Of a DNA stretch of 64,000 bases, positions 1 to 64,000 are shown piece after piece; the first letter of the stretch is position 1; every line of letters begins with the position of its first letter. Below the pieces are notes generated by a model. It was not told the DNA's origin. It saw only the letters and a program-made list of their open reading frames with translations, and made no database searches. Location: contig MU056816.1 of assembly GCA_013239625.1 (NCBI GenBank), forward strand, positions 2,796,773 through 2,860,772, in the 5' to 3' direction. Both the position numbers and the translations under genes were made by a program. The stretch is from Lama guanicoe (taxonomy: Eukaryota).

Positions 1-57
1 CCCGGCCCTTTCCTGGTGGCGACTCTACAGCAGCAACTCCCTTCTCTGCGCTCACAG

Positions 58-3000
58 ATCCTGCGGGTGCCCTCCTGGCGGCCTTCAGGGGGTACCCCCG
101 GGACGCCCCCGCGCCACGCTGCGAGATGAGCCGATACGTCCCGTTCCCTGCCTCAGCAAACTGGGTCAGCGTCTTGACTCCGGAGCAGAGCTGCCCGCGG
201 GCCCTGGACGGGACTTGGCTCATGGTCAGCATATCCAGCCCGGTCCTCAGCCTCTCCAGTCTCCTTCGACGAGAGTCCGAGCCTCAGCCTGAGCCTGCTC
301 TCATAACCATTGCTACAGGTATCTAAGAGGGGAAGTGTAGATAAATGGGTAGATAATAGGGGTCCAGATCAGCCGGTGACTCGCTGTGCCGAATTGAGCT
401 AGTCATTTCCCCAGTCAACTCTCAGTTTCCTTATTTGTAAATCGAGGCGGTTCAGCTAAAATTAAACTATCTCTAACAGTTGTATACAAAAAAGAAAGAA
501 AGAAAAAAAAAAAACCTGTCCCTAACCGCTTCTCCTAGCCCCAGACCTGTTAAAAATGTTTATTGGGGGCGGGGCTTCGTGGTTTTCCGGGGGTGGAGCT
601 TTGGAGAGAGGCAGGGGTTCTGGACACTGGACCTTAAGAAACTTGCAAGGCAACGGTGTTGGGAGGGTCTCAGAAGGAGGAACTTCTTCTTTCCTGCTAT
701 ATCTTGCTAGTTGCGATTCTTACCCTGTTTAAAAACAGGGTTTTCGAGCCCCACACGTGCCCACATCCGGTCCTGCAAAGCTCACGCTTTTGAGCTCAAG
801 CGCGCTCACCTACCCTGCAGCCTCTTCCTTATAGCGAGTGAGGATTCGCTGACTCTCTCGTCACCAGATGCTGGCCTTGAGTGCGTGCGTAGAAAGGAAG
901 CGGTGGGAGACCTAACGGTTTCCACGTTCCCACTGCAAGGACCAATTAACTGCATCGTGCAATGCGGTTTGAGGCCCGGGAGTCAGGCACTTTGCTTGGC
1001 TAGGACGCAGGGAGAGAGGAAGGGAGGGAGTGGACGGATAAAGCAAGAATGAAGAAAATCTGGCGGGGATTTGGGATTTCTAGGAACTCTTCTCGGGAGG
1101 GTGGGTAGGATATGAATGGAGTCTTCAGTTTCCTTCAGCCTTGTGTGATTTTATGGAAAAAATACAGCCTGACCTCCTGGTCAACCCCAGCCCAGCCCTA
1201 CACCTTCCCTTCCCCCGGTACCTTCTCCCTGCCACTCTCCTCATTGAGAATCATCTACAGGAATCAGCAACCACCCTGTAGCCCTCACCTCTGCTAACAT
1301 TTCCATTCTTAGTCACCAGACCTCGCCCTGGGCAGGGGCAGAGGTAAACTGCTGCTTGTGGGGACAGTAGCTCTCTCTAGTAGGCAGGAATATTTCCTGG
1401 CTTCATGAGGTGGGGGTGAGAATGTCATTTTCTCTCTGAGTCTACTTTTCCAGCTGTAAAATGTGGACAGTATTTCCCATCTGCCTTTCCTTTGTTGTGA
1501 CTATCAAGGGAGGTACTTTGTTAATTTATTCGCTGACTGCATAACTTAAATTAGCACCAAGAATAAATAAGGGCCCAGTAGTTCTCAGTCCAGGCTGCAA
1601 ATAAGAATCCTTTTTGGAAGTTTCTAAAATATACTGAAGCCTAAGTCCTACTCCAGGTGAATTAAATCAAAATCTCTGGGGTGGCCCTGGGTAGTTTTAA
1701 GGGCCACAAAGGTGATCTGATGTAGATTCTACCCTCAAGAAAGTTCTCATCAGATCTGTCATGGATAATTGTAGAGTGGAAAGTAACTTGGGCCATAAAA
1801 GAAGTGCAGATAGGGAGCCATGGGAGTGCCCAGGTGGGAAAACTATTGTATCTCATCCACCACTGGGGGTGAAAATTCCTTGCTGTGCTCAGTCTTCCTC
1901 TTCAAGCATTTCTGCTTGATTAGGGATTTAAAAAAATGAAAGTTGTTGTTTTAATATAAAATTAAAAATGGACTCTTTCCAGGGTTGCAAATCATTGGTA
2001 ACTTTGCTAATATACATTTATACATTATTTCTTAACAAATTAGTTATCAAATACTCTAAAATGTTTATTGACAAATATACTTTATTAATATACTTTGTGT
2101 GTATGGCATTTAATTCTCATCATTCTGTTAAAACATTGTTGTGGAAAATTTCAATGACATGCTAAAATAGAGAATAGTAAATTGAACCCCCCATATGCCT
2201 GTTACCCACTTGCATAGTTATTACATTTTACCAAATTGTTTCACATATCTTCCCCCAACCTTCTAGTCTTTTTTGGAAGTGTTTTTAAGTATATCCTATC
2301 ATATTATTTTACTCATAAGTACTTAAGTAAGCATTTCTATTAAATAATGGCTTTGAGGGGGGAAGATACAGCTCAGTGGTAGAGTGCATCCTTAGCATGC
2401 ATCAGGTCCTGGGTTCAATCCCCAGTATGTCCATTAAAAGAAAATTACTCTAATAAAACCCTCACTTTAATAGCATTATCATACCTAACAAAACAGACAA
2501 TTCCTTAATATCATTTAATTCCTGACTCATATTAAAAATTTCCCAGTTGTCTCAATGATGTTCTTTTACAGTTGATTTGCTTGAATCAGGATCAAAAAGA
2601 AATCTGTGTTATAGTTGGTTGTTGAATCTGCTCGGCCTGCCAGAACAAAATATCATAGACCGGGTAGCTTAAACAATAGGAATTTATTTTCTCACAGTTC
2701 TGGAGGCTAGAAGTCAAAGATCAAGTCTGAGATCAAGGTGCTAGCACGGTTGGTGTCTGGTGAGAACCCTCCCCTGTGGTTACAGATGGCCATCTTCTGG
2801 CTGTGTCCTGATACAGAGGAGAGAGAGTGAACTCTTGGTATTTTTTCCTCTTCCTATAAGGGCACCAGCTCTATCAGATTAGGGCCCTACCTTTATGACC
2901 TCATTTAACTTTTATCATCTCACAGTCACTATCTCCAAAAACAGTCATACAGTGGGTCAAGGCTTCCACATACAAATTGAAAGGGTAGGAGGGGAGGGAG

Positions 3001-6000
3001 AACTACAGATATTTAATCCTTAAAATTTTGTCTCTTAAGTCTCTTTTCTTTGTAATTGCCCCACCCTTTTAAATGCTATTGATTTGTCATTTGTTCTGTA
3101 GAAGTTCCCACTTTCAGTATTTGGTGAATTGTTTCCTCATCATGTCATTTCCCTTGTTCCTTTTCTCTCCATAGTTCCTATAAATTGGCAGTTAGATCTA
3201 GATGCTTGATTAGATTTGGGTTTGAATTTTTCCACTAGTACTTTATAATAGTTGTTACCATTCACTTTTTAACAGAAAAGCAAAAACCTATATAGTACAA
3301 ACTACAAAAAAGGTAGAAATGTCCTTATTGTTCTGGCCCTGTTGTGTTTATATTTGTATTTTCACAGAGTCCGTTTGTGGGATGCAAATCTCAAATTGCT
3401 TTAATAACCCATATTAAAGGGCTAGCTTAAGGATTGAACTGTAAAGTCTTTGGATTTTGTTTATTAATCCTACAGATTGATTTTAACACTTCAAAAGTAT
3501 GTTTTTGGATTTGAATACGCTAAGTGAGTTTGCTTACTTTTTTCACTCTATTGAACAAAAACAATCCCATGAGGTTCAGAGAAGTTTAACCTTGTAGGCC
3601 TAAGAAGCTAGGATTTAAATTTACATAAAAATAATCACAAGAGAAAAAAGATTACTTCTGCCTTGAAGACGCAGACATCTCTGGCAGTGGAACAGATCTT
3701 GAGGGACATGGAATATTTACATGTTGGAGAAAATGGGGAGGGGCCTTGTAAACTGAAGGAACTTTATGAACAAAGCAAAGACCAATGATTAGAGTTTCTA
3801 CTGGTCATAAGACAGGGATTCTATGTGGCTGGTTCTTAGGATGCAAGAGAAGTCTGGAAAGGTGGGTTCTGACTGGATTATCAAGTACCCTGAAAGCTGA
3901 GGTTTATAAGTGATAGTGAACCATCAGAAGTTTTGTGTGTGTGTGTGTATGTGTGTGCATGCGCCATTTCCCCAGAAGCCTGCTATTTTACTAGATTTTT
4001 ACAAAAGGTAGGCAAGGATCAGATCATTGGACTAATGGGTAAAATATAGATAAAGTCATTTTCCCAAGTTGATGATGATGACAGTAATGAAAATAGTAAC
4101 AGCTAAGCATTTTCTGTATGCCAGGTCCTGTTCTAAGCACTTTATAGGCATAATCTTATTTATTCCTCTCAACAACCGTAAGAACTAGGTACTGATATTA
4201 TCCCCATGTCACAGATGAAGAAATATGAGACACAGAGCAGTTAGGTGACTTGCCCAGGGCCGTGCAACTTGTAAGAAGCAGGGCTCAGAATTGAACCCAA
4301 GCCATCTAGCTTTAGCCTGTGCCTTTAGTTGCTGGCCTCTTAGGTAGCTGATATTTTTAAATAGGCAAGTGACTGGATCAGACTTGTAGCCACATTATTT
4401 GGTTACAGGGTGGAGGAAGAAATGAAGGGGCGAGAGAGGCTGAGGATAGGGAGACCTGAGAGGAGGCTGTTGTCATTGTCCAGGTGTATATTGATGAGAA
4501 CTTGAGTTGGAAACAGACGTAAGATCTATTTGGGACACAGAAGTAGGGCCTGATGGGGATAGCACATGGCACATTTTATTTTGCAGTTTGATCATCTATC
4601 TGCCTTATTAGACTGTACACAATTTGAGGGCAGAGGCTGCCTGTCTTTTTCTTTTTCCCTCTTTTTTTTTGTGGGGAGATAATTAGGTTTGTGTGTCTGT
4701 TTGTTTGTTTATTTATTTAATGGAGCCACAAGGCTCCAGGTACTTACTGCATATACTGCCTCAGTAGATCACAGCAGTCTGTGTTCAGGTTTAGGCAAAA
4801 ACCAGAACCCTCCAGAGTCGGTAAATACTCTTTATAGCACCACAGGGTTGACAGTCCTGAGTCTTCATCAGCAAACTAAAGGCCTGGCTCTCCAAGGGTG
4901 GAGCATGGAGACTGGACTGGTTCAGGTTGAGTCAGAAGCACACTCAGATCCCGCTGTCCTCAGAGCTTGAGCGGGCTGTGTGTTCAGAGCAGCCTTCAAT
5001 GGCCATCCCCATTCACTGCTCTTGTTCGCCTCTAGACCTCTCTGCTCACTCTCAGTCATACCGGGTGCCACCCAGTCTCAGGCAAAGGGGATTTGCAGGG
5101 AGGGCTGGGAGATGGTGGAAGAAGGTGGGGTGGTAAATTGGAGTTGAATCCCCCCATAACTCCATGTCTCTGCTTTTTCCTTCTTTCTCTCCCGCATGCC
5201 CCTCCACTCCCTCCTCTCCCCATGCTCCCTAGCTGTGCTGACTGTCCTCACTCACACCCCCATCCCTCGCATCCGACTGGGAGAAGATGCCCTGCTGGAC
5301 TTGAGCTTTGCTTACATGTCCCCCACCCCCAAGGCTGCTACATGTCTGGCCCCAGGTCCCCCTCCCTTTGGGCTGGAGTGGCGACGGCAACACCAGGGTA
5401 AGGGGCACCTGCTGCTGGCTGCAACTCCTGGGCTGAATGTGCAAATGCCAGTTGCCCAAGAGGGAGCGGTGGCATTTGCTGCTTGGGATGATGAGGAGCC
5501 CTTAGGTCCATGGACCGGAAATGGAACCTTCTGGCTGCCTGCAGTGCGGCCCTTCCAGGAGGGCACCTATCTGGCCATTGTACACCTGCCATACCTGCAA
5601 GGGCAGATCACCCTGGAGCTTGCTGTGCAGAGTGAGTGAGGGGATAGGGGACCCCATGGGTAGAGGGTGGTCATTGGGGTTATGGGGACACCATGACAAG
5701 GGGAGGGATGGTGGAGAAAAGGGTGCTGGGTGAGTAGAGCGAGACAGACTTGGGTCCCTGGGTGTCAGAGGGGCTTTGGGATGAACATTCCCAAATCTGA
5801 GGGAATAGGGGTCCCTGAGAATAGGGGCCTTGGCACAGGGATTCCTGTGAAACACCAATGGGCAGTTGGTGGGCTCCCCATCCTGGAAGAAAAAACCCAA
5901 ACCCCTCTCAGTTTTGGGGGAGCCAGAGGGCCCACTGAGGGTCTCCGAGGCAGGGCAATGTAGACTGATTCCCCCATGTTCCTTTCTCACTCTCTCCTCA

Positions 6001-7513
6001 GAGCCCCCCACGGTGTCCCTGACACCAGCACCTCTTGTATGGGCCGCCCCTGGGGAGGCACCCCCAGAGTTGCTTTGCCTGGTGTCCCACTTCTACCCCT
6101 CTGACAGCCTGAAGGTGGAGTGGGAGCTCCGGGGAGGTCCAGAGGGCAGCTTTCAGAAGGCCGAGGGGCAGAGGTGGCTGTCCGCCCTGCGCTACCACTC
6201 AGATGGCTCTGTCAGTCTCTCTGCACACCTGCAGCCACCCCCAGTCACCACCAGGCAGCATGGGGCACGCTATGCCTGTCGTGTCCACCACCCTAGCCTG
6301 CCAGCCTTGGGGCGCAGCGCCGAGGTCACCCTGCAGGTGGCAGGTAAGAGCTGGGAGGATGGAGAAGCTGGGGTCTGGTGCCTGGGAATGTAAGACTCAC
6401 TCTTACAGCTTCTCCTTGCCAGGTCTCTCTGGGCCCTCTCTGGAGGATGGCGTAGGCCTCTTCCTGTCTGCCTTTCTCATCCTCGGGCTTGTCAAGGCGC
6501 TGGGCTGGGCTGGTGAGTGTGAACCCCACCTAGACTGGGACCCTTGACTGGCAGACATTCTCTGCCTACTCCCAGAAGCTTCACCCCCATTCCTCTGCCC
6601 TAATACTCCCCCATCCCATCCTTTCTCCATCTCTCTCCACAGCTGCCTACCAGGCCACCTCCAAGGATTCAACAGAGAAGGTAACAACACTCCACCTTCC
6701 TTTATCTTTCCCTTCTCATTTAACCCTTCCTGCCAACTCCTCCCCCACGAGGGAGGCTGCTGGCCTGGTGGGTAGAAACCAGACTTGGAATTCACACAAA
6801 CCTCTGTTAAATCTGGCCACCTTGAACATGCTACACCTCAGCTTTCTTGGATGTAGGGATAAAAAATTGGGGATGGGGGTGTGGGTATAGATCAGTGGTA
6901 GAGCTTGTGCTTGGCATGCACAAGGTCCTGGGTTCAATCCCCAGTACCTTCAAAAAAAAATTAAGTAAAAAAATTAAACAGTAAGTTACTTAGGCAGCAT
7001 TGTCCTACAGAAATATCATGCAAGCCACAGAAGTAAATTTAAGTACATACTCTAGTGGCTGCATTAAAAAGGTAAAAAGATACCTAATATATCCTTACTA
7101 TTATCACTTCGACATGTACTCAGTATAAGAAATTACAGTGTTTTTTCTATCCTAAGTCTTCAAAAGCAGGGATTTATTTTAAACTGTCAGCACACCTCAA
7201 TTTGGAGTAGCCACATTTCAAATGCTCAACAGACACAAGTGGGTGGTGGATTCCCTACTGGACAGCACAGGCTCGGAGGGCTGTTGGTATGATTAGAGAT
7301 AGTGCATCTCCTTTGAAAGATGCAGGAGCAAAACCCCTTGGCACAGCATCCACCAGGCAGAAAACATACAGAAAGTGTTAGCCTCTTTCTTCTGCCACTG
7401 TCTGTGCCTGTGATGTTAATCTGTCTCTGGATTGACCATAAACACTTCACCCTGCTTTCTAAAATCCTGAATTCCTCACCTCCTTTTCACTTCTCTTCCA
7501 GAAAACACAGTGA
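58..7513 (+). CDS. TAPBP: Tapasin (TAP-binding protein), 3' part; 5' exons lie upstream of the window
   Basis: GT-AG exons with matching phases: 58-318 (DPAGALL..CEMSRYVP..QSCPRALDG), 5233-5631 (VLTVLTHTP..WTGNGTFWLP), 6002-6343 (Ig-C1 domain, PELLCLVSHFYP..YACRVHHPSL), 6423-6512 (TM, GLFLSAFLILGLVKALGW), 6643-6680, 7502-7513 (KTQ*). The tail ..STEKKTQ* carries a KKxx motif. Confidence 0.97.
1577..1715. mobile_element. MER5-like hAT-Charlie fragment
   Basis: CAGTAGTTCTCA start and internal AATCAAAATCTCTGGGG; family name from memory. Confidence 0.5.
2357..2445 (+). mobile_element. tRNA-derived SINE (camelid Vic-1-like), short form
   Basis: A box AGCTCAGTGGTAGAG, B box GGGTTCAATCCC, A-rich tail. 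Confidence 0.8.
2625..2985. mobile_element. MaLR (MLT1-like) solo LTR
   Basis: TTATTTTCTCACAGTTCTGGAGGCTAGAAGTC..GATCAAGGTG motif typical of MLT1. Confidence 0.7.
4095..4330. mobile_element. MIR SINE
   Basis: Core motif TATCCCCATGTCACAGATGAAGAAA..GTGACTTGCCCAGGG. Confidence 0.7.
4660..4725 (-). mobile_element. 5'-truncated SINE (tail only)
   Basis: T-run + GGGGAGATAATTAGGTTTG..TTTAATGGAG, matching the tail of the long-form copies. Confidence 0.6.
6875..6960 (+). mobile_element. tRNA-derived SINE, short form
   Basis: A and B boxes plus poly(A). Confidence 0.8.
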
Positions 7514-7682
7514 GGCCACTCGCCACCATCCTGGGGAAGCCACGATCATCTCTGGTCTGAGCTATTGTAGTAACTCTCCCAAATTGTACACCCTGATCCC
7601 TTCAGTCTCTTTCCACTGAGCAGCCAGAATGTTTTCTTAAAAGACACAAATCCACGGTATTCACCTTCTTAGAGCTCTAGAG

Positions 7683-8003
7683 CAGCGGTTCTCAAAATTT
7701 TTGGTCTTAGGACCTTTTAAAAATTATCAAGGACTCTATAGAGCTTTTCTTGTGTGGGTTATAAACTATAGACATTTATTGTATTAGAACTTAAAATTGA
7801 GAACAATTTAATACACAGGAGTACACAAGCACACTTCCATTAGCTGTGAGGACAATGTCACTACACACCATGTAGCTTCAGGAAAACTCTACATTTTTTA
7901 GAGAATGAGAGCGAAGAGGCAAATAATAGTTTAGTATTGTTATGAAAATAGTTTAAATACCCCCCTGAAATAGTCTCAGGGACCTCTGGAATAGGACCCG
8001 GTG
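7683..8003. mobile_element. hAT-Charlie DNA transposon remnant in the TAPBP 3'UTR
   Basis: CAGCGGTTCTCAAA terminus; perfect 8-bp TSD CTCTAGAG (7675-7682 and 8004-8011). Confidence 0.72.
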
Positions 8004-8567
8004 CTCTAGAGGCCAGATCCATTCTTCTTGTCCTGGCCTATGCATCCCTCTTCAAGCCCACCTGGTGCTCTCCAGCCCTCCTCTCAATGCTTGTCCCACC
8101 GGCGGCTGATCCTTTCCTCCAATGGCCTCCTATCCTCCCTGGGTCCCAGAGCTCTGTTCCCTCGGCCTGGTCCACCCTCGCCCTCCCCGGGCTCCAGACC
8201 AGGTCAACCTCGTTATTCCCTCAGACCGCCGCGTGTCCCTCTTGTGCGGTTCGCCACGGTTGTATTTAAGTAATCGTTCGAGTCGTTGTTAAATGCCTGT
8301 CTCCCCGCCCGGACTGTCGGACCTCTCCAAGGCCAGGATGAGCCTGTCTGTCCACTGCTGTGTCCTCCGCGCAGGCAAAGGGCCTGGCGCCCACTGGAGG
8401 ACGCTCAATATAAGAAATTGGAGTCTTTTGGCGTCCTAAGTATTCAAAATCAGGTGTTGGAGCAAGTAACTATTGGAGGAAGGAAGCGGTCGCCTCGGCT
8501 TAGGGACCTCAGGGGGGGTTGAATGGTCGGCAAAACAGACGCGGGGAGCGGGTCTAATCTTGTGGGA

Positions 8568-8573
8568 AATAAA
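8568..8573 (+). terminator. Candidate TAPBP polyadenylation signal
   Basis: AATAAA about 1050 nt after the stop, followed by GT/T-rich sequence. Confidence 0.55.
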
Positions 8574-8689
8574 GTTGCTCGAGTGCTTCCAACGGGGATG
8601 TTTCCATTCTACTCCAGGGATCCCCTTTCCAAGCACAATGACTTCCAATCACCAGTGATTCCTTCGTGACCCGGACCTCTCAAACGCCT

Positions 8690-9900
8690 TTGCGATACCC
8701 AATCCCCTTTCGAAACACTTTGGGGTCAGGCGCCGCTAAAGGCAGGCAGGATGCCCTCAAGCCTCGGGCCCTCCGGGGGTGACCGTAAGGGAGCAGAGAT
8801 CCCAGCCTCGGAAACCCCGGAGCGTCGTGTGGAACCGGAAGTGGCAGCTTCCTGCCCCGCCCCCTTTCAAGCGGGCGGAAGCCGAGGGCTTCTCGGAAAA
8901 GCCGGAGTGGATTTCGGCCTGCTATACGCGTGAGTGCGGGTGGGAGAGTAACCCCGCGGGCTGGAGTAACTAGGTCCGTCCCAGCCTAAAACACTTGCCG
9001 CGGGAGTTTTAGCCTCGTCGTTGTGTCGGGAGAGGAGGATGTCAAATACTGCTCTTGCCCTTCCCCGGGGGCTGGAGACTGGAATCTTTATCCCAATTCA
9101 GTGCGGGGCGAATTGAATTCCAGGATCCCCGAGTCAGTGGGACCCAAGGACAGCGTTGCTCGGGACCCGGGCCTCTGGGTCCTGACCTCTGGTGTCCAAC
9201 GCTCCCCTAGTCCGCAGCCCTGTCTCCTGTCCTCACTTCCTTCCCTTTTTGGCTCCTGCTCTCGGAGCGGGCGGACGTTGGGGGGAGCGGAAAGGGCGGG
9301 AGGGCCCGGGAGTCTGGCGAGGGGGGGTACAAGGGGGTGCGGAAAAGCCGGGGAGGGACTCAGTCCAGGAACTTGATCGGGGGCTGGAGACAGACGGGAA
9401 CAGCGGCCCGGGACCCGCGCTGCCCCCACCCATCCAGAGCAGGTCAGAGCCAGCGCACCCAGTGACCCTGCCCGTTCCCGTACTCGTGACCCCCATCCTC
9501 AAAATGCACCAGCCCCCCCCCAATTCCACCCCCGTGTTGCCCCCCGCCCAGCCTCCCTGCAGGACTCCCATCTAGTAAAACATAGAACCCACCCGCGTAC
9601 CTCCCCTCCCGGCTTCCCCAGGCCCACCTGACTCTCCACCTGCCTCCCCCTCCTGTCTCTCCCCAGGCGCCCCCATGGCCCGACCCCGCTGATTCCTTCA
9701 CTCGGCCATGCTCCGGCGGCCCCTGCGGCTGCTTTGGGACACGAGCCCCTCCGGGGGAGTCGTGCTGAGCAGCTTCCGGAGCCGAGACCCCGAAGAGGGT
9801 GGGGGCCCAGGTGGCCGGGGCGTGGGCGGGGGGCAGGAGGAGGAGGAGGAGGAGGAGGAAGAAGAAGACGAGGTGAGATGCGGGTGGTGGGAGGTTGGGC
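8690..9900 (+). promoter_or_regulatory. RGL2 CpG-island promoter with a non-coding first exon
   Basis: CpG-dense; ETS site CCGGAAGT at 8835-8842; GC box; donor GTGAGT at 8930; acceptor before 9667. Confidence 0.75.
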
Positions 9901-12900
9901 GTGTATATTTCAGAGACTGTCCACCTTTCTCTTCGTGTCTCTGTGTCCCTTCATCTCTTCCTCCCTGCCTCAGCTACTTCCGTGCCCCTTGCTGGTGTCT
10001 GCCTGTCTCCCCGCTGCGGGGAGTCCCGGCGTTTCTGTGGTTCTCTGTGGCAGTGTGACTCAGGACCTGCCCGCAGGAACCTGCCCGGTTTCTGCCAGGA
10101 GCGTTGGCTGGCTCTCCTGCGGGTCTCTGGCCCGCTCCACCTATGCCCGCGTGTGCTTGTCTCTGGGCATTTTGTCTAGGTCCCTGCCTCCCTCCTTATT
10201 TTTGTTTGCCTGGGAGGGGTTTGTTTCCACAGTAACCCGCTCCTCTGAATCCAGGATTGGGGAAGGAACCCTTCGATTTCGTGACCCCTCCCCCCACCAG
10301 CCTCGCGCTGGGTGGAGGCGGGAAGCCAAGGTTCTCGGACCTTGAAGGGACGGACCATCCCAGGCCGATTGGCGGGTGGTCACCTGCTTTTCTATGGGAC
10401 TAATGGCGGTGGCTGGGATTGGGGCCTCGGGAAGGGCCAGAAGTTGGATTTGGGGTCCCGAGGCTTTGGACTCTTGGGTCCAGAGTCTGGGTGAGGGCTG
10501 GGTGACTAGCAGGTCTGGTTTTTCGGGATCGGTTGGGGGAGGGGCTGGGTCACATGACTCTCTGAGTCTACGCCCCCCCATCAACCCACTTCCCCTTCTC
10601 CTTCCTGTATTAGGATTTGAGCCGCCACCTTGAGGGGGGTCTCCAGGGCTGAGGGACCCGGGGAAAGGGGGCTAAGGGGAAGGACTAACTCTTTGGGCTT
10701 GGCCAGTTCCTGCGGGGGAGGGCGGAGCATGCGGCTGTGCCTGTGACAGGTTTCAGCTTCTCTAGGTCTCTGCCTCAGGCTTTCTACCTTTCTCTCTTTT
10801 CCCTCTCTACACTTTGCGCCTTGATCCTCTTCTGTTCTGGGGTTCAGCTCTGGGGGGAAGGGGCTACAGCAGTCTCCAGAATCAGGGTTTCTGCATTCCA
10901 TCCAACCCCCCACTACTACTTCCTAGACTCCACCGGGCCCTAAGACGGCTGGGGGGGGGCTGTCTGGGCCCCAGTGGGGGAGACCTGGGGTCACCAGCCC
11001 CCCCCACCCCTCGTACTCGCTGGTACTGCCTCCCTCCGCAACAGGTGAGGGGTACCGAGGGAGGAGTTGGGCCTGGGAGTAAGGGTTGGGCAGTTGGGGT
11101 GTGGAACTTTCTGACCTACTCTGCCTTGCTCCTCCAGGTCCCTGTGTCTGTCTGGGATGAGGAGGAGGATGGTGCCATCTTTACTGTCACAAGTCGCCAG
11201 TATCAGCCTCTTGATCCCTTGGTGAGATCATAACTTTGACTTCTCGCCTCCCAGTTCCCCTCCCTCTGACCAACTTTCTGGCTGGAGTGCTAGGTTAGAG
11301 GTCTGGAGACTGGACTCTGCTGTGTGACTTAGGTCAAGTCTTCTGCTCTCTGAGTTTTAATACAATGAGCCTAGATCTTCTCTTAGGTCTGGGATTTTTT
11401 CCCCCAGAGACCTATAGGCAGAGTTGAAAAGGGGCCCTCTGTCTTCCCCAGGCCCCGAGGCCTCCCCCGCGTTCCTCCCGGAGGCTGCGAGCTGGCACAC
11501 TGGAGGCCCTTGTCAGACACCTGCTGGATGCCCGGACATCAGGGGCTGACGTGACCTTCACAGCAGCCTTCCTGGCCACCCACCGGGCCTTCACCTCTAC
11601 ACCTGCCCTACTAGGGCTTGTGGCTGACAGGTCAGGGTCATAAGAGACCAAGGGTCATGGAGGTGTCTGGACTTTCTAAAGCCAGAATAGTCACCAAAAT
11701 AGTCAAAGCCACTGGGAGTTTGGAAAAAACGGACAGATAGAACCTCTTCCCCTCCTCAGGCTGGAAGCCCTTGAATCTCATCCTACTGATGAACTAGAGA
11801 GGACAAAAGGGTGAGTGACCCCTGGTCCTTAACCTCTCGGTTCCCTATGCCCAAGCTGCAGCCTGTCATCTGACCCCTGGCTGATTCGCCTTCTCCCAGG
11901 GTAGCCATCTCTGTACTGTCAACCTGGCTGGCCTCTCACCCTGAGGATTTTGGCTCTGAGGTCAAGGGTCAGCTTGACCGGCTTGAGAGTTTCTTGCTTC
12001 GGACAGGGTATGCAGCTGGGGAGGGTGTTGGGGGGGACAGCGCTGACCTCATCCGCAACCTCCGGTCCCGGGTGGACTCNNNNNNNNNNNNNNNNNNNNN
12101 NNNNNNNNNNNNNNNNNNNNNNNNNNNNNNNNNNNNNNNNNNNNNNNNNNNNNNNNNNNNNNNNNNNNNNNNNNNNNNNNNNNNNNNNNNNNNNNNNNNN
12201 NNNNNNNNNNNNNNNNNNNCTATACCCCCTTCCCCCCTACTAACCTGTCCCTGACTCCAGATCCTTACCTTGCTTCCAGTCCTTCCTGATCCAGCTCCCA
12301 GTCTCCTCTGTCCACCCAGTTTTGACCTTTCCCCATTTCCCCTTGGTTGTTGCCCTTCAAACCCTGTGTCCCTCTGGATCCTTGGCCACTTGAGATCCTC
12401 ACACCCCTGATATTGGAAGGCTGACCTCACTTGATTATGAAATTTAACCTCTGACCTCTGCCCTGCAGGAGCTGTTTCTCAATCTGGTCCCCTCCCAGTG
12501 TCTGGGGGGCCTGTGGGGTCACAGAGACCGGCCAGGACATTCCCACCTCTGCCCATCTGTCCGGGCTACTGTCACTCAGTTCAACAAGGTGGCAGGGGCA
12601 GTGGTCAGCTCGGTTCTGGGGGCTACCTCAACTGGAGAACGGCCTGGGGAGGTGACCGTCCGGCCACTTCGTCCCCCTCAGAGGGCCCGGCTCCTGGAGA
12701 AGTGGATCCGCGTGGCACAAGTAAGAGATAGGATCGGCCCTGTTGGGGACTGTGGTGTGGAAAGAGGTCCCACAGCAGCAGCCTCCCTCTGTGACCCCCA
12801 CAGGAGTGCCGCCTGCTCCGAAACTTCTCTTCAGTTTATGCTGTTGTGTCGGCCCTGCAATCCAGCCCCATTCACAGGCTTCGGGCAGCCTGGGGGGAAA

Positions 12901-13517
12901 CAACCAGGTGGGGAGGATGGGGCACTGGGCTGGGTTGAGGGTGGGGAAGGGGAGAACTGAGTCAGGCCCATCCTCAAGGCTGCTGCCACCCCCCCAGGGA
13001 CAGCCTCAGAGTCTTCTCCAGCCTCTGCCAGATTTTCTCCGAGGAGGATAATTATTCCCAGAGCCGGGAGCTACTCCTGCAGGTGAGGCCCTATTCCCTG
13101 GCATTGCCAGCCCTCCCTGCTCCTCCCTCCCACCCCCATATCTTTATGTTTTGTTACCACCAGGAGGTGAAGCTGCAACCCTCTCTAGAGCCGAATTCCA
13201 AGAAGGGCCCGAGGTCTGGCTTCCGGGGTGGGGTGAGTGACAACAAATGGAGGATGGCTGTAAAGGAGTAAGGGATGTAGAGGAGTGGAAGCAGTCTGTT
13301 GGATGCGAAGGGGAGGCACATCTGGGTGAGGAGAATTAAACTTGTTCTCTCAGGCAGCGGGATAGGGAAGTACGGAGGGATGGGGAGCCCTCGGATCAGT
13401 GGTGGGGGTGACTGACTCTCACCTCTAACCTCAGGGTGTAGTCCCATACCTTGGCACCTTCTTGAAGGACCTTGTGATGCTGGACGCAGCCTCCAAGGAT
13501 GAGCTGGAGGTCAGTGG

Positions 13518-13566
<49 letters not shown>

Positions 13567-16030
13567 CGCATGCACACAAGCGCTCATGCGCGGTTTGCAG
13601 TGATGGAACAAGTGGGCCTCAGGGTCAGGCACACCTTCCAGAAGGGGCTGCAAGGCATAAGCACTGATTGACAAGACTGTTACTTTGACCAGTTTATTTA
13701 ACTTCTTTGTGCCTTAGTGGTCTGTAAATGGGAAACTAGTGGCAGTGTCTACATGAACTTGCTATCCCATGAGAGTTAAATGAATTAACATTTGGTGAGT
13801 GCTTAGAACATGCCTGAGGTGTGAGCATATGTAGATAGTTTGCTAAATAAACAAATACTGGGATCTTGCGCAAGTTCCTTATCTTTTCTGAGTTCTGATG
13901 TTCTCATCTGTGAAGTGGACACAATTTCTACCTGTGATGTGTAGTTTAAAGGGGAAGGTAGCGTGCTTAGGGCATGATGGATGGGGCCAGGGGGAGGGCC
14001 GGAGGAGTCAGAGAGGCCGAGTGAAGTGTGAATTGGATGTGGATGTGTGGGTGTTTGGGAGAGGGGATATTCTCTCTATGGCAGGGTTGGGACGCTTACC
14101 CCATCCCCTTTCTCCTTGCAGAATGGATACATCAATTTTGACAAGCGGAGGAAGGTGAGGGGAGTGCATGGGCTGGATGCTGGACATCCCTGGCCATGTC
14201 CTAGGAAGGGAAGAGGGAGGGCAGAGTCGGGAGTCCCTGAGTTGTGCCTCCCGCAGTCTGTGGGTTCCTTCCTAGGAGTTTGCTGTCCTTTCTGAGCTGC
14301 AGCGGCTCCAAAATGAATGTCGTGGCTATGACCTCCGACCCGATCCCGACATCCAGCAGTGGCTACAGGGACTCCGGCCACTGACAGAGGCCCAGAGGTG
14401 ACTGGCTGGGTGAGGCAGGGACTTCAGGGCCTGGACTGAGTGTGGGGATCAGTGTGTCACATTCTGACCTCTGCCCATTGCCCCCCTCTCCAGCCATCGT
14501 GTGTCCTGTGAGGTGGAGCCACCTGGTACCAGTGACCCTCCTGCCCCGCGGGTGCTTCGGCCAACGCTGGTCATCTCGCAGTGGACAGAGTGAGGGAGTC
14601 AGGGTTGGAGGGCAGTCTCTTGGGGACTTGCTCTTCCTCTTCTGACCCTCCCAATCTGCCACTCCAGGGTTCTGGGTTCTGTTGGGGGCCCCACCCACAT
14701 AGTCTCCTGGGACCGGCCCAGTGTAGGGGGAGATGAGGAGCCGGGAACCCCTGCTCCACTGCTGACGCGGCTGGCCCAGGTGAGCTCTGCTCCTGACTGC
14801 TGACCTCAACAGTGACCCTGACTTTATGGATGTTTCTTCCTTGACCTCTCTGCCTTCACACCAGTTCCCTCATGTTGTTTGTCCCCAGCACATGAAGTGG
14901 CCATCTGTCTCATCTCTGGACTCCGCCCTGGAAAGCACTCCGTCCCTGCAAAGTCCCGCCGACCCCAGCCACCTCTCCCCACCAGCTTCCTCCCCAAGAC
15001 CTTCTCGGGGTCACCGCCGCTCAGCCTCCTGTGGCTCTCCGCTCAGTGGGGGTGCAGAAGCAGCCTCCAGTGGGGCTGGATGTGGGGGAGGGGGGTCCGG
15101 GCCAGGGTCCTCTGATTGCCGAATCATCCGAGTACAGATGGAGCTGGGGGAAGACGGCAGTGTCTACAAGAGCATCTTGGTGAGGAGCTGTGGGCTGGGA
15201 GGTGGGGTGAAGGATGGTACCCTGTGGGACTGTAGTTGTTGGGGAACAGCCTTTGAAATGGGAGGATGATTTGTTTTAATCCCGACCTTTCGTTGTAGCA
15301 GCCGTGTTTTATTTTGAAGGTCACTTTGCATTAGCTGCTGCACTTTGAACTTGTGGTAGTCATATTAGATTTTCTGAACCAACAGCAGTTTCCCCACAGG
15401 GAACAGCTGGCCAGTAGAGCACAGGGAGCTACCACGTTGGGCTTCCCTGTTCACTCTAAGGTGTTGGACATGAGTAGCCTTTTCTGGTTGGGACCAGTGG
15501 CTGGGGTTGAAAGGATGGAAAGCGGAGGTCATCATAGTCAATTTATTGCCCTTTTGGTCTTTTGTCCTGTCAGGTGACAAGCCAGGACAAGGCTCCAAGT
15601 GTCATCAGCCGTGTCCTGAAGAAAAATAATCGTGATTCTGCGGTGGCTTCGGAGTATGAACTAGTGCAGCTGCTACCAGGGGAGCGAGGTCAGAGGCCGT
15701 AAGGGAAGACACACTGGGGAGGAGGGGAGGGCCTACCAGTGGGAGTGCACCCACATCCGGGTGGCTGTACAGGGAACAGTTGTGTATGTGCGTGATCCCC
15801 CCCCTTCTGAACCTACAGAGCTGACCATCCCCGCCTCGGCTAACGTCTTTTATGCTATGGATGGAGCTTCACACGACTTCCTCCTGCGGCAGCGGCGAAG
15901 GCCCTCTACTGCTACACTGGGCCTCGCCAGTGGCCCCTCTGCCTCAGGAACTCCCCCAAGTGAGGGAGGAGGGGGTTCCTTTCCCCGGATCAAGGCCACA
16001 GGGAGGAAGATTGCCCGGGCACTGTTCTGA
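9708..16030 (+). CDS. RGL2: Ral guanine nucleotide dissociation stimulator-like 2 (REM, RasGEF and RA domains)
   Basis: Exons 9708-9872, 11138-11221, 11452-11630, 11760-11810, 11900-(into gap 12080-12219), 12469-12720, 12804-12907, 12998-13082, 13164-13232, 13435-13509, 14122-14154, 14276-14397, 14494-14589, 14668-14779, 14889-15179, 15574-15688, 15819-16030. Peptides include [42 protein letters not shown] and [12 protein letters not shown]. Confidence 0.96.
12080..12219. other. Assembly gap (140 N) covering the end of an RGL2 coding exon
   Basis: N-run. Confidence 0.99.
13520..13578. repeat. (TG)16 + (CGCATG)n alternating purine-pyrimidine tract
   Basis: Directly visible in the sequence. 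Confidence 0.95.
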
Positions 16031-16456
16031 GGAGGAAGCCCTGTTGGCTCACAGAACTCATGGGGGCCATACCAGACATGCCATCCTGAGTGGTGGCAGT
16101 TGCCACATTAGGAAAAAAAATCCAGAGATGGCCAACCACCCTGGGGCAGTGAAGTGCCACAGGTTTACCAGACGGTGGATATCCAGCCCTGTGGGAATTG
16201 GTAATCTTGGTAACCAAGTTGGATACCTGTGTATAGCTCCCCACTTTCCATGAATGCAGCACAGCTAGTGCTGGAAAAAGGGATCGGTTTCTGATTCCTG
16301 GCCACATCTTAGTATGCCAAGGGTCAAGGAAGGGCCTAGAAGTAGGGGGAGGAGAAAAGCCTAGAAGCTCTGAGCCCCAGGGAGAGGGAACAGTAAGAAG
16401 GTTCTAGTAGGATTTCCTTTTCCTACTCTAGGGGTTCCTGTCACTGTGACAACACT

Positions 16457-16462
16457 AATAAA
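16457..16462 (+). terminator. RGL2 polyadenylation signal
   Basis: AATAAA about 430 nt after the stop. Confidence 0.7.
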
Positions 16463-17229
16463 CCAAAACACTACCTGAACTCTACTCCTGTCCTTGCAGT
16501 GTGTATGAACTAGCTGCTGGTAGTGGGGGTGGGGAGCTGGCTGAAGGTAGACACCATGGAACAAGAGGGACCGAATGTTTTTTTATCCATGAAGAGCTGA
16601 AAGCAAGGAGTTGGTGGAAACGGTTCCTTCAGGATGGTTTATTCCTCCCCAGTAACCTCTCTATCTCTGGTCTCTTTATTTGCTCTTAAATTTTCCTAAG
16701 TTGTCACAGACCTATGTCAAGTACTAGCTACCCAATTAAAATGATCAGAACGAAGAACACCCTTGGCTTGGAATTTGTAGGAAACAATTTTTGGACAGAA
16801 ATCCAAGAACAATTTTGTGGACAGCGTACAAACCTTGAGGACTTACAATATCACAGAGCGTTGTGTGTTGGGATTTTAAATCAGTTTAAGCTACATTTAA
16901 ACAAATTTTATGAAGAAAGAGGTTAAAAAGAACTAAGATGCTAAGGCTATTTTGAGGATGACATATCATAGCAAGGAGGGTCACCATGTTTCATTCTGGG
17001 GTCACAGGTCAGAGAACTGTATGTTAGTCAATTAAACTCACTTTCCCCAAAATTGTTGCATTGTAAATGTCCTTCTCTTGTTTCCTAAAGGAGGATGCCA
17101 GCCAAGACAAAGGAGAGTTAAGGATTGTATATACAGGCAAGAATTAGGTTTGAGACTTTTCAGACTTCAGTCTCAAGAAAGATTACTTTGCCACAGAGAG
17201 ATACCAGTGCAAAAATCTGGACCTGAGAA

Positions 17230-17332
17230 GGGGTGGTAGGTATAGCTCAGTGGTAGAGTGCATGCTTAGCCAGCAGATGTCCTGGGTTCAATCCCCAGTA
17301 CCTCCATTAAAAAAGAAAAAAAGAAAGAAAAA
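17230..17332 (+). mobile_element. tRNA-derived SINE, short form
   Basis: A and B boxes, A tail, imperfect TSD (AATCTGGACCTGAG / AATTTGGACTTGAG). Confidence 0.82.
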
Positions 17333-17454
17333 GAATTTGGACTTGAGTGAGTTAACATAGATGGTAAATATATAAGGTGGAAGGGACCAAGGGAATGGGT
17401 GGAGACAATTATGACAGAGGTGGCTGGTCAGAAAATGGCCAGGTATTTTCACAT

Positions 17455-17460
17455 TTTATT
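17455..17460 (-). terminator. PFDN6 polyadenylation signal
   Basis: AATAAA on the minus strand about 60 nt after the stop. Confidence 0.75.
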
Positions 17461-17522
17461 AGCTACAGTATAGACCCTAGAGCTGCCTCATTCCCGCCCC
17501 TCCCCTTCCCCCCACCACGGGG

Positions 17523-18510
17523 TCAGGCCTTCCCAGGAGCCCCTGCCTTTGCTGCCTGGGCCCGCTGGAACTCCTGCTGCAGCTGAGCAAGGGTCTCCCT
17601 CTGTTGTTCTGACTGGCGCTCTAAGTCCCGGAGCTGGGATTCATACCGCTTACTAAGGAGAGACGAGAGGCAAAAAGCAAATGAGAAATTAGTGAGACTT
17701 ACTATTGAGGATGCTTAAGGCAAGAAGGAGACTGGTGGAAAACCTGACATTTAGGGGACGGAGAAGAAGAGGGGTTAAAGGGAAGGGGTTAGAGGAACTG
17801 AATAATGGGGATACTCTGGAGAGATACTCTACAGTGGTTTCTGCAGTGGTTCCTCAACACCTCTATTCCAACGTGTCAGGAACATCACAGGGTGCTGGGA
17901 CAAAGACTCACATTTCAGCTGTGATGTAGTCTAGCCTTTTCCCCACTGTAGCCCGAGCCTCCCCAAGCTCCTGTTTGACCAGCACGGGACCCAGAAGTTT
18001 AAAGACCACGTTGGACCCATCCAGCAGGGCCAGTTCCTGATGGAGGGGTGAGACATACATGATCAGAATCATTGTCTATAAAAGTCCTTCTCGCCCCACA
18101 AACCCCAGTCTCTCACCTCTTTCACGATATTATTTTCTGTTAGTTGTGCCTCTAGCTTCTGCCTCCCTGACATGGATTTACTCAAGTCTGGCGGGTGGAA
18201 GGAAAGACTTGATAAATCAAGACATCAAATGTGCCACCCAACCCCCAAAGTCCCCCACAAGAAAATGTATCTGAAGAAGTAGACAAGGATGGGGACGACG
18301 GGTCAGTGGTTGGGTAAAGCATATAAAGGGCCGCACACAGGGGCCCAGAGGTGGGGTGGGGGCGGGGCGGAACACATTATCTTGGCATGGCTTTGGGTTG
18401 TAAGTGAGGGAATGGGGGCGAGGCCACACCGATCCTCCTCCCTTACCTTTCTGTAGCTGTTGATATTTCTCCACTTCTCCCTGTAACTTCTTCTGGATCA
18501 GCTCAGCCAT
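17523..18510 (-). CDS. PFDN6: Prefoldin subunit 6 (129 aa)
   Basis: Exons 18510-18447, 18187-18117, 18036-17912, 17652-17523 sum to 390 nt. MAELIQKKLQGEVEKYQQLQK..ELALLDGSNVVFKLLGPVLVKQ..AGAPGKA*. Confidence 0.97.
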
Positions 18511-19175
18511 GGCGGGGACGAAAGCCTGCAGGGAATCGGAGAGGGGCACTGGGTCTCACACTGGAAGGTATCGGGGCTCTCTTTCTGGCCTGCAGGAATG
18601 ACAGCCCTCTTGAGAGGCAGTCTCTCGGAGCACAGCAGTTTCTCTTCGTCCGGGATATCAACTCCACCCCGTCTCCAGCGGGTGGCAGGCAAACCGAGAC
18701 CCCCAAAACCCCTCAACGGAACCCCTGGCCTACTCACGTTCTCCCTTCAGTATTGGTGAACCCGGAAGTAAACAACGAATGCTGGGAAAAAACGGCGCCG
18801 GAAGCTGCCTTCCGGCACATGCCGGGAACTGTAGTTCTAACATACTTAATGAGTGGCGTTCTGCTAAAAAGGCTAAACTTGGAAGGCTTTAGGCAAGATG
18901 AGGAAACGAAGCTGGGATAAGAAACTTCATGGTTACGTGGGTCCTGGCTCCGGACTGACTCTCTTTTCTTACTCAGGCATAAGTTGCCTCACGGCTGGGC
19001 GGGTCGGCCCCGCCCCTCAGTGGAGAGAGCGCCCTCATTCAAGATGGCGCCTAGAAGGCTTCAGACCTAGGGCTGCACCGATTGGATGACAACCGGAGGA
19101 CTTCCGGGAGTTTTCAAGCCAACTGTGGGACAGCTGAGAAGAATTTGCACGTGCGTCGTCTTTCGGGTGGGCTAG
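18511..19175. promoter_or_regulatory. PFDN6/WDR46 bidirectional CpG promoter
   Basis: Head-to-head ATGs about 665 bp apart. CCGGAAGT at 18762; ZNF143/THAP11-type ACTACAnnnCCC at 18822-18837 (-); YY1-type AAGATGGCG at 19041; inverted CCAAT near 19081. Confidence 0.85.
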
Positions 19176-22100
19176 ATGGAGACAGCCCCCAAGCTGGGCA
19201 GGGATGTCCAGCCTAAGAAGGACAAACTTCAGGCCAAGAAGAAGGTAGAGGCCTCCTTGGGGTGGAAGGGAAGTTTTTAGCTGCGGGGTTGGAGGGGCGG
19301 GACAAGGGGCCGCCGAACATCAGGGCTCCTGATCTGCCCGTAGAAACCGCGGCGATACTGGGAGGAAGAGACTTCTCCAACTGCTGCCGGAGCCTCTCCA
19401 GGGCCCCCTCGTAAACTGAAGAGGAATCGAGAGCTCCGCCCCCAGAAGCCAAAGAACATTCACATCCGAAAGAAGTCTCGGATCTCCAAAAAGCCTCAGG
19501 CCCCGAAGAAACCCCGAGAACGGGGGCCTCAGCGGAGCTTGTCTGGGGTGAGCCTGGAACCTGACAGGGTAGCGAGACAACTCGCCTTCCGCCTTGAGGG
19601 TACGAGGGTTGGGGTCAACTCTAGTTGGTCTGCTAATTGCCTGCTCTGCCCTAGGCACAGGACCCATTTGCAGGCCCCGCCCCCGTCCCTGGGGAGGTGG
19701 TTCAGAAGTTCCGTCGCGTTGACAAATCCAAAAAGGTGAGACTTGTTGCAAGCAGGGAATGTCTGAGTGAATTGGATGGGGGCGGGGCCCGGTGGCTCTC
19801 TTGTGACCCTCCTCATATCCCTTGGTTCTTCCGCTCCTGCCCTAACGTGTGATAGCTGCCACGTTCTAAATCCAAAACCCGAAGCCGACTGGAGGCAGCT
19901 GAAGCTGAGGAAGAGGAAGTAAGTGTGAGAGCTGCTCGTTCTGAGCTGCTGCTTGCTGAGGAACCTGGGTAAGTGGACCCTAATGTGGGTCTCTCCGTCC
20001 CCTGCTTTATGGGGCTCTCGTTTCTCCATTTTGTTTTTGTACACCCATTTCACGTTAGGAAGCTTTAATGCAACTGTAACGCTCGCTTGCAGGTTTCTGG
20101 AAGGGGAGGATGGGGAGGACACGGCAAGGATACGTCAGGCTGACATCGTGGAGGCCGTGGACATCGCAAGTGCAGCCAAAGTGAGCCTGAGGATGGAAAA
20201 GTGCTCATTGGTTGATGGGTGGTGCAGAGCAAGATGGAGGTGGGGAGTGGAAGAGAAAATTACTGAAGGGAGCCTTTTTTTTTTTTTTTAACTATTCCCT
20301 TTTCAGCACTTTGACTTGAACTTGAGGCAGTTTGGACCCTACAGGCTGAATTACTCTCGAACTGGGAGGTAAGGTTGAATTCCAATGACTTGAACTAGGA
20401 TGTGGTCATGTCTCCTTAACCACTTCAGCCCTGCCCATCTCAGCCATACCAGTGTATGTTTGGATGTTGATGTGGGGAGGGTCCTGTGATCTGCTTCCAT
20501 GTGAAGGTGAGTGTGTGGAGCAGTATCTCTCACCTGGAGAAGAGGAGCTGGCGTGGGGCAGACCTCTGAGTCAGGGGTCAGTGCTCCCCTGCATTGACAC
20601 CCTGCCTGTCCCTACCTCCAACAGACACCTGGCTTTTGGAGGGCGCCGGGGTCACGTGGCTGCCCTTGACTGGGTGACAAAGAAGCTCATGTGTGAGATC
20701 AACGTCATGGAGGCAGTGCGGGACATCCGGTCAGTGGCCTCAGTGGGGTGAGATAGCCCATCCCTGATTGAATGATAGCCTGTGACTCCCTTTCATGTTG
20801 AATCACTCCTCTCTCCTCCCAGGTTTCTGCATTCAGAAGCACTGCTTGCTGTTGCTCAGAACCGCTGGCTTCACATTTACGACAACCAGGGCATTGAGCT
20901 CCACTGCATCCGCCGCTGTGACCGAGTCACACGTCTTGAGTTCCTGCCTTTCCACTTCCTCTTGGCCACAGCTGTGAGTGGCTGTGGAGCACAGGGACTG
21001 GGTGGCAGACCCTGAGAAGACTGATCCTCCCCTGGGACCCCAGTAGAGGGAAACTAGAAGGCAGTCAGTCTGTCTCTTTCTCTCTCTCTCTCATAGTCAG
21101 AGACAGGGTTTCTCACATACTTGGACGTGTCCGTGGGAAAGATTGTGGCTGCTCTGAATGCTCGGGCAGGACGGCTCGATGTCATGACTCAGAACCCTTA
21201 CAATGCTGTCATCCATCTTGGACACAGCAACGGTGGGTCCTTGGCTGAGGTCAATTCTGACCACCCATCCTGCTTTTCTCTTCTAAACATGTATTTCATG
21301 AGTCGCTTAAAGTTGCCCCTCTACCTCCCTCTCTTGTTACCTCTTGGCTTTGAGTCCCCATCTTTTCCAGGTTGAATCACCTCAGTGCCCTGTTAGTAAC
21401 CTCAGCTCTTCTCTGATGTCCAGGGACTGTGTCTTTATGGAGCCCAGCCATGAAGGAGCCACTGGCAAAGATTCTCTGTCACCGGGGTGGGGTCCGGGCT
21501 GTGGCAGTAGATTCTACAGGCATGTAAGTCACTTGTTTGGGCATGAGGTGCTGTTGAGGGGGGTGTGTCACAGCTGGGCAAAAGGGACTAGAAGGTGATG
21601 TGCCTTTAGGAGCACACACTCTGCAGCCAAACTGCCTGGTTTAAATCCTGGTGTTACCACTGACCAGCCATGTCGGTGGCCCATTATGTAACGTCGGTGT
21701 ACCACACACGCTGCTTCCCCTGAGAGCGCGGGTATGAGTATCCAGCTCGAGGGTCAGAAAACTTTTCCTGTAAAGAGCCTGATAGTAAGCATTTTAGGCT
21801 TTTTTGATAAAGAGGCATAACCGAGTGTTTCACATTGGTACTTACGTAACATGAGAGAAAAAGTATTGCAAATTTTTAAGCAATTACGTATAAAAACAAT
21901 TGAACCACAATATATCTGTAACACAGGTCAACTAGTGGGAAGAACTGGATTTCTGTTTTGGAGAATAACATTTGCTTAATTGAGGTTTAGAATTAGTGTT
22001 CTGAATCGTCAAACTTGATTGCAGATGTGTATCTATCAATGCCGATCTGTGGAGAGGTTTTTTTTTTTTTTTCATCTTTGCAAACATTTTTCCACATAGA

Positions 22101-24923
22101 TAGACAATGAGCTCGGTGGTGCTCAAAATGCTATCAGGTGGTGGCCTTGTCACTGAGATGATAGTGTCCTGGGCAGCAGTGTGAAGAGATACCGTCTTGA
22201 CCATTCTCCTGTGCTCTCGTAGCACAAAAGCAGCCTCGGAATAAGTAACCAAATGAGAGTGGCTGTGTGCCAATAAAACTTTATTTGTGAACACTGAAAT
22301 TTGAATTTGAAATAACGTTCACGTGCCTTAAAAATGTTTTCTCTTGCTTTTTTTCCCCAACCACTTAAAAATGTAAAAACCATTCTCAGCTTATGGGCTG
22401 TACAGAAACAGGTGTGGGCTGGACTTACTTGACTCATGGGCCATAGTTCGCCAAGCCCTGGGCTTAGCTCCAAGCTGTAGTTGACATTAAAGACGGGCAT
22501 GGCATCCAGAGCTTACCGTGGTGCCTAGTGAGTGGGTGGCGCCACGCTCTGTGACCATCATCATTAAAGATGATCAGATGGTCGTTCTCTTGAGGTCTGG
22601 CTGGTGACGAGAAGGGTAGGGCTGGGAGGTCTGCTTTGAATTTCCACTCTTCCTGGGCGAGTATGTGCATTTCCACAGCTGTTCTGTCTGACTTGTATGT
22701 GTGTTCGGATCGGGCCTACTGTTTCTCCCAACTGGGCCTCTATTCAGCCCCATCAAAGGCCAACTCTGCTCAGAGGACCCTTTAGTTCCTTCCTCCTGTG
22801 TTCACAGCCACAGCTAAAGAGAGTCCTTGGTGTCTGGCAAACACACAGCCCCTGGCCTGGCTGGTCCCCCTTCAGCCTCCTTCTCTGAGGAGCAACTTGA
22901 ACATCGACAGAAACTCCAGTCTCTGAAAGTAAACGACTTATGTGGGTCATGATTCCTTGAGAGGGTTTGGTCACCAACCTTGCCCCTCCTCCTTCCAGGG
23001 GAAGGGGGCGGGGTGGGGCCCTCCAGTGCATTACTGCCTTGCTTCCTAAGGAGGCTTTCTCCGGTCTGCATGTCTTCACCTTGTGACTTGTCATTGCTGG
23101 AGACCAATGTCGGGCACTCTGGGTCCCTCTCTGACTTTCAAGAGCCCTTACAATTTGTACACTCCTGGTCCTCCTGTCCCTATTTCCCACCATCCTGAAA
23201 ACAAATCCCTGCTTCCAATACCTGCTGTATATCTCTGTTTCTTGTGCTTTCTTGAGAATTGCCTAGAGAGGCTCAAATCCCAATTTTCCCACAAAGCCCT
23301 CCCCGACCTCCTCAATCCGTCCTTCCCTCTGCTGAGCCGCTGGGCTGTCTGCGCAGTGGAACATCACTTAGATAGATTGTCGTATGCCTTTTCCCTTCAA
23401 TTCACACGTCTTGAGTAGGTGAGAGCACAGACACTGAAGAACCCAGTCTAACTTGAATTCCAGCTCTACTGCTTACTCTGATTTCCCTTTTCTGAGTTTG
23501 TTTCCTCACTGTAAAAGGGAAATAAATAATACGGTCACGTGATGCTTAACTGAGAGGAGGCCTGTGGAGGGTGGTGTGATGGTAGTGATTACTATTATTA
23601 TTGGTCTTTTTCTCCCCAGCTGGACTTCATGCCTGGACTTGGTCACAGGCCTGCCCAGTAAGCTCATACTACAGATTAACCTCCTCTTCCCCCCAGGCAC
23701 ATGGCCACCTCTGGTGTGGACCACCAGCTAAAGATCTTTGACTTGCGAGGGACGTTCCAGCCTCTGAGTGCTAGGACTCTGCCCCAGGGAGCAGGGCACC
23801 TGGCCTTCTCCCAGCGGGGACTGCTGGCTGCAGGAATGGGTGACGTGGTCAACGTGTGGGCAGGGCAGGGCAAGGCCAGCCCCCCCCTCCTGGAGCAGCC
23901 CTACCTCACTCACCGGCTCTCAGGCCACGTGCACAGCCTTCAGTTCTGCCCCTTTGAAGATGTGCTAGGGGTGGGGCACAGTGGGGGCATCACCAGTATG
24001 CTGATTCCTGGTGAGTAGGCAGGGATGGGGCTCATAGTGAATGAACTGGAGGGAAGTTGGGATGGGTCTTGGATCAGCCAGGATCAAGGGGATTGGTCAG
24101 GCTGGGCCCCTGTTGATGGCCCCATGCTCCTTCCTCCTTCCAGGGGCTGCTGAGCCCAACTTTGATGGCCTGGAGAATAACCCATACAGGAGTCAGAAGC
24201 AGCGCCAGGAGTGGGAGGTGAAGGCGCTGCTGGAGAAGGTGAGGTGCCTGTGTGTAGTTTGGGGCCGGGGGTCTTGGGAAGAGTGGGATTCAGCAGCCTC
24301 CTTGGTTTCCATCCTTTGGTGTCACCCTCTTGTGGCTCCTTACCCTTTCCTGTCCCTCTGTGACACATCCAGGTACCTGCAGAGCTCATTTGTCTGGATC
24401 CACGAGCCCTGGCAGAAGTTGATGTCATCTCTTTGGAGCAGAAAAAGAAGGAACGGATCGAGAGGCTGGTATGGAGCAGGCGCCTGACCCCCACCTCCTA
24501 TCCCCACCTTGTCCCCAGAAGTGCAGCACTGCAGGCAGGTGCCACCACCCCTGCCTCTGAGGCTGTTCCAGGTTTCCCTCTTACCCCTTCCCATAGGGCT
24601 ATGATCCCGAGGCCAAGGCTCCATTCCAGCCAAAGCCAAAGCGGAAGGGCCGCAGTTCGACAGCAAGTCTTGTGAAGAGGAAGAGGAAAGTCATGGATGA
24701 AGAACACAGGGTAACTGAGCACTTGGGGTGGGCCAGGCGCCCATGGGCTCTGTCCTCTTGCTTGTGCCTTTGGCTTGGCCAGCCCGCCACTTCTCACCGC
24801 ATCCCTCTCTCCCCATCCCAGGACAGAGTCCGGCAGAGCCTTGAGGAGCAGCCGCAGAAGCAAGAGAAGGCAGCCAAGCCCACAGGGGCCCGGCCATCTG
24901 CTCTGGACAGATTTGTGCGCTGA
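19176..24923 (+). CDS. WDR46: WD repeat-containing protein 46 (BING4/Utp7 homologue, 609 aa)
   Basis: 15 exons: 19176-19244, 19344-19547, 19655-19735, 19856-19968, 20093-20180, 20307-20368, 20625-20729, 20823-20973, 21097-21232, 21424-21523, 23697-24010, 24144-24238, 24373-24468, 24597-24710, 24822-24923, total 1830 nt in frame. [40 protein letters not shown]. Confidence 0.96.
21748..22461. mobile_element. MER58-like hAT-Charlie element(s) in WDR46 intron 10
   Basis: GGGTCAGAAAACTTTTCCTGTAAAG..GGGCCATAGTTCGCCAAGCCCTG ends. Confidence 0.6.
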
Positions 24924-25064
24924 GCCAGGCTCCGGGGTGACCTGGGAACAACATTCTCTCCCCAGGACCCCCTGTGGGGAATGCTCCTGTTCCCTGGAAT
25001 GAGGAGGGAGTAGTGTGCCCCTTCCCCATCTAGGAGTGGACAGCTGGCTCTGGGGTGGGTTGGT

Positions 25065-25394
25065 ATTAAAGAGGAAGGTGAGTGTTTGGATAATGTGTTG
25101 GGATCATCCTGTGGACTTGTCCTCTCCCAGGTCTAGCACAGGGCTGCTCTCGGATACCAGGGGTCGGTCATGGTGTCTTGTTCCTACCCTTCCCTGTCTC
25201 TTGGGGTTGCTGTGGCCTTAGCCTTGCCCTATAGGGCCTTCCTCCTTGGAAAGGCTGTCCTCCCTCTCCCACAACCCTGGATATGTTCTTCCCATCCAGC
25301 AGGGTCCGGTAGCCTTCAGGTTGCCCAGGTTTGTGTTCTGGGGCTTCTGGTGAGGACCACACTGTACTCGAAGAGGAAGAGAGACAAGTTTATT
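25065..25394. terminator. Convergent polyA signals: WDR46 ATTAAA (25065-25070, +) and B3GALT4 AATAAA (25389-25394, -)
   Basis: Each hexamer lies downstream of its gene's stop codon. Confidence 0.65.
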
Positions 25395-25658
25395 GAGGGG
25401 CTTATGCCCCTCCTGCCACGGCTGGAGAGAACAACCCAGCATGTGCTGCTCTTCCTGACGACCATCTTTGGGGCTGGCAGGTCAGGCTTCTAGGTTTCTC
25501 CTGTATCCCTCAGTCTTCAGTGACAGACTGAGTGTCTGGTGTGGGGAAGCTGATCCGGGCAGCCAGCTAGGGCCCCTGCCTTGGGCATGGGAGAGAGGTC
25601 GTGGGGGTGCTAGCTGGACCCTCCACTCCTCGTCCCTCTCGTGAGCCCCCAAGCACTC

Positions 25659-26810
25659 TCAGCTGTAAAGCCAGGCTATTACCCGACACCGCAGGATGCC
25701 TAGTGCTCCTTGGAGCCAGGAGCAGTGGGGTTCAGTTCTTTCACCATTAGAGCCATCCACCAGCTTCCAGGCTTTCTGCATCTCCATGGGATCCAACCCG
25801 TGGGATGTCAGCAGGAATTTCCCATAGCAGCACCGGTCCAGAGGGTAGTGGGTCGCACCAGCCAGCTTGACAGAGTGGGTTGGGGTGAGGCCTCCTCGTC
25901 GGGCACTTACTCCCACAAAGACATCCTCCAGAGGCAGAGGGGGTGCCCGGCTGGCCACCTTCAGGATGAGCTGCACGGCGGAAGCTGATAGCACATAACC
26001 TGTGCCTGAGGCATAGGGGGGAAAGGGGCCCCAGGTGGGAGGCCACTGCTCCTCTGATATCTGGTGCTTGCCCCCTGGTGTCCGAGAGGGGTGCACCCGC
26101 CAGTGCACACGGCCCAAATACAAAAGAGGCACTGAATGGCTCCCCAAGGTGGGGCCTCCTTCCCACTTTTCATCTCTAACCTTAGCCTTTTTCTGGGGCT
26201 CCATGCCCCTCTTCTGTTGCTCCCAATGGCCCCCTCGCCGGACCAGCTCTGATACTAGTTCCGGGACGTTGACATACACGTCATCGTCAGTTTTGAGGAT
26301 GTAGCGCGCCATGGGGCAGTGTTTGTCCGCCCAGTTGAGCCCACTGAGGGTCTTGAGGGTGAGGTTGCGGTAGGAATCCTGGAAGGCCGCCTGCATGATG
26401 TCCCCCTGGGCCGCTGACTCCCGTGCCAGGTCGTTCCCGTGGGAGTCCCCGGTGGGATGGCGCCAGCTTGGTTCCCCCAGTAGAAAGAGAGTCTGCACCC
26501 TGAGCCCCTGGGCCTCGCGTAGGCCGCCCCATGAGGCCCTAATGGCATTTCTCTGGTTCAGGTTCTCTGGGGCCGTGCACACTAGGATTAGCAGGAAGGG
26601 AGGGGCAACGGGACCACTACACAGCTTCTCGTTGGGGATCAAGAGGCGGGGCAGGGCCAGGGGCGGCCCAGGCGAGACAGGGGCAGGGACCAGGGAGGCT
26701 AGCGAGAGGCTCAGCAGCTCTTCCCCGATGCCCGAGGGCCCAAATAGGGTCCAGACAATCACCAACAGCAGGGCGACGAGGAGAAGGCGCCGGAAGAGAC
26801 TGAGGGGCAT
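25659..26810 (-). CDS. B3GALT4: Beta-1,3-galactosyltransferase 4 (GM1 synthase), intronless, 383 aa
   Basis: Single ORF with an N-terminal signal anchor and GT31 motifs RNAIRASWG, FQDSYRNLTLKT, YILKTDDDVYVN, PPYASGTGYVLS and LEDVFVG. Lies between WDR46 and RPS18 as expected from synteny. Confidence 0.97.
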   Translation of the reverse strand: MPLSLFRRLLLVALLLVIVWTLFGPSGIGEELLSLSLASLVPAPVSPGPPLALPRLLIPNEKLCSGPVAPPFLLILVCTAPENLNQRNAIRASWGGLREAQGLRVQTLFLLGEPSWRHPTGDSHGNDLARESAAQGDIMQAAFQDSYRNLTLKTLSGLNWADKHCPMARYILKTDDDVYVNVPELVSELVRRGGHWEQQKRGMEPQKKAKVRDEKWEGGPTLGSHSVPLLYLGRVHWRVHPSRTPGGKHQISEEQWPPTWGPFPPYASGTGYVLSASAVQLILKVASRAPPLPLEDVFVGVSARRGGLTPTHSVKLAGATHYPLDRCCYGKFLLTSHGLDPMEMQKAWKLVDGSNGERTEPHCSWLQGALGILRCRVIAWLYS

Positions 26811-27350
26811 GGTGTGGCACGGTCAGAAGGGATCTGGAGGGAAAGATGGAGGGCAGTTAATGGCCAGGGAGCCCAGCTCTCGGAAACCTGGGTCCTTAAA
26901 GGGCCACGCCTGGGATGGGGCGGGCGAATCGCGAGGCTAGTATCAGCGCCGGAAGGTGCTGACGCGGGAGGCGGCGCGGCGGGAACCCTGGGGGCAGCTT
27001 TGGAGAGGTTACCTTGTCGGCGCGGCTCCAGAGCCCGGCTCCATGGCTGGCCGCTCCGCTTCACCAGCCGCCTTCCCCGCCCAAGTCCCGCCCCTTTCGC
27101 CGGGCGGGCTTGGCGCTGCGCAACCCCGCCGGAAGCTTCGCAACCGCGCGACGCACAGACTACAGGCGGGAGTGGGTGGGGTGGAAGCGTGACCGTTCCC
27201 CGGACCAGGCAGGAATGAAATTGGACCCGTGTCTTAGCCGACAAACGCTGTGCAGCCGGACCGGCAGCGGCCTCCCCCGCGACCGCGCATCCCACCTCCC
27301 TGACGTCCCGGGGCCCAGTTTTTCTGGGTCGTCGTAATCAGCATACCCCC
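26811..27350 (-). promoter_or_regulatory. B3GALT4 CpG-island promoter
   Basis: CpG-dense with GC boxes and a CCGGAAG site, directly upstream of the ATG. Confidence 0.7.
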
Positions 27351-27761
27351 CCAACTTTCCGATTCTGGGCCCCTACCTTGTAAAACCTGGGGTGGTAAAG
27401 ATCTGCAAATTCTCATCCAAGCAATTGGCTAGGCTCAGCTACTACACAAGGCACAACATTCCACACGCCAAACCCAAGGAACCTCGTCTTCATACTGGTC
27501 AGGGCTCCCCCTCAAGGCTGAGTGTTGCTTATTCCTCCCTCCCACCTTTGAGCGACACACTAGATAAAGGGTTGCTTCCGGTAGGGTGGGGACTAGCAAT
27601 AGTAAGCTTTAATCAAGACCAAGGACATTGGGTACCTGAGGGGGCAATCAGCTAAGAGGGAAAAAGGACCAACAGGGTCCAGCATTACAGCACATTCCCT
27701 TATCAGTGTCCCAGAAAAATGGCAAGGACCACAAAGAAGGAAGCCATAACTGTATAAACTA

Positions 27762-27767
27762 TTTATT
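27762..27767 (-). terminator. RPS18 polyadenylation signal
   Basis: AATAAA about 20 nt past the stop codon. Confidence 0.75.
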
Positions 27768-27787
27768 AACAGACAACGCCCACAAAT

Positions 27788-31907
<4,120 letters not shown>

Positions 31908-32332
31908 GGCGGCGGCCCCAGCGGCGGTGTGTAGGCCTCCAGTGGAAGAGAGAACGGAAGTTACGTAACAGCCTTTTATAGCTAGCAGGCGGAAGAGGCG
32001 GAGCGGTCTCTGCGAGGAGCTTCCGGAAACTGCACGAGACTTCTGAGAGTCCGCTCTGGGCACAACAACTTCCGGTGCGGTCTCCCTTTAAAGTTCGTAA
32101 AGTTCTTGGGTGTGAGAGCAACGAAGGTTCCGGGTTGAGATCGTGCTTAAGACTTCCAATTCCCATTTACACTTGGGTGAAGCGGTTACACCTGAAAGGG
32201 GAAGGCTGGAGTCAAACAATTTAACTCAAATATCTGGGAACGATTTCGCGCTTTGCAAGACATTCCAGGACTTCGAGTTCCAATCCGCGGAACGGAGTCG
32301 CCTGACAGCTGCCGGAAGTGAGGCTGCGCGGA
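31908..32332. promoter_or_regulatory. RPS18/VPS52 bidirectional promoter, including the RPS18 5'TOP initiator
   Basis: Minus-strand CTCTCTTCC near 31952 with TATAAAA at 31980-31974 (about -28). ETS sites near 31954, 32068 and 32312. ATGs are about 425 bp apart. Confidence 0.88.
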
Positions 32333-35300
32333 ATGGCCGCTGCTGCGACCATGGCCGCAGCTGCCCGGGAGCTGGTGCTGCGGACGGGGGCCTCAGATAT
32401 GGAGGAGGAAGAGGGCCCGCTGGTGAGAGCGCAGGGATATTTTTCCTCCAGAGGCTTTTCAGGCCTCCTCACGTCAGAAGGGCCTGGGTTGCATGTAGGC
32501 ACAAGGTTAGGAGCTCGGCTTCTACCGTTGATGCTACCTGGTCTGGCTCTTCATACCCCTCCCTGGGATGGACTGGAGCCCGAGCGGGGACCAGAATGGC
32601 CGAGACTCAGGTTCTGGGGACACAATTTCAGTTAACCTCCGGATGTTTGGGCAGAAGAGAAGCAATGTAGTGTAAAGGTTAAGAACATGGCTTCTGGAGT
32701 CAAACTGCCGGGGTTCTAATTCCAGCTCTGCCACTTAAACTTTGTGTGTCTTTGGGCACATTAACTAGCTTTTTTGTGCCAGTACTTTCCATACCTATGA
32801 AGTGAAGAAAATGAGACCTACTATATAGGGTGTCGGCTAGGAGTAAATGACTTAGTATATGTAAGTTGGCACCTGACATGCAGGTAAACACTGTTAGCTG
32901 ACATTTCTGGAAAGGCTAGGGCTCCCCAGAGGAATTGTGATAGAACACTTAAGGTAGCAGGAGTCTGGGGATCCTAAATTCAACTGCAATTTCAGCTCTG
33001 TTCTCTGCATCTCCTAATTTTCCTCATTTGGTCACTTCGCCCCTTGGTGGGTTGCTTGTCTCCTTGTCATATTCCCTACACATCAGCCCCAACTAGTAGA
33101 CTGGGTACCATATGAGACTTATGGGATTTTTTTGACTCAGTACCTACCTATGACCCTAGTAAAAGTCCCTCTCCCCAACTTAAAGCATTGGGGTTTATCC
33201 CATTATATTTTGTTCTCCCCCTTTCTTTCCTATAACCTGCCCCTCTCCAGGGGGGTGGTCCGGGTCTTCAGGAGCCATTGCAACTTGGAGAGTTGGACAT
33301 CACCTCTGATGAATTCATCCTGGATGAAGTGGATGGTAAGTGTTGGCACTGGGTGGATGCAATACTTATAATCTGAGAGGCATAGGGGCCAGAAGTGATA
33401 AAGCAGGGATTGGTGTGTAGATGTTTAATGTTGGGAGAGGGAGCTGTGGAGCCAGCTGAACCCTTACGATAAACTTCTGTTTCCAGTTCACATTCAGGCA
33501 AATCTGGAGGATGAGTTAGTAAAGGAAGCTCTTAAAACGGTGAGGCTTTCCACTATACTAATCTGCCCCTCCACCTACCCTCTCCTCAAAGAAAAGAAAA
33601 CAGTCTCTTGCTCTTAAAATGTCACCCTGTCTTACTTTCTAGTCCTTTGTTGATTCTGTCCTGGTGTTCCTTCGCTGACTCTCTCCTGCTGACCTGTAAT
33701 GTTTATGTTCTCCCAGGGCGTGGATCTCCGGCACTATTCAAAGCAGGTTGAACTGGAGCTACAACAGATTGAGCAGAAATCCATTCGGGATTGTATCCTC
33801 TAGCAGAGGAAAAGGGTGGTGTTATTAAGATGGAGATTTTATGGGGTGTGGTGCTGATGTCATGCTGGGGCTTCCATCTTCTTTCTGAGGTTTCTGTCAG
33901 CTCGGGGAGAAATTGGAAAGGGCCTGCAAATCTGAGGATCTCTGTTTTCATGATGACACTCCTTGACTTTTGTGGGTCAGATATCCAAGAGAGTGAGAAC
34001 ATAGCTTCTCTGCACAACCAGATCACAGCCTGCGATGCTGTCCTTGAGGTTAGTAACCATGACTTGTGACCCCAATAACCCTGAACCAGATCATGGTCGC
34101 TAGTACCATTCTTTAGGTCATTAGCCTTAGGTGGGGACAGTTAGAGCCACTTTCAGGGTGACCTAAGCGGCTTTTTTGTTCTTGCTGTCATAACTAATGT
34201 TATTTGCTAGTGACCTTTGGGGTACATCTTCCCTTATGACCTGCTGCCCTCATAGACTGATAGATACTGGAGACTACCAAGAAACTTGCGTGGCCCACTC
34301 ATCCCCTGCCACCCCAATGGCAATTCAGCAACACTTCTGCCTTCCCCCCAGCGCATGGAGCAGATGTTGGGAGCTTTTCAGAGTGATCTCAGCTCCATCA
34401 GCTCTGAGATCCGGACACTGCAGGAACAGTCAGGCGCCATGAATATTCGGCTTCGAAACCGCCAGGCTGTCCGGGGGAAACTGGGGGAGCTTGTCGATGG
34501 CCTAGTGGTGCCCTCTGCTCTTGTCGCGTGAGTCACCAATCTGAAGGGTCATAATGTCTATAGTAAGTAGATGGGCTGGAGTGACCTACGCTGCTTACCC
34601 CATGGGCCTCCTGGCTCCCAATCATCAAGTGCCTTCCAAAAACCGATCAGTGGATTGACAACCTTTATAACCTTGACCTGTGCTTTAGGCATCAAAGATG
34701 AGGGATCATCCAGGGTCAGGCATGTAGTGAGGGGGTCCAAGGCTTACATGGGCAGTAGGGATGTGTATTTGTCCAGGAACAGAAAACTTTTTCTGTATGT
34801 TCCAACTACATGATACAGTGTAAGAATGGAGAAGAGACGGGCTGGATGTAAGGGGTATGTTTTAAAGTCTAGGGATATCTGGGTCTCTCTCCTAACCCAT
34901 CCCATCCCTCCCTGCTACCCAGGGCAATTCTGGAGGCACCAGTGACAGAGCCCAGGTTCCTGGAGCAGCTGCAGGAACTGGATGCCAAGGCAGCTGCAGT
35001 CCGAGAGCAGGAAGCTAGAGGGACGGCGGCCTGTGCAGACGTCAGAGGCGTTCTTGACCGGCTCCGGGTCAAGGTCGGGGGTGGGGGTGGATACTCCTGA
35101 GACCACAAGAACCAGCCTCCCTGAGATGTACACCCCTGGATTTCCCTGGCAGAGCTCATTCTCACATCTCTGGGTTTCCCTGAAAGTCATTGTTTTCTTT
35201 AATGGAGATACTGGGGATTGAACCTAGAACCTCGTGCATGCTAAGCATGTGCTCTGCCACCGAGCTATACCCTCCCCACCTTAAGAAATATTGAAGAGAT

Positions 35301-38300
35301 ATTCTCTACTCTTCCCCCTATATTGAAGATTTGTTACTTCCCTAATGCTTCCCAAACTGAGAAGGTTGCAGCTTCATGCCCTGTGTTTGGTCCCCCATGC
35401 CTAGGCAGTGACGAAGATCCGGGAGTTCATCCTTCAGAAGATTTATTCCTTCAGAAAACCCATGACCAACTATCAGATCCCCCAGACGGCCCTGCTGAAG
35501 TACAGGTCACCACCAGAAGGAAGGGCTTGGGATGGCCTCTGAGCTTTTGAGCAACCCAGCGTGCTGTCTGGTGTCTTGGGCAGGCAGGGAGACTGACTGG
35601 TCCCGACCCCTGCAGGTTCTTCTATCAGTTCCTGCTGGGCAATGAACGAGCAACAGCGAAGGAGATAAGGGACGAATACGTGGAGACGCTGAGCAAGATC
35701 TACCTGTCTTACTACCGCTCTTACCTGGGGCGGCTCATGAAGGTGCAGGTGAGGCCACAGAGGGAGAAGTATTCCTGGGCACCTGGGCTGGGCAGAGGGG
35801 CAGCCACTGGGCAACGGGGGACACTATAAAGAGAATTTTTTTTTGTTGAGCTTTGGGAAGCTATGGTTACCAGTTCTCTTTTCACTAGTATGAGGAAGTC
35901 GCTGAGAAGGACGATCTAATGGGCGTGGAAGATACAGCAAAGAAAGATATCCTGGAGCTGAGGAGCCCTCATGCCAGGCCTGGGGAGTGAGGGGGCTCCT
36001 GGCTCCAGCCTCCAAGGCTTTGCTGCTTACCTTTTTCTGTGAGAACAAAACCTCTGAGAATGATTAAAGGCTGTGGCCACCCTCCCCAGAAAAATGCACA
36101 GATGATTTTGACACATCGTTTTGCATGTGATGTCAGGGGGTGTAGAGGGTTCTACAGATGTAGGTAAAATGGGGTCCTGGTACTGGGAAAGAGGGGCACC
36201 TAGGCTGTGTTTGGCTGCCAGGGGTCCCTGGAGGTCCTGAGTCTTTGATCTTCCATTACGGTTGTAATCTTATTGTTTTCCTTGACTTGGAGCCTTCACG
36301 ATTCTTCTCAAAACCATCCCTCCGCAGCAGGAACACCATCTTCACCCTGGGGACCCGTGGCTCTGTCATCTCCCCCACTGAACTGGAGGCACCCATCCTC
36401 GTGCCCCACACCGCCCAGCGGGGAGAACAGCGGGTAGGGGGAGGAACAAGCTTCAGTCAGGAGAGGGACTCTGAGGCCAGACCTCAGAGCCAAGCCCTGC
36501 AGGCCCCTGTGTGAATCCCCTTCTCCAGTCACCCCAGTGTCCTGTGATGAGAAGAGGGTTGGGACCCTTGACTTAGGGTGTGCAGGGGGGGGAGGCTGGC
36601 AAGGGGAATGACGTGTCACGAGGCAGGTGTGAGTGGATGCAGGAGCAGCAGCTGCAGATGTGGTTGGGCTCTTTTGTCCGTTCTCCCCCGATGTCTTCTG
36701 TATCCATTGAGGATGCTCTTTCGCAGCCTGGACATGGCTTAGATGCGGAGGGTCTCTTGAGCTCTCAATACCCAGGTTTGCTGATTTTCTAGCCACATCC
36801 AGGGGAGTCAGTATTGGGGTCCATCCCTTCTGTCTCTCTTCCTAGTATCCTTTTGAGGCCCTCTTCCGCAGCCAGCACTACGCCCTCCTGGACAACTCCT
36901 GCCGTGAATATCTTTTCATCTGTGAATTCTTTGTTGTGTCCGGCCCAGCTGCACACGACCTCTTCCATTCTGTCATGGGCCGTACACTCAACATGACCCT
37001 GGTAAGCTCCCTAGGCCCTGTGCTCTTAGGCTTCTCTGTCCCCAGTCCTCGTCAGCACCGCAATGAGGTCATAGCTCTGGTGGTACTGAAACCAGGATCC
37101 CCTCGTTCCAAAATGTGTATGCCTGATACTGTGTGACTGTCCATCAAAGCTTGGGGTCTCTGAAGTTACCCCTCCTGCTGATCCACACCTAGGCTATAGC
37201 ACCTGAAAACTCAGGGGCCCCTTGGTGCTCAGTCCTGAATTCTGCTATGATGGGCTTGTGATCATAGATCTGGTGAGCAAGGCAGTGGACAGGGAAGGAG
37301 GGAGCATTTCCCTCTCAGATCTCCACCCACTTCAGGGCTGCATCCCTAGAGGAGCGTGTACATTTGTCTGTGGCCACTGGGAAGGACAAAGTAACAAATG
37401 CTCTCTTCCCATCCTCTGCCTGTTCCTAAATCACAGAAACACCTGGAGTCCTATCTGGCTGACTGTTACGACGCCATTGCTGTTTTTCTCTGTATCCACA
37501 TTGTCCTCCGATTCCGCAACATTGCAGCCAAGAGGGATGTTCCCGCTCTAGACAGGTCACTGAATTCTGGTCCTTGATGCCCCACTGGCCTTGAACTCTT
37601 GGTCTCATACAAGCCTGCCCTGACCCTTGGGCTCCTCCTGACCTGACACCATTGACCGTGCTGCTTTCAGACTTACTGTTCACACTCACTCCTACCTCCA
37701 CTAGCCGTTAACCTTTGATCAGGGTTCCCATATGCACACCTGACCCCTAGCCCTGCCCACCATCCCCCCATATTCCTTGCCGGCTGATCTCTGATTCTGA
37801 TTAAGCCCACAGGTACTGGGAACAGGTGCTTGCCTTGCTGTGGCCACGGTTTGAACTGATCCTGGAGATGAATGTCCAGAGCGTCCGAAGCACTGACCCT
37901 CAGCGCCTTGGGGGGCTGGATACTCGGCCTCACTATGTGAGGGAGGGCAAGGGTAACAGAAGGGTTATTGAAAGGCAGGGCTCTGAGCTTCACTGTGGGG
38001 GTTGCCCAGCTTCACAGTTGAGTTATGGGCCTGGCTGGAAATTTCCAGGGTCCCACCCTGAGTGAGGGGCAGTCGAGGAGTGTGGTCAGACTCGGGGGTT
38101 GGGCACTGTTGGTAGGAGGGGTTGGAGGCCGGAGTCCCACAGAGGTTAGTTGGCCAGCTTCAACGGATTTGGGGGGTTGTGTTGGTTGGGCCGGGGGTTG
38201 GTGTGATTTTTCTTCCCATCTTCTTTCTCCCAGATCACACGCCGATATGCAGAGTTCTCCTCTGCTCTTGTCAGCATCAACCAGACGATTCCCAACGAAC

Positions 38301-38871
38301 GGACGATGCAGCTGCTGGGCCAACTCCAGGTGAGAGGAGGGTGGGAGAGGTTTCCCAGGTGGGCTGGATTGCAGGGAAGGGCCACACACCCTTGTCCCCT
38401 GAGTCATCTCCCCCTTTCGGCTTTTTCAGGTGGAAGTGGAGAATTTTGTCCTCCGAGTGGCAGCTGAGTTCTCCTCGAGGAAGGAGCAGCTTGTGTTTCT
38501 GATCAACAACTATGACATGATGCTGGGTGTGCTGATGGTAACAGACCCCTTCTCCCTGTCTCCCTACCCAGAGAATTCAGGGTCCCCCCACTGCTCTGTG
38601 AACTCCACGAGAACGAGGATTATGTTGACCTCATTCAGTGTCTTATTCTTGGAGTCTGGCACAGTGTCTGGCTCCCACAATAAATGTGGAAGGAAGGGTA
38701 TGTTCTAATGTGAAGGGCAGCTTCTCCCCAAACTTGAGATTTCCCTTTGTCCTCCCTTAGGAACGGGCAGCAGATGACAGCAAAGAGGTTGAAAGTTTCC
38801 AGCAGCTGCTCAATGCTCGGACACAGGTAGAGGTGTGGGGACAAGGAAAGGGACAGTCCTGTGTGTGTTTT

Positions 38872-38903
<32 letters not shown>

Positions 38904-41900
38904 AGGGAGTGGCAGTTAGTGGACTCAGATAAACAGAATTGGCATTACTATAACTTGGGTCACAACATGCTGTCATTATTGGGCTATTTTTATTTTCCTT
39001 TGTAATTTTTTTAGTGATGTAGACATCCATGAACCCACCACACACTTTGGCAACAACCAACATCGATGTATGAATTCCTCTTCACCCCATCTCCCTGCCT
39101 CTTTCACAGAGGGCACCTATGGGCCTAAATCTTGTGTTTCTTATGCCCTTGCTTTTAAAAATACAGGTATAGGTATGCTGAAACAACAATTAGTTTGGTT
39201 TTTGAGTGTCATAAAAACAGAATCACAGGATTATTTCATGCATAATTTTTCTAGTGTCATGTCGTTGCGTATGGTTGTAGCTCATTCTTTTTCACTACTG
39301 TATACTGTCACGTAATGTGAATATAACATGTTCTCCTGTAAGTGGTCATTTGTATTATTTCCAGTTTCTTGCTACCATGAGCATTATTTTATGAAGAATT
39401 CTGTCTTTGAGCACACAAAGGTGGTAGGTAAATTTTATCAAAGCTCTCTTGGAAGTAGGAGTAGGCTTGCTGCATATGGGATATGCCAGTGTTCTACTTT
39501 ATGAGACAATGTCAAATTGTTTTCCTAAGTGGTTGAACCAATTTATTCCTTATCTCATTGAGTCATATTTTCTCCACCACATGGTATATCAGACTATCTT
39601 TGTCATTCTGATAGGTATCCCATTGGGATCTTAATTTGCACTTTCCTGATTACTAATATAATTGAGCGTCATTTCAAATGTTAAGTAGCCATACACATTT
39701 TTCTTTTCTGTAAAACATCTGTTATAGTATTTGACCTTTTAAAAATTGGGTTGTTATGTTTTTCTTTTTGATTTGTAAGAGTTCTTAATATATTTTATAT
39801 TTATCTACATAACCTTTTTGTTGATTATATAGATTGCAGATACATTTCCGTATGTGTTTTATCTTTTTGCTTTTTTTATGTTATCTTTAGGTGAACAGAA
39901 ATTTCTAAGTGTAATATGATTGAATTTATTAATCTCTATTTTTATTGTCTTAAGAAATCTCTGATTACCTGAGTCAGAAAAACATTATACTATGTTTTGG
40001 AGTATGTTTGTAGTCTTAATATTGTAGAATTTTGCTTTTTACTTTTAAGTACTTTTGGAATTTACCTAAATATGCCTAGAATTTATTTTTGTGTATGATG
40101 TATGATAGGGATCTAACTCAGTTTTTTCTATTTGGATAATGATGGGTCCTGAACAATTTATAGGAAGCCCCTTTCTTACCCTGCTTGGTCGGCAGTCCTG
40201 CCTCTGTCACATAGTAAAACTCCACAAACGTGTATGTCTTGCCTCTATTCTGCCTATTCTGTTGATCAGTTTGTCTACCCTGCTGTACAGTTTTAATTAT
40301 GCTTCTAGGGCAAATTCTCCTGCCTTCTTTTTCATCATTTTCTTGAGTATTATTGGCCTCTTGATTTTTCATGTGAATTTTATGATCCGCTTATAAGTTT
40401 TCACATTTAAAAAAAGCCCATTAAGGATTTTGGTTGGAATTGCATTGGTTAATTTGAAAGAATTGACACTTTATGATATTGAAACTTCCCGTCCATGAAC
40501 ATGGGCTTCCTCTCCATCTTTTAAAAATTTTATTTTTGCGGGGGCAGGTAGTTAGGTTTGCTTATTTATTTGTTTTTAGAGGAGATACTAGGGATCGAAC
40601 CCAGGACGTCATGCGCGCTAAGCATGTGCTCTACCACTTGNNNNNNNNNNNNNNNNNNNNNNNNNNNNNNNNNNNNNNNNNNNNNNNNNNNNNNNNNNNN
40701 NNNNNNNNNNNNNNNNNNNNNNNNNNNNNNNNNNNNNNNNNNNNNNNNNNNNNNNNNNNNNNNNNNNNNNNNNNNNNNNNNNNNNNNNNNNNNNNNNNNN
40801 NNNNNNNNNNNNNNNNNNNNNNNNNNNNNNNNNNNNNNNNNNAGTTATTCTGTAATGTCTTTTAAGAACCTTTTATACTTTTCAGTGCAGAGACATTGCA
40901 AATCTTTTGTTAGAGTTGTTCCTGGCTAGATGTACTATGTAGATTTAGTCCTACGAGGAATAAGTAAATCCTTCCTTATCCTTTGCCTTTGATTTCTATG
41001 TCTTTAATCCCTTTCTGTTCTGGCCAGGACCTCTGTGACAGAGTTGAATAGTGCAATAAAGGGTAACAGTGAGAACCCTTATCCTGTTGCTGAGTTTAAA
41101 AGAAATACTTTAATCATTTTACCATTAACAGTAATGTGGCTACAGGGTTTTTTGGTAGATGCCCTTTATCAGGTTTGGAAAATTCCTTTTAATCCTTCAT
41201 GTGCTAGGAGTTATTATTGTGGTTATTCTACTTGGAATAAATCTACCTTTATTGAGGAATAATTACTAGGAATAATACTAGGAATTACTGGGAATAATGA
41301 CTACATTTTTTTCTAATTGTTTGGACTTTCTACTCTATTCTTTTAGAATCTGTCCTTTAAATAAATTGTTGTTCCTTAAATATTAAAAGAAATTTACTTG
41401 TTTGAACTGGTATACAGAAATGCTGTTGATTTTTGTATATTGATTATGTAGCCAGCCACCTTCCTAAGCTATTTCTAATAATGTTTCTGTGTGCTTCTTT
41501 GTAGGCATTCATCATTTACAAATTGTGACAATTGCAGTTCTTCCTTTCTGACCCTTATGTCTTTAATTTATTATTACTGCACTGAACAGTACCTCCAGTA
41601 CAAAGCTGAATAGTTGAATAGAAGTGGTGATAGTAAGAACCCTTTTCTCTTCCTAGTTTTAAAAGGAATTCTTCTATCATTTCCTCTTAAGAGTAATGTT
41701 GTTGTAGGTTTTTTACAGATCTCTTTTATCAGGTGAAGAAAATTCCTTTCACTCCTTAGGATGCCAAGAGTTATTATTTTTTAAAATTATAATTTTCTTT
41801 TTAAAATTAATATTTTTAAAAATATAAGTGAGTATTGAATTTTTAATCAAGAATGTATGCTTTTTCTGTAATTGGTGAGGTAATCATAGTCCATTTAAAA

Positions 41901-44900
41901 ATCTATTATGTGGTATATAACATTTATAGATTTTGCAGTGTTAAACCATTCTGGATTTGGTCTAATTTGTTTAGGATTTTGCTTCTCTGTACATAGGTGA
42001 GATTGGTCTGTGATTTTCTTTTCTTCTACTGTCCTCATGTGGTTTGGGTACCAAAGTCATACTGGATTTATAGAAGGAGGTGAAAAGGAAGTTTTCCTTC
42101 TTCTGAAAGATTTTAAGATTGAAACAATCTCTTCTTGAAGATTTCCTAGAACTTGCCAGCAGAAGCATTCAGGAAGTTTCAAAACTATGAAATTCCCTCT
42201 AAATACTGCTTTTATTGAATTCTATAAGTTTGAATATGTAACATTTTTATTATCATTCAGTTCTAAGAATTTTTATATTTTAATTGTATCTTCTTCAATC
42301 TGTGAGATTTTGAGTGTTTTAAAATTTCCAAAAGCAGTTTTCTTACTTCTCTTTTTTGTTATTAATGTCTAACTTAATTGCATTGTGAATGGAGAATGTG
42401 GTTTTTTGGTACTGAACATTTGAAATTTGAAAAATGTTTGAAATTTGTTTAGATTTGCTTGTGGCCTAGTACATGATCAGCTTTTGTAAATGTTCCATGT
42501 GTGTTTGAGAACATGGGTTTTTTTTTAAATTTTCAGGTGTGGAAGTCAGGCTCTTTAATTGTATTGATCACATTATCTAAAATATTTACTAATTTTTTGT
42601 TTACTATCAATAGTTGAGAGAGATGTTTTGATATTCATAAATTTATCATTATTCACAGCAGTTTTATCAGATTTTGCTTTATACGGTTTCAGCTTATTTT
42701 ATCTAAATTCTTAAAAGTTTAGAATTATTAGATCTTGCTAGTGACTTGAAGAATTTGTCACTATATGACACATCTTAGCCCTAATAATTTTGTCTTGAAA
42801 CCTATTATATCTGATATTAACAGCTCTGCCAGTTTTATTTTGGTAATATTTGCCTGTTTGTTTCTTTTTTTTTTTTCCTTTCAGCCTTTCTATGTTTTCA
42901 CTTTTTAAGTCTTTTAAAAATGGCATATAGCTGGAATTTTTGAAAAAATCCAATTGGATTATCTCTGCCCTTTGATTTATTTTTTAAATTCATTTATGTT
43001 TATTATGATTAATGTTACATTGGGACTTTTTCCTACCATCTTTAGTTTCTTTTTTGTCTTGTGTCTTTTGTGCTTCTCGCCTTTGTTTTTCTTACTATTT
43101 ATTTTTTTCCTCCTAATTTAGATTTTGTATTCCATTCTTTTAGAACTTGGCCTTTAAATTTCACCTTGCATATTTAGCTTAACATCTAAACTTAATATTT
43201 AACCCTTATCTCAAACAATATGTAGATTTTAAAGCATTTAAAATGTTTTAATGCGCCAATCGCCCCTCCCCCTTCTGTCTTCCATGCTAATTATTGGCCA
43301 GTATTTTATTTCTGTCTTCCTTTTAATTGTTGCTATCTTGTAGTGATACCTTCCATTTGGCCTTCCCTGCATGTTTCCCTGTTTATTTGCCCACCATTCC
43401 TTTTTAGAACTCAGATTATCTTTCGGGGATCATTTTCCTTCTTCCTAAAATAGCTCTTTTAGAAATTCCTTTATGAAAGTTTGTTGGTAGTAAACCTTGT
43501 TTTTGTTTTTACATAAATGTATTTCACCTTTGTTAGGAAAGAATAGTTTTGCTGGCTTACTGTCAAATTCTAAGCAGTTATTTTCTCTCAACATTTAGAA
43601 GGTTTTCCACTGTTAGCTTAAATTGTTGCAGTGAAAAAGTCTACTGTTGTTCTAATTTTTGTTCCTTTGAAGCAGTCTCTTCTCTCTGACTGCTCTTTAA
43701 GTTCTCCTCTGTTTTCTTTGGTATTCTAAAGTTTTACTGCAATATGTCTAGATGTGGGTTTCTCTTTATTTCTTTAAGTTGATACCTTGTTGGTTTCCTG
43801 GGTCTTTGAATTTAGTTTTTTCATTAATTTGGGGGAAATTCACAGCCAGCATCTTTTTAAATATTGCTTTTCCTTCATTCTTTCTTCGCTTCTGTGCTCT
43901 GATTAGTTGTAGGTTAAACTTTCATTCTGTTCTCTCTTTTTAGTAAATAAACATGTAATTAGATGAGAAAGGAAGCTGTTGTCCTCGCCCGCACAGTTAG
44001 GTGACCGGAGAGAATGTCAGCTCTGCCTTCTGAAGTGGAATTCTCTAGACTCTCTGATCCCATGAAGATGTGCTTAAACCAGTGGCCTTTGATAATAGCT
44101 GGAAGATGCCATCCACCTAGGTCCGCACTGGCACCTCTTTGAGGTTCTCATGAGAGACTCAGTCTTAGCATCCCAGCTCGAGGCTGGCATCAGACTCAGC
44201 TTCCCGATAGCAGAATTGCATGGCCATCTACCTTCTGATAGCCCTGTGTCTCCCAGTTGTCTCCTTCTCTGGTTCCAGCCCTCTGCTCCCAGGCCAATTT
44301 TTTTTTAATGAAATTAAGAAAATTTTTTATGAGGAGGGTAATCTTTGGAGATTTCCCCAACCTCTTGTGAGACTAGCAGTGTCTTAAAGTATATCACCTT
44401 TCCAGCATTTAGCTGTTCCATGATGGGAATGTTGTAAGGACCTAGTTGTTAATGATGACAGAATTGGGAAAGTCCGCTGACACCAGAAAACTCAACTCTG
44501 TATGTGTGTGTGTTTCTACAGGAATTCATTGAAGAGTTGCTGTCTCCCCCTTTTGGGGGTTTGGTGGCATTTGTGAAGGAAGCTGAGGCTTTGATTGAGC
44601 GTGGACAAGCTGAACGACTTCGAGGGGAAGAAGGTAGGAGGGTGGTGTGGTAGTGGTGGGGTCAGTGGAAAGGTGAGCAGAAAAGAAAAATTTGAGGATG
44701 CAGATTACATGGGAGGGTGTAGAGCAGGAAAGAGTAGGTGGGGAGAACACTAGAAAAGAGGGGATGCCTGATGAGTACGCCTGTGCCTTGGGGAGGACTT
44801 GGAGGGATCAAATATCACTTAGCCATAATCTCTTTCTTCCTGTTGTCAGCCCGGGTTACTCAGCTGATCCGTGGCTTTGGTAGTTCCTGGAAATCATCGG

Positions 44901-45320
44901 TGGAGTCTCTAAGTCAGGATGTAATGCGGAGTTTCACCAACTTCAGAAATGGAACCAGTATCATCCAGGTTATCTGTACCTCCCCTTCCCCACTCCCACC
45001 CCACCCCATCACTCATTTTTCCCCCTTTTCTCTGGGCTCAGAATCATACAAGTGACCCTTGATCTTCAACTACCAGCTGTGCCCAGAGTTCTAGATGAGC
45101 CCTAACCTGATTCCTGATCATCACCCTTAGCACCACCCCACAGTCTCATCCCTCTGTGACTTTCTCTGACCAGGGAGCGCTGACCCAGCTGATACAGCTC
45201 TATCATCGTTTCCACCGGGTGCTGTCTCAGCCCCAGCTCCGAGCCCTCCCTGCCCGGGCTGAGCTCATCAACATCCACCACCTCATGGTGGAGCTCAAGA
45301 AGCACAAGCCCAACTTCTAA
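32333..45320 (+). CDS. VPS52: VPS52 subunit of the GARP/EARP complexes, 723 aa
   Basis: 20 exons: 32333-32422, 33251-33335, 33487-33539, 33717-33792, 33981-34048, 34352-34527, 34923-35073, 35405-35505, 35616-35748, 35889-35946, 36300-36433, 36846-37001, 37437-37555, 37813-37936, 38234-38329, 38430-38537, 38761-38826, 44522-44633, 44850-44968, 45174-45320, total 2172 nt. MAAAATMAAAARELVLR..ELKKHKPNF*. Confidence 0.97.
33793..33980 (+). other. U12-type (minor spliceosome) GT-AG intron, VPS52 intron 4
   Basis: 5' site GTATCCTC; branch TCCTTGAC at 33960-33967, 13 nt from the 3' end; no polypyrimidine tract. The junction restores SIRDYIQESEN. Confidence 0.88.
35193..35278 (-). mobile_element. tRNA-derived SINE
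   Basis: Reverse complement of the same consensus. Confidence 0.8.
35947..36299 (+). other. U12-type AT-AC intron, VPS52 intron 10
   Basis: 5' site ATATCCTG; branch TTCCTTGAC at 36278-36286; ends ..TTCAC. The junction restores EDTAKKGFFSKPSL. Confidence 0.92.
38877..38903. repeat. (TG)n microsatellite
   Basis: Directly visible in the sequence. Confidence 0.95.
40528..40640 (-). mobile_element. tRNA-derived SINE, long form, running into the assembly gap
   Basis: Tail and B box present; the 5' end is in the N-run. Confidence 0.78.
40641..40842. other. Assembly gap (202 N)
   Basis: N-run. Confidence 0.99.
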
Positions 45321-45791
45321 TGTGCGGGACCTGGGAGTCACCCACCCTCTTGATGGCCTTCTGTACCCCTTCCCATGCCCTTCGTTGCCTGGGGTCCCCC
45401 TTCCAATTTTCCACTTGCCTCCTGGGCCCTTGACATGCCTAAGCCTGCCTTCATTGCCAGGATCCTGCCTCATCAGGATAAGCTGGATCCCCTTGGCTTT
45501 CTGACTCTCCTATGTCTTCAGGTTTCCCAGAACCACTTCCTCTTGGGCTTCCAAAATGACCTTTATTATTTTTCCCATTTTGTCATTCCCTTCCTTCCCC
45601 CGACTGTCCCACACCCAAGGCTCTTTTCTTCTTGCAGTCAAACTTTCATTGCCACAATCTCTTGTTCATTCAGCTCTTATCACCATGTCGTGAGGTGTGA
45701 CACCTCAGCTCTTGGAATTGGTTTGGTAAGGGGAGACTGCCCCATAATGGTTGGGGTTTTTTGTCTGTTCTTTCATTCAATGTGGTTTCGT

Positions 45792-45859
45792 TTCTTTTTT
45801 TTTTTTTTTAATGGAGGTACTGGGGATTGAACCCAGGACCTTGTGCATGCTAAGCATGC
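45792..45859 (-). mobile_element. 5'-truncated SINE in the VPS52 3'UTR
   Basis: Poly(T) and B box; TSD TCAATGTGGTTTC / TCAAAGTGGTTTC. Confidence 0.8.
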
Positions 45860-45950
45860 TCAAAGTGGTTTCATGTCTGTAGCTTTTTGACCTGAGATCT
45901 CAGCAACTTGAACACTAACCAGTCCTCTCCAAGGTCAGTCTGCAGAAAAC

Positions 45951-45956
45951 AATAAA
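45951..45956 (+). terminator. VPS52 polyadenylation signal
   Basis: AATAAA about 630 nt after the stop. Confidence 0.7.
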
Positions 45957-46699
45957 TATTTAATATGACATAACACTCTTCTCCCATTACCTTTCTCCTT
46001 CCTCCTGGGACCTTCAAGTAGCCCCATCTCTGCTCCAGGGTCACCTTTGCTCTCTACTTCCTGGGCCTACATCCCTTCTGGTGGGTGTCCAGAAAATAGG
46101 GGCACACAGTAACCTCTAACCTCTAGCTGCTTCAGGCCAAAAGAGGTGGTGGCATTGGTTTTAGGGTTGGTTCTGTTTCATGAGTAACCCACCTGCTGGA
46201 GGAAAGTAGCCCCTGGTTAAAGTGGCAGGTGCATCAAGGGCTGGGAACATGGCTATGCAGCCTCAGGCACTGTCCTAAAGGCTACCTTCGCTCCCTGATA
46301 CCAGCTCTCCATGCCTCCTGCCTCCTCAAGCTGACCCTGGGACGGCCTCCTCTCCTTCAGTGTCAGCTCCCAGTTCCTCTAGTTGTGGTTGTCACAGCCC
46401 CTTGCTGGAGGGCTGTAGCATCCACACCACTGGGGCAGGAGTAGGCCAGGTTCGCAATATGACCATCTTACCCATGTCTGTTATTAACTTGGCGCCTTCC
46501 TGCTGCCGCTGCCCTTATACCTCATTTGAACTGACTAGACTGGAGAGACGTGGGGGCGCCTATAAGTCCTTACGGGGAAGGCCTGGGCAGTCAGGGGAAA
46601 ATGGTAATTTGGAGATGTTTACTACACCCCTATGGCCTAATCATTCCTTCCCAGCCTCCAGCGAGTGGGGGAAGGAGAGCTGTTTCTTCTCCTAGCTTA

Positions 46700-47300
46700 G
46701 GGCTTCTGGATGCAGGCCCAGCCTGCCCACGGAGGCCCAGAGAATAAAGGTACAAAAGGGCGCCGCGTGTGGTCGGAGAGGCCAGCGCATCGCGATGCGG
46801 GGCTGGAGCAGTTTTGGCCGGTGGGCTCTGCCGATTGGCTGCCACATGGAGAGGGCGTGACAGGGCCACTGTAGCCGCCTTCTCCCGCTCCCGCCTTTTT
46901 TTAGGTTCCGCCCCATCTCCGAGAGCAGCGTTCCGATGGGCTTTGGGAACTCTGTCTCTGCGCTTCAGCCCCGCGGCCAGTCAGAAGGGCGGGGGAGGGT
47001 GGTAAAGATGTTGGAGGTGGAGAGCGGCTCCTGATTGGCTCAGATGCCTCAGGGGCAGAACCAGGACGGTGTCCTTAACCGACCTCACCCCAGGTCACCG
47101 CCACGTTCCCCAGCCTCTTCATTCTTCATGGTTTCCCCTGCCTGACTGCCCTAGATATTGCCTGAGGCCTGCCCCTTAATAGGTAGTGGTGTGCGGGGGT
47201 TTGGGGAATCCGAACCTCACCCTGGGCACCGGCCCCAGGAATCCTCTGTCCTTCCACCTTCCTTTCCCTTTCCTGGCGCACGTACCTTCTAACCTCACCC
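46700..47300. promoter_or_regulatory. Orphan CpG island downstream of VPS52 (possible antisense lncRNA promoter)
   Basis: CpG-rich; two GATTGGCT CCAAT boxes (near 46833 and 47033); GC boxes; no adjacent coding exon found. Confidence 0.6.
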
Positions 47301-49270
47301 CCACCAGGGGGATCCAGATGTTCTCACATTTGACCTGATTAAGCACGATGACAGAAGGACCCACCCAGGTTTTGGGACTTGGGACAAGGGAAACGTAGGC
47401 AGCTTTAACAGAGCAGGTTCCCAGACAAGTAGTCTCTGGATATCCCATGAAGGAGATTGCCGAGACAGACGACTTCATCGAATGTCAACTAATGCTCCGA
47501 TGGGAGAAGGGCCGTGCAGGCAGGCATCTAGGTTTTCGAAGTTCTGAGCTTCCTTTTTATCCATCCACGAACCCAAATATTCACGGTCGACCTACAAGCA
47601 TGGTTTTTGGCAGGCCTCAGTGAGGGGTATCGCTGGGATATAAGGAGTCTCGTATTCTGAAATCTGGAGGCACTGAAGTTATATCGAAGCACACAATTTT
47701 CAGGGACATTCCAACTGCCCCAGGAAGCCAAAGGAGCCCTCTGACCCAAAAGTCTCAGGATGGCACGAAGAGACAGAATAGCGTGAAAGGGAGCCGCAAT
47801 AATTATACTGACCTCCATGGGGCAGCATCGACCAGGGGATGGAGTTCTCTGTCAGCTCAAACCATGACCAGTCTCTGATGCCTTGTTGGCTCAAGAAGGC
47901 AGTGAGGCTTCTCCCATGCCACCTTCACGCTGAAGCAACTGAGTGGCCTTCCCTTTAGTCTAAAAACATTCAGTCCTGTGGCTTAGATGGGTCCTTGTGA
48001 TCCCCAGGCTGAAACTCGTAGCTTCTCATCACCTCTCAAACTTCTCCCTCACTGCTTTCCTTTGGTGAGACAGACACACTGGCTTTTCAGACCCAGAATC
48101 ATCAAGGATCGCTCCCTAACACAGGACTGTGTCCATATTCACCTTCCTTTTGCTAATCTAAGACCCGGGTCTGTATCTGGTACAAAAGTCTCTATCCTTA
48201 CCTAGTGTCATATAGAAAGGACTTGGAGGAGTCCTTATGGGTTGTAGTGAGCCCTAACACTGTTAGGGGATCTCTGTCCTTTAGAAAAATATCATTTCTA
48301 TTTCTACACCTCTGTACCCTCTGCTTTCCCGGAGTTATTTCTTAATTGGGCTCTCGGGGAAACATTTACTCGATGTTCAACAGCTTCTGCGTAAAACCGG
48401 GGTGCACCTCCCAGCAACAATTTCTGAGTTATTGAATGTGAACATGTATCCTGAGAACAGAAGAAGTAAGGGATTCCTCTTTTCTTCCCATCCTATCAAT
48501 ATGGAGCCATCCACCTTTCATTTAAGAAGGGTAGCTTTTTTGATTTTAGGAAATCAGGCAGTAGGAGAAGCAGGCAAATTGGCTGGTTTCCAACACAGAT
48601 TTAGGGTAAAGATTCAAAGAAAGAAGGAGAAAGCAAGACTAAGACAACTCTGAGCGGAAGAAAAGAAATCAGCTCTCTCCATCCTGGGAAAAATGGCTAC
48701 AGCAGTTCATGGTGCATCTGAGTTTATAGAGTGTTTTCAGATACAGTATTTACTAAACCAAGGCATATTTATTGATCCCCTTCTCAGTGTTCTGTGATAG
48801 GCACTGTGGATTCAGCAGAGAATCAATCAAGGTCCCTGATCTGATACTGCAGATCTTTCATCTCTTTGAATTCACACACCTGCCCTCAGAGGAGATGTTC
48901 TTCCTGTTTCATATGCTTGAATAAAGTGATGAGCCCAACACTACACAGCTATTCAGTGGTTTGAAACTTCTATGTCCAAAATTCATCTCTTGTTCCATGA
49001 CTTCAGGCTTTGAGTCATGGAGCTGAGGAAGCAGCTGTTTGTAGAGAAATAACAAATTCACTCTAAGAAGAGTTAATTATTGGAAGGATATTTAAAGAAT
49101 TGAGGAAAAAGCTGAATAGTCAGGATTTTGAAAGGACAGAACCAGGACAGTTCCAGGATTTAGGGAGAGTCAGAAGGCTGGGGACAGGCAGGACACGTTC
49201 TCACCTGACTTCCTTTCCACTCTGAGACATCACTGGCTCTAATGGGAGGATCTCAAAGGATCTGTGAGTC

Positions 49271-49405
49271 GGGGCATTTATAGCTCAGTGGTAGGCTGCA
49301 TGTTTAGCACGCAGAAGGTCCTGGGTTCAATCCCCAGTACCTCCATTTAAACAAACAAACAAATAAACAAACCTAATTACCTCCCCCCAAAAAGAAAAAA
49401 AAAAT
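49271..49405 (+). mobile_element. tRNA-derived SINE, long form
   Basis: A and B boxes, (AAAC)n-CTAATTACCTCCCC tail, TSD GATCTGTGA. Confidence 0.82.
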
Positions 49406-49689
49406 TTTTGAAAGAGATCTGTGAATGAGGATAGGGAAAAATTATACTTTATTTTCTCCAACTTCAAACTGAAATTTAGTATTTCTTCCAAGGCAGTAAG
49501 AGGCTGCATTTTCTGTAGAGGATTTTAAAATTGTACTAAAATCGACTTTTTATTTTTACCATGCACCAGCAATTCAGTAACACGCCTCCCCCTCGTACAA
49601 CCCCCTCCCACTTCGCCTTGCTTGGTGTATCACTGCACACAGGAGTTTAACCATATTCAGTTCACATACACACGTAGCCTTTTGAGACC

Positions 49690-50860
49690 CCCCCACCCCT
49701 TTTCCACTCAACTCTCACTTTCTTTTGAGGTCTCCTCAACCTGATAGCCTGTAATCCCATCAATGACTTGATGGCTCCCAAACCACCTTCCATGGATGAT
49801 TTGAATCTAACAATCAGCTTCCTCTGCATTCCTCAAGGACATAGAGTCCACACCAGCTTTGTGCCTATCAAAGAAAAAGAGCTTCCTACTTTGTCTGAAC
49901 TTGGAACGTTCTACTCAAGGGTCTTTGATTTCATTCAGCACCAATGGGTCATCCACTAATAAGATAAAATATATTTTTGATGTGACGACTCACTCATGGT
50001 ACCTTCCCTGTGGCCCATCTCTCCTTTCAGGTGTCCAGTCCAATTGTTTACTTTGCAGAAACAGCTTCTTCTCATAGACTTTGTACTTATTATTCTTTTT
50101 TGAGGCATCGTATTCCTCATTTAGCTGAAACTTTGCCACTTTGACCTCTAATTTCTAGCTTCTAATTTCATCTTCATCAAAAAGTTTTAATGCAAGATCT
50201 GAAGATCCCTCTTCAAATAACAGCAAAGCCCATCTCCTTTAAGATTTCTTTATGTTTGTAAAACTTGACCTTAAATTCTTCTGAGGATCTCCCATAATAA
50301 CGCAGACTTTTTTTTTAATAACGCAGACTTTTGATGTGAGCTGTATAAATTCATCCACTGTAATGTCTGAAGGCAAACCGGACATATAATACCTTTGTAT
50401 TTCTATCTTTGTCAACATGAAACTATCTTGTTTCTTCCTTTTATCTCCTCTCTCTTTGGGATCAGTGGGTTTGGTGTTTGTCTTTGCAGAAGTTTCTCTG
50501 CATCCCTAGTATTGACGTCTTGTACTTTTTCCATAAAGCTAGACACGCTATCATTAGAAAAGCCATAATTGGCTTGATAGCATAGCAATGAAACCTTCTG
50601 TGGTCTTGGGGAATCAAGCCTTCTCATCCAGATTCCATGCGTAGGCAGTGTCCCCAGGCTGCTGCCCGAAAGAGTCCATTTTTCTACCGGGATCTTCTCT
50701 ATTCTTGGAGTCTCAATACATTCCTGCATTTGCAACTGCTCATCAAACTTCTCATTCCCATCCCAGGGGTTGCTACTCGGGTTTCCTATAGGGCAGGGTC
50801 CAGGTGAGCGAAGAGGCTGCTCTGCCGGGCTTGGGAGCCACCACCGAGTGTATCTGAGGC
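49690..50860 (-). pseudogene. Processed HTATSF1 (Tat-SF1) pseudogene covering part of the 5'UTR and both RRM regions; 3' part missing
   Basis: Intronless minus-strand translation gives DGNEKFDEQLQMQE, YQANYGFSND, SGLPSDITVDEFIQL, LKGDGLCCYLKR, DDPLVLNEIK, FDRH and YQVEETS, matching Tat-SF1. The start codon is lost (CCG near 50780) and there are many stops and frameshifts. Confidence 0.9.
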
Positions 50861-52671
50861 CACTGCCCAGACATTGTTCTAAACATGAACGCACTAAGTC
50901 ATTGAGTCGTCACAGCAACTCTGTGGGGTAGGTACTATTGTTATGTCCATTTTACAGAAGAGGAAATGGGGGCCTGGAGACCTGACCGAAGGTTGTGCTT
51001 GACAAGGTCTGCTCTTGAGGCCACATCCTTAACCATCACTTTCCATGGCTTCCCAGAGACTAACTGGATGAAATCCCGCCTGCATCCCAGCCCTGTTTTT
51101 ATCATTTAGGAGTGAAAATGTAAACTCCCTGGCCCGCCTGCTCTTCCGCGCCGCGCACTGTCTTCTCGGCGGCATTCTCGGTGCTTTCTGCCTCTGACCC
51201 CGCCCTCCACTGGCCCCTCCCCAACCTCCCCGCCTGCCTCTGATAAGCTTCAAATCTCCTCCTTCCCTTAACTTCTCCTTGGCGTGCTCCCTCCACGTCC
51301 TGACTTTAACCGAAATCTAATCCTCCCTTGAGTGTACTACCCCCTCTGCAGGCTTCTGAAATGAGAGCTGTTTATTTTCTTATAGGTGAGGGTGCTTTCC
51401 TTGCTCCACATTGCTGTCTGCAGACTCCTCCTCCTCCACCCCCAGTTTCTAGTTTAAAATAACCTTCTGCCTCGGAGGCTCAGCCATTGGGCTAAATTGC
51501 TGTCTTCCTTCCTCTTTGCTACTGTCTGCCACCTCCCAGGCCTCTCCACCTCACGCAGGGGGATGCTGGCGCTCGGCGGACTGTTTGTCTCTTCCTATGT
51601 CACTGTCCGAGTAGAGGACTCATTACCCACCTGGCTTCTCAACATCTTAGTGGCTTCATCCCCTGGACCTTCTCCACTCCAACTTGGAATAGTTCTCCAA
51701 GTCACATTCTCACTGTCACACCCTGGACCTCATCATCTGAAGCAGCTCCTCTGCCAGAATCACATATTCAAGCAGCCTGCCTCAGCCCCCATCTCCTAAC
51801 CTCTGCCCATCACTCTCTACTCCTCTCACAATCATTTTTCAGTCTCCTGGGACCTCCAGATCAATGATGCCTCCCTCCGATCCATCAGCCTCTCTTTACC
51901 CACTTCAGCTGCGTAGATCCTCATTTCAACAACTCTCTTGACAATATCCCAAATTCCCTTGTGCCTCTATATTTTCATCCTTGGTACCTCTCAGGCTAAA
52001 ATAAACCTCAACCCTAGGTTTGGTGGATGATCTGTTGCTTCAGGATCTTACTTTGAGAGCTAAAACGTGTTGGGAGAAGCCGCCAGCTGGGAAATGGTCA
52101 CCCCTTCTCATTCATGGTCCCTAAGGACCCAGCATTGCTTAGTGACCCAGCCACATCACGCTGGTCATTGGTTACTTTAAACTCACTGATCCTGGAACCC
52201 ATGAGCTTCCTCTTTGCCTCTCACCTTACTCTCAGTTGATGATCTCACTCTTATGTCACAGAGAAAACTGAAGCCATTAGAGGTGAACTCCCTCAACCAC
52301 CTGTAACCAAATCCACACAGCACCTGTAACCATCTGTCCTTGTTCCTATTAGAACAGAGAGATGGTTCTCCAACTTTGTGCATGTTAAAACGTGTTTCCT
52401 TTTCAGCAGGGTGGGTGGGGGCCAGAATTTTTATTTGTAAATTATTTCCAGGTGATGCTTGATGCTCTGGCTGGGGATCCCACTTTGAGAACCAGCGGAG
52501 TAGAGACATGGCCCTCTTCCTGCCCAAAGCCAGTCTCTCTACCCATGACTACATCCCATCTCCTCGATTACCCCCTTTCCCCTCCTGAATTTTCAGCCTC
52601 TCTCTCTAAGTTAAACAAAACAAACCAAACCCCTCCTCCACTTCACTTCCCCTCTGACTGCTCCCTGTACC

Positions 52672-52990
52672 TTTTTTTCTAATTGAAGTATAGTCAGTTT
52701 ACATTGTTGTATCAATTGCTGATGTACAGCATGTTTCAGTCATACATATACATACATGTATTCCTTTTCATATTCTTTTTCATTATAGGTTACTACAAGA
52801 TATTGAATATAGTTCCATGTACAATATAATATAAACTTGTTGTTTGTCTATTTTATATATAATAGGATCTGCTAATCTCAAACTCCCAATTTATCCCTTC
52901 CCACCGCTTTTTTCTTCTGGTAACCATCAGTTTGTTCTCTATGTCTGTGAGTCTGTTTCTGTTTTGTAAATAAGTTCACTTATGTCATTT
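52672..52990 (-). mobile_element. 5'-truncated LINE-1 3' end (artiodactyl-type)
   Basis: T-run + AATTGAAGTATAGTCAGTTTACA; imperfect TSD CTCCCTGTACCTTT / CTCCTTGTATCTTT. Confidence 0.75.
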
Positions 52991-54529
52991 CTCCTTGTAT
53001 CTTTCAATGGCCTCATCCAGCCTCACTCTCACACACAGCACATGTACCTTGATTGGATCCTGATTTGAAAAGACACATTAAAGACATTTTGGGGTTAATT
53101 GGGGGAAATTTGAGTATATTCTGCATATCAGATAGTATTAGGGACTGACTGTTATTTCCTTAGCTGGAATCATCTTTATTTTGAGGTGACGTGTGCTGAA
53201 GTGTTAAAGTGTGAAGCATCGTGACTTCCTAAATTTTCACATGGTTCAAGAAAGATATATAAACATGTAAAGATTGTATGTATGTATAAATGATAATGAT
53301 TGTTAAGTCAAGTAGTGGATGGACAAGAGATAACTGTACTATAGTTTCAACTTGTCTGTATGTTTGAAACTTTTCATAAAGTTTCATTGGAGGAAAGTTC
53401 TCTCTCTAATCCCTCACTCCCACTCACTGCTCAGCCCCTCCAGGTTGGTGCCTGCCTCTCCCATGCCATGCAACTCCTTTTGCTATGACCCTCCTGTCAT
53501 TAAATCCACTTTTTAGCTTTTCCCCTGCTAGGTCAACACTGTTGACCAATTCTGTTTTGAAACGCTGTCTTTCTTTGGCTTCCAAGACTGAGCACTCTCC
53601 TGGTTTTCCTCCTCCCCCTTTGGCTGCTCCTTGCTTCTTTGTTGGCTCATCCTGCTGGGTCATGAGTCCTGGACTCTCCTCTTCTCATGCTACACTTCCC
53701 CTCCAGAAAATTCATCCCACCTGCCCCATGGCTTTGTTGCTATCAGCTGATCACTTCCCTCTGATCTCCAGAGTTGTGTATCTGACTGCCTACCTGGATG
53801 TCTCAAAGATACCACAAGCTTAGCATATTGAAAAGTGAACATGTGAAAGTGTATATGAATAGGATCACAAATAGTGCCATCCTTAGATCTGGACCACAGG
53901 AGCCTGCCCTGGTCCGTAGACATTGGGGGACCTCACCTATCATATACAATATTTATTAAACAACACCTGGGCACCTCTGTCACTTGGGATCTGGCCCTAA
54001 GCTCTGGCACAGCACAACCTGAAACCCTGACATCTGCTCTCATAATTAACACCCTTCAGGCCCCAGGGAAATGCTTCTGCAATCTCTTGCCTGGTATCCT
54101 GGAAACAAAAAATGACTACAATCAAATCCTTTGAAAGTTTGAGGTTGTGCCTCTGTCAGATTCTGAGACACACACTATTTTGGAACGTAGGGAGAATTTA
54201 AGTATTTGAAATACTTAGGTAAGAGAAAATACAACTTAACTAATTTGTCAAATACCTTTCAAATAGCACGATAAATTATCATTTCCCAGCAGTGTTGAGT
54301 GTCTGCTTTTCTCACTTCTTGTGATCTAGGAGTGTGCTGTGCTGCATTCACAAGAGCTGCAAGTGATAGTTGAGGAACATTTTGCAAAACCAAATGATTC
54401 TTATTACTGTTAAATTTTATGCATGTAGATCTAGACATAACTTTCGTGAAGCATGATATTGATCACATCGGTAAGTGGGTGAACACTGAATACTAGGTTA
54501 TGACGAGTTGATTTCTATAAAACTATTTT

Positions 54530-54649
54530 CTGAGGGGGAGGTAATTAGGTTTCTTCATTGATTTCCACTTGAAGGAGGTATGGGGATTAAACCCGGGACC
54601 TTTTGGGTGCTGAGCAGACACTCTACCATTTGAGCTATACCCTTTGCCC
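54530..54649 (-). mobile_element. tRNA-derived SINE, long form
   Basis: Flanked by TSD CTATAAAACTATTT. Confidence 0.8.
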
Positions 54650-56423
54650 TATAAAACTATTTAATAAAGATTTTTAACTAAGTAAAAAAAAGCTTTATTT
54701 AAATTAGTTTTATTTAAAAATTAATAATTTGTATAGCTAATTTTGAATATTTGAGGAGAAAATAACTGATAAATATATAACTGATTAAGTTTTTTACATT
54801 TACATATTTTGGCAAAAATACATTTAAATTTTGTAAACTTAGGCTACAATTATACTTTATTTTAAAATCCTAGATCACTGAAAATGAGTACACATTGAAT
54901 CACAACAGAAATAGAAACTATATATATGGAAACAAAAAATATCTGAAAATAAAAAAGAAATAGAATATATTCAAGGGAGCAATCTACTTAAATTTTTTAA
55001 AACTGGGAAAAGACTATGGAGGCTAGATATAGAAAAAGAAATGGTGGCCACATACACCTTCATTGTTTTGACCGGTAACCGAATCAGTAAACAATGTGAA
55101 ATCGCATGGATTTTATCTGACCTGTTCAAGTTGTAGATTTGATACAATAATTTCCTGCCTCGTTTCCAGCAAATCTACAACCTGAACAGGCAGATTAAAT
55201 CCCTGCAACTTCATATTCTTGATTTGTACTCTTGCTCTGGGCCCCTCAAACATCAGGGTTCTCCCTTCCCCTTGGGAAGGGTCCCCCACCACCAACCCAG
55301 CCACCAGGAGCAGCCAACAGCCTCAGGTAAGGTATCAACCAACTGCTAGCATCAGCTGCCAGACATGCGAGTGAACAAGCCTTCAGATGATTTCAACTCC
55401 CAGTCCCTGAATCACTTCCAACTCAGTCCCCTTACACCATGGAGCAGAGACAGTGATCCTGGCAGCATCCTCCCCAAATTCCTAATCCCCAGAATCCATG
55501 GAATTTAATACGTGGCTATTGCTGTTGTAAGTCACTAAGGTTTGGGTGGTTTGTTATACAGCGATGGAAAACTAATCCACCTCCTCAATTCACTGCTGTC
55601 AGCTCTGCCCCTCCCACCCTCCGACTGAAGGTAACCAAAACGGGATCTTTCTGCCAAATAGAATGGACATTTTCCATCTTCATTTTGTTTCTCTTCTCTG
55701 GAGCATTTGACCCTGTTGCCTACCCTTTTTCCTCTGTTCTTTTCAAAGTTCTTGTCTCTGTTGATTTTTCTCTTTCTCTCTCTCTCCCCTTCTCATTTCT
55801 CCTCCCATCTCTCTGATCTTTCTCAGGCTCTTTCCATGACTTGGCCAAACTTCCTTTTCTCCTCATCTGCACACTTTACTTGGGCACTGTCATACCCATG
55901 GCTTCAACTACCATCACTGTGTGGGTGACTCATCAATGTAGATTTCTAGCCCAGACTTCTCTCTTGATCTCCACAACTGTCTCTTGAATCTCTCCATCTG
56001 AATCTCCCCAGTTGCTTACAAATTAATGTTTCAATTTAAACTTATTAAGCAAGCACTGAATTCCCAATCATTGAATTCATTTTCTTCTCCCAAATCTGTT
56101 CCATTGTCCCTGGTTTCAATTAGTGGAATCACCAATCACCCAATTGCCCAAGCCAGAAACCTGGAAGGCCCCCAGGTCACACTCTTGCTCTTTGCACTCT
56201 GCCCCCCACCCTGAGTTCTAATAACCTGAGTCCTAGCGATTTTACTTTCCAGCTCATTTCTGAATCCCTCCAACCCTGCTGCTTCTGCCTGTCTTCCTAC
56301 CTCTGGCCTTTTCTGCAGCCCTGGCACCATATGCCCACTAGCTTCACAGAGCTGAATCACAAGCACTCCCTGGAGTTTTCAGTTTTCAGCCATCGCTGAG
56401 GACCCCTGTTCCTTTTTAAAAAG

Positions 56424-56553
56424 TTTTTTAGGGTGGGTAGTTAGGTTTGTTTGTTTGCTTGTTTGTTTATTTTTAGAGGAGGTACTGGGGATTGAACCCA
56501 GGATCTCCTGCATGCTAAATTTGCGTGCTACCGCTTGAGCTATACCCTCCCCC
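56424..56553 (-). mobile_element. tRNA-derived SINE, long form
   Basis: Reverse complement of the consensus with a (TTTG)n tail. Confidence 0.8.
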
Positions 56554-57838
56554 AACAAGTGGTATGTTTTTAAAACTAAACCTTCTATTTGTCTATTGCT
56601 GTGGTACAGGCATATTGATGTTTAAATATTCATTTTGCCCTCATAAAGGGGTGTATTAGTTCTAATTGTAGGTTCTCATAGTTGTTTTGTAAATAATGAT
56701 GGCTTTATTTCTTCTTTTTCTTATTGTGATACTTCAGACCTCACAGCACAAGTTGAACAGAAACAGTAAAAACTACTATCCTTGGATTTAACATTGGAAG
56801 TTATTTTCAATTCATAGTTAGATAGGTTTGTTTTTAAAATCAGAAATTAGTGTTAAACGTTATTCAGTGCATTCTCTATACCTACTGGAACAATCATATT
56901 TTTTCTTTTTAATATTGCAAATATCATTGTGGTAAATATCATTAATAAAATTTAAAATTTAATTTTATTTTAGATTTATTTTAAAAATCTAAGGATGGAA
57001 TTAGACCATCCTAGCGTTCCTGGAATAAACCCTGCTTTGTCACACATAAACACATGCATATATACACACACTTGCACAAACTCCACTGGATTCATTTTGC
57101 TAATATTTCATTTAGAGTTTTTAGTCTTATTGGTGCGATTGGTCCTCTTTTTCCATTGCCTTGGACAGTTTCTATAAATAAACAGTTCCTTAAGTGTATA
57201 TTATAACAGAATAATACGCCTATAAAACCATTTGTGTACAGCATGTGTGTGTGTGTGTGAGCACACGTGTGCACATTTAAAATTTCTCTTTCAATTTATC
57301 AGAATTTATAGATCTGTCAGGTTTTCTATTTTTTCTTGAGTCAGCTTCGGCTGCCTTTCGTCTAATTTCCTCGCCTCTTCAGGACCAAGATCTCATCTGT
57401 CCCTGGATGGCTGATAAAACAGCCCTTAGTTAAAAGAACCCATCCCTTCCAGCCCCCTCCTAGTAACCACAGCCACAGTCAGCTTACCCTCTGGCTTTCA
57501 GTTCCCTCTCTGTTTCTAGCACCGGGGATTTCACTTTCCTTTTGAGAACTGAGTCATATGTTTACTCCCCCCCCATATTTTATCCAGTGTTTTAGGTGCT
57601 TTTAGATTTTCTAATTCCTCTATCTTGCTTAATTCTAAAGTTGTCCTCATTTTTATAGATAAGAAAGCTGGGGTTCAGAGTGTTTTAACAGCCTGCTGAA
57701 GGTCACACTGATAATACTTTTCCCAGTTACTGAACATAGATATTCTGGTTCTGAATCCTGCACTGTTGCCACATGATTCTTTGCTGCTTACCAAAGTCAA
57801 CGAGGCAAAACCAGGAAGGGGCATTAAAAAGTCAAAAA

Positions 57839-57980
57839 GGGGAGGGTAGAGCTCAGTGGTAGAGTGTGGGCTTAGCGCACTGGAGGTTTTAGGGTCAAAC
57901 TCAGTACTTCCATTTAAAAGATAAATAAATAAAGCTAGTTACTCCCCTCCATAAAAACCAAACCAAAAAGAAAAAGAAAG
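57839..57980 (+). mobile_element. tRNA-derived SINE, long form, diverged
   Basis: A box, degraded B box, tail, TSD AAAGTCAAA. Confidence 0.72.
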
Positions 57981-58184
57981 AAAGTCAAAGGAGAAGGTGG
58001 AGGGGGCCGGAATGAAGGCACAACTGTGGAGGTGGACAATGCCAGGAAATATGGTGGGAGGAATGGTGTAGGAAATGATACATGGCACTCCTGGGCTGCG
58101 GCTGCTGGAGGGACAATCATGGCCTCAATTCATCCTAAAATCCTAAAATAAGTACCCTCTTGTCCCAGATCCTGGCGCATATGC

Positions 58185-58950
58185 ATCAATTCAACCAATA
58201 TGTAAATGCAATATTTACAGTGTTCAGGCCCAGGTCCAAAGCAAGAGTTTGCATCTGCTGTCATGGCCTCTGCCATCAGGGAGCTTACATTCTATGGGGA
58301 GCCAGACATCAAATAATCCCCAATGGACGTAGACCTGCGACCCTACCAAGTGCCTCCAAGGAAAAGGGCACCTTGGTGTGGGCGCTCAGAAGAGGGGAAT
58401 TTGACGCGAAAGGAAGGTCTGGGTACCTTCCCTCAGGATGTGGTAAAGATCTGAAGAACAAAGACGAGCTAACTTAAAAGAAAAATGGAAGAAGGAGCCA
58501 TTCAGGAGGAGGGCCCAGCCTACACAAAGGCTCTCTGCAGTGCGGGAAGCAGCGGTGGCAGAAGTGGAGCACTGGGAAAGTGATGAGGGGGAGAGAGAGG
58601 TGGGGGGTGAGGCTGGAGAGGCCAGTGGGGCCACATCTTACAGGGCCTTAGAAACCAGGTTAAGGACCTGGGTCTCTAACCTAAGGTCAGTGGGAAACCA
58701 CTGAATGTGTTTCAGCAGGGTAACTGAAACAATCAGGTTTACATTTCAAAAGGATTCTCTGACTCAGGTGTGCTGCTTGAGTTAGAGAAGTCCTTTCCCA
58801 ACCTTGGCAGCTACCGCAGTGATTCAAAGAGCTGGATTGTCCAGGTGGGGGCTGGACCAGTGAGGTGGAGGGATGGAGAAGACTGGACAGACCTGGGAGA
58901 TATTATAGTGGATACACTTGATAGGACTTGACACTAGATTCAATTATGAG
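58185..58950 (-). mobile_element. LINE-2 3' fragment
   Basis: GGAGCTTACATTCTATGGGG and GGGAAACCACTGAATG..CAGGTTTACATTTCAAAAGGAT are L2-like motifs. Confidence 0.6.
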
Positions 58951-59849
58951 GTACTCACCATGAACTCCCGAGATCAAATCCTTCAAAGGCAGGCACCAAA
59001 TCACAAACCTGATTGTAATACCCAGGTCCTAGAACAGTTCCTGACACGTGGTAGACTCAATACATATTTCCTGAAAGGATGAAACTGACCAGGCCTCCCA
59101 TGTGATACTTTCATCTCTAAGGTTCTTTAATTCCTTCCTGCTGGTGGCAATGATCAGCCTCTCTGATACCTCATAGAGAGAAATCTGCCAAGTTCTCAAG
59201 AGCATGCTTTGGGGGAAGTTAATTCAAGAACTAAGGTCTGCCTTATCCTTTAACATGAACAGTAGCAGTAAATTTACTGCAGGAGTTGCTCAAGGGAGTA
59301 ACTCCCGCAGCAGAACCTTCTACAAAAATGAAAGATGACAATGCCCTCCTCACGGCCAGGCTGGGCCCAAGGGTGCCAATCTGGAGGGGATGCTCCATAG
59401 GCCCCCCTGCTGACTCTTGTTCAAAACCAGTTTCCCAGCACATGAAGAAGACATTAAGCAAGCAATCTCGTAGAAGAAGGGCAAATGCTAGGAAGTGCTT
59501 GTAGCAGCAACTCAGGACCTTGACAGCACTGGGGAAGATGTAAACGGAAGAAACGAGTTCCCCTGCGGATGTTTGTTCCTAGGATATTTCTAGGTTTTTC
59601 TGAGGTTTTTGTTTGTTTGTTTGCTTGTTTGTTTTTTGTCTATCTTCTCCTGCACAGCACAGCCCTGTTCTACATTCTCCACATCCAGAATCTTCCACTT
59701 TCTCCTCCAACCTCCCCTGGCTTCTTCCTCTGGTCTCCATCTCCTCCATTTCCCTGCCTTCTACTTGGATACATGCCTCTGCCTGTTTCCATCTTTCAGT
59801 AAGAGGTCCCAGTGCCGCTGGAAAGAGCAGCCTCCTTCTGGGCTCTATT

Positions 59850-61440
59850 CCTAGAGTGAAGTGCAGTGAAGGTCATAGAAAACCCTGAGTCAGGGCCAGA
59901 AGTGGGCACAGGAAGATGGCCTCATATGATGGGGTGCTGGGTGTACCTTTAGCACTGGATTCGAGAAGCGCCCAGCAGCCTCTGGGCAAAGTGATGGGGT
60001 TGGGTGGGATCAGTGTGCGACTAGGATTTGATGGTGGGGGTTGTCACAGAGATCTCTGGGGATTCAGTTATCATTTTAAAATAATCCTGTGACGAAAATT
60101 CCAGTGAATCGGATCCATCCGTGATGGTGGCATGTCCCAGACAGCCTGGTTAGACTTCTCAGATGGAGGACAGGAGATTGGAAGTAGAAATTCCTTTCTG
60201 AGAAACAGGAAAAGCTCTTTTCCTTGGGAATTAGATTTTGGATCAGGAGTGAGATGGGCCTGCTATTTCAGCTTTGAGTAGGTCCAGGTGAGACGCTCTG
60301 ATCACCCAACGTGGTTGTGCTGAAAGCTGCTCTGGCTGGGTGGGTTGAGGGGGGAGCTGTGCTCCATTATGCCCCCCACAGAAGAGGCAGTCACTCCGCT
60401 GTGGAGGGAGTCTGTGACCAGGGCTGCCCCTCTGCCTTCCTGGAGTGTTGGGTTGGGGAGGGCACTGCCACAGGGGCCTTGACTTGGCCTCAGTCCCCCT
60501 CCCTCCTCGCTGTGTTCATCCCTGTCCTCCCCAGTGAGTGTAGACTGGCTGTCAAGGCAGATGGGTGCTTGGAGCGAAGCCACGGCCACAGAGGCCACAG
60601 CAATAGGGCCTGTCACCTGTGTGAGAGTGCAGGGACAGAGTCAGGTGGGCCCTTCGCTGAAGCACTTCCCACCTTGCGGGCAGGAAAAGGGCAACTCATT
60701 CAAGTGGACCGGGCTGTGCTGGGAAGAGGAAGCTCCACATTCCATGTAGGACAAAGGTTTTGTGGTGGGGGCTGGGGCCACTGGTAGGGGAGGTGAGGAA
60801 GGGTCAGTGTGACAGCCGAGGGGTCAAGGGTGCCACAGTAGATGGGGAGCTGGAGGTCTGTTCTGCCTTGTCCTCCTCCTCCTCTTCCTTTGCTCCCAGC
60901 CTGTGGGGGGAGGGGGAAGAAGGTGAGCACAGCCAGGAGGGGGGTAGGCAGAGAGACTGAGGTGGAGGGGCAGGCCCCTCCCCCACTGAAAGAGTGACCC
61001 CCTCCCTTTCCTCCTCACCTCCCCACCCCCTGTCCCCGCGGTGGGGAAGCCCAGGGCACAACTTTCCTGTGAGCAGTTTGCCAGGGTTTTGAGGGCTGCC
61101 AGGCAACATGAGGGCCCTCAGAGATAGTCCTCACCTGGGCAGGGGTCTCCACAGGCTTCTGTGGCCCTGGGCTCCAGGGCTCAGCTTCTGCCCACATAAC
61201 CTGCTGTGGTTTAGGGACTGAGAAGCCTGAGGGAGATAAAATGAGGGGGAGAGTACGGGCGAGAGAGGCTCCCCTCCTTTCCTCCAGCCGCCTCAAACCC
61301 CGCCTCCAACTTCTTCCCCTCCCCCCTGAGGCTACCAGTGACGCCCTGGACCCCGAGGCCTGGCACCCCTCCTGCAGGGGGCACGTGCCCTTCATCCTCT
61401 AAGGATCAGGGTATCTACTGCAGTGGTTCTGGGCCTCTGC
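59850..61440 (-). pseudogene. Unprocessed KRAB-C2H2 zinc-finger pseudogene (probable counterpart of human ZNF70P1)
   Basis: KRAB-B-like exon 61226-61135 (GFSVPKPQQVMWAEAEPWSP) with cag and gtgag ends. Acceptor at 60900. Decayed fingers KPLSYMECGAS, PFSCPQGGKCFS and AHLTLSLHSHTGDRPYCCGLCGRGFAPSTHL* (linker at 60603-60623). Weaker finger remnants near 59900-60040. Confidence 0.8.
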
Positions 61441-61859
61441 GCACGGAGGACTTGTTACAATACAACTGCTGGCCTCACCTCCAGTTTCTCATGCACAGTG
61501 GCTTGGTTTGTAAGTGGTAGGGCAAAGATCTGGACCCCAACCTTTCCCCACCTTGCTCCTTTGGGTTCTTCTTCTACTTATATCTTGCCCCTCAACAAAA
61601 TAGTCACATTCCCTTTTGTCTACTTTGTGTCTCTTGCTCTGCCAGACCCATATATGTAGGCTTAACTGACAGAGGCTGAAGGACTTGGGGAACTAACCCA
61701 GGGGAGCTCCACCCTACCCCAGCACCTCCTTCTGCCTGCATTGTTCGGAAGGAGAATGCCTGGTCTGGTCGGGTAGTTTTTTTTCTTTGTTGTGTGTAGG
61801 AGAGACTTACCTAGAGCAACAGCTCTGTATGTCACTTACATGGTATCACCTAAATAAAC

Positions 61860-63010
61860 AGGCATGCCTGCGAAGTTGACCGTCGCGAGGGCAGAGGCGG
61901 GCAACAGGGCACTCGCAGCAGAGAGGGACGGGAGAAGTGTGATAAGTGGAGCGGTCGGGACGGTGGGTCGGAGGTGTCAAGTGGGGACTAAAGAGGGACC
62001 GCGGGGCCCTAGGAGGAGAGAGACAGGGGACCAGGGACCGCAGGAGGTTCCAGAGTGAAGCAAGAGGGAGGGATGGGGGGGGGACTGGCAGAAGAGGCTG
62101 ATGGGTCAGGTAGCGCTGGCGAGAACGTGGAGAGTGAGGGGGTGACGCTTCCGCAGCCCCCAGAACCAGAAGAGAAGCCAGGTTCACTCAATTCTCTTCG
62201 GCTTCCACCTTGGTGTCTCCCCCGACTCCTCCCCAGCTGTTTCTTTCCCTTGAAACTCCAGAAGCAATGCCCACCTTCCTCCCACCCTCACATCTTGGGA
62301 GCGTCACCCCTCTGGATACCTAGGGTTGGAGGGAAGGGGAGCCAGGATCAGGGCTGGGGAGGCGGGGCTAAACAGGGGGGTCCTTCAAGGGTGAAGTGGG
62401 TGTTGTCTATTTTTGCAGGGCAGGAGGTCTCGGGGTGAATGCAGGTGACCGGGTCTGCAGAGCTTGCAGGGGCGGGAGGGTGCTCCCTGCGTCCACAGTA
62501 CCGAGAATACTAGGCGCGAGGGAAACAAACGAGAAATGCCAGGCGTGGCCTGGGGTGCCCCCGGGCCGGAGGCTGACTCCTCCGCCAGGAGGGCAGAGAC
62601 GCAATGATTGAGTCGCAGGGATTTGGGGTGCTTCGAGGTGGGGGGGCACGAAAGGCAACGGAAACAGGAAGTGAGGGACTGAAGGGGGGGCGCGGGAGCG
62701 AGCGCCAGTCCCTCTCGGAGAGGCGATTCCTCCCCGACCCCCGCCCTGCTCGGGACGCGGCGCGCAGCCAGGGGCCCCAGACCCCCAGGCCGGCCTGCGG
62801 AACTCGAGGCCGGGAGGCAGCGATGGGTTTACTGGACGCCCCCAGCCCTCTGCACTCAAGTCACTGCTGGGACAAGCACAGAACTACAAGTCCCGGGCGG
62901 CCCTCCCTCCACTGGACCCCGCGGCTCGGCGGCACCGGCTCGCGCACTCCTGGGAACTGTAGTTCCCGGTCCTGCCCGCCTTCTTCGGGAGGTTTCCCAG
63001 GGGGGACCGA
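61860..63010. promoter_or_regulatory. CpG island between the RING1 3' end and the KRAB-ZNF pseudogene
   Basis: Dense CpG; two ZNF143-type ACTACAnnnCCC motifs (62883-62894 +, 62952-62963 -); ACAGGAAGTG near 62664; minus-strand donor AG|GTAAGT at 61811/61810. Confidence 0.75.
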
Positions 63011-63773
63011 GATGTCGCCAAGCTCTCCCACCTTACCACCTCTTTTCTTAACCTGTTTTAGAAACCAGCTTCTCACAAGGATGAGGAATTAATCCCCTTT
63101 CAAGCATCACAGGCCTGTCACGTCTACAAGCACGTCTCAGTAACTCTCCTGCTTTCCCTGAGATTTCAGCCGGGGCTATTCACGTTATAGGGGACAAGTC
63201 TGGGATTTGCCTTCACAGTTCTCCGCTTTCATCCTGTCTCATTCAGCTTCAAAGATGTTCCTTCTTATTTTCGAACGCATTTGATTTGGAGGTTCAGGAA
63301 AATGGGATTTACACATCACGAATAACCTCTGACATTTCTCCTCCATTTCCAAGGCTGATTCTACAAGATTTCTATGGCTCCTTCCCGGATCTTTATTTTT
63401 CTCCCTCTCATTCTAGTACACCCCTGATAAAAAGACACAGAACCGCAGGTTTCAAAGAGGAAAAAAAGCAAATTTGTTGTTGTTGGTCGGAGGACATGAA
63501 GAGGAGGGTTCTTCACTTCACCCTCCCCAACATCTGGTGTAGATGGGAGGTTGGGGGCAATAGAAAAGGCAGTAGATGGGGGCGCACACCCCACTCTGTA
63601 CAATATAGAAGAATCTGATATAGATACTTTGTATAAAAGCCACTTGTCCTCATTTGTGTCCTCTTGCTGGCTGGCTGGGTTGGGGGGGCACTGGGGGACA
63701 AAAAAGCTGGGGTCATGGGCCAGGACACAGGGACACCCCATAGTCCCCATCCTCTGGCTGTCCCCTTGTGGGG

Positions 63774-63875
63774 TCACTTTGGATCCTTGGTGGGGGCATA
63801 GCAGAGCTCCAGTGGTCGGGACACCTTCCAGAACTTCTCATTCACCAGCTCCAGGGTCAGCGAGCCATTCAATGT
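63774..63875 (-). CDS. RING1: RING1 (RING1A, Polycomb PRC1 E3 ligase), last coding exon only
   Basis: Acceptor ttcctctgtag, then [33 protein letters not shown], the RING1 C-terminus. Absent from the ORF track. A minus-strand AATAAA lies at 63392-63397. Confidence 0.93.
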
Positions 63876-64000
63876 CTACAGAGGAAATGGAAGACAGAGA
63901 GGGGGAAGAGAAATGTAAGTTGGAAAAGATGGTAAAGGACATGAATGAGAGGCAAAATGTGACGAAGGCAGGAGGAAAGAAAAAGGAATGATAAATGGGG

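Follow-up and report, generated by a model that had tools for sequence, protein, structure and literature searches.

The window analysed here, a stretch of 64,000 nucleotides of Lama guanicoe contig MU056816.1, carries on its minus strand, just downstream of RING1 in the MHC, the remnant of a broken, intron-containing KRAB zinc-finger gene. The position directly behind RING1, proposed in the initial annotation, is borne out by a Pfam match to a RING1 RAWUL fragment at 63777-63875 (E 5e-7), the RING-finger exons being located beyond the window; poly(T) loose ends were found at 63450 in sequencing runs X1 and X5, and the X5 contig has a depth of 4386 there. An HTATSF1 retrocopy is present in the same interval, and six-frame Pfam scans of 46.0-59.8 kb returned 0 families in 12 frames. 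The order B3GALT4-RPS18-VPS52-RING1, given in the available part of a bat MHC table (PMC5437515), agrees with this locus. On the minus strand, the features are arranged from the CpG island through the KRAB-A remnant, a first intron, the KRAB-B exon and a second intron to a three-finger last exon:

63450..63875, minus strand: last exon and 3′ UTR of RING1 (context), with the RAWUL match and poly(A) addition at 63450.
62346..63140, no strand assigned: CpG island, presumed ancestral promoter; 795 bp, CpG o/e 0.65, GC 0.64; single copy in this genome (G000).
62950..62963, minus strand: THAP11/ZNF143 (TBS/SBS2-core) motif, an exact match to ACTACANNTCCCA.
62883..62896, plus strand: second TBS/SBS2-core motif, facing the first, with one mismatch to TBS.
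61721..62158, no strand assigned: CpG-rich shoulder over and upstream of KRAB-A, o/e 0.64.
Before 62008: acceptor-like site in this shoulder, a candidate acceptor.
61811..61880, minus strand: KRAB-A remnant, in which 10 N-terminal codons are followed by a 16-codon deletion and an RDVM-type block that contains TAA, with an ..A-L-G end at a phase-1 donor.
61227..61810, minus strand: intron between KRAB-A and KRAB-B, 584 nt, GT-AG.
61135..61226, minus strand: KRAB-B exon, G-x4-K-P-x4-W..E-x-W, 92 nt, ending in phase 0 and not phase 1.
60901..61134, minus strand: GT-AG intron of 234 nt preceding the finger exon; the orthologue-derived frames P0152, P0153 and P0155 are collinear with it.
60520..60900, minus strand: last exon, with a linker containing TGA at 60826-60824, three ruined C2H2 fingers, a frameshift near 60656 and TGA at 60554-60552.
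60748-60704, 60682-60621 and 60599-about 60534, minus strand: fingers 1, 2 and 3 of the last exon.

All four splice sites are still consensus although the coding sequence has decayed: the donor TAG/GTAAGT, with 61810 as the first intron base, and the acceptor before 60900 lie where they had been annotated, and the KRAB-B exon retains its CAG/ acceptor and /GTGAG donor. The KRAB-A-like end had been placed near 61335, where three KRAB-A matrices rank just 838, 782 and 469 of about 128,000 positions; these ranks rule that site out, and the true remnant is the segment 61880-61811, which terminates at the AG/GTAAGT donor. In a gapped matrix test, devised after the sequence was seen and with the same freedom given to the null, the composite score of this segment (13.1) ranks first of 6427 GT sites, the next best being -16.0, and 0 of 500 Markov nulls scored as high. 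A box ending at a phase-1 donor is the arrangement of KRAB-A in a KRAB C2H2 gene, here in its ancestral state. The suggested check with the Pfam KRAB profile (PF01352) gave no match, either in six frames over 61.0-63.1 kb or to the 24-residue remnant, and nhmmer with whole-exon KRAB-A profiles gave no hit at E<=10 across 61-63 kb because the deletion splits the match.

The KRAB-B exon is the top nhmmer match in the window, at E 8e-4 with a 13-exon profile and 7e-6 with two exons from contig C8810 of the same genome, and at E 2.5 with the 11 non-C8810 exons alone; the two C8810 exons had themselves been found with a related motif. It is a separate exon behind an AG, with the G-x4-K-P..E-x-W pattern found in KRAB C2H2 genes, and its region aligns with a C8810 gene at 66% over 135 nt (blastn, E 1e-6). 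The KRAB-B exon of a living paralogue has 114 nt and preserves the phase, whereas the 92 nt of the fossil break it. Searched alone in G000, the KRAB-B peptide matched itself and, weakly, one stop-ridden sequence, and a comparison with the PDB gave nothing useful.

In the last exon, the C2H2 fingers with their HTGDRPY linker are present as annotated, as are the Cys-to-Tyr change (at 60748), the Cys-to-Gly change (at 60673), the frameshift after KCFS (-1, with 35 nt against 36 between the second Cys and the His position) and the TGA at 60554-60552. The profile check of the fingers succeeded in part, since Pfam zf-H2C2_2 matches the finger frames at E 0.005, 0.009 and 0.0002 but every one of these scores is below the curated cut-off; with these sub-cut-off scores, the exon has the tandem C2H2 fingers and TGEKPY-type linkers of a single last exon. 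Further lesions are a TAA at 61838-61836 and a 48-nt deletion (16 internal codons) in KRAB-A, the out-of-phase length of the KRAB-B exon, the TGA in the finger-exon linker, the shortening of finger 1 by 18 nt and, in finger 2, the missing first His. The open frame, intact KRAB domain and zinc ligands of a functional KRAB zinc-finger gene are absent, three in-frame stops being among the lesions, and no protein can be made from the fossil because KRAB-A lacks its central 16 codons and contains a stop, and every finger has lost a zinc ligand or its correct spacing. CpG o/e in the finger array is 0.28, compared with 0.63-0.74 in four living finger arrays on C8810.

The locus had been interpreted as an intron-containing gene lost in place rather than a retrocopy, and this interpretation holds: two GT-AG introns occupy the canonical positions, the first intron-exon block is collinear in another mammal, and the fossil is the single DNA match in G000 among the best candidates scored in this large genome. 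The best finger matches elsewhere in G000, where 56 other finger loci were found at E<=0.001, have 39-60% identity, and the stretch 58.0-63.5 kb contains a single run of seven or more A residues, located in an intron; with no close parent and no poly(A) tail, the fossil is therefore not a retrocopy, and the intron layout refutes that reading. The sub-cut-off Pfam scores and the unmatched PF01352 could be taken to indicate that the fossil is a processed retrocopy or that KRAB-like words came together by chance, which is extremely improbable given three independent modules in the correct order and strand, introns at KRAB positions of which one is conserved in another mammal, the missing tail and the failure of every null in the KRAB-A test. 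The two introns, the absence of a tail and the single copy are not those of a processed pseudogene, and the lack of a functional parent in its own genome, among the best candidates scored, is that of a unitary pseudogene.

The nearest living relatives are three KRAB genes at 8.32-8.35 Mb of contig C8810, which we take to be of the ZNF688/ZNF764/ZNF689 type. In a comparison of 24 exons, the KRAB-A remnant, which is too short for a tree, is identical at 9 of 18 residues to each of these three genes and at no more than 7 of 18 to the other 21. The KRAB-B pattern K-P-x4-W has nine matches genome-wide (this locus, two cluster genes and six non-KRAB-like sequences), and this subfamily signal is partly circular. 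The fossil also shares with the cluster the KRAB-A words F-A-x-x-x-V-Y and ..T-Y..A-L-G and a GC-rich CpG-island start, and on these motifs it is likely of the ZNF688/ZNF764/ZNF689 type, a subfamily call of moderate strength. Unlike the fossil, the C8810 genes are intact and carry the ATG and KRAB-A on a single exon, and the TBS motif is missing from them (0 occurrences in 90 kb), so that the island is tied to the dead gene by position only; in the fossil, about 1 kb separates the motifs from KRAB-A, the KRAB-B core is two residues shorter and there are only three fingers. The clustering of these relatives on another contig and the lack of an intact orthologue in four protein searches would suit an old duplicated (unprocessed) pseudogene from the cluster, dead on arrival and never a working gene here. 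Such an origin is quite unlikely, however: DNA identity to the C8810 genes is about 60-66% in the best-matching blocks, the introns are not of equal length (584 nt here, 155 and 310 nt there) and the promoter motifs are not the same, which together argue for a long independent life.

The time at which the gene died can be approached through spurious open frames from another mammal, in which the finger-2 frameshift, the missing His and a KRAB-B donor out of phase all recur, these shared lesions being read from protein frames and not from DNA. P0031 was the sole long single-stretch match among the best 150 of 495 (phmmer), the remaining 149 being multi-stretch finger proteins, of which 8 were inspected. 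In the P0031 cluster and in P0155, collinearity with the window extends over the KRAB-B exon, the intron and the finger exon as far as finger 3, and one ungapped 56-codon diagonal passes through the finger-2 shift; the -1 shift and the non-His codon are therefore common to both, and the KRAB-B donor stands at phase 0 in each. Identity to these frames is 20/29 in the intron, 16/23 in the true finger frame and 22/33 after the shift, so that intron and exon have diverged equally (20/29 vs 38/56 residues), corresponding to about 82-85% DNA identity by simulation. The shared lesions and the equal divergence suggest that the reading frame was likely lost earlier than the divergence of this lineage from another mammalian family. 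In a related species one more base is deleted, at 60632 (seen in run X7 and matched by a loose end in X1). The suggestion that some lineage retains an intact orthologue gained no support from the four protein searches, a weak test that used single broken frames as queries. Three word searches gave one sea-urchin finger protein among 1529 candidates, 0 of 325, and 25 matches of 7981, of which P0031 and P0155 alone derive from the locus. A search of JGI metagenome contigs for DNA orthologous to the locus confirmed 0 of 373 pattern stretches, and a second search gave 0 matches.

We take ZNF314P to be the old name of ZNF70P1, a human pseudogene presumably located next to RING1. It is probably the human counterpart of the fossil, the two being likened by region (the extended MHC class II) and not by sequence. 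In the portions of the sources available, ZNF314P is a class II-region zinc-finger pseudogene absent from gorilla (PMC3626023), and HTATSF1P, with which the HTATSF1 retrocopy in the interval of the fossil may be compared, is entered among the human MHC genes that opossum lacks (PMC1351924). The literature searched gave nothing on ZNF70P1 or on the combination of KRAB, MHC, RING1 and marsupial, and no description of the KRAB exons, introns or island of the locus.

The CpG island was confirmed and starts about 310 bp beyond the RING1 poly(A) site. Its core (62450-63050) has an o/e of 0.72, compared with 0.73-0.75 at the RGL2, B3GALT4 and RPS18/VPS52 promoters and 0.23 in intergenic sequence, and the island as a whole, at 0.65-0.72, stands against 0.15-0.28 in the finger exon. 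The two annotated ZNF143-type motifs are real: ACTACANNTCCCRG, following the TBS/SBS2-core definition in the available part of PMC3627581, occurs three times in the window (62883+, 62963-, 18835-), compared with 0.02 expected (0/100 shuffles), and the third copy sits at another CpG island, at 18.8 kb. Island and promoter motifs are thus both present, as in an active CpG-island promoter, and a regulatory role may be retained because the CpG content is like that of neighbouring live promoters.

RNA over the locus was assessed from 24 contigs of four runs (X1, X3, X5 and X7; 24 runs listed) belonging to four studies; six raw-read runs of the closest species, whose library labels suggest targeted or amplicon data, were left out. 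These contigs have depths of 2-14, come from related species about 96-98% alike and may include DNA, and three of the four runs are only guessed to be RNA; the contigs show neither strand nor starts and lose rare splice forms. The spliced non-coding transcript envisaged in the initial annotation did not appear: no splice joint occurs in the 24 contigs, in which rare forms can be lost, and three of the four boundaries are crossed unspliced (donor 61811 by two contigs, donor 61135 and acceptor 60900 by one), acceptor 61226 having no cover. An X5 contig of depth 14 (62738-63459) extends into the island from the poly(A) site of RING1 at about 0.3% of the depth of the RING1 3′ end, and no contig crosses the poly(A) site with at least 31 bases on both sides (30 and 10). 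Runs X3 and X7 cover parts of 61.5-62.4 kb and nothing at 62.43-63.55 kb, a gap that would fit initiation inside the island and that filters or GC drop-out could also cause; at 58001-59127 there is no cover in the four runs, which is not proof either way. The sparse unspliced RNA over the island is likely RING1 run-on, and the live promoter suggested by motifs and base composition is putative.

That the island is still the active promoter of a low-level non-coding RNA, spliced in a tissue such as testis or unspliced, as in some unitary pseudogenes, is possible but doubtful. The promoter-like CpG content, the motifs, the four consensus splice sites and the cover by X3 and X7 downstream of the island core, with none over it, would suit such an activity. 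In the source passages available, promoters of KRAB genes and ncRNAs are enriched in ZNF143 sites (PMC3627581), and the mouse non-coding genes AA388235, between Rgl2 and H2-K1 (PMC2976683), and BC051537, on chr17 (PMC5701091), are candidate homologues by region alone. Against it stand the absence of joints, the low X5 depth, contig ends in the island that vary by run (62646, 62426, 62376 and 62738), the reported absence of the human pseudogene from gorilla, and the fact that four short splice signals can survive by chance at about 83% identity. The unitary pseudogenes MGAT4EP and Pbcas4, as far as they are described in the text available (PMC8381491), were likewise disabled in place, have no same-genome parent and kept promoter-like sequence; for the fossil, a functional orthologue in another species, as expected of a unitary pseudogene, was not found in the four protein searches, nor was an own transcript in the 24 contigs.

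CpG islands can persist without function. The proximity to the RING1 poly(A) site, the two facing motifs and the retention of CpGs over tens of millions of years of coding decay could alternatively reflect selection that is unrelated to the dead gene and maintains the island because it serves RING1, or the VPS52/RPS18 side, as an enhancer, a boundary or a termination element. We regard such selection as rather doubtful, as no excess conservation was seen in a low-power comparison of the window with related species (differences of 1.9-2.9% in island contigs and 2.1-3.7% in non-island ones); CpG transitions among the differences listed (1/8 in the core, 2/14 and 3/10 in the flanks) are too few to use.

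Taken together, the account that we consider quite probable is that of a broken KRAB gene with three coding exons, head-to-tail behind RING1, with early loss of the frame, an orphan unmethylated island and RING1 run-on RNA. A gene likely of the ZNF688/ZNF764/ZNF689 type would have lost its frame before the split from another mammalian family, as dated by the lesions common to the orthologue-derived frames and the equal intron and exon divergence. The island would have stayed unmethylated in the germline as an orphan, as its CpG retention beside a CpG-depleted finger exon suggests, and THAP11/ZNF143-type and CpG-binding factors would probably sustain it without need of a product. RNA over the island would be RING1 read-through, because the island lies within the expected termination zone of RING1. 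A bolder combination is unlikely: an MHC-linked ZNF688-type KRAB zinc-finger gene, dead in placentals for tens of millions of years and intact in a basal lineage, whose selected THAP11/ZNF143 promoter would fire a non-coding RNA or bound RING1 termination and would have given rise to the non-coding genes next to mouse H2-K.

The locus is an ordinary old pseudogene whose CpG island has lasted tens of millions of years longer than the gene itself. An MHC zinc-finger pseudogene that had received little study is hereby reclassified as the in-place loss of a full KRAB gene, and its death likely precedes at least one split between families. Should selection and activity of the island be established, then this locus, beside the Polycomb gene RING1 and in the interval where class I genes inserted in rodents, would offer a clean test of how a promoter survives the death of its gene.

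The 64-kb window, part of a 2.05-Gb mammalian assembly, spans an extended MHC class II run, in which B3GALT4 was identified by a Pfam match and three further genes, which we take to be TAPBP, RGL2 and VPS52, were spotted by eye in translations. An AT-rich block (39001-44000, GC 0.28-0.33, with an N run at 40641-40842) inside the VPS52 span is probably a LINE fragment, and a CpG-rich patch (46600-47119, o/e 0.60) lying beyond the recognised VPS52 C-terminal exon matched no Pfam family. Four Rfam tRNA matches were obtained (2362-2433, 6881-6952, 17236-17306 and 35203-35274), and the one inspected carries an A-tail, resembling a short SINE of tRNA origin; repeats of this sort, located at 49279, 54526, 56424 and 57838, recur at 6-12 other loci. 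The gene order is that tabulated for the bat MHC (PMC5437515).

Features of the region (fossil, the broken KRAB zinc-finger gene behind RING1)
~65.7-65.9 kb, minus strand: RING1 RING exons, beyond the window end
63875-63777, minus strand: RING1 RAWUL fragment (Pfam, E 5e-7)
63450, minus strand: RING1 poly(A) site, from run contigs
62346-63140: CpG island beside the fossil, its presumed promoter
61880-61811, minus strand: KRAB-A of the fossil
61226-61135, minus strand: KRAB-B exon of the fossil
60900-60520, minus strand: last exon of the fossil, three fingers
50585-49687, minus strand: HTATSF1 (Tat-SF1) retrocopy (E 3e-65 against the human protein in PDB)
18822-18835, minus strand: third copy of the THAP11/ZNF143 core motif, within another CpG island (18.5-19.2 kb)

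The island, donor, 92-nt exon, acceptor and fingers described in the initial annotation were all found where it had placed them, as were its four lesions (Cys->Tyr, Cys->Gly, a frameshift after KCFS and TGA at 60552-60554). Its reading of an intron-containing gene lost in place also holds, as introns of 584 and 234 nt, both GT-AG, lie at the usual KRAB positions and there is no poly(A) tail, which together exclude a processed retrocopy. A recent copy is excluded because both halves of the fossil DNA are single copy in the assembly and the finger peptide is just 39-60% identical to 56 other loci. The Pfam search proposed for the fossil recovered the fingers through weak zf-H2C2_2 matches in two frames (E 0.005 and 0.009; 0.0002) and left KRAB unmatched. 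The same genome supplied 24 KRAB-A exons for position matrices, 21 of them found by a Pfam search and three in the C8810 cluster, a group of living KRAB genes on another contig. Three KRAB-A blocks (ranks 8, 24 and 8) lie in order and in frame upstream of the 61810 donor, and the previously annotated "consensus donor" is therefore the KRAB-A donor; the KRAB-A end proposed near 61335 was not recovered, blocks at 61300-61480 ranking 838, 782 and 469 of ~128,000 positions. The donor-anchored composite of 13.1 ranks first among 6427 GT sites (runner-up -16.0) and was reached by 0/500 second-order Markov nulls of the region, in a test devised after the sequence was seen with the null given equal freedom. 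The remnant reads V-N-F-A-G-M-P-V-Y-L, then, after 16 missing codons, G-D-T-M-stop-V-T-Y, and terminates A-L-G at phase 1. It is very probable that a KRAB-ZFP gene decayed here in place long ago and that the CpG island outlived it.

A nucleotide profile built from 13 KRAB-B exons returned 61240-61147 as its top match of the window (E 8e-4), and a profile of the two C8810 exons alone returned it at E 7e-6; because the C8810 genes were located with a related motif and the other 11 exons reached the fossil exon at only E 2.5, this evidence is partly circular. The KRAB-A remnant, a comparison independent of that circularity, shares 9/18 residues with each of three C8810 genes and at most 7/18 with 21 others. 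A looser genome-wide KRAB-B pattern gave nine matches, among which only the fossil and the two C8810 exons are KRAB-B-like. Judged from these sequences, the fossil probably belongs to the subfamily of the C8810 genes, which we take to be ZNF688, ZNF764 and ZNF689. Their compact cluster (8.32-8.35 Mb) holds three intact KRAB genes and one 10-finger gene; the 90 kb examined yielded no KRAB-A of this type beyond these three, and the human counterpart presumably has more KRAB genes.

When one broken frame was searched with phmmer against 1.84 billion representatives, one long single-stretch match, P0031, appeared among the best 150; P0152 and P0153 are its cluster mates and P0155 is a separate match. 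All four are machine-called frames that span the KRAB-B exon, the intron and the finger exon collinearly with the window, and this collinearity across an intron indicates derivation from orthologous DNA of other mammals. A 56-codon ungapped diagonal passes through finger 2, so both lineages lack one base in the spacing from the second Cys to the His position, which in each is occupied by a non-His codon. The KRAB-B donor is phase 0 in both, the exon of a living paralogue being 114 nt. Residue identity is 20/29 in the intron, 16/23 in the true finger frame and 22/33 after the shift, corresponding in simulation to ~82-85% DNA identity; intron and exon have diverged to the same extent, as neutral decay since the split would predict. 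From these lesions and divergences, read from protein frames rather than DNA alignments, we infer that the reading frame would have been lost before the host lineage split from that of the orthologue; a closer relative has an extra 1-bp deletion at 60632. Protein searches found no intact orthologue, a negative made weak by the broken-frame queries.

The CpG o/e of the island is 0.65 overall and 0.72 in its core, compared with 0.73-0.75 in three neighbouring promoters and 0.23 in intergenic DNA; for finger arrays the ratio is 0.28 in the fossil and 0.63-0.74 in four living examples. The ACTACANNTCCCRG motif occurs three times in 64 kb (0.02 expected), with two copies face to face inside the fossil island and the third in what is presumably the PFDN6/WDR46 bidirectional promoter; among the living C8810 relatives, none was found in 90 kb. 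According to PMC3627581, this core is the THAP11 site inside the ZNF143 SBS2 motif and is enriched at promoters of KRAB genes. The island was probably kept germline-unmethylated while the fossil coding CpGs decayed, a state that would be upheld by factor binding or CpG-island self-maintenance and would require no product.

Of 24 listed sequencing runs, four, from four studies of related species, were aligned to 58001-63550, three of these runs being only guessed to be RNA. All consist of contigs (~96-98% alike), 24 of which aligned, in at least 21 pieces and with no splice joint. Unspliced contigs span three of the four proposed splice boundaries (X1 and X3 contigs cross donor 61811; a single X3 contig crosses both donor 61135 and acceptor 60900), acceptor 61226 lying outside contig cover. 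Depth falls from 4386 at the RING1 end (X5) to 2-14 over 59.1-63.4 kb, an X5 contig stretches over 720 bases from the RING1 poly(A) site to within the island, and no contig of the four runs covers 58001-59127, which together fit a decaying run-on from RING1. Upstream of the poly(A) site at 63450, used in related species, this assembly offers just an AACAAA-type hexamer (63450-63480, minus strand); a canonical AATAAA occurs on the downstream side of the site, at 63397, and is altered in X1 and X5. Such a weak signal would favour run-on. In X3 and X7, cover lies solely downstream of the island core, which counts against run-on and would suit the live promoter initially proposed, a putative one with a transcript of its own; the contigs show neither strand nor starts, and rare spliced forms would drop out. 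We regard such a promoter as unlikely, and the full reading, with early death and RNA from RING1 run-on, as quite likely.

The human pseudogene ZNF314P is, we assume, ZNF70P1, adjoining RING1, and human HTATSF1P presumably occupies the position of the window HTATSF1 retrocopy, which is intronless, riddled with stops and frameshifts, and located between VPS52 and the fossil. ZNF314P is reported as a zinc-finger pseudogene in the class II/extended class II part of the human MHC that is absent from gorilla (PMC3626023). HTATSF1P is named among human MHC loci that opossum lacks, a list of absences in which ZNF314P does not appear (PMC1351924). No account of a KRAB structure at the RING1-adjacent locus was found in the literature searched. 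The HTATSF1 retrocopy in the same interval supports synteny with the human region by position rather than by sequence comparison. If its place does match, as we presume, the insertion may predate the split of the human and host lineages, and the retrocopy could serve as a neutral clock.
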